Positions 1 to 64,000 of a stretch of DNA of 64,000 bases are shown here, one piece after another (the stretch's first letter is position 1; each line of letters begins with the position of its first letter). The notes beneath the pieces were generated by a model that saw nothing but the letters and a program-made list of their open reading frames with translations, was not told the DNA's origin and did not search any database. The stretch is from Candidatus Oxydemutatoraceae bacterium (lineage in GTDB: Bacteria > Pseudomonadota > Gammaproteobacteria > Poriferisulfidales > Oxydemutatoraceae): positions 652,769 to 716,768 of the forward strand of contig OZ244779.1 in NCBI GenBank assembly GCA_965219575.1, written 5' to 3'. The translations under genes were made by a program, and so were the position numbers.

Positions 1-2
1 TA

Positions 3-299
3 TTACTGTTCGCCGTAATCGGCTTCATCATCATGTTGCCGTTGCTCAAACGAACACAAACCATCACCCTAGACCTTGATTGGTTGTATCGTCGTCTGCC
101 GACATGCCTATGGCATTATCTCAAACCACCGTATTTGCGTATAGAAAAACTATATTGCCGTATCCACGAGCAAGGACTATACACGCTGGAGAGAGGCGGG
201 AGATACCTCCATGCATACGGACGAGATGTATCCACCACCACACTGATAATCGTTATGGGAATCGTGCTTTCGGTGTTGCTGTTGGTTTATTATTTCTAG
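3..299 (+). CDS. C-terminal part of a Na+/H+ antiporter subunit D (MrpD/MnhD-like), truncated by window edge
   Basis: Frame open from window start; hydrophobic segments and the ITLDLDWLYR motif typical of proteobacterial MrpD C-termini. Confidence 0.6.
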   Translation, partial: LLFAVIGFIIMLPLLKRTQTITLDLDWLYRRLPTCLWHYLKPPYLRIEKLYCRIHEQGLYTLERGGRYLHAYGRDVSTTTLIIVMGIVLSVLLLVYYF

Positions 300-356
300 A
301 ACTGCGTCGAACTTGGCTATTGCGCAAGATACTTGATAACAACAACAACTTTAGTG

Positions 357-1529
357 TCATAATTCGGTGCCTTTGTTCAGTATGTCTAAATAGACACTGT
401 AAACAAATACTTTGTGGCGCGATTTGCCGGTGATTTCCTTAATAATACCGAGTCTTTCTAATGCAGAGAGACTACGCATCACAGTAGGTTGCGACAATCC
501 CGTATTTTTACGTATTGATGCAGTGTTAGATATAGGGTGTCGTTGCAAATCGGCATATATCGTACTAATAGTTGAAACCGATGCCGCCGATTGGTTCAAA
601 CCCTCAATAAGCCTACGATCATCACTAAATAACTTCATGATGTTTTGTGCCGCTTCCATTGTCTCATTCGCCACATCAATAACACCCTCTAGAAAAAATC
701 TAATCCACCCCTCCCAATCACCGGTTTCGTGCACAGCTTGCAAATGATTGTAATACGCTTGGCGATAAGTCTTAAAATATAGGCTTAGGTAGAGTAGCGG
801 TTCCTTAATCACGCCTTTCACACATAGCATGAAAGTAATAAGTAATCGTCCTAACCGCCCATTGCCGTCTAAAAATGGATGGATGCTTTCAAACTGGACA
901 TGCACCAGAGCGACTTTAACTAATACAGGCAATTGTATGTTGTCGTCGTGTAAAAATTTCTCAAAGCAATCTAAACATTCCATCAGCCGTTCGGGCGGTG
1001 GTGGAACATAGGTTGCTTTACTCGGGCTACTTCCTCCTATCCAGTTTTGCGACTTTCGGAACTCTCCTGGTTGTTTATTTCTACCTCTAGAGTTATGCAT
1101 GAGCTTTGCGTGTATCTCTCGGATTAAGCGCAACGATAAAGGTATTTCTTTCAGTCTGCTTAAACCGTAATTCATCGCCGCTATGTAACACTTCACTTCT
1201 TCCACATCATCAGCAGAGGTTTTTTGTAATTTCAAACTTTCCGATGATAATAGGTCGGAAAGCGAAGACTGCGTTCCTTCAATCTGTGATGATAAAACCG
1301 CTTCTTTGCGCGCACACATCTTCAAAAAAAGTGATATATCGGGTAAAATTGCACTCATACCGTCCAACCGACCTAAAGTGTTGCTAGCTTGCTCAATCAT
1401 TTTGTAGAAATTGTCTAAATTTAGCGGTGGATTGGGTGGCAACGGATTAGGTATATAAGCCTGATAGGTTTCACCTGCTACGGCAGAACCTCTAATTATT
1501 TGACCTATTCTGTCGGCTTTTTCCATCAT
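357..1529 (-). CDS. Fic family protein (class II, N-terminal inhibitory motif) with C-terminal HTH
   Basis: HPFLDGNGRLGR Fic motif, SSQIEG inhibitory motif, C-terminal winged-HTH-like segment. Confidence 0.92.
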   Translation of the reverse strand: MMEKADRIGQIIRGSAVAGETYQAYIPNPLPPNPPLNLDNFYKMIEQASNTLGRLDGMSAILPDISLFLKMCARKEAVLSSQIEGTQSSLSDLLSSESLKLQKTSADDVEEVKCYIAAMNYGLSRLKEIPLSLRLIREIHAKLMHNSRGRNKQPGEFRKSQNWIGGSSPSKATYVPPPPERLMECLDCFEKFLHDDNIQLPVLVKVALVHVQFESIHPFLDGNGRLGRLLITFMLCVKGVIKEPLLYLSLYFKTYRQAYYNHLQAVHETGDWEGWIRFFLEGVIDVANETMEAAQNIMKLFSDDRRLIEGLNQSAASVSTISTIYADLQRHPISNTASIRKNTGLSQPTVMRSLSALERLGIIKEITGKSRHKVFVYSVYLDILNKGTEL

Positions 1530-1612
1530 AAAGAATATTTATACAATAATTTGTTCGTTAATAAACATATTTTAGGAGATTATAATGCCTATTTGTTGTT
1601 TTCCAATAAAAT

Positions 1613-1778
1613 AAAGAACATAAATGGGTGTTTTTGTTCGCTAGTGAAAAATAACGAACATAGTGTGCGTTATTAGAAAGCAAAGAACATAAATGGGTGT
1701 TTTTGTTCGCTAGTGAAAAATAACGAACATAGTGTGCGTTAATAGAAAGCAGAGAACATAAGTCGGTGTTTTTGTTCG
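1613..1778. repeat. 69-bp tandem repeat, about 2.4 copies, upstream of the Fic gene
   Basis: Units start at 1613, 1682 and 1751 (aaagaacataaatgggtgtttttgttcgctagtg...). Confidence 0.95.
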
Positions 1779-1815
1779 TTAAATGGGCGGCTAGACTCGG
1801 CTGATAGCGATAAAT

Positions 1816-2166
1816 CTATAGCACACCTTGCTTCCTCTGCCCCACATAAAATGCAGTGCCGGAGGTCTCGGACGAGAAAACTACCTTCGTGCCGGCATCA
1901 AAATAGACGACATCGCCGGGCTTCAGGGAGACCGTCTCTCCTCCTGCTTCGGTAATCGTCATTTCACCCTCAAGCATAATTTTACATTCATCGTAGCTAT
2001 AGGTGTATTCCAGTGGGTTACCGGCTTCCATTCTAAAAAATCCTGCGCTAATCGGTGCTTCCTCATTGTTGGAGGAAACAACATCTTCCAAGAAAGCGTT
2101 TATGCCGTCTATTCCCAATGATTTGATGTTTTTACCTTGCGCGTCCGAAAGATATTTCATTGCCAT
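1816..2166 (-). CDS. Cupin domain protein (EutQ-like)
   Basis: ISAGFF..YTYSYDE.KIMLEGE..LKPGDVVYF cupin_3/EutQ pattern. Confidence 0.85.
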   Translation of the reverse strand: MAMKYLSDAQGKNIKSLGIDGINAFLEDVVSSNNEEAPISAGFFRMEAGNPLEYTYSYDECKIMLEGEMTITEAGGETVSLKPGDVVYFDAGTKVVFSSETSGTAFYVGQRKQGVL

Positions 2167-2298
2167 AACTCTTCTCCTTGTTGATACAGATAATTGCGAG
2201 GCACGAGTATAGCATGCCCAAGATCAAAATCGGATGATGTAGCTTTTGTCGACCACCTCGCCGGGCTACACCTGAACCTCTCCGAAGGAGAGGAATAC

Positions 2299-2593
2299 GG
2301 GACTGTTGAAAAAGTATCGTCAGCGTGCAACCGTAACCGCTTGCGCCGTGAATATATAATAACCACCAAGCCGTAGGGGCAGTATAAAGCCGCCGATTGA
2401 GCCGGTAGGTCAATCGGCAACTCTGATGTCTGCCCTTAAGTACCGTTCTGCACGACACCAACCGCTTGCACCATTTGATTTTGGTTTCCATAAACTGGAT
2501 GAATAAATGTATAAATCGTTCAGGCGCAACGCGTTACGGGCGGACATACAAGTCCGCCCCTACCACTCTATGAAATACTTTTTCAACAGCCCC
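2299..2593. mobile_element. Modular MITE copy 1 (TIR GGGRCTGTTGAAAA...TTTTCAACAGCCCC)
   Basis: Both TIRs present; ATAC duplicated on each side; internal GTAG REP-like hairpins. Confidence 0.85.
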
Positions 2594-2637
2594 ATACCTT
2601 CTCTACGGTTCGTAGTTACACCGTAGTCCTACAAACA

Positions 2638-3600
2638 TTAGGTCATAGAAACTCTTTTTACCTGATAGCCGTATCCTTCCAGCAGGCTCAGCACGCCTTC
2701 TTTGCCGTATAAATGCAGGGCACCGACGGCGATAAAAGTATTTTTTCTACGCAAAGGTGCCAACATATAGTGTGCCATTACGATATTGCGAATATACAAA
2801 ACATGCTTGAGGTAGGTTTTTTTGTATCCTTTATCCGTAGACTCTTGGGATATAAATTGCGTGGCAAGTGACAGCATCTCCGACAAATCTTCTTTTAGAT
2901 AAAATTCAATCATCGCTTCCGCAACGGACGATAGTTCGTTGAGATGCTCGACGCGATCCTTAAGCAGAGCGATCTGTGCATCAACCGGGAAAGCATAATA
3001 CGCAGCCATCAATTCCTCGAGCGTCTCTAATTGGTACACCGTTGCCGAATTATCCAGTGCCATTTGAAAAAGCAGATAATCGAGCATAACCGAATTATTA
3101 GTGTTGCTTTTATTGGGGGCATCTTGGGTTCTATAAATTCCGGATAGTGCGTGCATCGCAGCCCACGGCTTCAATTTTTCTATGCGCTCATCCTTAAAGC
3201 CGTTCATTAGTAGTTGCTTGCGTATCGATTGATATGTTTTAGCATCGACCATATCACTCAGCCGCTGTCCCTCGTCGAGCATCATATCTTTGACGATGCT
3301 CCTGAAGCCGGAATTCGGGCTGAAATAACGTACTCCCGGGAAGGTTTCTATACAAAAATTATCCGCTTCCAACAAAGCCGATTTGACCGGCTTTTTTAAC
3401 TCGGAGATACGCATGTCGTTTGAATGTAGGGTTCCGAATAGATAGCCTATGTGTTCGCCCGCTTTTGATATAGACCAAAACAATCCCTTGTCGAAACGCC
3501 CTGCGGCCTGGGTCGTCTCGGCGGATTTTAATTCTGCCTGCAACGAGGTAGATGATATCAGCAGTGATAAAGCCGATAGTGTTAATAAAAATCTTTTCAT
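2638..3600 (-). CDS. TraB/GumN family protein, exported
   Basis: Signal peptide, YLFGTLH, LET.EE, RN..M and FIAVGALHL motifs. Confidence 0.9.
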   Translation of the reverse strand: MKRFLLTLSALSLLISSTSLQAELKSAETTQAAGRFDKGLFWSISKAGEHIGYLFGTLHSNDMRISELKKPVKSALLEADNFCIETFPGVRYFSPNSGFRSIVKDMMLDEGQRLSDMVDAKTYQSIRKQLLMNGFKDERIEKLKPWAAMHALSGIYRTQDAPNKSNTNNSVMLDYLLFQMALDNSATVYQLETLEELMAAYYAFPVDAQIALLKDRVEHLNELSSVAEAMIEFYLKEDLSEMLSLATQFISQESTDKGYKKTYLKHVLYIRNIVMAHYMLAPLRRKNTFIAVGALHLYGKEGVLSLLEGYGYQVKRVSMT

Positions 3601-3708
3601 ATTTCACTCCCTATGTATTTAAGGCGATTAGTTGTCGGTGGGTTTATTTTAGCAGTAAATCAGATGGTGGACGATATTACATGCCGACACGACATATTCC
3701 GAGCAATC

Positions 3709-4491
3709 TTATCGCTTGCAATAATGCCCTATAATCGCCGGCAACATATCTTCGTCAATCGGGCTACGGGCAACGATGGGTGGACGCTTGAAACCCAGTC
3801 TGTTGCACAATTCTTTGATGTTGGGACCTCCTAAAACCAACTGTCTGTCGAGCAACATAGCAACAGAATCCGCCGCGGTCATTGCATGGAGGTTTGCCAA
3901 AGTCTCACCACTTGCCACGGTAATATAATCGGGTACCGTATGTTGTTCGTCCAATCGCAGGTGCTTCGACGGTCTTTGCCTACGATAGACTTCAACATAA
4001 TCTACTTTCAGCCCTCGGCGGGTGAGTTCTCTCGCTAAATACGGGTTTCCTCCTCGGCCGCGAAAAATCAATACTGCCCCGCGTTTTATATTTTTTATGG
4101 ACTGCATTGCTGCCAATGCCTCGCTACTCGCCGCTTCGTGCGGATGTATTGCGTCGGCGATACCTGCCTCCGCCAATGCCTCTGCGGTTTTAATGCCGAC
4201 TGCGGCAACCGGTCTATTGATTCGGTAAATGCCCGCCTCGTGCAATAGCCGAGTACCGTAATACACCGCACTGCGACTGATAAAAACCAGCAGATTGTAC
4301 AGATCGAGCTGCTCGATCTTGTTCAAATTGGCTTCGCTGCGTGCGGTATCTACGATTTCCATACACGGGAAGCGGATGACCGTAGCACCTTGTTCGGCAC
4401 AAAGCTCCGATAGTCTATCGGCGAGTTGAACAGGTCGTGTGACCATAACACAACAACCTTGCAAAGGGAGGGTTTTAGGGGGTTTATCCAT
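3709..4491 (-). CDS. hemD: Uroporphyrinogen-III synthase
   Basis: VMVTRP, AVG.KTA, RGRGG, VEVYRR motifs; follows hemC; start chosen at the ATG overlapping the hemC end. Confidence 0.9.
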   Translation of the reverse strand: MDKPPKTLPLQGCCVMVTRPVQLADRLSELCAEQGATVIRFPCMEIVDTARSEANLNKIEQLDLYNLLVFISRSAVYYGTRLLHEAGIYRINRPVAAVGIKTAEALAEAGIADAIHPHEAASSEALAAMQSIKNIKRGAVLIFRGRGGNPYLARELTRRGLKVDYVEVYRRQRPSKHLRLDEQHTVPDYITVASGETLANLHAMTAADSVAMLLDRQLVLGGPNIKELCNRLGFKRPPIVARSPIDEDMLPAIIGHYCKR

Positions 4492-5407
4492 TATCTCGGA
4501 AGGGTGCAATCAGCGCAGCTGCGCCTTGGCTGAGCAGGGCGTTTGCAGCTGCGATGCCGAGTTGTTCGCTTTGCTCCGGGGTGCCGTGCCGTTCGTCTCT
4601 TAGTATTTTCTTTCCGTCTATATCACCGACTAGAGCGCGCAAACGAAGGTTGCCGTTATTGTGTTGCGCATACGCCGCAATCGGCATCCTACAGTCACCT
4701 CCCAATGCAAAACTCAATGCTCGCTCCGCTTGCAGACAAGCATAACTCGTCGTATCGTTTAGTGCGGTGATATAAGACAACATCGGGTGATCGTGCAAAC
4801 ATTCTATACCGATAATCCCTTGTCCTATCGCCGGTAGACTGATAGAGTGCGGTAGCAAATAACGAATACGCCGAGAGAGACCTAAGCGCTCGAGCCCGGC
4901 GGCAGCCAATATCAAAGCATCACACTCGCCTCTATCGAGCTTGCCGAGGCGCGTACCGACATTGCCTCGTAAAGGTAGCACCTTTATATTCGGATAACGA
5001 TGTTTTAACTGACACTGCCGGCGTAGGCTTGCCGTCCCCACAATCGCATGCCTCGGTAATTGTTCGAGATCGTCATAATTTTTAGACACGAAGGCATCGG
5101 ACGGGTCTGCGCGTGTCAATGCTGCGGCGATGATAAAACCCTCGGGCAATTGGCACGGTACATCCTTCATCGAATGAACCGCGATGTCGGCTCGGCCCTC
5201 TATCAGGGCTTTTTCCAAGGATTTAACGAATAAGCCTTTGCCGCCTATCTCGTTCAGCGAACTTTCAAGCCGTTGGTCTCCCTCGCTTATTACGGGGATA
5301 ATTTCTATCTTGATTTTAGGATGCAGTGTCGCTAGATGTTCGGCAACTATATTCGTTTGTTTTAAGGCTAGCGGGCTCTTGCGTGTGACGATACGAATCG
5401 TATTCAC
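4484..5407 (-). CDS. hemC: Hydroxymethylbilane synthase
   Basis: TRKSPLA, GGKGLFVK, AVHSMKDVP, LRGNVGTRL motifs. Confidence 0.98.
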   Translation of the reverse strand: MNTIRIVTRKSPLALKQTNIVAEHLATLHPKIKIEIIPVISEGDQRLESSLNEIGGKGLFVKSLEKALIEGRADIAVHSMKDVPCQLPEGFIIAAALTRADPSDAFVSKNYDDLEQLPRHAIVGTASLRRQCQLKHRYPNIKVLPLRGNVGTRLGKLDRGECDALILAAAGLERLGLSRRIRYLLPHSISLPAIGQGIIGIECLHDHPMLSYITALNDTTSYACLQAERALSFALGGDCRMPIAAYAQHNNGNLRLRALVGDIDGKKILRDERHGTPEQSEQLGIAAANALLSQGAAALIAPFRDNG

Positions 5408-5471
5408 TCTGTACTACGCGACAACGAGCAATCGCTATCGTGTGATCCGGGAAATAGGTATCGGCAGATTT

Positions 5472-6284
5472 TTATACATCGCTCGAAACAAAAGGTCGCC
5501 ATTCGGGTGATGCGGGCGAATGTACTACGAATGCGGGATTGATTAAAGAGTCTCGTGTGTTGTATCGTAGCGGCTGTCCTGCATAATCGTTCAGCTGTCC
5601 ACCCGCTTCCTCTACGATGCACTGACCTGCTGCGGTATCCCATTCGCAGGTAGGCCCTACGCGCAAGTAGAGATCGGCACTGCCGTCTGCAATCAAACAG
5701 CATTTTAGAGAACTGTCGGCGCGCACCAACTCGTGATTGCCGATTTTATCGAGTAGATTTTTTGTCGGCACATTAATATGCGCACGGCTAACGGCAACGA
5801 TGGGTTTCGCTCGCGGATATTTGCGTACCGATATTTTGACCGGTTTTGTGTCCGGGTCTTGGCGGAAAGCACCGTGTTTTTCGGCGGCATAAAAAAGTTG
5901 ATCCATAGCAGGTGCATAGATTACTCCGAGAACGGAGGTGTTATTATCTATCAACGCGATATTCACGGTGAAATAATCGTTTTTATTGATAAATCCCTTA
6001 GTGCCGTCGAGTGGGTCTACCAACCAATACCGATGCCATTGCTTGCGCTCTTCATAAGGATGCTCGGCCGAGGTTTCCTCCGACAACACCGGAATATCGG
6101 GGCTCAAAATGTTTAGCTGTTCGGTAATCAAAGTATCCGATTTTAGGTCGGCAACGGTGACCGGAGACTTATCCTCCTTGTATTCCACATCGATTTCGTG
6201 GTTTTTATAGATATCCATAATCTCAAGCCCGGCTTGCCTTGCAATCGTGCAGGCCTGCTCTAAATATTCATAGGGTGTATTCAT
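5472..6284 (-). CDS. cysQ: 3'(2'),5'-bisphosphate nucleotidase
   Basis: KEDKSPVT.AD, WLVDPLDGTK, EWDTAAG motifs. Confidence 0.95.
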   Translation of the reverse strand: MNTPYEYLEQACTIARQAGLEIMDIYKNHEIDVEYKEDKSPVTVADLKSDTLITEQLNILSPDIPVLSEETSAEHPYEERKQWHRYWLVDPLDGTKGFINKNDYFTVNIALIDNNTSVLGVIYAPAMDQLFYAAEKHGAFRQDPDTKPVKISVRKYPRAKPIVAVSRAHINVPTKNLLDKIGNHELVRADSSLKCCLIADGSADLYLRVGPTCEWDTAAGQCIVEEAGGQLNDYAGQPLRYNTRDSLINPAFVVHSPASPEWRPFVSSDV

Positions 6285-6703
6285 CCTCGGCTCCAACGTT
6301 TATACCTTTTTTTGCAATACGCTAATAAGGATTTGTAATCGGGAAAATAAAGTTCAAAACCGTCCTCTGCGGGCGCGTCGAACTCGCAATAATCGTTTGA
6401 ATGATCCCTACAGATTTGGGGTCTATTTTCATAGATACCGCACCCCCCGTCGGGGAGCAAGTGACTGCATTTTGTGTCGAACAATAAACACCATCCGTCT
6501 TCGTCTTTATAGACGCTTACGTTGTGATGCGAGACTTGCCACAGCAGGTATTCAAAATCCACCTTGCTGCGCGGTGTGTCTATAGCTTGTGTTACATAAG
6601 TACAGCATATGCTGTTCTTACAAAAACTACATTTGTTTTCCGGGGTTATTTTATTGGGGGAATTTGTTTTAACTTTGATAGGTATGGAAAGTGTCTGTGG
6701 CAT
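6281..6703 (-). CDS. YkgJ family cysteine-cluster protein
   Basis: CxxC...CC and C.IYENRPQIC motifs. Confidence 0.85.
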   Translation of the reverse strand: MPQTLSIPIKVKTNSPNKITPENKCSFCKNSICCTYVTQAIDTPRSKVDFEYLLWQVSHHNVSVYKDEDGWCLLFDTKCSHLLPDGGCGIYENRPQICRDHSNDYCEFDAPAEDGFELYFPDYKSLLAYCKKRYKRWSRG

Positions 6704-6717
6704 TTTATAGAGGTCTT

Positions 6718-7011
6718 TTAAGTGTCGGTTCGAGATTTGGATTTTTTGATTTTTGCCAAAGGTATCACTTGACTGGTACGCGGTTCGTCGGCAAATCGAG
6801 GACGCATTTTAGCTTTTGGTTTTCCCGATGCTTGTTGCAGGGTCTGCTCGCGTGCGGAAATTAACGCAAAACAATCGCGAATATCTTTTATTGTGCTATC
6901 CTTTAACGGATGACGCATACCTGCCGGCGGTGCCGTATCTTTGACAACGTTCGCCAGTGTTTTGCGCATCATGATTAATATACGCTGTTCTACGGATAAG
7001 TCTTCGGTCAT
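6718..7011 (-). CDS. Conserved hypothetical protein
   Basis: 97 aa ORF co-oriented and tightly linked to the ykgJ-like/cysQ/hemCD run. Confidence 0.7.
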   Translation of the reverse strand: MTEDLSVEQRILIMMRKTLANVVKDTAPPAGMRHPLKDSTIKDIRDCFALISAREQTLQQASGKPKAKMRPRFADEPRTSQVIPLAKIKKSKSRTDT

Positions 7012-7097
7012 AGTTTTATTCGGTGAATGGTTGTATTATAACTTGTTTGCGTACAAACTTATACGATTGGTTAATATCTAAGTTAGAAGAGGTGATT

Positions 7098-7406
7098 ATG
7101 AAACAAGCGGAATTTTCAATAGGCGAAGTCGTAAAGCATAAGCTGTTCTATTACTACGGTGTGATCTATGATGTAGATGCTGTCTTTATGGGAAACGATC
7201 TATGGTACGAGCAGATTGCAAAAACTCGTCCTCCTAAAGATCAGCCGTGGTACTGCGTGCTGGTTGACGGTCATGTACACGAGACCTATGTTGCACAACG
7301 CAACCTTGAACATTGCGAGTATAGAGAGATTGACCATCCTATGCTCAATATGTATTTTGACGGCAACGATACAAAACGATATACATCCAATACGCCCAAA
7401 ACTTAA
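7098..7406 (+). CDS. hspQ: Heat shock protein HspQ (YccV-like)
   Basis: FSIGEVVKHKLF.Y.GVI.DVD, QPWY, TYVAQRNL; GAGG RBS before ATG 7098. Confidence 0.9.
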   Translation: MKQAEFSIGEVVKHKLFYYYGVIYDVDAVFMGNDLWYEQIAKTRPPKDQPWYCVLVDGHVHETYVAQRNLEHCEYREIDHPMLNMYFDGNDTKRYTSNTPKT

Positions 7407-7411
7407 ACGCA

Positions 7412-7849
7412 ATGCTCGGACACTTAAAAAGACTCTTTGAAAACAAGTCCGAGCAAAAGGCGGATGAGTTCGGTGTCGAGTTAAGAGCAGCCGCTATTCT
7501 ATTGATAGAAGTTTGTTATGCCGACTTCGATATACAACAGAATGAACTCGACGCAGCCGCCTCGGCACTGGTTTCGTTGTACGGATTGTCGGAGCCTAAA
7601 GCACAGACTCTGCTCGAGCAAACTTTAATCGAACACCAAAAAGTAATTTCGCTTTTCGATTATACGAAACTATTGAACGAACACTTTTCGGTGAAGCAAA
7701 AAGAAACTTTGTTGCTCGCTTTGTGGAAAGTTGCACACGCCGATGAACGTGTCGTTGCACACGAGGAGCACCGCATCAGAAAACTAGCCGAACAGCTTCA
7801 TTTGTCGCATAAATCATTCATCCAGACCAAATTGACCGCCGAAACCTGA
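7412..7849 (+). CDS. TerB family tellurite-resistance-like protein
   Basis: LLIEV.YAD, LWKVAHAD, EEHRIRKLA..L motifs. Confidence 0.85.
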   Translation: MLGHLKRLFENKSEQKADEFGVELRAAAILLIEVCYADFDIQQNELDAAASALVSLYGLSEPKAQTLLEQTLIEHQKVISLFDYTKLLNEHFSVKQKETLLLALWKVAHADERVVAHEEHRIRKLAEQLHLSHKSFIQTKLTAET

Positions 7850-7857
7850 GCAGAAAT

Positions 7858-8061
7858 GGGGCTGCTGAAAAAGTATTTCATACAATGTAGGGGCGGACTT
7901 CAAAATTGCCGATTGACCTACCGGCAATCGGCGGCTCTATTCTGCCCGTAACGCGTTACATCTGCACGATTTATACATTCATTCATCCAGTTTATGGAGA
8001 CCAAAACCATACGGCGCAAGCGGTTACGGTTGCACACTGACGATACTTTTTCAAAAGCCCC
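7858..8061. mobile_element. Modular MITE copy 2
   Basis: Degenerate TIRs ggggctgctgaaaa / ttttcaaaagcccc; same modules in opposite orientation to copy 1; no matching TSD. Confidence 0.8.
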
Positions 8062-8136
8062 CGAAGTGTCTGCACAAGTATAGTTTTGGTTTATTCTCCT
8101 CCGAAGGAGGGGAATGGACAGGGTGATTGCACGATA

Positions 8137-8733
8137 TTAACCGTCGTGCGTCAGCAAATAGAGGGCAACTTCGCTCATCAAATTGGGCAGCAAACGGGTG
8201 CTTAAGGAGACTTCGTACGAGTGATTGACTCCGGCGCGCGCTTTGCAATGAATTTTTTTCTTGTTGCACAGTTCTTCAAAATCCGAGAGTGTGCAGAGAT
8301 GAACATTCTCGGTTTCGTACCATTGTGCGGGTAGTACGGTTGTGACCGGCATACGCCCGCGAAATAGCTGCATACGGTTTTCCCAATACCCCATATTATA
8401 AAAAGTGATAATCGTCTCCTTAGCAATGCGTAGCATTTCATCCAACACCCGATCGGGATGGCGTACCGCTTGCAGGGTTTGGGTCATCAGCACATAATCA
8501 AAACTTTGTACCGAGAAATAATCGTGCCACCGTCCTTCGAGATCGGCTTGTATTACATCGACGCCGTTCTCTATGCAATGTGCGATATTGTCGTCGTCTA
8601 TTTCCAATCCCAGCCCCGATACATTCCTTACTTCGCGCAGATACTTCAACAATTCACCCCGCCCGCAGCCCAAATCCAATACTCGCGTATCGGGTTTAAT
8701 CCAGTTGGCAATTAATTCCCAATCGGCACGCAT
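8137..8733 (-). CDS. metW: Methionine biosynthesis protein MetW
   Basis: VLDLGCG.G SAM motif, WYETENVHLCT..DFE; adjacent to metX. Confidence 0.95.
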   Translation of the reverse strand: MRADWELIANWIKPDTRVLDLGCGRGELLKYLREVRNVSGLGLEIDDDNIAHCIENGVDVIQADLEGRWHDYFSVQSFDYVLMTQTLQAVRHPDRVLDEMLRIAKETIITFYNMGYWENRMQLFRGRMPVTTVLPAQWYETENVHLCTLSDFEELCNKKKIHCKARAGVNHSYEVSLSTRLLPNLMSEVALYLLTHDG

Positions 8734-9872
8734 TATAGCCCCGCTGCTATCTGCTCCATATAAGCCCGCAAGGCCTTATGGTATCGAGGCACCGGCATCA
8801 GAAAGGAATCGTGTCCATGGTGTGCTTTGATTCCGCAGTAACTTACACGGCGATTTGAATGCACCAAGGCTTTAACTATTTCGTGGGATCGTGTGCTTGA
8901 AAAACGCCAATCGGCAGAAAAAGAAACTACCAAGAAACCGCAGCTGGCTTGTCTAAACGCTTTGCTTAAATCGCCGTCGTATTCCGCTGCCGGGTCGAAA
9001 TAGTCCAGTGCCTTAGTCATCAATAAATAAGTGTTTGCATCGAAGCGGTTGACAAAAGACTCACCCTGATAGCGTAGATAACTCTCCACCTGAAATTCAA
9101 CATCAAATCCGTAATTAAGTTTGGTCGACTTGAGTTCTCGCCCAAACTTCTCGCGCATCGCATCGTCCGATAAATAGGTGATATGTCCCAACATCCGCGC
9201 CAACATCAACCCCTTTTGAGGAATGCCGTCCTCGTAATAATTACCGCTATGAAACGACGGATCCGACACAATCGCTTGTCTTGCGACTTCGTTGAACGCA
9301 ATGTTTTGAGCCGACAATTTGGGTGCGGTTGCTATCAGCAAAGCATGCGCCACCTTGTCCGGATAGTCTATTGCCCACTGCATAGCCTGCATGCCGCCCA
9401 GACTACCTCCTATCACCGCTGCCCAGCGCGGTATCTCAAAAGCGGTTCTTAGCATATCTTGGCTATGCACCCAGTCTTTAACGGTAACTATCGGAAAATC
9501 GAGTGCATAGTGTTTACCGGTTTTAGGGTTGATCGTATTAGGTCCGCTGCTACCGCTACAGCCGCCTAGATTATTCGGACAAATAAAGAAAAAACGATTC
9601 GTATCGAAAGGTTTACCGGGACCTATGCAATTATCCCACCATCCGGGTTTTTTATCCGAGGTGTTGTGATAGCCGGCGGCGTGCTGGTCGCCCGACAGTG
9701 CGTGACAAATCAAAACGGCGTTAGACCGTGCCGTATTCAACTCGCCGTAGGTCTCATACGCCAAAGTAAACTCGGAAAGCGTATGACCGCAATCTAAAGT
9801 TAGGCTTTCGTCAAAATCCATCTGTTGAGACTTTACTATGCCTACGGAGTTGGAGTATTTTTTTTCGGACAT
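8733..9872 (-). CDS. metX: Homoserine O-acyltransferase
   Basis: [17 protein letters not shown] nucleophile motif, GHDSFL. Confidence 0.97.
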
Positions 9873-10037
9873 TATGCTAAGTAAGGCGGCTCAAAAATAG
9901 ACTTACTATTATATTGTAATAATTCATAACCTAGCGTAAAGGTTTCATCATTCTGAGATATTGTATATAATATCGGCTTTATCGGAATAAATGTAGCAAA
10001 AGCTACGGCAAATTAAAATTTTAGACAGGAGAACAAA

Positions 10038-10400
10038 ATGGCTGAAGCAGATCCGTCAAAAACTATAATTCATAAGCAAAGGGAAATACAAAGAGATAAG
10101 AACGGCTACCTTCTCAACCCCTTAGACTGGAGTCAAGAAGTAGCGGACATCATTGCCAAAGAAGAAGGTTTGACCATCACCGAAAAACACATGGATATCA
10201 TCGTGCATTTGCGCGACAGGTTTTTCAACTTTAACGAGGATCAACCCAATACACGCAAGATTCTTAAAGCGATGCAGGAGCAGTGGGGAGACGACAAACT
10301 TTCATCCAAAGATCTCTACGACCTTTTTCCCCAAGACCCGAGCAAGCAGGGCGGACGTTTTGCAGGGTTGCCCGAAAGTCGTCGCAAAGGCGGTTATTGA
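10038..10400 (+). CDS. DsrC/TusE family protein lacking all cysteines (RspA-like)
   Basis: D..GYL....DWS..VA..IA..EG, LY.LFP..P.KQ..R.AGLP; ends SRRKGGY with no Cys. Confidence 0.85.
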   Translation: MAEADPSKTIIHKQREIQRDKNGYLLNPLDWSQEVADIIAKEEGLTITEKHMDIIVHLRDRFFNFNEDQPNTRKILKAMQEQWGDDKLSSKDLYDLFPQDPSKQGGRFAGLPESRRKGGY

Positions 10401-10431
10401 TTGCCGGATGGTCGGCTCAAATTAGACCGGA

Positions 10432-10508
10432 TGGTAGGCGCGATTGGATTTGAACCAACGACCCCCACTATGTGAAAGTGGTGCTCTAACCAACTGAGCT
10501 ACGCGCCT
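10432..10508 (-). tRNA. tRNA-Val (anticodon CAC)
   Basis: Reverse complement folds as a cloverleaf, anticodon arm ccact-TTCACAT-agtgg, encoded CCA. Confidence 0.95.
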
Positions 10509-10546
10509 ACGGTGCGATCGGGTGATTAGGGGAACCTGCCGAATTG

Positions 10547-10873
10547 TTAGATGTTTTGATCTATAAAAGCAACCAGTTGCGAGTGTGTCAACATACCAAC
10601 TTTGGTATCTTTGACCTCGCCGTCTTTGAATAAAATCAAAGTCGGGATGCCTCTGATGCCGTATTTAGGCGGTGTCTGTTGATTTTCATCCACGTTGAGT
10701 TTAATAACTTTAATCCGCCCTTGATATGTGTGTGCAATTTCTTCTATCAAGGGTGCGATTGCCTTGCAAGGGCCGCACCATTCCGCCCAAAAATCCACCA
10801 AAACGGGTAAATCCGAATCTAATACTTCTTCTTGAAAGTTACCGTCTTTAACTTGATTTATATTGTTACTCAT
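10547..10873 (-). CDS. trxA: Thioredoxin
   Basis: WAEWCGPCK, GIRGIPTL. Confidence 0.98.
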   Translation of the reverse strand: MSNNINQVKDGNFQEEVLDSDLPVLVDFWAEWCGPCKAIAPLIEEIAHTYQGRIKVIKLNVDENQQTPPKYGIRGIPTLILFKDGEVKDTKVGMLTHSQLVAFIDQNI

Positions 10874-11505
10874 AATTACCTATTATATCTTATTACCGAG
10901 AATTATATAGATAACTTGACAGGCTTATTAGCCTGCCTTACCATCCTATCTTTTTGACGCTTCATTGACCTTTCCTACATATGCTTTGTAGCTTAAGCAG
11001 TGTTCCGGTTTATACCAACTACTCTTTAATATCTCCCTATTCAAACCCGACTTTGCTTTCACATGCTTGCCCGGTGTTTTTATTGTCCTTTTCGCCGACT
11101 TAGTCATGCCTGCTGTTTGATAATTGATCGGGAATGACGGACTATGCCTATATTTCCCGTGAAACTTCGGCAATCCGTTGTTGCCCTTGAAAAATCCTTT
11201 ATATACTATCTCTATCGGTTGTAATGATGATTTCACGATATAAGCGGAATAACCTTGCAACCACTTGTCGCAATGCTTTCGCAATGTCGTAAATTGCTTG
11301 CCTAAGGTGAAAAAGTTAAACCGGCTCTCGCCGCAATACTCGTATCCGTCCTTTAACTTGGCTACAAAGTGATTCCAAACATAACGACACGCTCCGGCAG
11401 TTCCGTGTAATTGCCGATGACGTTCTCCCAAAATTTAGTACTAATGCTTAAAGTTAGTTTTTCCGATAAACTAGAGAAGTTAAAAACATTACAGGAGAAC
11501 TTAAC

Positions 11506-11772
11506 ATGAAGAGAAAACGTTTTAGTGAAGAACAAATCATTAAGGCATTAAAGTCAAATCAAGCCGGCATGAAAGTAATCGATATCTGTCGTGATCTAGG
11601 CATCGCCGAACAGACATTTTATCGCTGGCGCAGCAAGTATAATGGCATGGAAGTGGCAGAAGCTAAACGCCTGCGAGAGCTTGAAGCCGATAATAGCAAG
11701 CTCAAGAAGCTATTGGCTGAATCGGTGATGCAGTGTGAAACACTTAAGGAGGTATTATCAAAAAAGTGGTAA
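11506..11772 (+). CDS. IS3 transposase OrfA
   Basis: RFSEEQII, HTH, TFYRWRSKY, leucine zipper; ends at AAAAAAG -1 frameshift motif. Confidence 0.95.
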   Translation: MKRKRFSEEQIIKALKSNQAGMKVIDICRDLGIAEQTFYRWRSKYNGMEVAEAKRLRELEADNSKLKKLLAESVMQCETLKEVLSKKW

Positions 11773-12590
11773 AGCCGGCGCAACGCAAGCAGATTGTCAA
11801 AGATCTAGTGAGCGCGGGTCGGCATAGTGAACGCACTGCGTGTGCCCTTGCCAGTATTAGTCGCACTGCATATCGCTATCAGGGCAATCAAGCCGATAAA
11901 GATCGTCAACTGGAAGTTGCGTTATTGGAGAAGGCAAAGCAATATCCACATTATGGCTATAAGATGTTGCATGCGCTTTTGAAGAGCGAAGGCCGGGTCG
12001 TCAATGTGAAGCGTACCTATAGGCTTTATAAGAAGCTCAGGCTCGAATTGAGAACCAAGAAGCGCAAGAAGCTGTGTCATCCGCGTGGCGTGCCGAAAAC
12101 ACCGGCAACGGTGAATGAGTGCTGGTCAATGGACTTTGTGCATGACCAGTTTAGCGACGGCAGATGCTTTCGGGTATTGAACATAGTAGATAACTTCAGC
12201 CGTGAATGTGTCGGACAGATTGTTGATGTTTCGATCACCGGTCAACGCGTAGCAAACTATCTATCCGAATTGATAGAATGGCTCGGTGTGAAGCCGGCAC
12301 GCATCGTCTGCGACAATGGCACCGAGTTTAGATGCAAGGCGATGTTTCACTGGAGCCGAGATCAGCAGGTGGAATTGGACTTTATCCAACCCGGCAAACC
12401 GACCCAGAATGCCTTTGTAGAAAGTTTCAACGGCAAGTTCCGAGACGGTTGTCTGAACCAGTTCTGGTTTCGTTCAATAAAAGAGGCGAGAGAGATTATA
12501 GAAGCCTGGCGAATAGATTATAATGAAGTGCGTCCGCACAGCGCATTGGGTTATCAACCCCCAAGTGTATTTGCGGAGGCTATAGCATGA
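11766..12590 (+). CDS. IS3 transposase OrfB (DDE)
   Basis: WSMDF, DNGTEF, PGKPTQNAFVESFNG, RPHSAL. Confidence 0.97.
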   Translation: MVKPAQRKQIVKDLVSAGRHSERTACALASISRTAYRYQGNQADKDRQLEVALLEKAKQYPHYGYKMLHALLKSEGRVVNVKRTYRLYKKLRLELRTKKRKKLCHPRGVPKTPATVNECWSMDFVHDQFSDGRCFRVLNIVDNFSRECVGQIVDVSITGQRVANYLSELIEWLGVKPARIVCDNGTEFRCKAMFHWSRDQQVELDFIQPGKPTQNAFVESFNGKFRDGCLNQFWFRSIKEAREIIEAWRIDYNEVRPHSALGYQPPSVFAEAIA

Positions 12591-12888
12591 AAACTAACTT
12601 TGTATATGGTAATAAAAATGGGGTAACGTCACCGATGCTTTTGATAGGTCCCTGGATACAAGCGATATCTGATTATTCTAGGAGTTTTCATTGATATAAA
12701 TTAACATTTCTTTGTCAAGTTATCTATATAATTCCCTTATACTTTATAACTTTATGTTGAAGTTAAGGCTTGATTTGATAGATTGCTCCGTTCGTGCAGA
12801 GCAAACTATAAACATAATGCCCCATAATACTTGCATAAACGCATTATGTCTAGGATTTTTTAATATTGTTCACCCCGAGTAGAAGGAT

Positions 12889-13016
12889 GGGGCAGTTGAA
12901 AATAGAACCGCCAATTGTAGCAGTAGCACAGGTGGTGTGATGTTGTGCAAAACCGCAACCGCTTGCGCCGTTAAATTCATTATAACCACCTGTAGGGGCA
13001 AGATAAAGCCGCCGAA
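12889..13016. repeat. Truncated modular MITE copy 3
   Basis: Degenerate left TIR ggggcagttgaaaa, caaccgcttgcgccg module and start of a GTAG hairpin. Confidence 0.7.
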
Positions 13017-14210
13017 CTATAGACTATATAGATAAAGAGTTAGATCTTCTTGATCCAGATTAAACTCGAATTTACTTAGAAAATCCATACCGAGTAAGCC
13101 GTCGGGAACAAAATCATCGGGCATTTCGGTCACCCCTATAGACATATCGGCGAATTTAATATCGCTGATGCCGAAACTATCCAATGTGATAGTGCGTGCC
13201 TCGACAACATCGCTGACGGTGGTTAGCGTGAGCGGCTTCTCGTCTTTGACCGGCAATTCAACATCGTCTATAAACTTTTGCCTGAGCACCGAGAGAGAGG
13301 CACCGGTATCTATTAAGAGTTCGGCTTCAATCGTATCGTTGATGGTCACTATCGCCAAAAATTTATGCGGCTCTATATATTTGACGGGAATGGCAACAAT
13401 GCCGTCGCCTTCGATAAATTTCTCTATCGTTAACTGGAAATATTGCGCCTTTCTATTCCACAAAGGGTTGCCGACGATTTGGCTTAGACTGGCAAGTGCA
13501 TTGTAATAATCGCCGAGTTTGAATTGTGCCTGCGACAACTTGTAATAATAAGAGGATTGGCGTTCGCTATAATCTTTTTCCACCACCAGACTGTAGAGAG
13601 AAACCAATGAGTCCCACTCCTTTTTTTCTATCAATAGCTTTTCGTATTCGGTGAGTATTTTGTCGATAAACTGGTCTATAGTTTTCTCTTCTATGCTGCG
13701 GTCTCCGTAAATTTTTGCGTCATAGACATTTCCGAGTGCGTCGAAGTGGTGTTCTAAGATATTATTTAGCCGAGCTTGTAGCATTAAGACTTCGGAGTCA
13801 TAGGCGTTGGAATCGAGGTATGCGCCGATTAATTGTTGAGCCTCTTGGTGGCGATGTAACCGTATCAATCTGACCATGCGGGCAATCAAACGACTACGCA
13901 TTTGCTTTGTGAGGTCGCCGCCGGCACGCAGTTCTTGCCTATATATAAGGACTGCCTCTTGGTTATTTTCCTCTATCGCTTTTTCGAATTTCTCTATTAC
14001 GATACTGTTTTTCTCAATGGCTTCTTCGTCATAGATGCTCTCGGTTTGATTATCACCCAAAGCTACGAATTGAGAGTTCTCCGTGTTTTGTTCGGTCTTA
14101 TCCGGTAGCACCGACATCGTTTTGTCAAAGCCGTCATCTTGTGCCGTAGCTAGAAGCCACCCGACTATGAGTCCGGCTAAAAACCAAAAAGTTATATTGA
14201 GTAACGGCAT
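13017..14210 (-). CDS. Membrane-anchored retropepsin-like aspartic protease with TPR-like helical region
   Basis: LLIDTGAS and GLLGMDFL motifs; N-terminal TM; start moved to ATG 14210. Confidence 0.85.
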   Translation of the reverse strand: MPLLNITFWFLAGLIVGWLLATAQDDGFDKTMSVLPDKTEQNTENSQFVALGDNQTESIYDEEAIEKNSIVIEKFEKAIEENNQEAVLIYRQELRAGGDLTKQMRSRLIARMVRLIRLHRHQEAQQLIGAYLDSNAYDSEVLMLQARLNNILEHHFDALGNVYDAKIYGDRSIEEKTIDQFIDKILTEYEKLLIEKKEWDSLVSLYSLVVEKDYSERQSSYYYKLSQAQFKLGDYYNALASLSQIVGNPLWNRKAQYFQLTIEKFIEGDGIVAIPVKYIEPHKFLAIVTINDTIEAELLIDTGASLSVLRQKFIDDVELPVKDEKPLTLTTVSDVVEARTITLDSFGISDIKFADMSIGVTEMPDDFVPDGLLGMDFLSKFEFNLDQEDLTLYLYSL

Positions 14211-14402
14211 TTTTCTGTGTACATCAAAAGTTCTATTATAGGGTATATCGGCACAGATAAAACCGCCACTTGCTCCGGTTGGGCAAGTGGCTTGACATTG
14301 TGCGGAACCGCAGTCATCGGATAACGCATACATTGCAATAGGAGAATGTTGCCTTGCTTTAATCTCTGCTAATAGGTAAAATTCAATGCTTTAGATAATC
14401 AT

Positions 14403-17351
14403 TTGAGTGGAGAGAAATCATTGCCCGATAAAGTCATTGCAGGCGATACCGCCGAAGACGGCAACTTACCTTATTTTGAAGATCACGCTAAACAACAAAT
14501 AAAGCACACAACCTGCTATATGTGTGCCTGTCGTTGCGGGATCAAGGTGACGTTGGAAGATAACAAAATTCGTTTCATACAAGGCACCCGAGAGCATCCG
14601 GTGAACCGCGGCGTGTTGTGCGCCAAAGGCAACGCCGGCATCATGAAACAATGCTCGCCTGCCAAACTCAAAAAGCCTATGCTACGCAAGGCAACCGCAG
14701 ACCGAGGTTGCGGGGAATTTGAAGAAATTAGTTGGCAGAGAGCACTCGATATTTTGGTCGAGCGGCTCGATAAAATCAGGAAAAGCGATCCTAAAAAGCT
14801 TGCTTATTTCACCGGCCGCGATCAAATGCAGGCTCTGACCGGGTTATGGGCGCAACAATTCGGGACAGTCAACTGGGCAGCCCACGGTGGTTTCTGCTCG
14901 GTCAATATGGCAGCCGGCGGCTTGTATACGATGGGATATTCGTTTTGGGAATTCGGCGAGCCGGACTGGGATCGTGCCAAGTATTTCATGCTTTGGGGGG
15001 TTGCCGAAGACCATGCTTCCAACCCGATTAAGATCGGATTGGAAAAACTCAAGCGACGCGGGAGTAAGTTTGTTGCCGTCAATCCGGTGCGCACCGGCTA
15101 CCAAGCGATTGCCGACGAGTGGGTTCCTATCGTTCCCGGTAGCGATGCGATGTTAGCTTTATCTATGGTGCATGTACTATTAAAAAACGAATTATTTGAT
15201 TGGGAATTTTTAGTGAGGTATACCAATGCGCCTTATTTGCTAATCGATAATCCGGGCGGCTCCGACGATGGCTTGGTCTATCGCAACACCGAGGGCAAAC
15301 CGTATATCTGGGACCTAAAAACAGAAAGCGTTGCGGCGGCGGCACTGCGTGGCACACAACCCGCATTGTTCGGCGAATACCGCAGCAAAGAAGGAATTAA
15401 ATTAAAAACCGTATTGACAACGCTTGCCGAACAGTACCTCGACGAAAAATATGCTCCCGAACACGCAGCCGCCATTTGCGGTGTCAACGCCGACACGATA
15501 GAACGCTTGGCACTTGAAATGGCACATATCGCTTTCAAAGAGACCGTAGAGGTGCCGTGCCAATGGGTTGATAGTGCCGGGAGACAGCATGATAGCTTTA
15601 TCGGGCGGCCGGTATCTATGCATGCGATGCGAGGTATTTCGGCACATTCCAACGGCTTTCAAACCTGCAGAGCGATCCATCTGTTGCAAATTTTACTCGG
15701 TGCTATAGATTGTCCCGGAGCATATCGGGCCAAGCCGCCCTATCCTAAGCATATTCCCCCGTCGATTAAACCCGCACAGCAAAGCAAAGCCGGCGAAGCC
15801 CTTCCCGCACCTCCGCTGGGGTTTCCTACTTGCCCCGAGGACTTGGTCATCGACGACAAAGGTCAGCCTTTGCGCATAGATAAAGCCTACTCGTGGGAGG
15901 CACCTTTGGCCAACCACGGATTGATGCACACCGTGATAACGAATGCTGCCAACGGCGATCCCTATCCTATAGATACTCTGATGCTGTTTATGGCGAATAT
16001 GAGTTGGAATTCAACGATGAATGTTGCCAAGATACAAAATATGCTGAAGACTAAAGATGCCGACGGAGAATATAAAATCCCGTTTTTGGTCGTCATAGAT
16101 GCCTTTAACTCGGAGATGGTTCAATTTGCCGATTTGGTTCTACCCGACACGACCTATTTGGAACGCTACGATGCTATATCGCTGTTGGATAGACCGATCT
16201 CGGATCCCGATGCCGTTTGCGACTCTATACGCGCCCCGGTACTAGAGCCGGATCGCGACGCAAGGCCCTGGCAAGAAGTGATGATTGAACTGGCATCCCG
16301 ATTAAAATTCCCGGCATTCCTCAACGAAGACGGCGGTGCCAAATATAAGGACTACAAAGATTTCATAGTCAATTTTGAGAAAGCTCCGGGAATCGGTTTT
16401 CTGGCAGGCTGGCGTGGGGCGGACGGAAGCAAACACTTGCGAGGCGAACCCAACCCCGAACAATGGGCAAAATATATTGAAAACAAATGTTTTATGCATT
16501 ACGAGTTACCCGAACACATGCGCTTTTATCGTTTTGCGAACCGGGACTACCTAGAGTTTGCAAAAGAGGTCGGCTTTAACGAAAGCTCCGAGCCTGTCGT
16601 CATAGAGCTTTATTCGGAGACTTTGCAAAAATTCCGCTTGGCAGCGATGGGTTTATACGACGGACCACAACCGCCGCAACAAAAGGATCGGGAGCGTATC
16701 AAAACCTTCTGCTCGCCGCTACCTTCACACTACACGCCGCTGGAGCAAACTCCGCAAGTACATGATAGTCGCGATTATCCTTTTTATGCCATTACGCAAC
16801 GACCGATGATGATGTATCATTCGTGGGATTCACAAAACCCGTGGCTCAGACAAATCATTGCCAGAAACTTTCTCTATATGAATCGCAAGCGTGCCGAACG
16901 GATGGGCATCGAAGATCTATCGTGGGTGTGGGTGGAATCTCGCAACGCTAAAATTCGTGTGCAGATAAAATTGATGGAGGGTGTTCAGGAAAACACCGTA
17001 TGGACATGGAATGCCATAGGCAAGGCGCGTGGCACATGGGGATTATCCGAGGATGCCAACGAAGCCAACGAAGGATTTTTGCTGAACCATTTAATAGACG
17101 AATTGCTGCCCAAGGATTTGTACGATCGTCCGGTCGCTAATGCCGACCCCGTTACCGGGCAAGCGGCGTGGTACGATTTATGCGTCAAAATCAGTCCTGC
17201 AAACGGAAGCGACGATGGCGTACAACCTCTCTACGAGCCACGGATTAAAGCGATACGGCAGGATAAGGATGCCACATTGCGCTACCAATCGCATAAGGCG
17301 GTGCACTTAAAACGTTCTTTCAAAGACATCATAACCAGAGGACTCAAATGA
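14403..17351 (+). CDS. soeA: Sulfite dehydrogenase molybdopterin subunit
   Basis: TTCYMCACRCG, AAHGGFCSVN, HAMRGISAHSNGFQT; no Tat leader; operon with Fe-S and DmsC-like subunits. Confidence 0.92.
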   Translation: MSGEKSLPDKVIAGDTAEDGNLPYFEDHAKQQIKHTTCYMCACRCGIKVTLEDNKIRFIQGTREHPVNRGVLCAKGNAGIMKQCSPAKLKKPMLRKATADRGCGEFEEISWQRALDILVERLDKIRKSDPKKLAYFTGRDQMQALTGLWAQQFGTVNWAAHGGFCSVNMAAGGLYTMGYSFWEFGEPDWDRAKYFMLWGVAEDHASNPIKIGLEKLKRRGSKFVAVNPVRTGYQAIADEWVPIVPGSDAMLALSMVHVLLKNELFDWEFLVRYTNAPYLLIDNPGGSDDGLVYRNTEGKPYIWDLKTESVAAAALRGTQPALFGEYRSKEGIKLKTVLTTLAEQYLDEKYAPEHAAAICGVNADTIERLALEMAHIAFKETVEVPCQWVDSAGRQHDSFIGRPVSMHAMRGISAHSNGFQTCRAIHLLQILLGAIDCPGAYRAKPPYPKHIPPSIKPAQQSKAGEALPAPPLGFPTCPEDLVIDDKGQPLRIDKAYSWEAPLANHGLMHTVITNAANGDPYPIDTLMLFMANMSWNSTMNVAKIQNMLKTKDADGEYKIPFLVVIDAFNSEMVQFADLVLPDTTYLERYDAISLLDRPISDPDAVCDSIRAPVLEPDRDARPWQEVMIELASRLKFPAFLNEDGGAKYKDYKDFIVNFEKAPGIGFLAGWRGADGSKHLRGEPNPEQWAKYIENKCFMHYELPEHMRFYRFANRDYLEFAKEVGFNESSEPVVIELYSETLQKFRLAAMGLYDGPQPPQQKDRERIKTFCSPLPSHYTPLEQTPQVHDSRDYPFYAITQRPMMMYHSWDSQNPWLRQIIARNFLYMNRKRAERMGIEDLSWVWVESRNAKIRVQIKLMEGVQENTVWTWNAIGKARGTWGLSEDANEANEGFLLNHLIDELLPKDLYDRPVANADPVTGQAAWYDLCVKISPANGSDDGVQPLYEPRIKAIRQDKDATLRYQSHKAVHLKRSFKDIITRGLK

Positions 17352-18061
17352 AGTTAGGATTAGCAATAGACTTAGATACTTGTGTAGGTTGCAATGCGTG
17401 TGCGGTTGCTTGTAAACAATGGAACACTTCGGGTATGACCGGGCCGCTCACCGACTATAACCCTTACGGTAAAGACCCCTCCGGCGTGTGGTTCAATCGT
17501 ATCCGAAATTACGAGGTAGGCGATTATCCGGATAGTAAAACGATTCATTTCCCGATGTCGTGTATGCACTGCGAGGACGCCGATTGTGTCACGGTCTGTC
17601 CTACGGGGGCATCGTATAAACGTCCCGAAGACGGTATCGTATTGGTAGATCAAGAGAAATGTATGGGGTGTAATTACTGCGCTTGGGCATGTCCTTACGG
17701 TGCGCGAGAGTTGGACCGAGAAGACGGCGTTATGAAAAAATGCACCCTATGCATAGACCGCATTTACGATCAAGCATTACCCGAGGAGGAAAGAAAACCC
17801 GTTTGTGTCTTAACCTGTCCTACCCATGCCCGTTTTTTCGGCGATTTCGACGACCCCGACTCGGAGGTATCCAAAATGGCACGCCAACGCGGTGGGGCAC
17901 AACTGATGCCGGAACTCGGTTATAACCCGGTTAACAAATACTTACCGCCGCGCGAAGTCAAGCCGACACCACAGTATCCAAAAGCAACTTCACGGAACAG
18001 CGGCAATAAAGGACTAGTCGGCAAAGTCAAAGATTGGGTCAACCGAGCGATAGACTACTGA
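17348..18061 (+). CDS. soeB: Sulfite dehydrogenase 4Fe-4S subunit
   Basis: Four Cys clusters, IDLDTCVGC. Confidence 0.9.
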   Translation: MKLGLAIDLDTCVGCNACAVACKQWNTSGMTGPLTDYNPYGKDPSGVWFNRIRNYEVGDYPDSKTIHFPMSCMHCEDADCVTVCPTGASYKRPEDGIVLVDQEKCMGCNYCAWACPYGARELDREDGVMKKCTLCIDRIYDQALPEEERKPVCVLTCPTHARFFGDFDDPDSEVSKMARQRGGAQLMPELGYNPVNKYLPPREVKPTPQYPKATSRNSGNKGLVGKVKDWVNRAIDY

Positions 18062-18074
18062 TCTTAAAGCTACG

Positions 18075-19013
18075 ATGCAACCCGCTTTATCGATTATATT
18101 TTTTACTACCGCCTCCGGTGCGGGATTTGGTTTATTCATGGTTCTATCGGCTTATACCTTATTTAATAAGCCCGATGCTACGCTATTCACAACAATGTGC
18201 GGGGTCGGTTTTATATTGATCATCTTGGGTTTGTTTTCGTCTACCTTGCACTTGGCAAACCCTAAAAATGCGTGGCGAGCATTTAGCCGTTTCAAAACAT
18301 CGTGGCTGGCGCGAGAAGCCGTGATAGCCGTCGTGTTCTTCCCCGTTGCCTTACTTTGGATAGTCGGATGGTGGCTAGGTATTGCCGAGCAGTCGTATAC
18401 CTTATGGATAGTCGCTTCTTTATCAACTCTGGGCTTGGCATTGGCTACGGTTTTTTCAACGGCAATGATATACGCTTGTTTGAAGACCATTCCGCAGTGG
18501 CATACCGCAATGACACCGATGAATTATATTTTTTTGGCATTGACGACAGGTAGCCTTTTGATACTTGCGATATTGGAAGCGACCGACACCTATTCCTTAA
18601 CCGTTTTAATCCTCGCGCTGACTTTTGTTTCGCTGGCTGCCATATCAAAACTTATTTATTACGCGTGGATAGGTATTCCCGAGAGTTCCACGATTGCCAC
18701 CGCAACCGGATTCACGCGCGAACCGGTGCGATTACTCGATGTGGGGCATACTTCCGGCACCTTTTTAACCGACGAGTTCGGCTATACGATAACGAAAAAT
18801 AAGAGTTTATTGCTACGCTCTTCGGTTTTTATGCTGGCGTTCATACTGCCGGCATTGTTATTGATCGGTACGATGGCACAGGTACCTAGCGCACTACCCT
18901 TAATGCTTATAGGGTTCTTATCTTCTTTTTTAGGTGTATTGATAGAACGCTGGTTATTTTTCTCGGAGGCACGACACGTCGTAAATCTATACCACGGTAT
19001 CGCCAAGGTTTAA
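18075..19013 (+). CDS. soeC: Sulfite dehydrogenase membrane anchor (DmsC/NrfD-like)
   Basis: PALSIIFFTT, HLANPKNAWRAF, SWLARE, ERWLFF.EA.H. Confidence 0.9.
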   Translation: MQPALSIIFFTTASGAGFGLFMVLSAYTLFNKPDATLFTTMCGVGFILIILGLFSSTLHLANPKNAWRAFSRFKTSWLAREAVIAVVFFPVALLWIVGWWLGIAEQSYTLWIVASLSTLGLALATVFSTAMIYACLKTIPQWHTAMTPMNYIFLALTTGSLLILAILEATDTYSLTVLILALTFVSLAAISKLIYYAWIGIPESSTIATATGFTREPVRLLDVGHTSGTFLTDEFGYTITKNKSLLLRSSVFMLAFILPALLLIGTMAQVPSALPLMLIGFLSSFLGVLIERWLFFSEARHVVNLYHGIAKV

Positions 19014-19028
19014 GACTATTCGATCGAC

Positions 19029-19253
19029 ATGCCGTATTTCATATATAAGATAGATAAGCAAGCAGATAGTATAGAACCATTGGATTGCTTTGTCTCTTTT
19101 AAGGAAGCAAAGACGAAAGTTCGGGAAATACGGGCGAGTTTGAAAAACGATACGATTATTGCGAAAATTATTTTTGCCGATAATCGGGAAGGAGCCGAAG
19201 CCAGACTCAAGGAAAAGCGCACACCGCCGATACTAAAAGAGTGGGAAAAGTAG
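19029..19253 (+). CDS. Small conserved hypothetical protein downstream of soeC
   Basis: 74 aa ORF 15 bp after soeC on the same strand. Confidence 0.7.
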   Translation: MPYFIYKIDKQADSIEPLDCFVSFKEAKTKVREIRASLKNDTIIAKIIFADNREGAEARLKEKRTPPILKEWEK

Positions 19254-19262
19254 GTTATCCTA

Positions 19263-21185
19263 TCAGGCAACCGAGGGAATTTTTTCTTTTTTCTTTTTTT
19301 CCGGCTGCCTTTCCCCTAAAGCAAATAACCTAAACAATTCACTCGTTTCGCACAGTGTTTCATAATCACCTTCGGCAGCTATTTTTCTATCGTCCAAAAC
19401 ATAAATCTTATCGCACTGTTTAAGCGACTGCACTCGATGTGTGACTATGATAAGTGTCTTTTGACCTCGCATAACAGAAATTTTCTCCATGATTTCGGCT
19501 TCGGTCGCTGCATCGATAGCACGGGTTGCCTCGTCTAAACATAATACCGGGCGATCTTGATAGATTGCTCTGGCGAGAACTATACGCTGTGCTTGTCCTC
19601 CGGAAATTTTTGTTGCTCTCATTCCGACCGGAGTTTCCAAACCTTCGGGCAATTGCTCAATGACTTGATCGAGCATAGATAGCTTAAGTGCTCTTTCCAA
19701 TAACTGCTGATCTACCTCTTCCTCTTCCAAACCTAGCGTTACATTGTATAAAATAGTCTCCGATATGATATGCGGCTTTTGGATTACATAGTTAATTTGC
19801 CGACGCCAGTTTTTCCGATCGGATAACTCTAATTTCTTCCCGTCTATTAATATACCGCCTTGAGTAGGGATGAGGAGACCGGTAAATAAATCGAGGATGG
19901 TACTTTTCCCCGAACCATTTCTCCCCACTAATCCGATGAATTGCCCTTGTTTTATTTTGAAATTTATGCCTTCCAGCACATACGGGAGTTCCTTCTCTTC
20001 TTTTTCCTCTTCTTTTTTGTCCTTTGCTACCAATACTGCGGTTTCGTAATCCTCCTCTTCATCGTCCGGTGTGTTACCGTGTCGGAAATAGATGTCCTTA
20101 AATTCTATATCTTCTTTGCATATCACCTGAGTGTCGCCGAAATTTGATTTTTGTTTATCGTACTTTAACAAAGTTTTATAGTGCAGTTGGAGCACCAGAA
20201 GCGATTTATATGCATTTGAAGTTTCTGAAATTATCTGTTCTGCGTACGCAGTTGCTCTCGTTGAAAGCAACATAAAAATCATTACAAAACCTGCTAATTC
20301 TTCTTTGGGAAGGGTGTATATAGCCAGCATAATACCTGAAATAAGCCCTAAATATCGCATAATCATAGCTATCATAGTTGATATGCCTTGAAATCTCTCC
20401 TTTTGTTCTTGTTGAGCCTGCTTGTTTTCTTGATTTTTCATATAGCCCTTAAAAAAGAATTGTTCTCTACCCATCAATTTGATCTCTTTAATAGCACCCA
20501 TACTATCCTTTAATGCTTGTGTGTCCTTGCTCATGGCTAAAGTGGCCTCATTGATCAAACGATCCATCTTAGGTTGAATGACAAAAGCCAATAGACAAAT
20601 AGCCGTGATACTCACTACGATACTAGTAAGCCCGGGTAAAGGATATATATAGATCAAAATAAAAGCCAATAAGAAAAACATGCTGATACTTAAGACGCAT
20701 ATAATTGCGCTATTCAACATTTTTGCCAAAGCACCGCATCCGGACTGTATTTTATTCATCGGATTAGCATAGCTGAATATATCTGCCTCGAGGTAATTAT
20801 TAAACAGTTTATTTGCTAATACGTTGCTTTGCTTATTCAAAAAGTTAGTGGTATATTTTTTTATATATCTAGTCATCAAAGCCTGTATACCGAATAATAA
20901 TAATGCAGCCAACACAACAAAAGTTATCAGCATGGTTGTTTCGGTATTTGCTATCAGATTATCCAAGTAATTTGCAAAGTCTTCCGGAAGCAATCTTTTC
21001 ATTCTTTTGGGCAAGCCTTCACTTTGTTTATGAGGTCGGGCCACTACTCGTATAAGCGGCATGATGAGCAACAGAGGTATTATCTGAAACAACCCGGAGA
21101 TTATAAGTGCCCCCGCAAGATAGTTTATCTTAAGTATGACACGACGCCCCAATAGCTGAATAGTTTGAATAATTACTTGAATCAA
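19263..21185 (-). CDS. ABC exporter, fused permease and ATPase
   Basis: N-terminal TM helices, GRNGSGKST, ISGGQAQR, LDEAT, H-loop. Confidence 0.92.
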   Translation of the reverse strand: MIQVIIQTIQLLGRRVILKINYLAGALIISGLFQIIPLLLIMPLIRVVARPHKQSEGLPKRMKRLLPEDFANYLDNLIANTETTMLITFVVLAALLLFGIQALMTRYIKKYTTNFLNKQSNVLANKLFNNYLEADIFSYANPMNKIQSGCGALAKMLNSAIICVLSISMFFLLAFILIYIYPLPGLTSIVVSITAICLLAFVIQPKMDRLINEATLAMSKDTQALKDSMGAIKEIKLMGREQFFFKGYMKNQENKQAQQEQKERFQGISTMIAMIMRYLGLISGIMLAIYTLPKEELAGFVMIFMLLSTRATAYAEQIISETSNAYKSLLVLQLHYKTLLKYDKQKSNFGDTQVICKEDIEFKDIYFRHGNTPDDEEEDYETAVLVAKDKKEEEKEEKELPYVLEGINFKIKQGQFIGLVGRNGSGKSTILDLFTGLLIPTQGGILIDGKKLELSDRKNWRRQINYVIQKPHIISETILYNVTLGLEEEEVDQQLLERALKLSMLDQVIEQLPEGLETPVGMRATKISGGQAQRIVLARAIYQDRPVLCLDEATRAIDAATEAEIMEKISVMRGQKTLIIVTHRVQSLKQCDKIYVLDDRKIAAEGDYETLCETSELFRLFALGERQPEKKKKEKIPSVA

Positions 21186-21238
21186 AATTAATTCCTCGTC
21201 GTATAGTTAGTTTTACAAGCTACTTATTCTACTATAAG

Positions 21239-22258
21239 CTAGGGTTCTATGGGATGGCACAAATCGGATAGTTGCCAACGCGGTTTGACTTGTGGCAACA
21301 AATCCGCTTGTTGCCCGGCCAAAAATCGCACCATGCCGGCATAGGCGACCATCACACCGTTATCCATACACAAATCGGGTTTAGGATAGACAACCTGAAC
21401 GGCATCTTTCGCCAGTTCTTTTAACCTGCTGCGCAGCCGACAGTTTGCCGCAACACCGCCGGCAACCACAAATTGTTTATGTTCTGTTTGCTCTAATGCT
21501 CGCTTGCTTTTCACGATGAGTGCGTTAATTGCAGCGGTCTCAAAAGCCAGTGCGATATCGGCGCGTGTCTGTTCGTCATTTGCGCATTTTGCAACATGAT
21601 TCATCACTTGTGTTTTCAACCCGCTAAAACTAAAATCCAAACCCGGTCTATCCACCATAGGGCTGGTGAACTTAAAACGTCCCGATACGCCCTCCTCGGC
21701 AAGTTTGGAGATTGCCGGCCCGCCCGGGTAGGGCAAGCCCAACATCTTGGCAACTTTATCGAATGCTTCTCCTACGGCATCATCTAAAGTATCGCCTAAC
21801 AATCGGTATTTTCCCAAACCTAGTACCTCTATCAACTGGGTGTGTCCGCCCGACACCAACAATGCCGAATAAGGAGGTTGTAAGGAAGGCATTTCCAGCA
21901 TACAAGCGAGTATATGCGCTTCTAAGTGATGTATGCCCAGTGCCGGCTTTTTTAATGACCATGCCAAACTATGTCCGAATACTGCGCCGGTGAGTAATGC
22001 GCCTATCAAACCGGGACCTGCGGTATAAGCAATCGCATCAAGCTGTTCGATACGATAATCACCTAAGGCTTTCTCCAACAGCGGCAATAATTTACGCACA
22101 TGATCTCTGGATGCGAGTTCGGGAACGACCCCGCCGTAAGATTGATGCAGAGGGACTTGACTAAAAAGAGCCTCTCCCACCACGCCCGATTGCGAGTCGA
22201 CTAAACCTATACCGGTTTCGTCGCAAGAGGTCTCTATACCTAAAACCAAGGCTCCCAT
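21239..22258 (-). CDS. tsaD: tRNA threonylcarbamoyltransferase TsaD
   Basis: LGIETSCDETG, GGVVPELASRDH, HHLEAH, VSGGHT. Confidence 0.98.
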   Translation of the reverse strand: MGALVLGIETSCDETGIGLVDSQSGVVGEALFSQVPLHQSYGGVVPELASRDHVRKLLPLLEKALGDYRIEQLDAIAYTAGPGLIGALLTGAVFGHSLAWSLKKPALGIHHLEAHILACMLEMPSLQPPYSALLVSGGHTQLIEVLGLGKYRLLGDTLDDAVGEAFDKVAKMLGLPYPGGPAISKLAEEGVSGRFKFTSPMVDRPGLDFSFSGLKTQVMNHVAKCANDEQTRADIALAFETAAINALIVKSKRALEQTEHKQFVVAGGVAANCRLRSRLKELAKDAVQVVYPKPDLCMDNGVMVAYAGMVRFLAGQQADLLPQVKPRWQLSDLCHPIEP

Positions 22259-22269
22259 CTAGGCGCAAT

Positions 22270-22827
22270 TTAGTACAATGCCCGAATTACATTGAGCAAT
22301 ATATACAGTGCCAACAACACAACCATCGGGCTAAAATCCACCACGCTTACGCTAGGCATCAGACGCCTAACCGGTGCTATCAGCGGTGCGACAACATGGT
22401 TGAGCAACGACAGGGCGGGGTTTTGTATCATCGTCGTAGGTCTCACAAACCAGCTCGCAATCGCTAAAACGAAAATCGCAATCGCATAGAATTGAATCAA
22501 CCATTCTACAACCTGAAAAGCACCTACCTTCAGTAACAGATCCACAGGCCAAGAGACACCTTGTATCAGCGCAATCAAAAAGAGTTCGGATACCCGCATA
22601 ACATAGATCAATAACCAGCAGCCTATATCCCAGGTTCCTTTCACCGGTATCACAAACCTGATCAACCTCAGTACCGGCTGAGTTATCGTATAAACATTTT
22701 GCGATATCGGGTTGTAAAAATCCGCTTCGCTCGCTTCCAGTATTGCTCGGGCGATCAAAAAGAGAATATACAAGGTCATCACCGTATCGACCAAAAACAA
22801 AGCGATTTGCTGTGCGCCACTCATCAC
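22270..22827 (-). CDS. YggT family membrane protein
   Basis: ADFYNPISQ and DFSPMV motifs; next to proC. Confidence 0.9.
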   Translation of the reverse strand: MMSGAQQIALFLVDTVMTLYILFLIARAILEASEADFYNPISQNVYTITQPVLRLIRFVIPVKGTWDIGCWLLIYVMRVSELFLIALIQGVSWPVDLLLKVGAFQVVEWLIQFYAIAIFVLAIASWFVRPTTMIQNPALSLLNHVVAPLIAPVRRLMPSVSVVDFSPMVVLLALYILLNVIRALY

Positions 22828-23663
22828 GAGTCCTCCAGTTGATCTGATATCTCGTTGGAACGCAACGCTGCCGCAGTTAGTACCGAGTGCGCAATTTGAT
22901 CTATGTTCACTTGTTCTAAAACTTGCAAGCCTCGCTCGGTAGTCCCGCCTTTAGAAGTGATCTGCTTTCTCAATACCGACAAAGCACCATGGTTTTTCGA
23001 GGCAAGCGTCGCAGCACCGTATAGAGTTTGTACTGCCAGCTTTTGAGCTATTTCCGGCAAGCAACCCAATTCCTTTGCAGCTTTCTCGAAGGCTTCGGTA
23101 AATCTAAAAAAATAAGCGGGGCCACTACCCGAGAGCGCAGTGACGATGTGCATATCTTTTTCATTTTCCAACCAAACGGTAGAACCTACCGTAGCAAAAA
23201 TGTCCTCGCTCAACTTTTTATGCATATCGGAAACATTTTGATTGGCATAGAGCGCGGTCATCCCGCAACCTACCGCAGACGGCGTATTAGGCATGCAGCG
23301 TACGATAGGCTGTGTGTTCGCAGTCCACCTTTGCAATAAATCCACCGACACACCGGCAGCAACCGAAACCAACAACACCGATTGCCTCGTCAACGCATCT
23401 TTAATCTCTCCACACACCACCGGCACGACATCGGGCTTCACACATAAAATGGCTATCGTCGCATCTTCGATCGCCGACGGATTAGAGGTGTAGGTGTGTG
23501 TTGCGTCGTTCTGCTCGTTGATCTCCGACAATTTAGAGGTTATCGGATCCGATATGCGTATATTACCGGCTTCGTATCCGGCGGCGAGCAAGCCCTTCAA
23601 CAGGCTATGTGCGATATTGCCGTAGCCGATTAACGCAATCGGTGTTATCGTTCGGTCGGTCAC
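22824..23663 (-). CDS. proC: Pyrroline-5-carboxylate reductase
   Basis: IGYGN, RCMPNTP, SGSGPAYFF, TSKGGTT. Confidence 0.97.
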   Translation of the reverse strand: MTDRTITPIALIGYGNIAHSLLKGLLAAGYEAGNIRISDPITSKLSEINEQNDATHTYTSNPSAIEDATIAILCVKPDVVPVVCGEIKDALTRQSVLLVSVAAGVSVDLLQRWTANTQPIVRCMPNTPSAVGCGMTALYANQNVSDMHKKLSEDIFATVGSTVWLENEKDMHIVTALSGSGPAYFFRFTEAFEKAAKELGCLPEIAQKLAVQTLYGAATLASKNHGALSVLRKQITSKGGTTERGLQVLEQVNIDQIAHSVLTAAALRSNEISDQLEDS

Positions 23664-23665
23664 CT

Positions 23666-24334
23666 TTAATCTCGTATCAAGTTGCCTTGCATATTGGAAG
23701 CTGCCAATCGCTGCTCGAATACATGTCGTACGGAATACGGTAATGCTTTGATTTTGACAACCTGCTCCAGAACATCGTAATTTTGTTTGTCTATAAAATA
23801 AAGATGTGCGATTTGGTGTACGCTAATACGCTCGGGCGTGCGACGCACAAACACGATTTCTTCACCGGCTACCAAAGTACCACCTTTAATAATCCTTGCA
23901 TAACTGCCTAGTTTACAACTTTGTGCGAAAGTTTTAGAAAAACCGTCGTGTTGCACACTCATATCGAGCTTATAACAAGGGATGCGCGGCTGCGTTATTT
24001 CAACGACGGCATCGGCAATGCCGAGACGATCTCCGACACACAGCTCGGTTTCAAACAAACCTTCGGCGGTCAAGTTCTCGCCCAAGGTGCCGTATGCCAG
24101 CTGCTTATTCAAATGTTTCTCCCAAGTTTTATAGTGTTCGGACGGGTAAATATAAACGCCTTTGGCCTGCCCGCCGTGATTACGAAGATCGGCTTGCCGG
24201 TCACCGTCCAAACCCTGTATTCCCAGCGAGACGGCACCGGTGACCGGCTGCTTGCGAATACTACTTCGAACGCAACGCTTTTTATAAACCAACGGCACCG
24301 GTTTCGATACATTAATGGATAAGATACGGCTCAT
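23666..24334 (-). CDS. MOSC domain protein (YiiM-like)
   Basis: GD.QAD...HGG, GENL, QPRIPCYKL. Confidence 0.92.
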   Translation of the reverse strand: MSRILSINVSKPVPLVYKKRCVRSSIRKQPVTGAVSLGIQGLDGDRQADLRNHGGQAKGVYIYPSEHYKTWEKHLNKQLAYGTLGENLTAEGLFETELCVGDRLGIADAVVEITQPRIPCYKLDMSVQHDGFSKTFAQSCKLGSYARIIKGGTLVAGEEIVFVRRTPERISVHQIAHLYFIDKQNYDVLEQVVKIKALPYSVRHVFEQRLAASNMQGNLIRD

Positions 24335-24840
24335 TGCACTCGTCTATAACTTGTAACAAACGCAAATAATACCAGCACCAACAAAACAATAAAAAACAAT
24401 AATGTTTGTTGTGGTATCGTTAACCCCAGAAAAGTCCAGCTAATATCGGCACATTCTCCGGTGCTATTGAAAATTGTCTCCAGTGCCTCGAACAACGGGA
24501 AACGGTCGAATAGATATCCCATATCGGGGGTGCAACCGGGAACAAGTTCGGGTGGCAAACTCTGCAACCAGATATGTCTGGCGGAGACGGCAATGCCTGC
24601 CCCAATCAGTAGTACGGATAGACCTGCATACAGTCTATATCCTAAAACACCGGGGTTGTGTAGCACGATCAGTAAAAACAACAATGCGAGTGCGGCGACT
24701 ATATAACGACTGATAAGGCACAACGGACACGGTTCGAGGTTGAGGTATCCTTGCATGAAAAAAACCGAAATCATCAGTGCCAGCAGGCACAAAATCCAAG
24801 CTGTCAAATAAATAGTTCGGTTATCGCTTAAATGTAACAT
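24331..24840 (-). CDS. dsbB: Disulfide bond formation protein B
   Basis: PCPLC and second Cys pair, four TM helices. Confidence 0.95.
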   Translation of the reverse strand: MLHLSDNRTIYLTAWILCLLALMISVFFMQGYLNLEPCPLCLISRYIVAALALLFLLIVLHNPGVLGYRLYAGLSVLLIGAGIAVSARHIWLQSLPPELVPGCTPDMGYLFDRFPLFEALETIFNSTGECADISWTFLGLTIPQQTLLFFIVLLVLVLFAFVTSYRRVQ

Positions 24841-24968
24841 GAAAAATATAAGTGCCGATTAGTCACCCGTGCAGAACTAAAATAGCATAAAACCGGAGAG
24901 TTTTATATAAAAAAATCAATAGAACTGCCTCCTGTGAATACTTGCGTGGAATACATTGGGTGGGCATG

Positions 24969-26282
24969 CTAATCGGAGATATACGGGTTCGGGGTTCTGC
25001 GAAATTCTAAAGAAATGGGTGTGCCTTTGAGCTTAAAACAACGTCGGATATAAGCGGCTAAATAACGTTTGTAATGTTGCGGTAGACAGTCCACTCTGCC
25101 ACCCGAAATAACAAAACGCGGGGGTAATTTATCGACTTGGCAAATATAACGAGGTTTGATCTGTCGATTTTTCACCAGTGGTGGCGAGTGTCGAGCGAGT
25201 GCCGCCTTCAAGACGCGATTACACTCGGCTGTGGAGATTTTAATGCAAGCATTGCGATAAGCCCTCACCACCGCTTTCATCGCCGCCGATAAGCCGGTGC
25301 CTTTCAACGCCGAGATGCGATAGTGTTCTATATAATCCAAAAAACGCAGCTTCGTGTCCAAGCTACGCTTAAGATCGGTTTTATTATCGGTACTTAGCAA
25401 GTCATATTTATTTAATGCGATCACGAGTGCACAACCGTGCGCTATCGCGTGCATCGAGAGATGTGCGTCCTGGTCGGTGACACCCTCGGCGGCATCGCAG
25501 ACTAATAACGCAACATCACCCATCACGATATGCTCAAAAGATTGTGCGACACTGAACTTTTCAACATCGTCTTTGAGCTTGCTTCGCCGCCGTATACCGG
25601 CGGTATCCACCAAAGAAAAACTTTTTCCGTTAAAAGAAAAAGGCACACTGATTGCGCTACGCGTCGTTCCGGGTGTCGACGAGGTCAATATGCGTTGCTC
25701 CTTAATCAAGGTATTGACAAGTGTAGATTTTCCGACATTGGGACGACCGATAATGGCAAGATGTATGCGACCGGGGTCGCTCTTTTTCGGCAAAGGTTCG
25801 CCCAACTCAGTGGCGATTGCCTCGAGCAGTATCCGTGTCCCACGACCCCTGGTAGCAGCCGTATAAAAACAACGCGGTATGCCCAGCGACAGAAATTCAC
25901 TTCGGTAATACGCCTCGCTTTGCTTGTCTATTTTATTGACTACCAACCATAAGCCTTTGCCTGTTTTGTGCATCTGCGTTGCCAAAGATTGATCGAGCGG
26001 CGTTAAACCGTGTGTGGCATCGACAATCAATGCAACGGCATCGGCTTCGGCTATAGCACGCTGCGTTTGTGCTGCAATCAGCCGATCTATCTCGTTCTCA
26101 TCGGCAAGACCACCGGTGTCTATGATAATGCAACTAAGGCCTTCGTGTTCTACTACGCCGTATTGACGATCTCTCGTTAACCCGGGACTGGCTGCTACGA
26201 TTGCGTCGCGCTTATAAGATAGGGCATTGAATAAAGACGACTTGCCGACATTGGGGCGTCCTACCAAAGCCAACTTTTTCAT
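24969..26282 (-). CDS. der: Ribosome biogenesis GTPase Der
   Basis: Two GRPNVGKS domains plus KH domain; ORF-track N-terminal extension lies in the repeat. Confidence 0.97.
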   Translation of the reverse strand: MKKLALVGRPNVGKSSLFNALSYKRDAIVAASPGLTRDRQYGVVEHEGLSCIIIDTGGLADENEIDRLIAAQTQRAIAEADAVALIVDATHGLTPLDQSLATQMHKTGKGLWLVVNKIDKQSEAYYRSEFLSLGIPRCFYTAATRGRGTRILLEAIATELGEPLPKKSDPGRIHLAIIGRPNVGKSTLVNTLIKEQRILTSSTPGTTRSAISVPFSFNGKSFSLVDTAGIRRRSKLKDDVEKFSVAQSFEHIVMGDVALLVCDAAEGVTDQDAHLSMHAIAHGCALVIALNKYDLLSTDNKTDLKRSLDTKLRFLDYIEHYRISALKGTGLSAAMKAVVRAYRNACIKISTAECNRVLKAALARHSPPLVKNRQIKPRYICQVDKLPPRFVISGGRVDCLPQHYKRYLAAYIRRCFKLKGTPISLEFRRTPNPYISD

Positions 26283-26291
26283 CGCACACAT

Positions 26292-26558
26292 AGGGCTGTT
26301 GAAAAAGTAGCGTTCTGCACGAAACCAACCGCTGTGCGCCGCATAATTATCCAACCCACCTGTAGGGGCAGACTTATATGTCTGCCCTTAAGTACCATTC
26401 TGCACAGCCGTAACCGCTTGCGCCGGATGGTTTTGGTTTTCATACATTGGATGAATGAATGTATAAATTGTGCGGATATAACGCATTACGAGCGGACACG
26501 CCGTAGAGCGGACTGATATGTCCACTCCCTCTACAGTGTATAAAATATTTTTTCATCT
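26292..26558. mobile_element. Modular MITE copy 4 (right TIR eroded), between bamB and der
   Basis: agggctgttgaaaaag left end and the shared internal modules. Confidence 0.8.
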
Positions 26559-26565
26559 CACACTT

Positions 26566-27747
26566 TTAGTTTTTGCGGTAGCCTTTCACATGAAGTGCGG
26601 TCAAATCACCGCTTTTATCGAAAGCGATCAGCTTCCCATTTGCAAAAGACACCAACGACACAATCGGTGAACCACCGACATCGCTCATATCCAGCACTTC
26701 TCCGCTTTTGTGTGATAGCCAGTAAATATCGCCGCGATCGCTCCCGACTGCAACCAGCGCACCTACCGACAGCGGCGCACTCAACTCGGTATCCAGCAAT
26801 CGAGTGTTAGACCATAGTCTGTCACCGGTTTGACGGTCGTGCGCTACGACTTGGTTTTCCGGTGTGGTCGCATAAACACCTTTGCGCCCTACATCGAGTC
26901 CCACATGAGAAGGCGCATCTGCCAACCACAACAATCTATTGTCCCGGAGATCTAAAGCGATCGCACGCCCCTGGTACGCCGTAGCAAAAAAAATATCGTC
27001 GTATATCAACATACGACCGTCTACATCGACGATACGATCCAAATCGGATTCACCCGAACTTACACCGAGCTTGAGTTGATTCAATACCTTACCGTCGTCC
27101 AATGCAAGTGCCAATATCTGCCCGTCGTCCAAACCTAGAAAGGTCACATCTTCAAAAAACACCGGAATACTTGTGCCTTTAATCGTTAGCGGTGGGGGCG
27201 GGTCTTTGCGTCGCCAAAGCGGCCTACCGTCGTCGCTGCGAAAAGCAAAAGTCGTGTTGTCTTCGGTACGCACAATCACGGTATTTTTGTAATTCTCGGA
27301 AATCACCAAAGCCTTGCTACCCAAACCGCGCCGCCATAATATTTCTTTAGAATCTTCGGCAACGGCTAAGACTTCACCTTTATTCGTACCGATTAGCAAT
27401 ATGCCGTCGCCACCACCAATGCCGGCAACCAGTTCCTCTCGCACGACCGCACTCCAGACGCGTTTGCCTTCGTTCAAATCAAATGCCACGAGTTTGCCGC
27501 CCGGCCCGCAAACATAAATCCGATCGCCTTCCAATAACGGAGTGAAAAACAAATAGTCGTCTTCAAAGCTGCCCACCGCGGAAACCGACCACAGAGTATT
27601 CACGACGAGAAAAGACGGAACATCATCTAAATAACGATCTTCTTTGCCCATGAGCGCATTGGTGATGGTAGAACAAGCACTCAATAAGAGCGAAACGCAT
27701 GCGACGAGGACACTTGCGGTGGGTATCGTAATTGGATGGAAAAACAT
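26566..27747 (-). CDS. bamB: Outer membrane assembly lipoprotein BamB
   Basis: Lipobox LSAC, PQQ-like propeller repeats, DRIVDVD; conserved position. Confidence 0.9.
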   Translation of the reverse strand: MFFHPITIPTASVLVACVSLLLSACSTITNALMGKEDRYLDDVPSFLVVNTLWSVSAVGSFEDDYLFFTPLLEGDRIYVCGPGGKLVAFDLNEGKRVWSAVVREELVAGIGGGDGILLIGTNKGEVLAVAEDSKEILWRRGLGSKALVISENYKNTVIVRTEDNTTFAFRSDDGRPLWRRKDPPPPLTIKGTSIPVFFEDVTFLGLDDGQILALALDDGKVLNQLKLGVSSGESDLDRIVDVDGRMLIYDDIFFATAYQGRAIALDLRDNRLLWLADAPSHVGLDVGRKGVYATTPENQVVAHDRQTGDRLWSNTRLLDTELSAPLSVGALVAVGSDRGDIYWLSHKSGEVLDMSDVGGSPIVSLVSFANGKLIAFDKSGDLTALHVKGYRKN

Positions 27748-27752
27748 GTTAT

Positions 27753-28021
27753 GGGGCTGTTGAAAAAATATCCACGAACCGTAGGGGCGGACTAGCATGT
27801 CCGCCCGTAGCGCGTTGGTCGGCACGATTTATACATTCATCCACCCGATTTATGGAAACCAAAACCATACAGCGCAAGCGGTTCCGGTTATTCTGGACGC
27901 TACTTAAGGGCAGACATAGTAGGGGCGGACTAACATGTCCGCCCACCCCTACAGGTGGTTTGCAAATATTCACGGCGCAAGCGGTTGCAATTGTGCGAAA
28001 CAGCACTTTTTCAACAGCCCC
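27753..28021. mobile_element. Modular MITE copy 5
   Basis: Perfect TIRs, 5-bp TSD GTTAT; extra REP-like hairpin at 28048-28073. Confidence 0.9.
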
Positions 28022-28119
28022 GTTATTAGTGCAAGTACTAGACTTAAGGGCGGACATATAAGTCCGCCCCTACATTTCGTAATTTACATCGTGGTTTCAC
28101 AAACAACATTATAGTATCG

Positions 28120-28860
28120 TTATCCTTCGTCTTCACCCTCTTCGTCTTCGTCCTCGGGTGGTTTTAATGTGCCGCCGATCTCCTCTATCTTCATCATAAC
28201 AAAGTTATAATCGTCAACCATGGAGGTGGAAACGGCTCTTTGATAGGCATCTTGCGCTTGTTCATAATTACCCCGACGGGCTAAATAATCGCCGTGAACC
28301 TCCGAGGCAAGTTCCTCTATACCACGCGGGAAAATGTAGTTGACGACAATTTCTCGGGCTTCGTCGGTTTGCTCTAATTCCATTAGTACACGCGCCAAAC
28401 GAACCCACGCCAGCGATCTGAGTTCTTCGTGTTGCGAATTCTCCGCAACCCATCTTAGGTCTGCCGTAGCCTCCTCCAGTTGCTCTTGTTCAACCTTGAA
28501 TTTTGCCATCGCAAACGAAGCAAAAGCGGCGTAGGCGGTCGTGGCGTATTCGTCGCGAAGCGTACTCAACTCTTGATTTGCATCTTGCGCGTCCTCCAGT
28601 GCAATATAATCGAGCATTTCCTCATAATGCATTGCAGCTTCGGTCTCTCGGGTTTCGGTATAGTAGTCCCAACCTTTCCAACCGGCGATAGCCATGATGC
28701 CCAGTACGGCACCGGCAATAAAATACTTGCCGTTATCGTGCCACCATTCCGAAAGCATTTCCTTGCTTTCGTCTCCCGATTGAACCCTCGGTGTTTTCGG
28801 TGTTCTGCTCGGTGTTTTTTGTATCCCGGCGGATTGCTTTGCTTGTTTCTTTTTTGCCAT
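28120..28860 (-). CDS. yfgM: YfgM family TPR membrane protein
   Basis: WW..NG, single TM, RLARV; between hisS and bamB. Confidence 0.88.
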   Translation of the reverse strand: MAKKKQAKQSAGIQKTPSRTPKTPRVQSGDESKEMLSEWWHDNGKYFIAGAVLGIMAIAGWKGWDYYTETRETEAAMHYEEMLDYIALEDAQDANQELSTLRDEYATTAYAAFASFAMAKFKVEQEQLEEATADLRWVAENSQHEELRSLAWVRLARVLMELEQTDEAREIVVNYIFPRGIEELASEVHGDYLARRGNYEQAQDAYQRAVSTSMVDDYNFVMMKIEEIGGTLKPPEDEDEEGEDEG

Positions 28861-28901
28861 GTTTTAATCTCTATCAGTACTAAATCGGTTTAATAAATCG
28901 T

Positions 28902-30179
28902 CTATTTAAGAGGAAAATACCTTTGAATAAAAGAAAACAACTCGCTTTCTGTGCATTTTGCTTGTCCCTCATCTCCTCTTAAATCCTTAATTGCAACGGT
29001 TCCCGTGCTTACTTCGTCTTCCCCTAGAATTATTGCGAAGCTAGCTCCCGACTTGTCCGCCCGCTTGAGCTGAGCTTTGAAACTGCCACCACCGCAATTA
29101 TCTATGAACACCAGTTCGGTAGGCAAAAGTTCGCGGATTCTATCCGACAACATACATGCCCTACGTTCGGCTTTCTCACCCACCGCAACCATATAAATAT
29201 CGGCACCGAGGAATTCGTCGTCGTGCCGATCTTCCAGTAGCAACGCAAGACGCTCTATGCCCAAGGCGAAACCCGCCGCCGGTGTTTGCTTGCCGCCCAA
29301 CAAAGCGACGAGACCGTCATAACGACCACCTGCACAAACAGTGTTTTGTTGTCCGACATCTTCCGGGACGATCCATTCAAACACCGTCTTATTATAATAG
29401 TCTAAACCGCGAACTAAAAAGGGGTCGTGTTGATACGCTATACCTTTATCTTCCAGCATTGATTTCAGCTTCTCTAAGTGCAGGCGTGAACCATCGTCTA
29501 TATATTCGGATAATTGCGGTGCATCCTCCAGCAACTTCTGTGTCTCCTCATTTTTACTATCGAGTATACGCAGAGGATTCACTTTCAACCGTTTGCGCGA
29601 ATCGTCGTCGAGCCGATCCTCACGGGGTTCGAGCCATTCTACCAACGCCTCGGTGTAGCTTTGTCTAGCTTCCGATCCGCCCAAGGAATTAATCTTTAAG
29701 CATAAATTATCCACTTGCAGACTCTCGAATATCCGACTACAAACGGCAATCAACTCACAATCTATATCGGGACCTTCCATCATAAAGGTTTCTGCGCCGA
29801 CTTGATGGAATTGTCTGAGCCGCCCCTTTTGCGGACGCTCGTGGCGGAAGAACGGACCTACATACCACAACCGTTGCTGCGTAGAAACCAAACCGTGTTC
29901 CAGTGCGGCACGCACGCAACCCGCAGTGCCTTCCGGTCGCAATGTCAACGAATCCCCGTTGCGATCCTCGAAGGTGTACATCTCTTTGGTGACGATGTCG
30001 GTATGGTCGCCTATAGAACGCGCATAAAGCTCGGTCTTCTCGAGCAGCGGTAACCGTATTTCCGCATACCCGAAAGAACGCAGTATCCCGATACTGCACA
30101 TCTCTATAGTTCGGAATAACATGCTCTGCTCGGCTAAAGCATCGTGCATGCCGCGAATAGATTTTATTGAAACTGTCAC
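28902..30179 (-). CDS. hisS: Histidine--tRNA ligase
   Basis: LRPEGTA, FRHERPQKGR, LVRGLDYY, GGRYD. Confidence 0.98.
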   Translation of the reverse strand: MTVSIKSIRGMHDALAEQSMLFRTIEMCSIGILRSFGYAEIRLPLLEKTELYARSIGDHTDIVTKEMYTFEDRNGDSLTLRPEGTAGCVRAALEHGLVSTQQRLWYVGPFFRHERPQKGRLRQFHQVGAETFMMEGPDIDCELIAVCSRIFESLQVDNLCLKINSLGGSEARQSYTEALVEWLEPREDRLDDDSRKRLKVNPLRILDSKNEETQKLLEDAPQLSEYIDDGSRLHLEKLKSMLEDKGIAYQHDPFLVRGLDYYNKTVFEWIVPEDVGQQNTVCAGGRYDGLVALLGGKQTPAAGFALGIERLALLLEDRHDDEFLGADIYMVAVGEKAERRACMLSDRIRELLPTELVFIDNCGGGSFKAQLKRADKSGASFAIILGEDEVSTGTVAIKDLRGDEGQAKCTESELFSFIQRYFPLK

Positions 30180-30187
30180 GCCGGTCT

Positions 30188-31531
30188 CTAGGGTAGTTCG
30201 GTTACCTCAAAAACAGCTACTCTGTTCGATTTAATGTACGATGACATATCATAATCTCTGCCGTCAATCATAATACTCACTTGGTAGGCATTGCCGAATT
30301 CAAATTTCAGCGGCAAGTTGACCATGAAAATCTTATTGTATCCGGTGGGTAAAATCCTATGGATGAAAATATCACCACCCCCGTCTCTCACACGCGCCCA
30401 ACTTTCACCGGTAGACATAACAACCAATGTCACCGGTTGCAACGCATCATCGATTACATCAAACTGTCCGTTGTCGGGCTCGGCATCCGCTTCGGTGTCG
30501 GCCACGGCAGGTTGTACCTCGTCATTCGGTACATTTATGGTTTCAATGTCGGAGACGGGCGGTGCCTCCTCTTGCGGCGATGGAATATCGGGGGTCTCCG
30601 GTTGCTCGGCGACATCCTCTTGCGAGACCGAAGGCTCGCCGGCGGAGGCAGGTGCTGCTTCCTCTTGTGAGACCGAAGCCTCGCCGGCGGAGGCGGGTGC
30701 TGCTTCCTCTTGTGAGACCGAAGCCTCGCCGGCGGAGGCGGGTGCTGTCTCTTGCGAAACCGGAGGCTCGTCTACGAAGGCGGGTGCTGCTTCCTCTTGC
30801 GAAAACGAGGGCTCGTCTACGGAGGCGGGTGCTGTCTCTTGCGAAACCGGAGGCTCGTCTACGGAGGCGGGTGCTGCTTCTTCTTGCGAAACCGAAGGAT
30901 TGTCTACGGAGGCGGGTGCTGCTTCTTCTTGCGAAACCGAAGGATTGTCTACGGAGGCGGGTGCTGCTTCTTCTTGCGAAACCGAAGGATTGTCTACGGA
31001 GGCGGGTGCTGCTTCTTCTTGCGAAACCGAAGGCTCGTCTACGAAGGCGGGTGCTGCTTCCTCTTGCGAAACCGAGGATTCACTTACAGGGTAGGTTGTC
31101 GGTCGATTCTCTTGCCACCAACCGATAACCAATGCCAGAAATATAAACGCCACAGCGACACTTCCCCAAAATATTATATATTTCTGCTGTCGCTCGTTGA
31201 GCGGCGAACTCGACGACAAGTCTTCAAGTAATTGGTCTGTTTCTTGAGGTATATTAGCGGTATACATATCAAGTACGGGAACCGAATCTATATGCAACAA
31301 CCGACAATACGAGCGTATATAACCGCGCACATAAACCAACTCGGGTAATTTGTCGTGTGTCTCTTCTTCCAACGCACGAATGGTGCGCGGAGACAAGCGT
31401 AATTTTCCGGCAATATCTTCAACAGTAAAGCCTCTTTTCTCTCGCTCGTAAGCTAGATATTGTCCGGGCTTTGTCGGTTTGTCTATATGTTCTTCGTCCA
31501 TATTGTTAATCTCTGCTAGATCTCTTTTCAA
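30188..31531 (-). CDS. rodZ: Cytoskeleton protein RodZ with expanded repeat linker
   Basis: N-terminal HTH with YVRGYIRSY, TM, C-terminal DUF4115-like domain. Confidence 0.88.
   Translation of the reverse strand: MKRDLAEINNMDEEHIDKPTKPGQYLAYEREKRGFTVEDIAGKLRLSPRTIRALEEETHDKLPELVYVRGYIRSYCRLLHIDSVPVLDMYTANIPQETDQLLEDLSSSSPLNERQQKYIIFWGSVAVAFIFLALVIGWWQENRPTTYPVSESSVSQEEAAPAFVDEPSVSQEEAAPASVDNPSVSQEEAAPASVDNPSVSQEEAAPASVDNPSVSQEEAAPASVDEPPVSQETAPASVDEPSFSQEEAAPAFVDEPPVSQETAPASAGEASVSQEEAAPASAGEASVSQEEAAPASAGEPSVSQEDVAEQPETPDIPSPQEEAPPVSDIETINVPNDEVQPAVADTEADAEPDNGQFDVIDDALQPVTLVVMSTGESWARVRDGGGDIFIHRILPTGYNKIFMVNLPLKFEFGNAYQVSIMIDGRDYDMSSYIKSNRVAVFEVTELP
30616..31075 (-). repeat. Coding tandem repeat of 45/42-bp units, about 10 copies (SVSQEEAAPASVDNP)
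   Basis: Directly visible near-identical units within rodZ. Confidence 0.95.
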
Positions 31532-31538
31532 TTAAGTA

Positions 31539-32666
31539 TTATCCCATATAAATCCGCTGGCCGGTGTTCACATCGTCGCTCGGACTGTTATTTTTAGGCA
31601 ATGCGCTTAGTTGTCCGCAAGCAGCCGATATATCCGAACCACGCGAGCGGCGTAGGGTAGTCACAATACCATATTCATACAAGATACTGCGAAAACGAGC
31701 AATTGTCTCGGCATCCGAACACAAAAAACCACTTTGCGCAAAATCGTTGAACGGGATTAAATTGACTTTAGCGGGAATTCCCTCAATCAATCGGGCGAGT
31801 GCCTCCGCACACGACACGGTATCGTTGACATCTTTGAGCATGACATAACCGAAAGTTAAGCCGGTGTTTGACCGGCGAGCATCCAAAAACTGACGCACCG
31901 CATTCATCAAAACCGCAATCGGATATTTGCGGTTTATAGGCACCAGACGGTTGCGCAAAGAATCGGTAGGTGCGTGCAGAGAAACCGTGAGCACAACATT
32001 CGGCACTGCCTTCAAGCGCAGGATGCCGGGGACATAACCCGATGTGCTTACGGTGACCCTGCGCCCCGGAATACCGTACGCAAGGTCGTCGGTCATCAAA
32101 GATGCGGCGCGAATAACCGCATCAAAATTCAATAACGGCTCACCCATTCCCATAAACACCACATTGCTAACCTCGGTTTCACCCACCGCACGCAAACGAC
32201 GATTAACCAGCCACAACTGGGCAGTAATCTCGCCGCAATCCAGATTGCGCTTGAAGCCTTGACGTGCGGTCGCACAAAAAGCACAGTTTAGTGCGCATCC
32301 GACTTGGGTAGAAATACACAATGTGTTTCTCCGCTTCTCGGGAATTAATACGGTCTCTATCGGGTTGCCGTCTTTTAGTCTAAGCAACCATTTATAGGTG
32401 CCGTCGGCAGCGCGTTGCTCTTTGACAATCGTCGGAAAATCCCAAGCCGACACTCGGGCGAGCTTGTCGCGCAGTGTTGCTTTAAGATCGTGCATCCGGT
32501 TATAATCGCATACCCCTAAACGGTGTATATATTTGATTACCGATTTTGCATGCACCGCCTTTTCACCCAAAGCCGAGCATAAGTCGGCTAGTTCTTCGTG
32601 CCTTAATGCCAACGGGTTTATCGGTGTGCGAGTAGCAACATTATTACTCAAAAAGTCCGCTTGCAT
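31539..32666 (-). CDS. rlmN: 23S rRNA/tRNA m2A methyltransferase RlmN
   Basis: CALNCAFC radical SAM motif, FMGMGEP, AACGQL. Confidence 0.97.
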
Positions 32667-33079
32667 ATCTCCGCTTCATTAAAAAAGAAGGCGATCTCGG
32701 TTTGTGCAGTCTCGGGTGCATCGGAACCATGCACCGCATTTTGATCGATATTGCTGGCAAAGTCCTTTCGGATAGTGCCGTCAGCCGCTTCCTGCGGATT
32801 CGTCGCTCCCATCAACTCACGGTTGCGCGCTATAACATTCTCGCCCTCCAACACCTGCACCATAACCGGACCCGATGTCATAAATTTCACCAAATCCTTG
32901 AAAAACGGACGCGCCTTATGAACCGCATAAAACCCCATCGCCTGCAACTCGGACAACTGCATCATCCTCGCCGCCACAATCCGTATGCCCGCCGCCTCGA
33001 AGCGAGCGTAAATCTCGCCGATATGATTCGCCGCAACCGCATCGGGTTTGATAATAGACAAAGTTCTCTCTATTGCCAT
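32648..33079 (-). CDS. ndk: Nucleoside diphosphate kinase
   Basis: [17 protein letters not shown]. Confidence 0.99.
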
Positions 33080-33091
33080 CGTTGTTCTCCT

Positions 33092-33292
33092 CTAGTCTTT
33101 TTCCTCTATCCACGCCATTTGAATCGCCTCTAGAATCCTCTCACCGGAATGTTTAGGATCGTCGTCGAAGTCTTCAAGCTCGCAGACCCATTGATATAAA
33201 TCGGTAAAACGCACCCCTTGCGGATCCACATCCGGATGCGCCTCGTCCAAAGCAATCGCAATCTCACGACTGTCCGTCCACTTTAGTGCCAT
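33092..33292 (-). CDS. iscX: Fe-S cluster assembly protein IscX
   Basis: [10 protein letters not shown]...RFTDL...ILEAIQMAW. Confidence 0.95.
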
Positions 33293-33433
33293 AATGTTCT
33301 CCTTGTGTCTATGATAATTCGGTACGATGCTATGCCGATTGTACCACTACTCGTAGTGGTAGGCTATTATAGTGCTAGTACATTCCCCCCTTCAGAGAGT
33401 AGCAGGCGTAGCCTGACGAGGTGGTTGTATCGT

Positions 33434-33731
33434 GGGGCTGTTGAAAAAGTACTGTTTCTGCACAACTGCAACCGCTTGCGCCGTGAATTTATAATAACCA
33501 CCAAGCCGTAGGGGCAGACCTGTGTGTCTGCCCTTAAGTGCCGTTCTGCACAGCCGCAACCGCTTGCGCCATTTGGTTTTGGTTTCCATAAATCAGATGA
33601 ATGAATGTATAAATCGTCCATGCATAACGCGTTACGGGCGGACATGAAAGTCCGCCCCTACGGCGGTTTACAAATGTTCATGGCGCACAGCGATTGGGTT
33701 TGAGCAATGCCCGTACTTTTTCAACAGCCCC
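33434..33731. mobile_element. Modular MITE copy 6, inserted in a second repeat family
   Basis: Perfect TIRs, near-TSD ATCGT/GTCGT; flanks match the uninterrupted sequence around 61212-61275. Confidence 0.9.
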
Positions 33732-34441
33732 GTCGTATCCGCACTATTTAATTCCCCCTCTGTGGAGGGTGGCAAGTGCAATGACCCTAGGCGGTAAATC
33801 GACTACAGATCGGAAGCCCATTCGTCGGCAAAACTCTCTGCTTGCTTCAAAACATTGTGTGTTGCAATCTCTTGTTTGTCGGGCGGATAACCGTATTTAC
33901 GCAGCACGCCTTTCACCGCAACACGAAGCCCCGCTTGCACGCTTTCTCTAACAGTCCAATCAATAGTAGCTCCCTTCTTCACTTTTTCAACTAAAATTCT
34001 TGCAATATCTCGCAGTGTGTCATCTCCCAGCACCCTTTTTGCGCTATCATTGTCGGCAAGCGCATCATAAAACGCCAATTCCTCTTGCGAAAGCCCATAT
34101 CTCTCACCTCGTTTATCGGCATCTGTTATCTCTTTGGCAATTCTTATCAGTTCTTCGATGATTTGTGCCGTGGTTAACAAATTATTCCGATATTTCTTAA
34201 TCACAGCATCCAACATCTCCGAAAGTTTCCTACCTTGAATAAAATTCTTTTTAATCCTTGCTTTGATTTCATCGTTAAGAATTTTTTTCAAAAGTTCTAG
34301 GGCTAGATTTTTATGTTGCATACCTCGCACTTCCTCTAAAAACTTGTAAGCGCAAAGTAGTAATGTCACCTTTCGCCAAAGTAGAAATGTCACCTTTAGG
34401 GGACAATAAAGCATTTTTAACCCAGCTTAGGAGAAGATGCA

Positions 34442-35751
34442 ATGAACGAAGGAACTTACTCTATGTCAGACAAAGAAATAGAACGCCACCATGTCCTCAA
34501 GCGATGCTTGGAGGAAAAATTACCGAGAGCCAAGGCCGCACAGATGCTCAACATCAGCGTCCGCCATGTGAAGCGATTATTAAGTGCCTATCGCAAGCAA
34601 GATATCAAGGCACTGATATCTAAACGACGCGGTAAGCCTTCAAACAATAAAATACCGGAGACAATCAAACAACTAGCCGTTAAGCTCATTCGTGAGAACT
34701 ATCACGATTTCGGACCGACTTTTGCACATGAGCAGTTGTTTGAATGTCATGGGCATTTATTTGACCGCTCATTCAGCGTTGAAACCTTGCGCAAGTGGAT
34801 GATTGCAGAGGGGCTACACCAGGGTAAGCGACGCAATGCAATCAAAACGCATCAAAGCCGTCCCAGACAAACTGGCTTCGGCAAACTCATACAGATTGAC
34901 GGTTCGACCCACGATTGGTTTGAAGGGCGAGGCGACCCCTGCACGCTCATTATATTTATTGACGATGCCACCTCACAGATTACCGCATTGCATTTCTGTG
35001 CTGCCGAGACCACCTTTGATTATATGCGAACACTCAAACAGCATATCCAACGCCATGGCTGCCCGTTGTGCCTGTATTCCGACCGCCATAGCATCTTTAG
35101 CAACAATGCCAAAGAGCAACACATCTTTCAACAACCGACCCAGTTCCAAAGTGCTTTGCAACAAATGGAAATTGAACTATGCCTGGCACGCACACCGCAA
35201 GCTAAAGGACGCGTTGAACGCGCATTCAAAACCCTGCAAGACCGATGGGTCAAACTCATGAGGCTTCACAACATCTGCTCTATTGAGGAAGCTAACCAGT
35301 TTGCTCAATGGTATCTCCCAAAACACAATCAGCAGTTCGCCACGAAGCCTCTAGACAGCCACGACTATCATCGCAAAATGCCTCTCACCCAGCGAGAATT
35401 AGCACTGGCTTTGTCTAAACAGAGTACTAGAAAGTTATCGAAAAACCTCATCTGTCAGCATCATAATATACAGTATCTTATCAAAACCAAGAAACCCGGT
35501 TATGCGATGCGTGGCGCATCGGTCACCGTGTGCGAGCTACTCAATGGCGAGATTGTCATACTCTACAAAGGGCGGGAGTTGGCGCATGATATCTACTGCG
35601 AACACCCCCACTGTCTCAACCGTACAACGACAAAACAATCAATCTAGCGGTAGATGAGATTGTGGCAAAACACCGTCGCGGTCATAAGCCGAAGCCGACC
35701 CACCCGTGGAGACGCTACAATAAGGATTATCTCAGTGCCAAGCAGAAGTAA
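34442..35751 (+). CDS. ISNCY/IS1202 DDE transposase, with a -1 frameshift at the C5 run 35605-35609
   Basis: QIDGSTHDWFE, IDDAT, YSDRHSIF, QAKGRVER; typical HKPKPTHPWR tail lies in the shifted frame ending at TAA 35751. Confidence 0.85.
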
Positions 35752-35847
35752 TCAGAACCGGTGTTTTCCCAGACTTACGCACAGGCTGTCTAACATGCCT
35801 GTGCCACTGCAAACGCATCATTCGTCAAACCACGAGATAGCAACCGA

Positions 35848-36114
35848 GCACCACACACGCTCTAAAATGCTTGGGAATTGGAAGGTAGTAGAGTTCATCT
35901 CAACTAGAGATCGTCTCTTAACGGCACGCTATAGAGCTTGTTTTTTAGTCGGCAAGCCTGATTTAGGCAAAAACAAGCACTGGCACCGCATACGCTCTAA
36001 AATGCTTGGAAATTGGAAGGTAGTAGAGTTCATCTCAACTAGAGATCGTCTCTTAACGGCACGCTATGGGGCTTGTTTTTTAGTCGGCAAGCCTGATTTA
36101 GGCAAAAACAAGCA
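35848..36114. repeat. 135-bp tandem duplication in the 3' region of the IS
   Basis: Units start at 35848 and 35983, few mismatches. Confidence 0.95.
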
Positions 36115-38973
36115 GTATTAGCCAATTTATCACCTAGTCGAATAATCAACTAACGGACATAAAGTAATCTTAGATATCTAGTTTCCTGAAGGTTTTATCG
36201 GCATCAAGGGTGACATTTCTACTTTGGTCAAGGGGGTGACATTTCTACTTTGGGTTGACACTTCCTCTAAAAACTCGTCGGAAAGAATAGAAATGTCGGG
36301 CTTCTTGATTCCCGCTGCATCAAAAATGTCGATAACCTCGTCGGTCGCAATCGCTTTATCAACGATTTGTTTAATTGCCGTTTCTATCTCGACATCGCTT
36401 TTCCCGTCATCCGACGATTCTAGTTTTATTAGTCTAGCTTTCACCGCTTCAAAAAAGCCTAGCTCATCTCTGATTTTCGCTGCCTCGTCGCTAGGCACCG
36501 AGAGCGCAAATGTTTTTGCTAGTACCGAGACTTGTTCTATATACCTTTTCTTGCCATCGTCCAAATTGAGTATATGCTCCTGCGCCTCCAAAATGATGGT
36601 CAGTTTTCTCCCAGTATCGGCAGCGAAGTATCGCTTGTAGTCAAAACCATTGAACAACTGCACAACGATTTCGTATTTTTCCATCATCGTTGCAATTGCG
36701 GTTTCCTGTTCCAATGCAGGTTTCCCTCGCCCACCACTATTCGTATAAATCGCAAGTGCCTGTTTCAAGTCGTGAGCAATTCCGATGTAATCCACCACAA
36801 GTCCGCCGGGTTTATTTTTATAGACCCTGTTGACGCGCGCAATCGCCTGCATAAGATTATGCCCACGCATCGGTTTGTCTATATACATCGTATGTAAAGA
36901 CGGTGCATCAAAACCGGTCAACCACATATCCCGCACGATAACCAGCTTCAAAGAATCCGTGGGATCCTTAAACCGATCCCCCAATTCTTTCTTTTGCCTC
37001 TTGGTTGTGCGATGCGGCTGATAACTTGACGGGTCGCTTGAATTAGAAGTCATAATGACCTTTATCCGCCCTTTCTCAAGATCGGTATCATGCCAATCCG
37101 GACGAAACTTAGTAATCATGTCGTATAGCGCAACGGCAATACGCCGGCTCATTGCAACAATGATGCCTTTGCCTTCAAGTGCTTTTTGTCGTTCCTCAGA
37201 ATGCTCAACGATGTCTTGTGCAACTACTTTCAGCCGTTCCTCATTACCTACGATCGCTTCCATTTGCGCCCATTTTGCCTTCGCTTTCTCCGTAGCGGTG
37301 AACTCCTGATCTTCGGTAATCTGTTCAACCTCATCATCCAGCTTTTGCATTTCCTCCGGCTTCAGATGCACATGCGCAAGACGCGACGCATAGTAAATGG
37401 GAATAGTTGCCCCATCTTCCACCGATTGTTGAATATCATAAATGTCAATATAATTGCCGAAAATTGCCGGTGTTGAAATGTCCGCTCTCTCAATCGGTGT
37501 TCCGGTAAAGCCGATGAAAGAAGCGTTCGGTAAGGCATCCCGCAGATACTTAGCAAAACCATAGCGTATAGATACTCGATTATCTTTTATGCCGGTTATC
37601 GCTTTGAAGCCGTATTGAGAGCGATGCGCCTCATCGGCAATAACAACGATGTTTTCGCGTTTTGAGAGTAGTTCAAATTGCTCTCTATCCTCTTCGGGAG
37701 AAAATTTTTGAATCGTTGTAAAAACGATGCCACTGCCTCGTGTTTGCAAAAGTTTTTTTAAGTGATCGCGAGATTGCGCTTGCACCGGTTCTTTTATTAG
37801 TAATTGCCGACTCGCCGCAAATGCCCCGAACAACTGGTCGTCAAGATCATTTCTATCGGTCAGCACGAGCAAGATCGGATTCTTCATACGCGCATCTCCC
37901 ATCAACCTGCCGGCATAAAAAACCATAGAAAGCGATTTGCCGCTGCCTTGCGTGTGCCAAACAACACCGACTTTTCTATCACCCGCCGGTTGGGTATCGA
38001 CCATCGGCAAATCGGAGTCCTTGGGTGCTTTCTTCGCTGCTTCGGAAACTCCCGTAGCAGTCGCCCGAATGGTTGACTCCACTGCCTTGCACACTGCGTA
38101 ATACTGATGGTATGCAGCAATTTTTTTGCTGGTTTCGGCTTGCGATTTTTCAAAAACCGTAAACTGCTTGATAAGGTCAAGAAGCACATCGGGACGAAGC
38201 ATCCCTTTAATAAGCGTTTCTACCTGTGGTGTCGTGCTTTTATCCTCTCTGACACCGTCAACGGTTTTCCATGCCATGAAACGGTCCATGCCTGCCGTGA
38301 GCGAACCTGCTCTGGCATCGAGACCATCCGACGCAACCAAAACCCCGTTGTAGTAAAACAAACTCGGCGCAGCCTTCTTATAATTCTGTAACTGAGTATA
38401 TGCTTTTTTAACCGTAGCCTTCTCATCGGTAGGGTTTTTGAGTTCAATCACAACCAAAGGTAAACCGTTGATTAATAAAACCACATCGGGGCGTATCTTT
38501 GTCTTATTTTTATTCTCTACGACGGTATACTGATTGCAAACGATGAGATCGTTGTTCATCGGGTTTTCAAAATCAACCAACATGACCTTACCACCGACCG
38601 TGTCGCCTTCTTTTTGGTATTCCAACGCAAAACCCTCAATCAAGTACCGATGAAAAGTCTCATTGTTTTCAATCATGCTCTGACTGGATAATCCTAAAAC
38701 TTCTCGTAGCGCATATTCCCGCTCATCTTCGGGAATATCGGGATTAAGGCGAGTGACGGCATCCTTTAGATGCTTTCGGCAAACAACCTCCGAAAAATCA
38801 CCACGCGCCCGCTCCTGTTCCTCCGGTGAAAGATAGGTATACCCCTGCGCCTGCAAAAGCTCTATCACCCACTCTTCAACTTCGGATTCGTAGAGGGAAA
38901 GCATGATTGTTGATTGTGAAGATTGGTGCTGTATTTAGGGCAAGCATACACCGATAGAGAACAAACTACGACA

Positions 38974-40713
38974 CTAGTCGTATTCCAATTCTACCCGCCT
39001 ACCTAATAACTTACCTTCTTCGGATTCATCGTTTAGTTTACAAACCGTGTTTTGTCTTATAAAAGCCTGAACCGGTTCAGCTAAGGTTATTAAGTCCTTC
39101 TGGTTGATACTCGCTATATATTGTTTATCCTTAAATTTATCGCGAACAATATCAAACAACACCTCACAATGTGTTTCATCAATATCGCTGAATAACCTGC
39201 TGTCATGAAAAATAAAATCTATATGATGATTGTTAGCACCGAATAGCACACATAAGTCATAACAAAACAATTTGACACTATTAATTCCATCGGAAGAATC
39301 CGATTGTATTTTTGCTTCTATATTATATCTAATTTGATTTTCCCCTTCGTTATTGACAATCGTGATACCGGCTAGTTCATCGGGGTAAAATTTCTTTGCC
39401 AAAGTCCTAAAATCGTTATTAATAGATTCTAAAAAAGATTCGTTTATTTCCAAGTATTCGGTTGTTTTGCCGTTTTCGTCTACTAGACTTTGTTCTAATT
39501 TTTTTATTTCCTTCTTACATTCTTTCTGAAATTTTTGATAAGAAACCAACTTTTCTCTTTTTTGTTTTAGCTCGCTTAATTGTTTGTTCTTTTCAACAAA
39601 AACATCCAATGCGCCATGTGCCCCGAGGAACGCCAAGGTTTCGTCAAATTGTGTTTGTGATTTTGCCGCCTCTGCTTCTAACTTTTCTAACTCGCTCATA
39701 ATTGACCGTTTTTGCTCCGCTAATCTTTTTGTACGATTAGTCTTCAAATCCATATAAAATTTTTCTAAATCCGATAACCTCTTTTCTACTTTAACTAGAA
39801 ATACCTTTTTAGACTCTTCGTATATTTTTTTAATGTCCTTCTGATCTATATCAACTTCAAAGCGTAAACTCTGATCGATCCGCTTTATGGTACTTTTATG
39901 TAGATAAATTTGCTTTTGCTTCTCATCAATCAATTTTTTCAACTGATCCGCTTCTTCCTGACGCTGATAATAATCTTTGGCAACCCTATAGTTTTTTAGA
40001 TCTTTCTCCAACTTTTTAATTCTCTCCTCTATATCCGTAAGCAGTAATAGATAATCGTTACTCACATTTTGATTGTGACCGAAAAACCCTCTCATGATAG
40101 GATCCTTTTCTGTGTTTCGTAAGCTATTTCTTCGTATCGTTAAATCGTCTTTTAGTACTTTTTTCTTATCGGCTAAAAAGACATCCAAGCCTAATAAAAA
40201 AGCGTTGTAAAGTAGTTTTTGATACGATTGCTTAAATTTTTGAGGTTCATCATAATTTGTATATGAAGTTTTTGATGGTCTCAGAAAAAACGGCAGCAAA
40301 GAACGAAAAGTCAAGAACTTGAAACCTTCCTCTATATCAAAACATAGCTCTTGCATTCGTTGGTAAAATTCTGTCAGTTTCAAAGTTTCATCGTTCAACT
40401 CAATTAAGTTATGATTATCAACCGATCTTGTAATAATGTAGGACTTACCCTTTATGCTGAGCTTCAAGGTGAACTTCCAATCTTTTAAGTCATCACACGA
40501 ACTTAATGTTTTAGTGATGCCACTACTCGCACCGGCACCCAGACAAAAATCAACTAACGCAACTAAAAGAGATTTACCGACACCATTGTAGGTCTTCTTT
40601 TTATCACTCTGTCCGGGGTTTTTCTGTTCGGCAATAATAAAGCTAGCACCCGATGGATTAAAGTCTATTTTTTTGAAACTCTCTTGGTTTGCCGATATTG
40701 AAATTAAACGCAT
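38974..40713 (-). CDS. ABC-three-component / Lamassu-like SMC-type ATPase (DUF2326, LmuB-like)
   Basis: NGVGKS Walker A, long coiled coil, SSDG signature variant, FIFHDS Walker B, QYIASIN. Confidence 0.88.
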   Translation of the reverse strand: MRLISISANQESFKKIDFNPSGASFIIAEQKNPGQSDKKKTYNGVGKSLLVALVDFCLGAGASSGITKTLSSCDDLKDWKFTLKLSIKGKSYIITRSVDNHNLIELNDETLKLTEFYQRMQELCFDIEEGFKFLTFRSLLPFFLRPSKTSYTNYDEPQKFKQSYQKLLYNAFLLGLDVFLADKKKVLKDDLTIRRNSLRNTEKDPIMRGFFGHNQNVSNDYLLLLTDIEERIKKLEKDLKNYRVAKDYYQRQEEADQLKKLIDEKQKQIYLHKSTIKRIDQSLRFEVDIDQKDIKKIYEESKKVFLVKVEKRLSDLEKFYMDLKTNRTKRLAEQKRSIMSELEKLEAEAAKSQTQFDETLAFLGAHGALDVFVEKNKQLSELKQKREKLVSYQKFQKECKKEIKKLEQSLVDENGKTTEYLEINESFLESINNDFRTLAKKFYPDELAGITIVNNEGENQIRYNIEAKIQSDSSDGINSVKLFCYDLCVLFGANNHHIDFIFHDSRLFSDIDETHCEVLFDIVRDKFKDKQYIASINQKDLITLAEPVQAFIRQNTVCKLNDESEEGKLLGRRVELEYD

Positions 40714-40946
40714 CTTTTTATAAGCCCGTCCTGTTCAAGAATACAATCTGCAACATATAAAAAAATCAAAGTCATAATCAAATTATCAAAAGTATGTTTC
40801 CCGGGATATTTCTTCTTCTTATAGTCCTTGCGATATTGTTGCCATAAATCATCAATACTTCGGGAACTATCAAGCAATGACAACACATAGGAACCGAACC
40901 CTAATAGGGACTTGGAAAAATTAATATTTTTTGTGGGTAATATCAT
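40704..40946 (-). CDS. ABC-three-component middle component (LmuC-like)
   Basis: MILPTK....SLLG.G, LIFLY pattern; overlaps both neighbours. Confidence 0.8.
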   Translation of the reverse strand: MILPTKNINFSKSLLGFGSYVLSLLDSSRSIDDLWQQYRKDYKKKKYPGKHTFDNLIMTLIFLYVADCILEQDGLIKRCV

Positions 40947-41836
40947 TTAGGCTCCTCAAAAATATCACAAATTTCAAAATACTTAGCCATTATTATAATC
41001 GCTGCAGATTGGAATAGTTGTTCCTGCCTATGACTAATAGTATTCATTATTTTCATAAATAATTTGTCTCCCGAAAACTCTCTCGCTTTATTGATATAAA
41101 TTTCTCTGACCCGATCCTTGACCTGTTCCGCAAAAAAATTACTATTGTTGTCAAGACATTCATCCAGTTCGGCAACATGTAAAAAACCCTGCTCCAAGTA
41201 TCTTTTCACTGCCTCCGATAAACCATTAAATTCGATCTTCTCACCCCAATTCGGATATTTAATGTCACCATCCTGAGTGTCGCTAATATCTATTTTCATT
41301 AGATGTGTTATTACTTCGTCTAAAACAGAATAGTCTAAGTGTATTTCTTCAGGATTGGGAAATGAACCGGTAATACTTAATATTTGGTCATCATCTAAAG
41401 AAGAGAAGACTAAATCTTCCAATTTATTAACACCCCAGACCTCTGTTTTTATATCGTAATTGCCGGCAATTTTCTCGACGGCTTGTAACAGATGCGGCGG
41501 CACTCCGTGATATTTATCGTTGATAACAAAATAATATGCTTTGATTTCTTTCCACTTTTTTAAAAGACCGGCAAAATCGGATTCTAGCTTCTTGACCCCA
41601 TTACCGAGAGATTTGCGTATGTCTTCCGGAGCATAGACCTGAAAATATATCCCTTGTGACGGAATATAACCATCAGTTTTGTAATCACCGATATTGCCCC
41701 ATGGTTTTATCCGTTGAAAATCCGGTTCTGCATAGTTCATAATACGAGCGAATAGATCCTCAAAAGATTTTCCTTCGGTTTCGTGTATTTTTAGCTTAAA
41801 GAGTATTCTGGCTAGATATTTTCCCTTGTCATCCAT
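40943..41836 (-). CDS. ABC-three-component effector with restriction-endonuclease-like N-terminus (LmuA-like)
   Basis: FEDLF..IM, GDYKTDG...FQVYAP nuclease-like motif, C-terminal YFEICDIFE motif. Confidence 0.8.
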   Translation of the reverse strand: MDDKGKYLARILFKLKIHETEGKSFEDLFARIMNYAEPDFQRIKPWGNIGDYKTDGYIPSQGIYFQVYAPEDIRKSLGNGVKKLESDFAGLLKKWKEIKAYYFVINDKYHGVPPHLLQAVEKIAGNYDIKTEVWGVNKLEDLVFSSLDDDQILSITGSFPNPEEIHLDYSVLDEVITHLMKIDISDTQDGDIKYPNWGEKIEFNGLSEAVKRYLEQGFLHVAELDECLDNNSNFFAEQVKDRVREIYINKAREFSGDKLFMKIMNTISHRQEQLFQSAAIIIMAKYFEICDIFEEPK

Positions 41837-42094
41837 TTTTCTGTATATTAAAAACTTCCGATTGAGTATTGAAATTATATTCGGTGCCAAAAGCAACGGG
41901 CAAAAACACATTATAGATTAAACGACACTTTGATAAGATAAATTTACACCTTATTTTGTAGGTGTTTTCTTATCCGACATTAAAGCTGTTTTACCCGTGC
42001 CTCACCGTTCATCAGTTGCGGATTCGTAGAGGGAAAGCATGAAGGTTGATTGTGAAGATTGGTGCTTAGGTAGCAGTCTAGGAATGAGGAAATG

Positions 42095-43321
42095 TCAATT
42101 TTCGTATGAAACGGTCTTGTAGTCAAAAAGAATCACTTTTTTATTGGGAAATATCTCCCTAGATCTTTCATCATCTCGGTCTTTATCCTTCTCACAGCTA
42201 GAAATATAGATATCGGATATTTCACTTTTATTAATCCCTTCATGTATATGCCTATCATTTTCGCTAAGAGAACTGCCAAAAATCATTAAGTGCCCGGTTA
42301 AAGCCGACAATTCCTCAAAACATTTTTTTAAATATACATTTTCTTTAATATCTTTTATTTTAGCTTCACTAGTGCCGGCAAACACGCATATTATATCCAT
42401 TTCTTCACTATCAATAATTTCCTCTAATCTTTCATACAAAGCCTTATCTTGACTTTGTGTTATTTTCTCTACCAGTTGTTTATTCTTGTATATATGAAAA
42501 GCTCCATGTAAGAAAAAAAGATTCTGCATCGCTAGTATTTTTGGTTTAAATTCATTACCTAAAAATCCATCATTAACATGTAAGCCTGAATATTCTTTAT
42601 TTTTGTTTAATACAATATTAATAGCTTCTTTAATAGCTCGGCTATTCTGACCTCGACCCTTGAAGTACTCTTTAGCTAACTCTTCATATAGAGCTTTTCT
42701 ACATTTATCTACATCTCTTTGGATTTTACCGTTTTCAACTGTGAGTGAAAAATTTCCCTTTTCATGAATTTTCTCTACTTCATTATAGAGGTCATTGTGA
42801 GTTTTATTTAAGTCTTCCGCTTGGAAAAGAGAAGTCTGTTTGGATGCGATAACATCACTGTTATCATCTTTCTTATATTTCATCAAAAGAAGGTACAAAA
42901 AAGGATCATAGTTGAGGGTAAAGTAGTTAGTAAAATTTTTTAGTAAGACATGTATTCCGCTATTTTTGCAAGGATATACCTCTTTTATTTGTTTTTTAGC
43001 AAGGTCAAACGCCGCATGCATAAAATCTCTCTTGATTTTTCTTTCAATATATTGCGGTAAAAAATCGTCATCCAAAACTTTATTTTTTAAGTATTCAATC
43101 AAAGCCTCAATACTATGACCTCGTTGTTCAAAATTAGCCTCTACTTTTCTATAGTCAGGATATTTCTCCTTCATTTTCTCAAAAATACTTTGATAACTGG
43201 TTTCAATACCCAAGGAATTATTAAAACCATTGCCTAGCAATAAATGATTAGAAGAATTACTGCCTAACTGTTTCAGAATTTCTTTATAAGTTTTTAAGTG
43301 TACTTCTTTTTTAATGATCAG
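42095..43321 (-). CDS. DUF4917 family (SIR2-like fold) protein; start uncertain (TTG 43240 or non-canonical near 43321)
   Basis: LLLGNGF, FTLNYD, LHGAFH, IFGSSL..ND.HI motifs. Confidence 0.75.
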   Translation of the reverse strand: MIIKKEVHLKTYKEILKQLGSNSSNHLLLGNGFNNSLGIETSYQSIFEKMKEKYPDYRKVEANFEQRGHSIEALIEYLKNKVLDDDFLPQYIERKIKRDFMHAAFDLAKKQIKEVYPCKNSGIHVLLKNFTNYFTLNYDPFLYLLLMKYKKDDNSDVIASKQTSLFQAEDLNKTHNDLYNEVEKIHEKGNFSLTVENGKIQRDVDKCRKALYEELAKEYFKGRGQNSRAIKEAINIVLNKNKEYSGLHVNDGFLGNEFKPKILAMQNLFFLHGAFHIYKNKQLVEKITQSQDKALYERLEEIIDSEEMDIICVFAGTSEAKIKDIKENVYLKKCFEELSALTGHLMIFGSSLSENDRHIHEGINKSEISDIYISSCEKDKDRDDERSREIFPNKKVILFDYKTVSYEN

Positions 43322-44784
43322 AAACCTCCTACCCTAACTTGGCCATTCATCAGTTTCGGAAGAAGCGCATCTCGTGTAGCATCGAGCGCGCGAAGCTGTA
43401 AAGTATTATTTTTAAGTTTAAGGGTTATATCTTCACACTGCTTGCTAAATTTTTCCAGTATTATCGGAGGAGGGATATATATTGGATATTCCTCTAGACT
43501 TGTTGCTTGGGCTCTTTGCCTTCCACTTGTTCCAATCATCGTGCCGATTGCGTAGTTACGGAAAATGTTATTTTTTGCAATAACATAAGATAAAAGCGGT
43601 GGCAAATTAGGTTTTGAACGCATAATAATATACTCGGTTGACCCCCATCCTGTTTCGTTTTCTTTTAAGAAGTCTACAAAACATGCTTTACCATTTTCTA
43701 AGCATGGCGTGATTCTTGCAAAAAGTGTATCTCCATTTTGAAACCGCATTCCGGACTTAAAAGCTCGGTTACACCAATTTAATGGAGTATGAGAATTTAC
43801 GTCAATATTACTCATTTCAAGATAGGGTGCTAAGGTCCCCTTTTTCAGGTTATATTTAGGATTAATATCCATAATTTCAACTAATTTTTTCTTTTCCCAT
43901 GTATCGTCTGCATCGTCGATAAACCATTTTTGAAATAGGATTTGTGCCATGTTCTCCAGAGTTTTGTTTTGTCGGTGTAAAAGATCTATTTTGTCGTCAA
44001 GGCTACTCAAAACTTCGGCGATGGCTTTTTGTTCGGGAAGAGAGGGAATGTAAAATGGTATAGATGTTAAGGAGGCTTTAGATAACTCACCAAAAGTTGT
44101 TCCACTTGAATGTGCTTTAAGATAATCAACATTGTGTTTCAACAGATAATATAAAAATAAATTATCAATATGTCTGTTTGCAATTAATCCCTTAAATCCC
44201 TGATTGACAGCAATCTCATCTCTAGCAATTGCCAAGTAACCAACTGGTGCTCTAGTAGTTAAAAGCACCGCTCCTACGGGAAGTAATTTTGCATTTGAAT
44301 TTTGTAATCCTAATTTGGATATGTTTCTCTCACCTTTAGCTATATATCTACACTTAAAATCAGATAAATCTCTGGGTGTTAACCAAGGAATGTCACCATT
44401 CCAATATTTAGGTTCTTTGGTACTGGGTGTTCCTCCGCCTATTATTTCTACAACATCTCCCAATTTAACTTCACGCCACCCTCTCCGATAGATCGTTTTG
44501 CCTTTGACCTTGATTTGGTTTTTCAGTTCGATGGAGGTGATGGCGTTGTAGGCGATGACATCAAAAAAGAAAGGCAGATAGGTTTCTTCTTCTAAATGGA
44601 ATTTTAGTTTTGCGGCAAGGGATTCGTTGGTTTTTTCTCCTTTGATGGCAATATCTACATCCGAGGCTTCTTTATAAGCACCATCAGCTCGTGAACCGTA
44701 AATAACCGCTGCTTCTATTTGAGGATATGAACCGATGATATTACAGATCTCCGCTAGTTGTTCTTCGGACAAACCGTATTTCAT
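43318..44784 (-). CDS. hsdS: Type I specificity subunit S with N-terminal fused minimal nucleotidyltransferase (MNT) domain
   Basis: First ~100 aa have GSRADGAYKEASDVD (GSx10DxD); then W..VKLGDV, two TRDs, P.LPEQKAIA, RDALLPKLMNG. Confidence 0.92.
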   Translation of the reverse strand: MKYGLSEEQLAEICNIIGSYPQIEAAVIYGSRADGAYKEASDVDIAIKGEKTNESLAAKLKFHLEEETYLPFFFDVIAYNAITSIELKNQIKVKGKTIYRRGWREVKLGDVVEIIGGGTPSTKEPKYWNGDIPWLTPRDLSDFKCRYIAKGERNISKLGLQNSNAKLLPVGAVLLTTRAPVGYLAIARDEIAVNQGFKGLIANRHIDNLFLYYLLKHNVDYLKAHSSGTTFGELSKASLTSIPFYIPSLPEQKAIAEVLSSLDDKIDLLHRQNKTLENMAQILFQKWFIDDADDTWEKKKLVEIMDINPKYNLKKGTLAPYLEMSNIDVNSHTPLNWCNRAFKSGMRFQNGDTLFARITPCLENGKACFVDFLKENETGWGSTEYIIMRSKPNLPPLLSYVIAKNNIFRNYAIGTMIGTSGRQRAQATSLEEYPIYIPPPIILEKFSKQCEDITLKLKNNTLQLRALDATRDALLPKLMNGQVRVGGF

Positions 44785-45188
44785 AGTTCTTTTTTCAATT
44801 GAAAATACAGATCCCGAACAATAGGATAAAAGGTCTCGGTAATAAATTGAATGACTTCTCGCAAAGTATCCTCATGATAGGTATGAACCGTTTTATTTCT
44901 TTGGGCGATTGATTCCATCCATGGTTCTATATTGAATATCAGTTCGTTTTGAAATGCATTTCTGAATACATTCTTGGTGCTATTGTTCACATCCACGCCT
45001 TCGTTTTGTAAATAATCTTTGAGTACTTTCCAGCTGAGTTCATACACAAATTCAAAAGATTTTATCAATGCTATTTGGTAACCTTCGTCGTTAGGATATT
45101 GCTCGTATTGATTTATCCGTCTCTGCAAAGCCTCAAAGGCTTTTTCAAAATTTTGAAAACGTTGTTTCCATCTCAAATCATCATCCAT
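44781..45188 (-). CDS. HEPN-domain toxin (HI0074/NTase substrate-binding family, HepT-like)
   Basis: RWKQRFQNF, FEFVYELSWK, RNKTVHTY = Rx4HxY motif; ATGA overlap with the MNT-hsdS start. Confidence 0.9.
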   Translation of the reverse strand: MDDDLRWKQRFQNFEKAFEALQRRINQYEQYPNDEGYQIALIKSFEFVYELSWKVLKDYLQNEGVDVNNSTKNVFRNAFQNELIFNIEPWMESIAQRNKTVHTYHEDTLREVIQFITETFYPIVRDLYFQLKKEL

Positions 45189-45212
45189 GATTCCCCTCTT
45201 GACGGTTTCGGT

Positions 45213-46769
45213 TTATTTCTCATATTCAATTTTGTTTAAGTTCTCTAAAATCCGTTTGCTCAATCCAGCCTCTGCTCTCACCTGTGTTTCAAACTCTACT
45301 TTTAGTTCTGAAAAACGCTCGGCAAAGTCATGGTCGTCCTCTGTTTCTACGGTGCCTACATAACGTCCCGGGCTCAGCACATAATCCAATTCTTTTACTC
45401 TCTCAATCGCTACCGATGCACAAAAGCCCGGAACATCTTTGTATTGACCGTCCGTTTTCCTCCATTGGTGGTAGGTGTCGGAAACCTTGCCGATGTCTTC
45501 ATCGGAAAATTCTCGGGTACGTCTGTTTATTAAATATCCCAAGTGCTGTGCGTCAATGAATAGCATTTCTCCGCTACGACTTCTGTCGCCGTTAAAGCCG
45601 TATCGTTTATTGGATATGAACCAGAGGCACGCAGGAATCTGTGTATTGAGGAATAATTTTGTCGGCAGGTTGACGATGCAGTCTACAAAACTGCCGTCGA
45701 TTAAGTTTTTTCGGATGACATCCTCGCCGGAAGTTTTAGAAGTTAGCGAGCCTTTGGACAAAACAAAGCCTGCCACACCTTTAGGGCTTAGGTGATATAA
45801 GAAGTGTTGCACCCATGCAAAGTTAGCATTGCTCGCCGGCGGCGTGCCGTATTTCCAACGCGGGTCGTCTCGTAGTAGGTCGCCGCTCCAGTCGCTATCG
45901 TTAAACGGTGGATTGGCAAGTATAAAGTCGGCTTTCAAATCGGGGTAGGCATCTTTCAAAAATGAACCTTCGTTGTTCCATTGCACCTGTGAACCGTCAA
46001 TGTTCCGAATTGCCAGATTCATTCGGCATAATCTATAGGTTGTTTGATTACTCTCTTGTCCGTAAATAGAAATGTCTTTGATTAGCCCGCTATGCTCTTC
46101 AACAAATTTTTCGCTCATCACAAACATACCGCCGCTACCACAGCAAGGATCAAAAACTCTGCCGTGATAAGGTTCTATCATCTCAACCAAGAGCTTCACA
46201 ATGGATTTAGGCGTATAGAATTGACCGCCCTTTTTGCCTTCCGCTAAAGCAAACTCTCCCAAAAAATACTCATAGACTTTGCCTAGAATGTCCCTCGACT
46301 GCTCGGCTGCTTCACCTAAAGCAATATCGCTGATTAAATCAATCAGACCGCCTAGGGTGGTCCTGTCAAGGTTCGGTTTTGCATAGACCTTAGGTAAAAT
46401 ACCCTTGAGGTTGGGACTCTCCTTTTCTATCTTTTCCATTGCCGAGTCTAAATCTTTGCCGATATTCGATAGCTTGGCACGATCTTTCAAGTACGACCAG
46501 CGAGCCTCTTCAGGAACCCAAAAGGTATTCCTAGATGCGTATTCATCGGGATCTTCGGGGTCGGGTGGAAATTCCACTTTGGTTTCTTTTAATTTGCGGT
46601 TTAATTCGCGATGTTGTGTCTCGAAAGAATCCGATATGTATCTGAGAAATATCAAGCCGAGTACTATATGTTTGTATTCCGCCGCGTCAATGTTTTTGCG
46701 TAGCTTATCGGCTACTTTGAATAATTGCGCCTCTATATTTTCAACTTTTTTTGTATTGTTTTTTGCCAT
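45213..46769 (-). CDS. hsdM: Type I RM methyltransferase subunit M
   Basis: GQFYTP, DPCCGSGG, ANPPFN. Confidence 0.97.
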   Translation of the reverse strand: MAKNNTKKVENIEAQLFKVADKLRKNIDAAEYKHIVLGLIFLRYISDSFETQHRELNRKLKETKVEFPPDPEDPDEYASRNTFWVPEEARWSYLKDRAKLSNIGKDLDSAMEKIEKESPNLKGILPKVYAKPNLDRTTLGGLIDLISDIALGEAAEQSRDILGKVYEYFLGEFALAEGKKGGQFYTPKSIVKLLVEMIEPYHGRVFDPCCGSGGMFVMSEKFVEEHSGLIKDISIYGQESNQTTYRLCRMNLAIRNIDGSQVQWNNEGSFLKDAYPDLKADFILANPPFNDSDWSGDLLRDDPRWKYGTPPASNANFAWVQHFLYHLSPKGVAGFVLSKGSLTSKTSGEDVIRKNLIDGSFVDCIVNLPTKLFLNTQIPACLWFISNKRYGFNGDRSRSGEMLFIDAQHLGYLINRRTREFSDEDIGKVSDTYHQWRKTDGQYKDVPGFCASVAIERVKELDYVLSPGRYVGTVETEDDHDFAERFSELKVEFETQVRAEAGLSKRILENLNKIEYEK

Positions 46770-47133
46770 CGCCGTAGTTTATGAATGATTAAAGGGATTA
46801 TTATGCAACATATTCGGGCGGTGTCATACAACCCTAATTTTAGCAGTGCCAGAGAACTGTAATCAAGGAACGAATAAAGAGGCAGTAGCTAGGAAATATT
46901 GAGGCGCAGGGTGGTTGAGTTGGTGCAAAAGCGACGTGCCGGTTTACATATGTCCGGGGCACGTGGCGGTTGATAAAACCACCCCATGGAAAGGCCTTAC
47001 ATTTTGTAATATGTACTAAGATTCTGCACGACTTTACGCCGATTAACCTACTGGCTTAATCGGCCGGTTCTATTGCGCCTGTCACCCTCCAGAGGAGGGG
47101 AATGGACCAACACTATATTTGTGCAGAACCTCG

Positions 47134-47342
47134 GGGGCTGTTGAAAAAGTGCGGCATCGTACGAATCCAATCACTTGCGCCATTTGGTTTTGGTTTCCAT
47201 AAATTGAATGGATGAATGTATAAATCGTGTAGGCACAACGCGTTACGGGCGGACATGTTAGTCCGCCCCTACGGGTGGTTTGCAAATATTCACAGCGCAA
47301 GCGGTTGCAGTTGTGCAAAAACAGTAATTTTTCAACAGCCCC
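47134..47342. mobile_element. Modular MITE copy 7, inside a larger repeat cluster 47037-47400
   Basis: Perfect TIRs, 5-bp TSD CCTCG. Confidence 0.9.
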
Positions 47343-47443
47343 CCTCGGCAACCACCCCGTCAGGCGGAGCCTGCCACCCCTCCATAGGAGGGGAATAGTT
47401 CGCTCCTACATATGTAGTTTATGTTGTGGTTCCCACAGTATCG

Positions 47444-47473
47444 CGCCGTTTGTTGCAACGGCAACAAACGGCG
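47444..47473 (-). terminator. Hairpin downstream of katG
   Basis: cgccgtttgttgc-aacg-gcaacaaacggcg 13-bp stem; no clear U tract. Confidence 0.5.
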
Positions 47474-47500
47474 GTTCTACTTTAGTTTGGCGGACTACGA

Positions 47501-49672
<2,172 letters not shown>

Positions 49673-49813
49673 CTATCGTTCATATAGTACATGTTTGCTG
49701 TAGTGAAATTGATAGATATTTTAGCGATGTTTGTTTCATATATCTACTTGATTATTATAATCATACTAATAGATTTTTTTAAGTCCGTGATTTCCTGTGC
49801 AAACGCAACGTCA

Positions 49814-49863
49814 ATAGCATGAAAACTAACTTTGCAGGTGGTTCTAAAAATAGCCGAATGTCA
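49814..49863 (+). mobile_element. Solo right end of an IS407-group element
   Basis: atagcatgaaaactaactttg...aatgtca aligns with 12582-12631. Confidence 0.8.
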
Positions 49864-49904
49864 AAAGGATAACGAAAAATTGCTTTGAATATGTTGCGAA
49901 AAGG

Positions 49905-50540
49905 TTATGAAGTTTCGACGATTTCCGAAGGGACCGGTTTATCCGCTAACGAGATCAAACGGCTGGAGCGTAGAATTGTTGATTGACCTACTGGTTGTTG
50001 CGGTAGGTCAATCGGCAGTTTATTGGAGGGGTCCTCCAGAAAAACTTTGCTACGGACGCGAATAGCCGGGTTCACGGTAGGTCTCAAAAAAATACCGATG
50101 CCTCGAGAAGGCGGGGAGGAAAGATTTTCACTACTAATACCAGCAATGCTAATCACTATATTTTTGGTTGTGTTGGGATTCTTCAATTTTAATTCTAAGG
50201 TTGCTCTTGTCCCTTCACCCAAGCAGAATTGGTATAAGCGGGTTCCAGTTCTACGCACATTAAAAAAGTCGGTGGAGCATTGAAGATTAGATAAAGGTTC
50301 GAAACTCCTGATGTCATCATCATCATTGATACCGTTAATTGAAATCAACGGCACTATTCGTTGGACTCCTGTAAGTGTGCTACCAAAGGTAACATCAAAC
50401 CGTATTGTAAGACCATTCTGTTGAAGGTTCGCTAGGTTGAGCTCAAAGGATTGTGCAGAAGCGACATTTGCAAAGCAGGTCAGCAATAGGCACAAACCGA
50501 TATGGAGCGAGGTGCGTTTCAAGTATTTAATTAGGTACAT
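49905..50540 (-). CDS. Exported hypothetical protein; probably frameshifted near its end (true stop about 50020)
   Basis: Signal peptide (ASA-Q); last ~35 codons run through a repeat hairpin; one extra G gives ...KVFLEGPLQ-stop. Confidence 0.6.
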   Translation of the reverse strand: MYLIKYLKRTSLHIGLCLLLTCFANVASAQSFELNLANLQQNGLTIRFDVTFGSTLTGVQRIVPLISINGINDDDDIRSFEPLSNLQCSTDFFNVRRTGTRLYQFCLGEGTRATLELKLKNPNTTKNIVISIAGISSENLSSPPSRGIGIFLRPTVNPAIRVRSKVFLEDPSNKLPIDLPQQPVGQSTILRSSRLISLADKPVPSEIVETS

Positions 50541-50580
50541 ATCGTTGATAGAATTTTGTTCTACCCATTATTATACTTCA

Positions 50581-51147
50581 TCATATGAGAACTACTTTTG
50601 TTAGTAGAAGGTAGCATACCTGCGAAGTCTTCCCGATATGTACTATGTTCCAGCCTCTCCATGTTTCGGGAGTTTTCGGTCTCTCGGATATCGGTATTTC
50701 CACATAGAGCAGTACCTCGCTATTGAGTATCGGATGTTCTAAGAACAGATCGGCAAGTGTGGAAGCCAGCTTGGAGTTGAAGGGCGGATCTATAAAGACG
50801 ATGTCAAAACTATCTCGGTTATCGGCGATGAATTCGGTTGCCTCTCGATGCACAATGCGAATGTTGTTGGCGTTAAAGATTCGGGCTTGTTCCTTGAGTT
50901 GTTTGCAAACGCGTGCGTTGTTGTCCACTAAAACTGCGTGGGCTGCTCCTCTGGATAATGCTTCAAAGCCGAGTGCGCCGCTACCGGCAAACAAGTCTAG
51001 GCATTTCGCCCCGACAATAGACGGGGACAACCAGTTGAATAGTGTTTCTCGGACGCGGTCGGGGGTCGGGCGTAGCGATTTCAAGTTCGGAAATTCTATG
51101 TTTCTACTGCGCCATTGTCCGGCAATGATGCGCACTTTGGGCGACAC
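50581..51147 (-). CDS. rsmD: 16S rRNA m2G966 methyltransferase
   Basis: RIIAG, LRPT.DRVRE.LFNWL, DLFAGSGALG, DPPF. Confidence 0.97.
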   Translation of the reverse strand: MSPKVRIIAGQWRSRNIEFPNLKSLRPTPDRVRETLFNWLSPSIVGAKCLDLFAGSGALGFEALSRGAAHAVLVDNNARVCKQLKEQARIFNANNIRIVHREATEFIADNRDSFDIVFIDPPFNSKLASTLADLFLEHPILNSEVLLYVEIPISERPKTPETWRGWNIVHIGKTSQVCYLLLTKVVLI

Positions 51148-51148
51148 C

Positions 51149-52462
51149 TTATCCCCCGACGATGATCGCTACCATTTTGTCCGTGTCTATATGTTTCTTA
51201 AAAGCTGTGATGATTTGTTCTCGATTTATCTGCTCGGTTTTGTCGGTAAAGGTGCGGGTATAGTCGAGTGCGAGTTTCTCTACGATAATGCGCCTGACCC
51301 AGCTGGAGATTTGCGCGTTACTGGCAACGCGTAGCGGGAAACTGCCTTTGATGTGTTGCTTGCTGAGCTGCAATTCGTCGGCATCGGGCCCGTTTTCAAT
51401 ATATTCGGCAATCAATCGCTGCGCCAGCGTGAGCGCGTCGTCGGCTTGATCGATGCGGGTTTGAAAACCGACGATAAAGGGGCCTCGCATTCGCTGCGGC
51501 ACGAAATAACTCCATGCGCTGTAGGCGTATCCGCGCTTAACGCGTACCTCTTCTAAAAGTCTGGAACCGAAACCACTACCCCCCAAGATATGGTTGCCGA
51601 CATAAAGCGGGAAATAATCTTCATCCTTAAAACCGATTGCAAGTTGTGCAACATAAACATGTGCTTGCTTTGAATCGAAAGGGATGCGTATTTCATCGCC
51701 TAAGGATGCCTGCACGGCAAGCGGTATCGGTGGCGGTTTAGAACCTGCCGAGAACTTTTTGCTCAGTTCGTCGGCGAGTTGTTCGGCCTGCTGCGGATCG
51801 ATGTCGCCGACGATAGACAACTGCATGTTGCGCGCCACAAAGTATTTTTGATAGAAGGCTTGCACATCGGCGCGTGTAATTGCCGAGACGGTCTCTTCCA
51901 GACCGATGCGTGGGTGTCCGTACGGATGATCACCGTAGAGTGCTCGGTAGAGTGCGATTGATGCGACTGCACCGGGTTCTTGGTCTTGCTTGCGTATTGC
52001 CGTGAGCGTACGCGTTTTAGTTTGCTCGAGCATTTGTTCGTCAAAGTCGGGTGACGACACGACGGTTGTCAATAGTTCGGTGGATTTTCGTAATTGCTCG
52101 GTTAGGGTTCTAAGCCTGATACTCGTGTTATCTCTGCCGGTTTCGGTACCGTATTCGGCCCCGATACTATCAAACGCGGTGCTGATTTGATCGGCATTCA
52201 TGCCGCCGGCCCCGTAAGCCAATAGTTCGGTGACCAAATGCGCCAAGCCATAGAGTTTGCCGTCTCGTGCGCTACCGGCGTCAAAAATGAGTTCTATATC
52301 CACCATAGGCAATTCGCTTTGATACACATGATAGACTTGCACGCCGTTGTCGGTAGTCCAACGCTCGATCTCAAAATTGGCATGCGCCGAACCACCCCAT
52401 GCGATAACGCAAAACATAAAGAGTGATGGCAAAAATCGCAAGTTGTATATAACGCTGATCAT
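51149..52462 (-). CDS. M16 (pitrilysin) peptidase, non-catalytic subunit
   Basis: FDAGS, GLAHL without HxxEH, SRL..EVR..RG.AY. Confidence 0.92.
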   Translation of the reverse strand: MISVIYNLRFLPSLFMFCVIAWGGSAHANFEIERWTTDNGVQVYHVYQSELPMVDIELIFDAGSARDGKLYGLAHLVTELLAYGAGGMNADQISTAFDSIGAEYGTETGRDNTSIRLRTLTEQLRKSTELLTTVVSSPDFDEQMLEQTKTRTLTAIRKQDQEPGAVASIALYRALYGDHPYGHPRIGLEETVSAITRADVQAFYQKYFVARNMQLSIVGDIDPQQAEQLADELSKKFSAGSKPPPIPLAVQASLGDEIRIPFDSKQAHVYVAQLAIGFKDEDYFPLYVGNHILGGSGFGSRLLEEVRVKRGYAYSAWSYFVPQRMRGPFIVGFQTRIDQADDALTLAQRLIAEYIENGPDADELQLSKQHIKGSFPLRVASNAQISSWVRRIIVEKLALDYTRTFTDKTEQINREQIITAFKKHIDTDKMVAIIVGG

Positions 52463-53874
52463 TGTATGATAGTGACTTCGCTCTGCATCGGCAAGGGTTT
52501 AAGCTCCGCCACGGTGCGTTTGGACTCGACTAGATATTCAACGGCAACTTGCCTAACTTGTTCTGCGGTCACAGCTTGTATATGCTGCGGAAAGCGAAAG
52601 TGCTCCTGCCATCCGACACCGATGGTCTCCAGACGTCCTAACGAGGATGCCTGGCTTTGTATAGAGTCTTGCTGATATATTTTGTAAGCGAGCAGTTGAG
52701 TTTTAATTTTTTGTAATTCGTCGTCGCTTATGACTTCTGTTTTAAGTTGCTGTAGTTCGTCTTCAATAGCCTGCTCGAGTTGTGCCACATCGCTATCGGT
52801 GTTGGGTGCGGCGAATATCACGAATAGATCTTGATAGCGGTTATATACACCGTAGTAGGCATTCGCGTAGAATGCGATACCTTTTCCTCGGACCAAGTTT
52901 TTGGAAAATCTGGAACTGTCGTTGCCTGCCAATACCGCCGCCAATACCGATAACGCATAAGGATGCCATGCTTCCTTTGTATGTCCGAGGTGAGGTGCTT
53001 TATACGCGATTGCGAGTGCCGGCTGGATTGCGGGTATCGATAGCGTAATGCGTTTCTCACCTTGCTGCGGTGTCTCCTCGCGCGCTTTTCTATCGGGTAG
53101 CGGGCGTGGTTCAATGTCTCCGAAATAGCGTTGCGCCAGCGCATAGACTTCGTTCGCTTCTACATCGCCGACGACAACGAAGGTCGCATTGTTGGGCGCA
53201 TACCAGCGGTCGTACCAATCCGATAAATCTTGTAGCTTGAGGTTGACCAAATCGTTGTCCCAACCGATGATCGGTTGGCGGTAGGGTGCGGCATCGAACG
53301 CCGACATATAGAGTTGTTCGTAGAGCCGAGACTCGGGGTCATCGTCGACTCGCCACCGTCTTTCCTCTCTGACGACTTCGCGTTCTTTTTCAAAGTCGTC
53401 TTGTTTTAATTGTAAATTGATCATGCGGTCGGATTCCAAGTCAAAACTTTTTTCCAAATAACTCTTTTCGAATAGCTGATAATAGGCGGTGTAATCGCGG
53501 CTCGTGAAAGCATTATCTCGTCCGCCGTGTTTTTTGATAGTTTCGGTGAACGCTTGGCGCGGATATTTATCGGTACCCTTGAACATCATGTGTTCCAAGA
53601 AATGAGAGATGCCCGTTATCCCACCGTATTCGTCGGCAGAACCGATGCGATACCAGATCTGAGAAATGACCACCGGTGCTCGGTGATCCTCTTTCACCAG
53701 TAGCTTCAAGCCGTTATCCAAATTAAACTCGTGTACGCCGTAAGCGGTGAGTGCGGAAGATGCAGGGTCTTGCTCAGGGGGGCTTTGCTGTTGCGCCCCT
53801 GCATAAGCCGGCAATAGTGATACCGATAGTGATATAGCGGTGTATAGCAGAATTTTTGGATTAAAAAACATCAT
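52459..53874 (-). CDS. M16 (pitrilysin) peptidase, catalytic subunit
   Basis: HFLEHMMFKG, NAFT. Confidence 0.95.
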   Translation of the reverse strand: MMFFNPKILLYTAISLSVSLLPAYAGAQQQSPPEQDPASSALTAYGVHEFNLDNGLKLLVKEDHRAPVVISQIWYRIGSADEYGGITGISHFLEHMMFKGTDKYPRQAFTETIKKHGGRDNAFTSRDYTAYYQLFEKSYLEKSFDLESDRMINLQLKQDDFEKEREVVREERRWRVDDDPESRLYEQLYMSAFDAAPYRQPIIGWDNDLVNLKLQDLSDWYDRWYAPNNATFVVVGDVEANEVYALAQRYFGDIEPRPLPDRKAREETPQQGEKRITLSIPAIQPALAIAYKAPHLGHTKEAWHPYALSVLAAVLAGNDSSRFSKNLVRGKGIAFYANAYYGVYNRYQDLFVIFAAPNTDSDVAQLEQAIEDELQQLKTEVISDDELQKIKTQLLAYKIYQQDSIQSQASSLGRLETIGVGWQEHFRFPQHIQAVTAEQVRQVAVEYLVESKRTVAELKPLPMQSEVTIIQ

Positions 53875-53929
53875 GATTGATACAATACGACTTTACTTAT
53901 AGCGTAGTATAAAGCAAAAATGGCTAATT

Positions 53930-54850
53930 TTGAAAAAAATGAAATGGCATAACAAACTTAAAGAAAAATTGCACGGCACCGGAAGCCGTCTGGGTTCGGG
54001 CTTGAGTGCTTTGTTTGGTGCGAAGCCGGACGGCAAGTTTTTGGAAGAACTCGAGCGTCGTTTGCTATCCGCCGATGTCGGGATGGTCGCGTGCAGAGAT
54101 ATCATTGCGAATATCAAAGAACACGCACAGCGTGAGCGCATTAGCTCGATGACACAATTGGTGGCTACGGTCGAAGCGGAAATTGCGACGATACTTAAAC
54201 CATGCGAATGTGCATCGGCTATGCAGGCTCGCAACAGACCTTATGTGGTTTTGATGGTAGGAGTCAACGGTAGCGGCAAAACGACAACCGCAGCTAAGCT
54301 CGCGTATCATCATAAGCGGCAAGGGCAAACAGTGATGCTGGCAGCAGCCGATACCTTTCGTGCGGCAGCGATAGAGCAACTACGGATATGGGCACAACGT
54401 TGCGATATACCGTTGGTTGCACAGTCTCCGGGATCCGATAGTGCCGCTATCGTCTACGACGCAATGGCATCCGCCGAAGCCAAAGGTGTCGATATGGTTA
54501 TTGCCGATACCGCCGGGCGGTTGCATACCGATAAAAATCTGATTGAAGAATTGCAAAAGATCAAGCGAGTTGCGACAAAGCAAAACGAGAACGCACCCGA
54601 CGAGATCATTTTAGTCATAGACGGCACGACCGGACAAAACGCAAAAAAACAAGTTGCCGAGTTCCATAAATCTTTGGGAGTAGATAGTCTGATTGTCACC
54701 AAATTGGACGGCAGTGCTAAAGGTGGTATTATCGTTGCCGTTGCACGAGAGACCGGGATACCTATACGGTTTATAGGTGTCGGTGAGGCGTTGGATGAAC
54801 TGCATCTATTCGATGCCGCAGAATATGCAGCTGCGATAATGCAAGTATAG
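53930..54850 (+). CDS. ftsY: SRP receptor FtsY (NG domain only)
   Basis: GVNGSGKTTT, DTFRAAA, DTAGR, TKLDGSAKGG. Confidence 0.97.
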   Translation: MKKMKWHNKLKEKLHGTGSRLGSGLSALFGAKPDGKFLEELERRLLSADVGMVACRDIIANIKEHAQRERISSMTQLVATVEAEIATILKPCECASAMQARNRPYVVLMVGVNGSGKTTTAAKLAYHHKRQGQTVMLAAADTFRAAAIEQLRIWAQRCDIPLVAQSPGSDSAAIVYDAMASAEAKGVDMVIADTAGRLHTDKNLIEELQKIKRVATKQNENAPDEIILVIDGTTGQNAKKQVAEFHKSLGVDSLIVTKLDGSAKGGIIVAVARETGIPIRFIGVGEALDELHLFDAAEYAAAIMQV

Positions 54851-54864
54851 ACCAACCGAAGATT

Positions 54865-55512
54865 ATGATAAGTTTCGAGAAAGTCGGTAAAAAATATCAA
54901 GACCAAACCGCACTGGTCAATGTTAGTTTTAGCATGGAAGCGGGAGAGATGGCTTTTCTCACCGGTCATTCGGGAGCCGGCAAAAGCACTTTGTTGAGTT
55001 TAATTCCCGGCATAGAAAAGCCCGATCAAGGTAGAGTCATCATAGACGGCAACGATATAGCTCGGCTCAAAGAAAGCCGCCTCCCGCATTTGCGGCGGCG
55101 TATCGGTTTTGTTTTTCAACAACACCGTTTGTTGTTCGATCGTTCGGTGTTTGACAATGTTTCGTTACCGCTACAAATTTGCGGCACTACACCGGAGCAA
55201 TCGGAATCTCGGGCACGCGCTGCACTTAGAAAAGTAGGTTTAGACGATAAAGGGAACCTGAATCCGAAAGTTTTATCGGCCGGTGAACAACAACGTGTCG
55301 GAATTGCACGGGCTATAGTCAACCGCCCATTAATATTGCTCGCCGACGAACCCACCGGCAATTTGGATCCGCAGCTATCGGAGGAGATTATACGGCTTTT
55401 TATGGAGTTCAACGGCGTGGGTGTGACGGTACTAATTGCAAGCCACGACCTCTCTTTGATAGGGAAATTTGATTGCCGTATTATCCATTTGAGCCACGGA
55501 GAAATAATATGA
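54865..55512 (+). CDS. ftsE: Cell division ATP-binding protein FtsE
   Basis: LTGHSGAGKST, EQQRVGIARA, ADEPTGNLD; follows ftsY. Confidence 0.95.
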   Translation: MISFEKVGKKYQDQTALVNVSFSMEAGEMAFLTGHSGAGKSTLLSLIPGIEKPDQGRVIIDGNDIARLKESRLPHLRRRIGFVFQQHRLLFDRSVFDNVSLPLQICGTTPEQSESRARAALRKVGLDDKGNLNPKVLSAGEQQRVGIARAIVNRPLILLADEPTGNLDPQLSEEIIRLFMEFNGVGVTVLIASHDLSLIGKFDCRIIHLSHGEII

Positions 55513-55601
55513 CATGTCCGGGAGGTTGTGGTGTGTCTGCACAAGTTAATTCTTCTCCACAGGAGAGGAATGTACCGATACTGTAGTTGTGCAGACCCTT
55601 A

Positions 55602-55905
55602 GGGGCTGTTGAAAAAGTATCGTCAGCTTGCAACCGCAACCGCTTGCGCCATTTGGTTTTGGTTTCCATAAATTGGATGGATGAATGTATAAATCGTGTA
55701 GGCACAACGCGTTACGGGCGGACATGTTAGTCCGCCCCTACAGGTGGGTTGGATAATTATGCGGCGCAAGCGGTTACGGTTTTGCAGAACAGTATTTTTT
55801 CAACAGTCCCAGGACACAACCACCCCGTCAGGCTGCGCCTGCCACCCCTCCAAAGGAGGGGAATGTACCGTTCCCATAGTTCGTGGATACTTTTTCAACA
55901 GCCTT
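55602..55905. mobile_element. Modular MITE copy 8 (nested; cluster spans about 55530-56000 with three right TIRs)
   Basis: Left TIR 55602; right TIRs end at 55810, 55905 and 56000; TSD CCTTA matches the 55905 end. Confidence 0.85.
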
Positions 55906-56084
55906 CCTTAGCGACCACCCCGTCAGGCTACGCCTGCCACCCCTCCACAGGAGGGGAATGTACCGTCCCTACGGTTCGTGGGTACTTTTTCAACAGCCCC
56001 ATATCGACAAAATAATATCGTTTAACAAATACGATTTGTTATAATATCCGATTTTGTAGAACCTATTCGACTATTTCTTAAATA

Positions 56085-56999
56085 ATGCGTCCTCAATCGG
56101 TTATCATTCCTAAATCTGCTACGCACAGTCTTTTACTGACATTTACCGTTAAAGACAAAAGCAAAAAGTTTGCGTCAACTATCGTCGGTATAGATAAATA
56201 TGTAGCCAAGCTAAAAAAAATTGCCCGAGTGAATAATGCACTGAGTTTCGGCGAGGCATACTGGAAGGCTATTGCTCCTACGCCCGAAACGATACCCGAA
56301 GGAATTCGAACTTTCGCCGGTATAGAGGGAGATTATTCCGCGCCGGCAACCGGTGGTGATTTATTTTTGCATTTGAATAGCCGATTTGCCGATTTGAACT
56401 ACGAGGTTGCGCATAATTGGTTCGAACCCTTCAAGAATGAACTACAAATTATCCACGAACAAGCCTGTACACGCTATTTGGATGAAAGGGACTTGACCGG
56501 TTTTATCGACGGTACCGAAAATCCGGAGGATGCAAAAACACGCCGGGAAGTTGCCCTATTGAGTACTGCCGATAGCAACCGGTTATTAGCCGGAAGTAGC
56601 TTTGTTTTTGTCCAGGGTTACAAACATAAACTCAATAAATGGAAAGCACTTACGGTACTACAGCAAGAGTATATAATAGGACGCACCAAAGAAGCGAGCT
56701 TGGAACTGTGCGAAGACAGAAAACCGAGTAATGCGCATATTAGTCGCGTCGTCATAAAAGAAGACGGCGAGGAACTCGAGATTGTGCGTCATGGCATGCC
56801 GTATTTTAGTGTCAAAGGTGCCAAAGGACTAGTATTTATAGCATATACGAAGGATTTAGACATCATAGATAAAATGTTAGCGCGTATGTATAACAAAGCG
56901 GATGAGCTACATGACCATCTAATGGATTACACCACGCCTACGACCGGTGCGATGTTTTTTACACCTTCCAGAGAATTACTTGATTCACTTAAAATTTGA
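56085..56999 (+). CDS. Dyp-type peroxidase (YfeX-like)
   Basis: GFIDGTENP, IGRTK, AHISR, IVRHGMPY. Confidence 0.95.
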   Translation: MRPQSVIIPKSATHSLLLTFTVKDKSKKFASTIVGIDKYVAKLKKIARVNNALSFGEAYWKAIAPTPETIPEGIRTFAGIEGDYSAPATGGDLFLHLNSRFADLNYEVAHNWFEPFKNELQIIHEQACTRYLDERDLTGFIDGTENPEDAKTRREVALLSTADSNRLLAGSSFVFVQGYKHKLNKWKALTVLQQEYIIGRTKEASLELCEDRKPSNAHISRVVIKEDGEELEIVRHGMPYFSVKGAKGLVFIAYTKDLDIIDKMLARMYNKADELHDHLMDYTTPTTGAMFFTPSRELLDSLKI

Positions 57000-57011
57000 A
57001 AAGGATAAACA

Positions 57012-58289
57012 TTGCCCGATAAAAAACAAAGATTTGCGACACGAGCGATACACGCCGGAGCTAAACCCGATTCTGCAACCGGTGCGCGTATCACGCCGAT
57101 ACATCAATCTACTGCGTTTGTATTCGAAAACGTAGATCACGCAGCGAAACTATTCAACTTGGAGGCCGAGGGATTTATTTATTCTCGGCTCACAAACCCT
57201 ACGGTTGATGTACTGCAGAAAAGACTTGCCGATTTGGAGGGTGGTGTGGCTTCGGTATGCACCGCCTCGGGACATTCGGCTCAGTTGCTGGCATTGTTTG
57301 CGTTGATGGAGTCCGGTGATAATTTTGTCGCTTCTAAAAAACTCTACGGTGGTTCAATCAACCAATTCGGTTATTCGTTCAAGCGTTTCGGGTGGCAAGT
57401 GAAATTCGTAGATCCCGACGACCCTGAAAATTTTCGTAAAGAGATAGACGAACATACCAAAGCAGTATTTACCGAAACAATCGCCAACCCCGGCGGCGTG
57501 GTATGCGATATAGAGGCCATCGGCAAAATTGCCCACGAAGCCGGTATCCCGTGCATCACCGACAATACGCTGGCAACACCTGCGTTGATGCGCCCTATAG
57601 AGTACGGCGCGGATATCGTCGTACATTCAACGACGAAGTTTTTATCGGGTCATGGCAATGCGATGGGGGGTGTAGTGATCGACGGAGGCAATTTTGATTG
57701 GAAGCAAAACGATAAATTCCGCGCACTCGGCGAACCTTGTTCGGCCTATCACGGTATATGTTTTACGGACAACTTCGGCACTGCCGCCTATGCGATATAT
57801 ACTCTAGCGGTGAGCTTGAGGGACTTAGGTCCGACGATGGCACCGTTGAATGCGTATCTGACGATTACCGGTATTGAAACTTTGCCGTTGCGCATGGCAA
57901 AACATAGTGCTAACGCTTTGGAAGTTGCGCAATGGCTGGAAAATAATCCTGCCGTTGAAGCGGTCTCTTATGCCGGTTTACCGTCCAGCCCTTATTATGA
58001 ATTAGCGCAAAAATATTGTCCCGCGGGTAGTGGCTCGGTTTTTACTTTTAGCCTCAAAGGGGGTTATCAAGCGGGGGTTAAACTAGTAGAGCAGAGTACG
58101 CTACTCTCTCATCTCGCGAATATAGGCGACACACGCTCTCTGATAACACATCCCGCGTCTACCACCCACCGCCAACTGTCCGAAGAACATAAAATATCGG
58201 CAGGTGCCGGACCGGAAGTCGTAAGATTATCTATAGGACTAGAAGACCCTTCGGACATCATTGCCGATTTAGAGCAGGCTCTTAGATAG
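57012..58289 (+). CDS. O-acetylhomoserine aminocarboxypropyltransferase (MetY-like)
   Basis: YSRLTNPT, HSTTKF PLP lysine, HPASTTHRQL. Confidence 0.95.
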   Translation: MPDKKQRFATRAIHAGAKPDSATGARITPIHQSTAFVFENVDHAAKLFNLEAEGFIYSRLTNPTVDVLQKRLADLEGGVASVCTASGHSAQLLALFALMESGDNFVASKKLYGGSINQFGYSFKRFGWQVKFVDPDDPENFRKEIDEHTKAVFTETIANPGGVVCDIEAIGKIAHEAGIPCITDNTLATPALMRPIEYGADIVVHSTTKFLSGHGNAMGGVVIDGGNFDWKQNDKFRALGEPCSAYHGICFTDNFGTAAYAIYTLAVSLRDLGPTMAPLNAYLTITGIETLPLRMAKHSANALEVAQWLENNPAVEAVSYAGLPSSPYYELAQKYCPAGSGSVFTFSLKGGYQAGVKLVEQSTLLSHLANIGDTRSLITHPASTTHRQLSEEHKISAGAGPEVVRLSIGLEDPSDIIADLEQALR

Positions 58290-58297
58290 AATACTGT

Positions 58298-58470
58298 GAT
58301 TCCCCTCCAAAGGAGGGGAATGTACCCGCCCTATAGTTCGTGGATACTTTTTCAACAACCCCGTCGTATCTGTACTATGTTTATACATTCATCCATCCAA
58401 TTTGTGGAAACTAAAAACAAATGGCGCAAGCGGCTAGATTTTTGCGATGCCAATACATTTTCAACAGCCC
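58298..58470. repeat. Partial modular MITE cluster 9 (two right TIRs); supplies the hmuV stop codon
   Basis: cccctccaaaggagggg hairpin, shared modules, ttttcaacagcccc. Confidence 0.85.
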
Positions 58471-59216
58471 CAGGCAACATTAAAAACATTTTTCACATTT
58501 TTTTCGCTTAGCACATCGGTACTGCATCCGGTTGCATACACTCGTCCTTGATGAAGCATACAAACTTCATCGGCGTATTGTAATACCGAATTGAGATCGT
58601 GTATTACCGCTAATATCCCTAAACCTTCGGTTGCTAGGTGGTGCAGATAATTGAGCAATTTATGGCAATGCCCCCAATCCAGAGAAGTTAGCGGCTCGTC
58701 GAGTAGCAACCAACCCCTACCTTGTTCACTTAGTTTGGCTTGTAGTATCACGCGCGCAAGCCGCACACGCTGCTTCTCACCACCGGACAAAGTATGGTAT
58801 AACCGATCTTGTAAATCTTTAATTTCCAGTGCTTCTATAATTTCCTCTTTTAATTTCCGAACATGCGTTGTAGCGTATTGATTTGCCGATTGATCGCTAA
58901 AAGGCAGTTCGGCAAAACTCATAACCTCGTCTACGCTAAAAACCGTATTGAGTGCATCGTGTTGCGGTAACACCGCTCGACGGCGCGCCAGTTCTCCACG
59001 GCTCAGGTCGGATAGACTATCTCCGTCTATGGAAATTGAGCCCGAACCGGGTCTCAAAAAGCCCGCCAATAGGCGCAGCAACGTTGTTTTACCTGCACCG
59101 TTATTTCCGATCAACATATTGACTTGACCTTTGTTGAAGCGGCTATTGATTCGGTCAAGCAGACAAGCTCGCCCGGCACGATAACTCAAATCGTGCGATG
59201 TCAAATAATGCGTCAT
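58461..59216 (-). CDS. hmuV: Heme/iron-chelate ABC transporter ATPase (HmuV-like)
   Basis: GNNGAGKTT, RRAVLPQ, LSGGEKQRVRLARV, HDLN. Confidence 0.8.
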   Translation of the reverse strand: MTHYLTSHDLSYRAGRACLLDRINSRFNKGQVNMLIGNNGAGKTTLLRLLAGFLRPGSGSISIDGDSLSDLSRGELARRRAVLPQHDALNTVFSVDEVMSFAELPFSDQSANQYATTHVRKLKEEIIEALEIKDLQDRLYHTLSGGEKQRVRLARVILQAKLSEQGRGWLLLDEPLTSLDWGHCHKLLNYLHHLATEGLGILAVIHDLNSVLQYADEVCMLHQGRVYATGCSTDVLSEKNVKNVFNVAWGC

Positions 59217-60256
59217 AATTTCTCACCGTGTCGTCTTAGTACTAACAAAACGAAAAAAGGCACGCCGACCATTGCCGTTAATATTCCGATAGGCAATTCG
59301 GAAGGTTGTAATATCACACGCGCAATCGTATCGGCAAGCAATAGAAACAATGCGCCGGTTATGGCGGTTGCCGGTAACAGAAAACGGTGGTCGGCACCGA
59401 TAACCAGACGAACCAGATGCGGCACGATCAGCCCCACGAAACCGATGATGCCGGCAACGGCAACCGATGCGCAGACGCATAGAGCAACACATAGCAAAGC
59501 CGTTTTTTTGATGCGCTCAATATTAAACCCTAGATAGACGGCGTCTTCGTCGCCTAGCGACAATGCATTTAAGGGGCGCGCCATACCTAAGAGAAAAATA
59601 AGCGCAGGCAACATCAATACGCCAACCGGAAAGAGATATGTCCAACCGATATCGGCAAAGCTACCGAACATCCAGAAAATGAAACCGCGCAACGCTGCAT
59701 CGGTGCTAATAAAGGTGATAAAACCTATGGCTGCGGCAGCCAGTGCGTTGATTGCAATGCCGATTAGCAAGAGGATGGTGTTGTCCAAAAAATCGTGTCG
59801 TCTTGCTACCCGATAGATAAATACGGCGACGACGATGCCACCTAAAAAGGCAACACTAGGCAGAAACAGAGCACTTTCGGCAGTCCACGATAGCGGTGCG
59901 ATGCCGGTGACGAGGATCAAAACAACGGCTAGGGCAGCACCCGATGAAATACCCAGCAAGGCGGGGTCTGCCAGTGCGTTTCTGAATATCCCTTGCATCA
60001 CGGCACCCGATAAAGCGAGTGCCGCACCCGTAGTGCCTACGATTAGGAGTCGGGGCAGTCTAAGCTCCAACAGGATAATGCGGGCGGTTTTATCCACCGA
60101 TTGATGAGCTAGGCCGAATACCGAAAGAAGTTCTTGCCACCCGATGGCGACGGTGCCTTGTTTGAGGGATATTAAAAAAACAACCGGCAGTGAAAACACC
60201 AGCAGTAAAATAAATCTGCGTTTAGCGGTTGTTTTGAGGGGAAGCGGCGAATGCAC
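59213..60256 (-). CDS. hmuU: FecCD family permease (HmuU-like)
   Basis: LRLPR, QGIFRN.LADP, IGFVGLIVPH. Confidence 0.8.
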   Translation of the reverse strand: MHSPLPLKTTAKRRFILLLVFSLPVVFLISLKQGTVAIGWQELLSVFGLAHQSVDKTARIILLELRLPRLLIVGTTGAALALSGAVMQGIFRNALADPALLGISSGAALAVVLILVTGIAPLSWTAESALFLPSVAFLGGIVVAVFIYRVARRHDFLDNTILLLIGIAINALAAAAIGFITFISTDAALRGFIFWMFGSFADIGWTYLFPVGVLMLPALIFLLGMARPLNALSLGDEDAVYLGFNIERIKKTALLCVALCVCASVAVAGIIGFVGLIVPHLVRLVIGADHRFLLPATAITGALFLLLADTIARVILQPSELPIGILTAMVGVPFFVLLVLRRHGEKL

Positions 60257-60285
60257 CTTATAGGCAATAGCCGAAGCCGAGTTGC

Positions 60286-60606
60286 TTAGCGCAATGCGCC
60301 TTGGTCAAAATCAACTTCAACTGTAATATCGCTGGTCAGCCTGCTCTGACAGGCTAAAATCATGCCCTTGTCCGTCTGCTCCTTATCTAGTACATAACTG
60401 AAATCGTTGAGTGGCTTTATTTTCCCTTCTTTTAAGATACACCTGCAAGTGCCGCAACTCCCGACCCTGCAGTCGTGTGGCCATTTGATGCCTGCATTCA
60501 ATGCAGCTTGCAAAAGATTTATTTTGCCTTCCACTTCGAAAGTCTGTCCTGTGTTGGCAATGGTTACATTAAATTTACCGGGCTTTTTCTTCAAAAAATC
60601 AAACAT
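60286..60606 (-). CDS. 2Fe-2S ferredoxin
   Basis: CRVGSCGTC...LACQ. Confidence 0.93.
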   Translation of the reverse strand: MFDFLKKKPGKFNVTIANTGQTFEVEGKINLLQAALNAGIKWPHDCRVGSCGTCRCILKEGKIKPLNDFSYVLDKEQTDKGMILACQSRLTSDITVEVDFDQGALR

Positions 60607-60810
60607 GAAAATACCTCTACTGATGTGATGGTTCTAAAGTCTAAATTATAACAGCCTATGTCCGGGGAGCGCATTGAACTGTCATAGTATATGTAAATAT
60701 AGCTGATATAGGGAGGGGGTGTCAAGAAATTGAAGTATGTGGCATCGTGTTATGTTATGATTTTCTGTATCTTATACATAGTGGAAAGAGTTTGTAAAGG
60801 GAGATTATCA

Positions 60811-61086
60811 ATGGAGACAACCGGCACCTTTGAAGATAAATATCGGCGAAGGAACACAAACAATGATGCTATGAGTTTTGTTGAATTACTCGCAGCAATA
60901 GCGATAGGAATATTCGGTATGTTCTTAGCGGAGTTAGGAATAGAAACAAACAACCCGATTTCTCAATGGTTGGGCTTTCTTATACAATTTTCGGCTGCTG
61001 GTTGGATCACAATGAAATTTTCAATTGCTATTTGGGATTTCATAGATCGTTTCAAGAAGAGAGACAATCATAATACATCCGAGTAA
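60811..61086 (+). CDS. Small hypothetical membrane protein
   Basis: GGAG RBS before ATG 60811, two hydrophobic helices. Confidence 0.6.
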   Translation: METTGTFEDKYRRRNTNNDAMSFVELLAAIAIGIFGMFLAELGIETNNPISQWLGFLIQFSAAGWITMKFSIAIWDFIDRFKKRDNHNTSE

Positions 61087-61171
61087 TCGATCTTATCCGT
61101 AGTCCGTACGCCATCTGGTTTTGGTTGCTGTAAACCAAATGGATGGATACATTGATTGTGCTAACACATTT

Positions 61172-61456
61172 GGGACTGTTGAAAAAGTACCCACGAACCG
61201 TAGGGGCGGCACATTCCCCTCCTTTGGAGGGGTGGCAGGCGAAGCCTGACGGGGTGGTTGTTTCGTATCTGCATGATTTATACATTCATTCATCCAATTT
61301 ATGCAAACCAAAACCATACGGCGCAAGCGGTTAGTGTCGTGCAGAACGGTACTTAAGGGCAGACACACAGGTCTGCCCCTACGACTTTGTGGTTATCATA
61401 GTTATGTGGCGCAAGCGGTTCGGTTTGAGCGATGCCTGCACTTTTTCAACAGCCCC
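61172..61456. mobile_element. Modular MITE copy 10 (cluster about 61108-61602)
   Basis: TIRs gggactgttgaaaa / ttttcaacagcccc, 6-bp TSD ACATTT. Confidence 0.9.
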
Positions 61457-61645
61457 ACATTTGCAACCACCCCGTCAGGCTGAATAGAACCGCCGATTGA
61501 ACCGGTAGGTCAATCGGCGTGACTTTGTTCAGAACCTCAACATGACTGCTAAACGCATGCATTGCAAAATGCATAGGACACCCCTCCACAGGAGGGGAAT
61601 ACTTTTCCGGCAACGAGGATTTTATATTAAAATTCTTATTACCAT

Positions 61646-61673
61646 TTGACAATAATAAAAATGCTTTTATACT
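61646..61673 (+). promoter_or_regulatory. Sigma70 promoter for tRNA-Lys
   Basis: TTGACA-16 nt-TATACT about 70 bp upstream of the tRNA. Confidence 0.65.
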
Positions 61674-61745
61674 CATCGCTGGAAAAGCATGGTTGCCTCC
61701 CGAGTAAGCGGTTTCGCGCTTTATTTCGGCACCAATGTTTTCGGT

Positions 61746-61818
61746 GGGTCGTTAGCTCAGCTGGTAGAGCACCGGGCTTTTAACCCGATGGTCATAGGTT
61801 CGAATCCTATACGACCCA
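61746..61818 (+). tRNA. tRNA-Lys (TTT), CCA not encoded
   Basis: gggtcgttagctcag...cggg-CTTTTAA-cccg...ggttcgaatcc...acgaccca. Confidence 0.95.
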
Positions 61819-61834
61819 CTTTACTTGGTTAGGG

Positions 61835-61889
61835 TGACGTTACCCCAAATTTAGTACCAATGTTTTAAGTCAATTTTTCCGATAAACTA
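61835..61889 (+). mobile_element. Solo left end of an IS407-group element
   Basis: tgacgttaccccaaatttagtac...ttccgataaacta aligns with 11418-11473. Confidence 0.85.
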
Positions 61890-62093
61890 ACTTCAGCATT
61901 GATAGTAAATTTGAGGATAATTTCATACCGGTTCGGGCAATGCCCATCGTTGCCTAGTGCGGATTAGTTTCTTGCGCTTCCTCGCCGGAAAATATGATTA
62001 CGGCTTTTGGATAAGTCATAGTGTGGAGCTGGTTCTGCTAGTGAGTGTTTTTTTGTTTATCGGTTCATGATGAACGGTTTATAAACGAAGATC

Positions 62094-63464
62094 TTAAGGT
62101 GCTTCTCTTAGCTTGCGCTCAATACACTGAATCATCATACCCGCTATGTCTTTTTCAGTGATAGATTCAATTCCTTCCAATCCAGGAGAGGAGTTTATCT
62201 CCAAAACTTTGGGTCCGGACTTAGAGCGTATGATGTCAACACCTGCCACTTGAAGCCCCATAGCTTTAGCAGCATTTACTGCTATTTTACGCTCTTCTGC
62301 GGTAATCTTGACAAAACTTGCAGATCCACCAAGATGAAGGTTGGCACGAAACTCTCCTGCCGCAGCCTCACGCTGAATGGAACCAACTACCTTACCATCT
62401 ATAATAAAACATCGTAAATCCTTGCCATCCGCTTCTTTAATAAACTCTTGAGCTAAAATATTGGCTCGTAAGCTCTTGAAGGCATTGATCACACTTTCTG
62501 CAGCCTTCGCTGTTTCAGCCAGCACTACGCCTTTTCCCTGTGTTCCCTCTAATAGCTTGATTACCAAAGGGGCACCGCCTACCATTTTAATAATATCAGA
62601 AGTATCCATCGGAGAATTTGCAAAGCCTGTTGTCGGCATAGGAACTCCTTTGGTAGATAGTAGCTGCAACGAGCGTAGCTTGTCGCGTGATCGGGAAATG
62701 GAAACTGAATCGTTCAGGCAGTAGGCTCCGGTAGATTGAAACTGACGAGCAACAGCGCAGCCATAAAATGTCATTGAAGGTTTAATGCGTGGGATAATAG
62801 CATCTACATCATCTAATAGCTGACCTCCACGATAATGCACTTCCGGTCTGTCTGAGCTGATGTTCATGTAACACTGACTGATGTTTACAAAGCGCATTTC
62901 GTGACCACGCTCCTCACCTGCTTCAATTAAACGTTTGTTCGAATAAAGCTCCGGGTTGCTGGCAAGCACTATAATACGCAGACCGTTTTCTCTTGGCTTT
63001 ACCGTACCATAATGTTTTTTCACTTCATCGGTGGAAACCGTACCAAGACAGAAAGAACTATCCGGATCGATTAATACGCGATTAGTCATCGCTTCACGCC
63101 CGATAAGCATACGATAACCCATTGGGTCACGGTTAGTGAGCGTGACTTCAATTTCCCATGTTTCATTACCGAGCGTAATTGGTGTTTTGATAACCGGGCG
63201 ACGCTCTTTATCGCCACTTGAGTTTTTTACCTCACGTTTATCAACGACCAAACCACGGCAGCTTTGAATGGTTTTACGGTCATTCTGAATAGGATGGATG
63301 TCAAAATGCACATAGCGTTTCCCATCTTCCTCAAACTGATGGATATTAAATGCGTGTAGTGATGATGTTTTAGCTCCCGAGTCCACCCGTGCTTTAATCG
63401 CCGGCAGTCCCAGCTCGTTCAGTCCGCACCACTCTTCCTTTCCTATTATAATTTTGTTCGTCAT
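62094..63464 (-). CDS. rimK: RimK ATP-grasp ligase fused to N-terminal RimK/LysX-associated putative protease domain
   Basis: [14 protein letters not shown], then [25 protein letters not shown]. Confidence 0.93.
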
Positions 63465-63478
63465 ATCCTATCTCATTA

Positions 63479-64000
63479 TTATGGTTTTACCGGCTCTAGA
63501 TTCTCATCAAGAAAATCATCAACCTGTTCTTTTACTTCTCTGGAATTGTCAAAGGATGCTATGTGAAAAACAGCATCGCCTCTATTGAGCAATGGCATCG
63601 TGACGGCACCAATGATGATACCCGTACAACTTGCTCTGATTTCCGCCTTGTTAACACCGAAAGGATCTGAAATAACCCCGAGCAACTGACCTTTCGTGAC
63701 CCTGTTTCCAATATATTTGATTTGTCTCAAACTCCCACTCTGTGGAGCACGAATCCATGTACTGGATAAAGCAATAAAAAGTTGATCATCTTCGGCTTTT
63801 TTCCCCTTATCAAAATCAATCATGCCGATTTCATTCATGAGTGTTAGGATGCCGTTAAGGCCGGATTTGATGACATGCTCATCATGACGCAGTGCTTCGC
63901 CTCCTTCAAATAAAAGTATTGGGATTTTGCGCTCTCTCGCAGCCTCACGCAATGAGCCGTCGGGCAGTTTGGAATTAATCATCACCGGTACGTTAAAGGC
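63479..64000 (-). CDS. Succinylglutamate desuccinylase/aspartoacylase family protein, C-terminal part
   Basis: GSLREAA, FEGGEALR, biotinyl-like tail; usual rimK neighbour; truncated by window edge. Confidence 0.88.
   Translation of the reverse strand, partial: AFNVPVMINSKLPDGSLREAARERKIPILLFEGGEALRHDEHVIKSGLNGILTLMNEIGMIDFDKGKKAEDDQLFIALSSTWIRAPQSGSLRQIKYIGNRVTKGQLLGVISDPFGVNKAEIRASCTGIIIGAVTMPLLNRGDAVFHIASFDNSREVKEQVDDFLDENLEPVKP

Follow-up and report, generated by a model that had tools for sequence, protein, structure and literature searches.

On sequence and predicted fold, the closest characterized relative of the locus described here is the type VII HEPN–MNT pair lpg2920/lpg2921 of Legionella pneumophila, for which several structures have been solved (PDB 8xdj, 8xeh, 8xem, and 8xeo; PMC11586414). 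In the available text of that study, the HEPN gene comes first and overlaps the MNT gene by 8 bp, the MNT is a free protein that lacks helix alpha4 and binds as a monomer in a 1:4 complex, Y105 is AMPylated, and no restriction genes are mentioned. The initial annotation of our locus had stated that the MNT AMPylates the tyrosine of the HEPN motif, in agreement with this account. HepT/MntA of Shewanella oneidensis (SO_3166/SO_3165) shares with our locus an HEPN RNase with an Rx4-6H motif, an adjacent MNT antitoxin, and overlapping genes, as described in the text available for PMC4621449; it differs in that its MNT gene comes first, its MNT carries an extra alpha4 helix (PMC11586414), and it has no fusion to HsdS. 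HI0073/HI0074 of Haemophilus influenzae, a more distant relation, are also free proteins, whose PDB entries give structure without function.

Toxin genes are common inside restriction–modification operons, yet few of these toxins have a mode of silencing and release that is understood in detail, and PrrC is the classic case. This HEPN-superfamily RNase, encoded in the type IC EcoprrI locus, is silenced by the restriction enzyme and fires upon its inhibition by a phage, as reported in the accessible parts of PMC3710099 and PMC12707154, which bear out the initial description of PrrC as a guard of a type I complex. PrrC, an anticodon nuclease, is a single protein that begins with an ABC ATPase, ends with the HEPN nuclease, and lacks an MNT, and its silencing is by noncovalent association. 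Toxin–antitoxin and other defence genes may also be nested among hsd genes, as for DarTG2 in the EPEC RRDM island ("guilt by embedding"; PMC12255303; 10.1101/2024.01.29.577857), where the available text presents the embedded genes as encoding separate proteins. Here, we analyze a locus in which the putative antitoxin is instead covalently part of the specificity subunit HsdS. The initial annotation knew of no described system with this architecture, and our search of the full-text literature, which for PMC3710099 covered passages of the article and part of its supplement, likewise found no description of an MNT–HsdS fusion. None is described in the available text of PMC3710099, PMC3632139, PMC2701414, PMC12839542, PMC4621449, PMC11586414, PMC12707154, PMC12255303, or 10.1101/2024.01.29.577857, and the 4,325 characters of supplement text obtained for PMC3710099 contain no TRD or HsdS term.

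Results

A Type VII-Like Pair Fills the hsdM–hsdS Slot of a Type I Operon

The window, that is, the whole stretch of DNA that was analyzed (64,000 nt; assembly GCA_965219575.1, contig OZ244779.1, positions 652,769–716,768, forward strand), holds a complete type I restriction–modification operon composed of hsdM, hsdS, inserted defence genes, and hsdR, all on the minus strand. The 518-aa DNA methyltransferase subunit is encoded by hsdM (45213..46769; N6_Mtase E 1.1e-105, HsdM_N E 3.9e-26) and the 908-aa restriction subunit by hsdR (36178..38904; HSDR_N, SWI2_SNF2, and T1RH-like_C domains; TIGR00348 at 616 bits for a cut-off of 284.55), both on the same strand and in the same operon as the fused hsdS. 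Between hsdS and hsdR lie a DUF4917 gene (42095..43240; PF16263 E 2.9e-17) that is also a PADLOC candidate PDC-S21 (E 1.1e-38), with a GC content of 0.32–0.35 versus 0.43–0.55 in the flanks, and a three-gene ABC-3C system (38974..41911; PADLOC PDC-M68) made of a CTD10 protein, MC6, and a DUF2326 ATPase (Pfam E 5.6e-12, 3.4e-14, and 8.5e-27, respectively; PDC-M68B E 9.2e-79). Over 35800–47600, neither predicted promoters (36 sites vs. 30.3, sd 4.3, in shuffled sequences) nor terminators (11 vs. 10.4, sd 3.4) were found in excess.

The slot between hsdM and hsdS is filled by an HEPN-then-MNT pair of the Legionella lpg2920/lpg2921 kind, with hsdM upstream of the HEPN gene as originally annotated. 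The HEPN gene (44781..45188, minus strand) encodes a 135-aa predicted RNase toxin that matches NTase_sub_bind (PF08780; E 1e-35, 122.9 bits for a cut-off of 31.8), HepT-like (PF01934; E 8.3e-8), and the HI0074 family (TIGR01987; 82.7 bits, above the cut-off of 55.8). Its best match among solved structures is PDB 8xdj, "HEPN toxin" (E 1.4e-20), and the Haemophilus pair is matched as well, through 1jog for HEPN (E 1e-7) and 1no5 for MNT. The translation reads an intact Rx4HxY motif, RNKTVHTY (R97, H102, Y104), as first noticed; this motif is present in all 37 HEPN ORFs of related loci, and W90, R97, H102, and Y104 are invariant across 38 aligned sequences. In the same alignment, a nearly invariant Glu46, the counterpart of E47, a Mg-site residue that has been proposed to be catalytic in the solved Legionella relative, is replaced by Ile in the two closest relatives (L001 and L002), which counts against a type VII working of the pair. 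When aligned to 8xdj, the Legionella proposed Mg-site residue Q44 is a Lys in the window protein. No longer protein containing this HEPN was found among 198 candidates, which is weak evidence.

Several sequence features of the RX4HXY class of type VII systems are found here: the HEPN motif, an MNT in which GSx9-13DxD is complemented by a third acidic residue, and overlapping adjacent genes. With the Legionella pair, the locus has in common the HEPN-first order, the gene overlap, an MNT of about 100 aa without alpha4, and the acceptor tyrosine of RX4HXY. The NCBIfam equivalogs HepT_toxin (NF047751; 24.6 bits) and MntA_antitoxin (NF047752; 40.9 bits) are both missed, their cut-offs being 60, which places the locus in the HI0074/Legionella-type subfamily rather than in HepT/MntA proper. 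The gene order should not be regarded as reversed: HEPN comes immediately before MNT in 24 of 25 loci from a sample of 400 same-class genomes, as well as in the solved Legionella relative, so that this order is native to the subfamily. Membership in the PrrC/RloC anticodon nucleases was also considered and rejected, the window HEPN being a 135-aa protein that matches PF08780 and PF01934 only and has no ATPase domain.

An MNT Domain Forms the N Terminus of HsdS

The stop codon of the HEPN gene overlaps, through an ATGA at 44781..44784, the start of a single uninterrupted ORF of 488 aa (43318..44784, minus strand), as seen both in the ORF list and in the raw sequence. The initial annotation had read this ORF as an MNT with an intact GSx10DxD that continues without a stop into a full two-TRD HsdS, a reading corroborated by Pfam, AlphaFold, and Foldseek. 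The MNT domain (aa 1–100; 44485..44784) matches Polbeta (PF18765; aa 12–101, E 1.6e-14) and displays G30-S31, ten residues, then D42-V-D44, with D75 as third acidic residue. It resembles the alpha4-less minimal nucleotidyltransferases of Legionella (PDB 8xeh_E, "MNT", E 8.8e-8; 8xeo_B, target-normalized TM-score of 0.91 and rmsd of 1.4 over 100 columns in Foldseek), and its fold also matches the HepT/MntA-type structures 6m6u_A and 7bxo_E (E ~5e-4). All five catalytic-motif residues (G30, S31, D42, D44, and D75) are invariant across 83 aligned fused proteins, and GS..DxD is found in 132/132 fused proteins, 131 of them with the strict pattern and one with an A for the S/T before DxD. The conservation of both catalytic motifs argues for selection on HEPN and MNT activities alike.

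At the junction (aa 96–107; 44464..44499), the last MNT strand (96–100) is modeled as running into the first HsdS strand (104–107), with no stop, no disordered linker, and an AlphaFold pLDDT of 92 for residues 91–100 and 94 for residues 101–110. Of 118 fused proteins, 56 have a spacer of 7 aa and 41 one of 10 aa between the invariant residues G95 and W103, and in 113 it does not exceed 13 aa; fusions with long spacers (25–54 aa) still hold the old HsdS start.

The rest of the protein (aa 101–488 plus the stop; 43318..44484) is supported by the model as a full two-TRD HsdS body. The fusion matches Methylase_S (PF01420; E 2.6e-43) and PADLOC Specificity_I (E 2.4e-98), its layout is approximately TRD1 101–245, CR1 246–295, TRD2 296–437, and CR2 438–488, and its model (mean pLDDT of 94.9, pTM of 0.84) shows two long helices (249–290 and 440–479) and matches whole HsdS chains in Foldseek (1yf2_A, E 3.7e-24; 7vs4_C; 2y7c_A; 1ydx). 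In two close relatives, the fusion was kept while one specificity domain was exchanged: P0003 has an MNT 99% identical to ours for a TRD1 at 26%, and P0006 an MNT 98% identical for a TRD2 at 22%. The MNT-coding region can hence act as a constant 5' arm beside TRD1 in specificity swapping.

A complex of the domain-cut MNT (residues 1–105) with HEPN was also predicted, as a simple pair that departs from the 1:4 stoichiometry of the Legionella complex. It passed weakly, scoring 0.36 against 0.00 for the best control, with 100% contact agreement between runs and a partner pLDDT of at least 89; a similar complex being already solved, this result speaks for likeness rather than binding, and the pass may stem from the predictor having learned that complex. 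For comparison, the mark used is passed by 116 of 157 solved complexes and by 2 of 215 mismatches; both of these mismatches, but only 18 of the 157, pass it at scores of 0.60 or below.

The Fusion Recurs across Lineages

The MNT–HsdS architecture is confirmed to be real and conserved, and it recurs in many lineages. It is clearly not unique to this assembly, a finding that the initial annotation would have taken as a refutation: PF18765 and PF01420 co-occur in at least 147 distinct 90%-identity cluster representatives among the matches listed, in 47 of the best 120 whole-protein matches, and in 119 of the best 120 matches to the MNT region. The junction is spanned by one open frame in 8/8 fused species-representative genomes from six lineages, so that a stop wrongly lost from this assembly is very improbable, and the same open frame occurs in eight metagenome loci from independent assemblies. 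The suggested search for such proteins with an upstream HEPN and hsdM gave a consistent context: among the 19 other fused loci whose upstream DNA could be read (8 genome, 8 metagenome, and 3 class-sample loci), all 19 have an HEPN gene directly upstream and 17 have an hsdM relative upstream, the flank ending too early in the remaining 2. On the downstream side, 12 have an hsdR relative encoded on the same strand, the flank ending too early in the remaining 7. The ATGA overlap is likewise found in 6/8 fused genome loci. These proteins are annotated simply as "restriction endonuclease subunit S"; in ten fused clusters that were looked up, one was named, with that name.

Fused and standalone MNTs are phylogenetically intermingled. 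A single well-supported clade of the MNT tree (91 rows) mixes 66 fused and 19 standalone MNTs, with 15 changes between the two states, at least 4 of them forced by well-supported branches, and unfused HEPN–MNT–hsdS arrangements exist (L160 and L178). In the 400 same-class genomes, 19 of the 25 MNT relatives are plain standalone pairs, and a second, standalone HEPN–MNT pair occurs elsewhere in the window's own genome. Among the 150 nearest MNT representatives, the first 42 all continue from the MNT into HsdS sequence, apart from those at ranks 19, 29, and 34, which are short forms whose tail is not HsdS, and no standalone MNT of 125 aa or less is found among these 42. In unfused relatives, the hsdM–hsdS slot houses different accessory genes of a toxin-like nature, among them Fic, RhuM, YhcG, PIN, NYN, and Schlafen. 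With respect to mobile elements, none of the 50 matching records from 72,556 PLSDB plasmids covers 80% of a 140-aa junction query, the plasmidic matches being standalone pairs only, and in IMG/VR every match, over nine loci, is confined to the HsdS part.

Discussion

The reading to which we give roughly an even chance is that of a type VII HEPN–MNT module housed in a type I operon, whose HsdS-borne MNT silences the HEPN and which serves as an RNase back-up of restriction. From the anatomy described above, which is directly observed, we infer AMPylation, toxicity, and sensing of the restriction complex. The MNT has lost its stop codon and makes up the first 100 residues of an HsdS that is in other respects an ordinary two-TRD protein. 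HEPN would be made first, the fusion then presumably being translated by coupling at the ATGA overlap, and the HsdS-borne MNT would consume ATP in AMPylating Tyr104 within the Rx4HxY motif of HEPN, keeping the RNase off. One such MNT per M2S1 core could be a workable arrangement, because the solved relative docks one MNT monomer on an HEPN tetramer. RNase silencing would thereby depend on ATP and on how much HsdS/methylase core is available, and possibly on the state of that core as well, and the most likely role would be that of a restriction-linked RNase back-up (abortive infection or dormancy), in which the logic of PrrC would be served by type VII chemistry. Some points count against this reading, namely that AMPylation is catalytic and silencing would need no tethering, that a modified HEPN would stay off until de-AMPylated, that the fused state is not obligatory, that the genome also holds a standalone pair, that the equivalog models are missed, and that the complex prediction passed only weakly.

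A stronger version, in which the part of antitoxin is played by the whole type I methylase core, with the AMPylating MNT held on HsdS by the short, conserved junction, such that HEPN is silent only while intact HsdS complexes and ATP are present and anti-restriction proteins, proteolysis of the complex, or ATP drain free an abortive-infection RNase, we consider unlikely, although a guard that senses anti-restriction proteins would be plausible. The initial annotation had suggested such a guard or an addiction lock on hsdS, and both are weakened by the interchange of fused and standalone MNTs and by the existence of unfused HEPN–MNT–hsdS arrangements.

These same observations fit an incidental fusion, in which an ordinary HEPN–MNT pair lying beside hsdS lost a stop and keeps working as a plain type VII module, for defence or stabilization, that does not read the state of the restriction enzyme. 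The old HsdS start within the 25–54 aa spacers is what simple read-through predicts, the hsdM–hsdS slot accepts many unrelated accessory genes, and standalone pairs prevail among the same-class MNT relatives. Yet six or more lineages keep the fused state, which has also outlasted repeated exchanges of TRDs, the short junction is conserved in nearly all fused proteins, and short standalone MNTs are missing from the nearest relatives; this pattern suggests that selection, not drift, maintains the fusion. We see an incidental fusion that does not sense the restriction enzyme as possible, if somewhat unlikely. If the unfused arrangements could also evoke an artefact of assembly or sequencing, by which a stop was lost, or a frameshift arose, between separate MNT and hsdS genes, the same open frame in independent genomes and metagenomes, the two-domain architecture of almost all the best MNT-region matches, and a conserved, confidently modeled junction make this explanation negligible.

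It could also be envisioned that the pair is an addiction or stabilization device that penalizes a cell for losing the hsdS region, or the entire operon together with the defence genes nested in it. HEPN–MNT pairs are reported to give plasmid stability in Shewanella (available text of PMC4621449), toxin–antitoxin pairs inside type I operons are known, such as DarTG2 (PMC12255303), and the low-GC insert of further defence genes could gain from stabilization. This is nonetheless improbable in our eyes: the toxin gene adjoins the antitoxin, so that a deletion would usually remove both, HsdS truncations after residue 100 would spare the MNT and any lock on hsdS would leak, an AMPylated toxin would stay silent after gene loss unless de-AMPylated, and the fused form is absent from the matching plasmid records. 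Less probable again is a two-part nucleotidyltransferase in which HEPN is the substrate-binding subunit and the MNT nucleotidylates a phage protein, a nucleic acid, HsdM, or HsdR. The invariant catalytic residues of the MNT would suit it, and the labels that Pfam and NCBIfam give the HEPN family ("nucleotidyltransferase substrate binding protein" and HI0074 family) go back to such an earlier idea, but the closest solved HEPN is itself both AMPylated substrate and RNase (available text of PMC11586414), and the acceptor tyrosine and the Rx4H residues are invariant here.

Even if the fusion were functionally neutral, it would still define a well-populated, unnamed subfamily of HsdS. By linking toxin control and a restriction enzyme in one recurrent polypeptide, it offers a clean experimental handle. 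Were the methylase core to act as the antitoxin, a PrrC-like guard of restriction would have been reached independently, with type VII toxin–antitoxin chemistry, in many phyla.

The HEPN–MNT–HsdS module and its structural relatives

On the minus strand of the window, hsdM (45213-46769, a 518-aa ORF) is followed by a 135-aa HEPN ORF (44781-45188) and by a 488-aa ORF (43318-44784), the stop of the second overlapping the start of the third in an ATGA. The 135-aa protein matches Pfam NTase_sub_bind (E 1e-35) and HepT-like (E 8.3e-8), and the 488-aa protein matches both Polbeta (aa 12-101, E 1.6e-14) and Methylase_S (E 2.6e-43), which places a minimal nucleotidyltransferase (MNT) and the type I specificity subunit HsdS in one reading frame. 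The motifs claimed in the initial annotation are both found in the translations, as RNKTVHTY in the HEPN protein and as GS, ten residues and DVD in the MNT. The AlphaFold model of the fusion, for which the alignment input was 83 fused homologues, is confident along its whole length (mean pLDDT 94.9, pTM 0.84, no segment under 50); in it, residues 1-100 form an alpha/beta domain and lead directly into an HsdS body whose two long helices span 249-290 and 440-479. In Foldseek, this body matched whole HsdS chains (1yf2_A at E 3.7e-24, 7vs4_C, 2y7c_A and 1ydx), and residues 1-100 matched 8xeo_B, the MNT of Legionella, with a target-normalised TM-score of 0.91 and an rmsd of 1.4 over 100 columns. 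The single MNT–HsdS ORF that had been proposed is thus confirmed by ORFs, Pfam, model and structural search.

As to its family, the HEPN protein lies above the cut-off of the NCBIfam HI0074 family (82.7 vs 55.8 bits) and below that of the HepT equivalog (24.6 vs 60 bits), and the MNT part lies below that of MntA (40.9 vs 60 bits). The best solved relatives are lpg2920/lpg2921 of Legionella pneumophila (HEPN 8xdj, E 1.4e-20; MNT 8xeh/8xeo, E about 1e-7). According to the published work on this pair, the HEPN gene comes first with an 8-bp overlap, the MNT is without the C-terminal alpha4 helix that the antitoxins of Shewanella and Aphanizomenon possess and binds as one monomer per HEPN tetramer, and Tyr105 of the HEPN RX4HXY motif is AMPylated; its authors propose that low ATP leaves HEPN unmodified and that a phosphodiesterase could reactivate it (PMC11586414). 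The window module resembles this pair on two counts: in the model, the terminal strand of its MNT comes straight after the third helix, with no alpha4, and its HEPN gene comes first, as it does in 24 of the 25 class-sample loci. On this basis, we assign the module to the alpha4-less, HEPN-first subfamily, whose short, monomer-acting MNT with a free C-terminus is a type that can take a C-terminal fusion. The window's own genome holds, outside the window, a second, standalone pair with the same Pfam families (HEPN of 137 aa, then MNT of 113 aa; ORFs 1769-2182 and 1435-1776 of G000:C1:606128-609334, minus strand), adjoining a tyrosine-recombinase-like (integrase) ORF and a transposase-like ORF.

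Recurrence of the fusion in type I operons

In a whole-protein search, PF18765 and PF01420 were found together in 47 of the 120 best matches. A second search, scored on residues 1-105 only against database proteins of 268-854 aa (170 matches among 335 candidates), found both domains in 119 of its best 120, the sole exception being P0219, a protein that joins an MNT to an HsdR tail. Pooling the best 120 rows of both searches, the architecture is present in at least 147 distinct 90%-identity cluster representatives. At the level of loci, an MNT is held by 8 of 80 species-representative genome loci, whose records are titled as two 'Ca. Porisulfidus' MAGs, an unclassified bacterium, a Methylococcales sponge symbiont, a Bacteroidales, a Nitrospirota, 'Ca. 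Helicobacter avistercoris' and a Rickettsiales. All eight have MNT and HsdS in a single open frame with HEPN directly upstream and hsdM before it, and the ATGA overlap is present in six. Profile searches of 80 metagenome loci added eight more fused loci, all with HEPN upstream (two of them, L142 and L143, seemingly copies of one element); in the same set, L149 is cut by the contig end and L160 is unfused. These loci come from pattern-seeded scans, and the counts are accordingly not an unbiased census.

Of 400 sampled genomes from the window's class, 25 contain a relative of the MNT (E 1e-10 or better), which is fused to HsdS in four, the window's own genome counted. As Methylase_S occurs in 189 of the 401 genomes of this sample (a tally that counts G296, G308 and G039, three genomes marked as unpublished), about 2% of HsdS-bearing genomes in the sample carry the fusion. 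No fused form was found in the PLSDB plasmid collection or in IMG/VR.

The fusion sits in complete type I operons: 17 of 19 fused loci have a relative of hsdM, and 12 of 19 have one of hsdR, downstream and on the same strand; in the remaining loci the flank runs out. Between hsdS and hsdR, the window carries DUF4917 (PADLOC candidate PDC-S21) and three ABC-3C genes (CTD10 protein, MC6 and DUF2326 ATPase; PADLOC PDC-M68) at 38974-43240 on the minus strand, an insert low in GC (0.32-0.36 vs 0.43-0.55 in the flanks). The inserts of relatives vary at this place and include SIR2-HerA, ABC-3C, a Shedu-like gene, a Hachiman-like pair, and DUF6978 with DUF1828/1829. The hsdM–hsdS slot of unfused relatives is also diverse, with Fic, RhuM, YhcG/DUF1016, ORF6N/KilA-N, Schlafen-AlbA2, PIN, NYN, DUF4145, GIY-YIG or PF05168 HEPN among 50 ORFs scanned, which indicates that the HEPN–MNT pair occupies a general accessory slot of type I operons. 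Upstream of hsdM, a 719-aa ORF of the window (47501-49660, minus strand) reads in translation as catalase-peroxidase-like, and the relative L001 has in the same place a 719-aa ORF with a peroxidase Pfam match (L001:497-2656), so the locus is apparently syntenic between the two genomes.

Conservation, specificity swapping and origin of the fusion

The MNT residues G30, S31, D42, D44 and D75 are invariant in an 83-row alignment of fused proteins, and 131 of 132 fused proteins conform to the strict G[ST]..[ST]DxD pattern, the remaining one deviating solely at the residue that precedes DxD. On the toxin side, W90, R97, H102 and Y104 are invariant in the HEPN alignment, and Rx4HxY is present in 37 of 37 HEPN ORFs. 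Glu46, found in 90% or more of HEPN sequences, aligns with E47 in the solved Legionella HEPN, a Mg-site residue with a proposed catalytic role; the HEPN proteins of the two nearest relatives (L001:5597-6004 and L002:5597-6004) have Ile at this position and retain Rx4HxY.

The junction is short. Between the invariant G95 of the last MNT strand and W103 of the first HsdS strand, 113 of 118 full-length fused proteins have at most 13 residues (7 in 56 of the 118, 10 in 41). The few long spacers (25-54 aa) include an apparent former HsdS start, as expected if a lost stop was read through. Behind this junction, close relatives vary in their target-recognition domains (TRDs): identity in MNT, TRD1 and TRD2 is 99%, 26% and 93% for P0003, 98%, 99% and 22% for P0006, and 96%, 31% and 22% for P0121. 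Compared with window 43318-44484, these three proteins reveal classic specificity swapping beside a near-identical MNT, with independent exchange of TRD1 and TRD2. The junction was therefore retained across several TRD1 exchanges, and the MNT coding region is the constant arm on the 5' side of TRD1.

Searched against 50%-identity representatives, the MNT domain finds 2242 relatives (E 0.001 or better). Among the best 150, the MNT is followed by HsdS sequence in 70, stands alone (125 aa or less) in 67 and takes other forms in 13, the first standalone MNT appearing no earlier than rank 43. A quick maximum-likelihood tree was inferred from the window and 143 of these 150 (144 rows; the seven left out have a profile match under 80 positions), and it is poorly resolved, resting on 100 columns only. 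One clade (98% SH-aLRT) groups 66 of 69 fused rows with 19 standalone rows, and the fused/standalone label takes 15 changes to fit the tree, where shuffles take 44.5 on average; starred branches force at least four of the 15. As judged from these sequences, the fusion is strongly clustered, yet it has been gained or lost several times.

Variant forms were also observed. The unfused L160 (1527-6123, plus strand) carries in the hsdM–hsdS slot a DUF1016/YhcG-like ORF, a TIR-domain ORF, HEPN (145 aa), MNT (104 aa, with a stop of its own), a 203-aa ORF that matches nothing in Pfam, and hsdS; the unfused L178 has HEPN, MNT, 58 nt and then a split hsdS. P0219 (324 aa), which may have arisen from a fused locus by deletion, has an MNT with 60-62% identity to that of the window, followed in place of HsdS by the final 120 positions of PF11867, the HsdR C-terminal domain. 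A 558-aa ORF at L165:1351-3027 (plus strand) opens with an MNT-like region that has a degraded catalytic motif (DS for GS, DVT for DVD); the ORF lacks an upstream HEPN gene and continues as a putative DNA-methyltransferase, read from a TSPPF motif.

Possible roles of an HsdS-borne antitoxin

Domain architecture, conservation, intact catalytic motifs of both partners, family assignment and operon context are established. By analogy with the solved relative, HEPN would act as an RNase, the MNT domain would use ATP to AMPylate its Tyr104, and a single HsdS-borne MNT could serve a HEPN tetramer. Complex prediction of MNT 1-105 with HEPN was weakly supportive, at a score of 0.36 (best control 0.00, 100% contact agreement between runs, partner pLDDT at least 89). 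Of 157 solved complexes 116 reached the mark, as did 2 of 215 mismatches, but only 18 of the 157 did so at 0.60 or under, together with both mismatches; since a similar complex is already solved, this prediction shows likeness only.

The reading we prefer, with about even confidence, is a physical tie between toxin silencing and the HsdS/methylase core, by which the RNase would become a restriction-linked back-up. Its main rival, somewhat unlikely in our estimation, is that an ordinary toxin–antitoxin pair was fused incidentally, a view supported by the repeated interconversion of fused and standalone forms and by the catalytic nature of AMPylation, for which a tether is unnecessary. The initial annotation had put forward a guard or an addiction lock: a guard version of the tie to HsdS, in which the RNase fires on anti-restriction proteins, seems doubtful, and an addiction role improbable. 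Nucleotidylation of a different target we consider more improbable still, and an artefact can, with the architecture recurring in so many independent loci, practically be dismissed.

HEPN–MNT pairs, their clustering with restriction operons, and toxin–antitoxin pairs inside type I systems were already known (PMC3710099, PMC3632139, PMC12255303). According to the text of PMC3710099, HEPN domains of restriction systems are fused to nucleases, helicases and ATPases, not methylases, and no MNT–HsdS fusion is mentioned there; the legend of its Figure 5 carries a target-recognition-domain label. Our full-text searches found no description of the architecture, and public annotation of the fused proteins reads just 'restriction endonuclease subunit S' or 'type I restriction enzyme S subunit', two short ones being labelled 'predicted nucleotidyltransferase'. 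The MNT–HsdS fusion itself is real and widespread, and its putative special function is readily testable.
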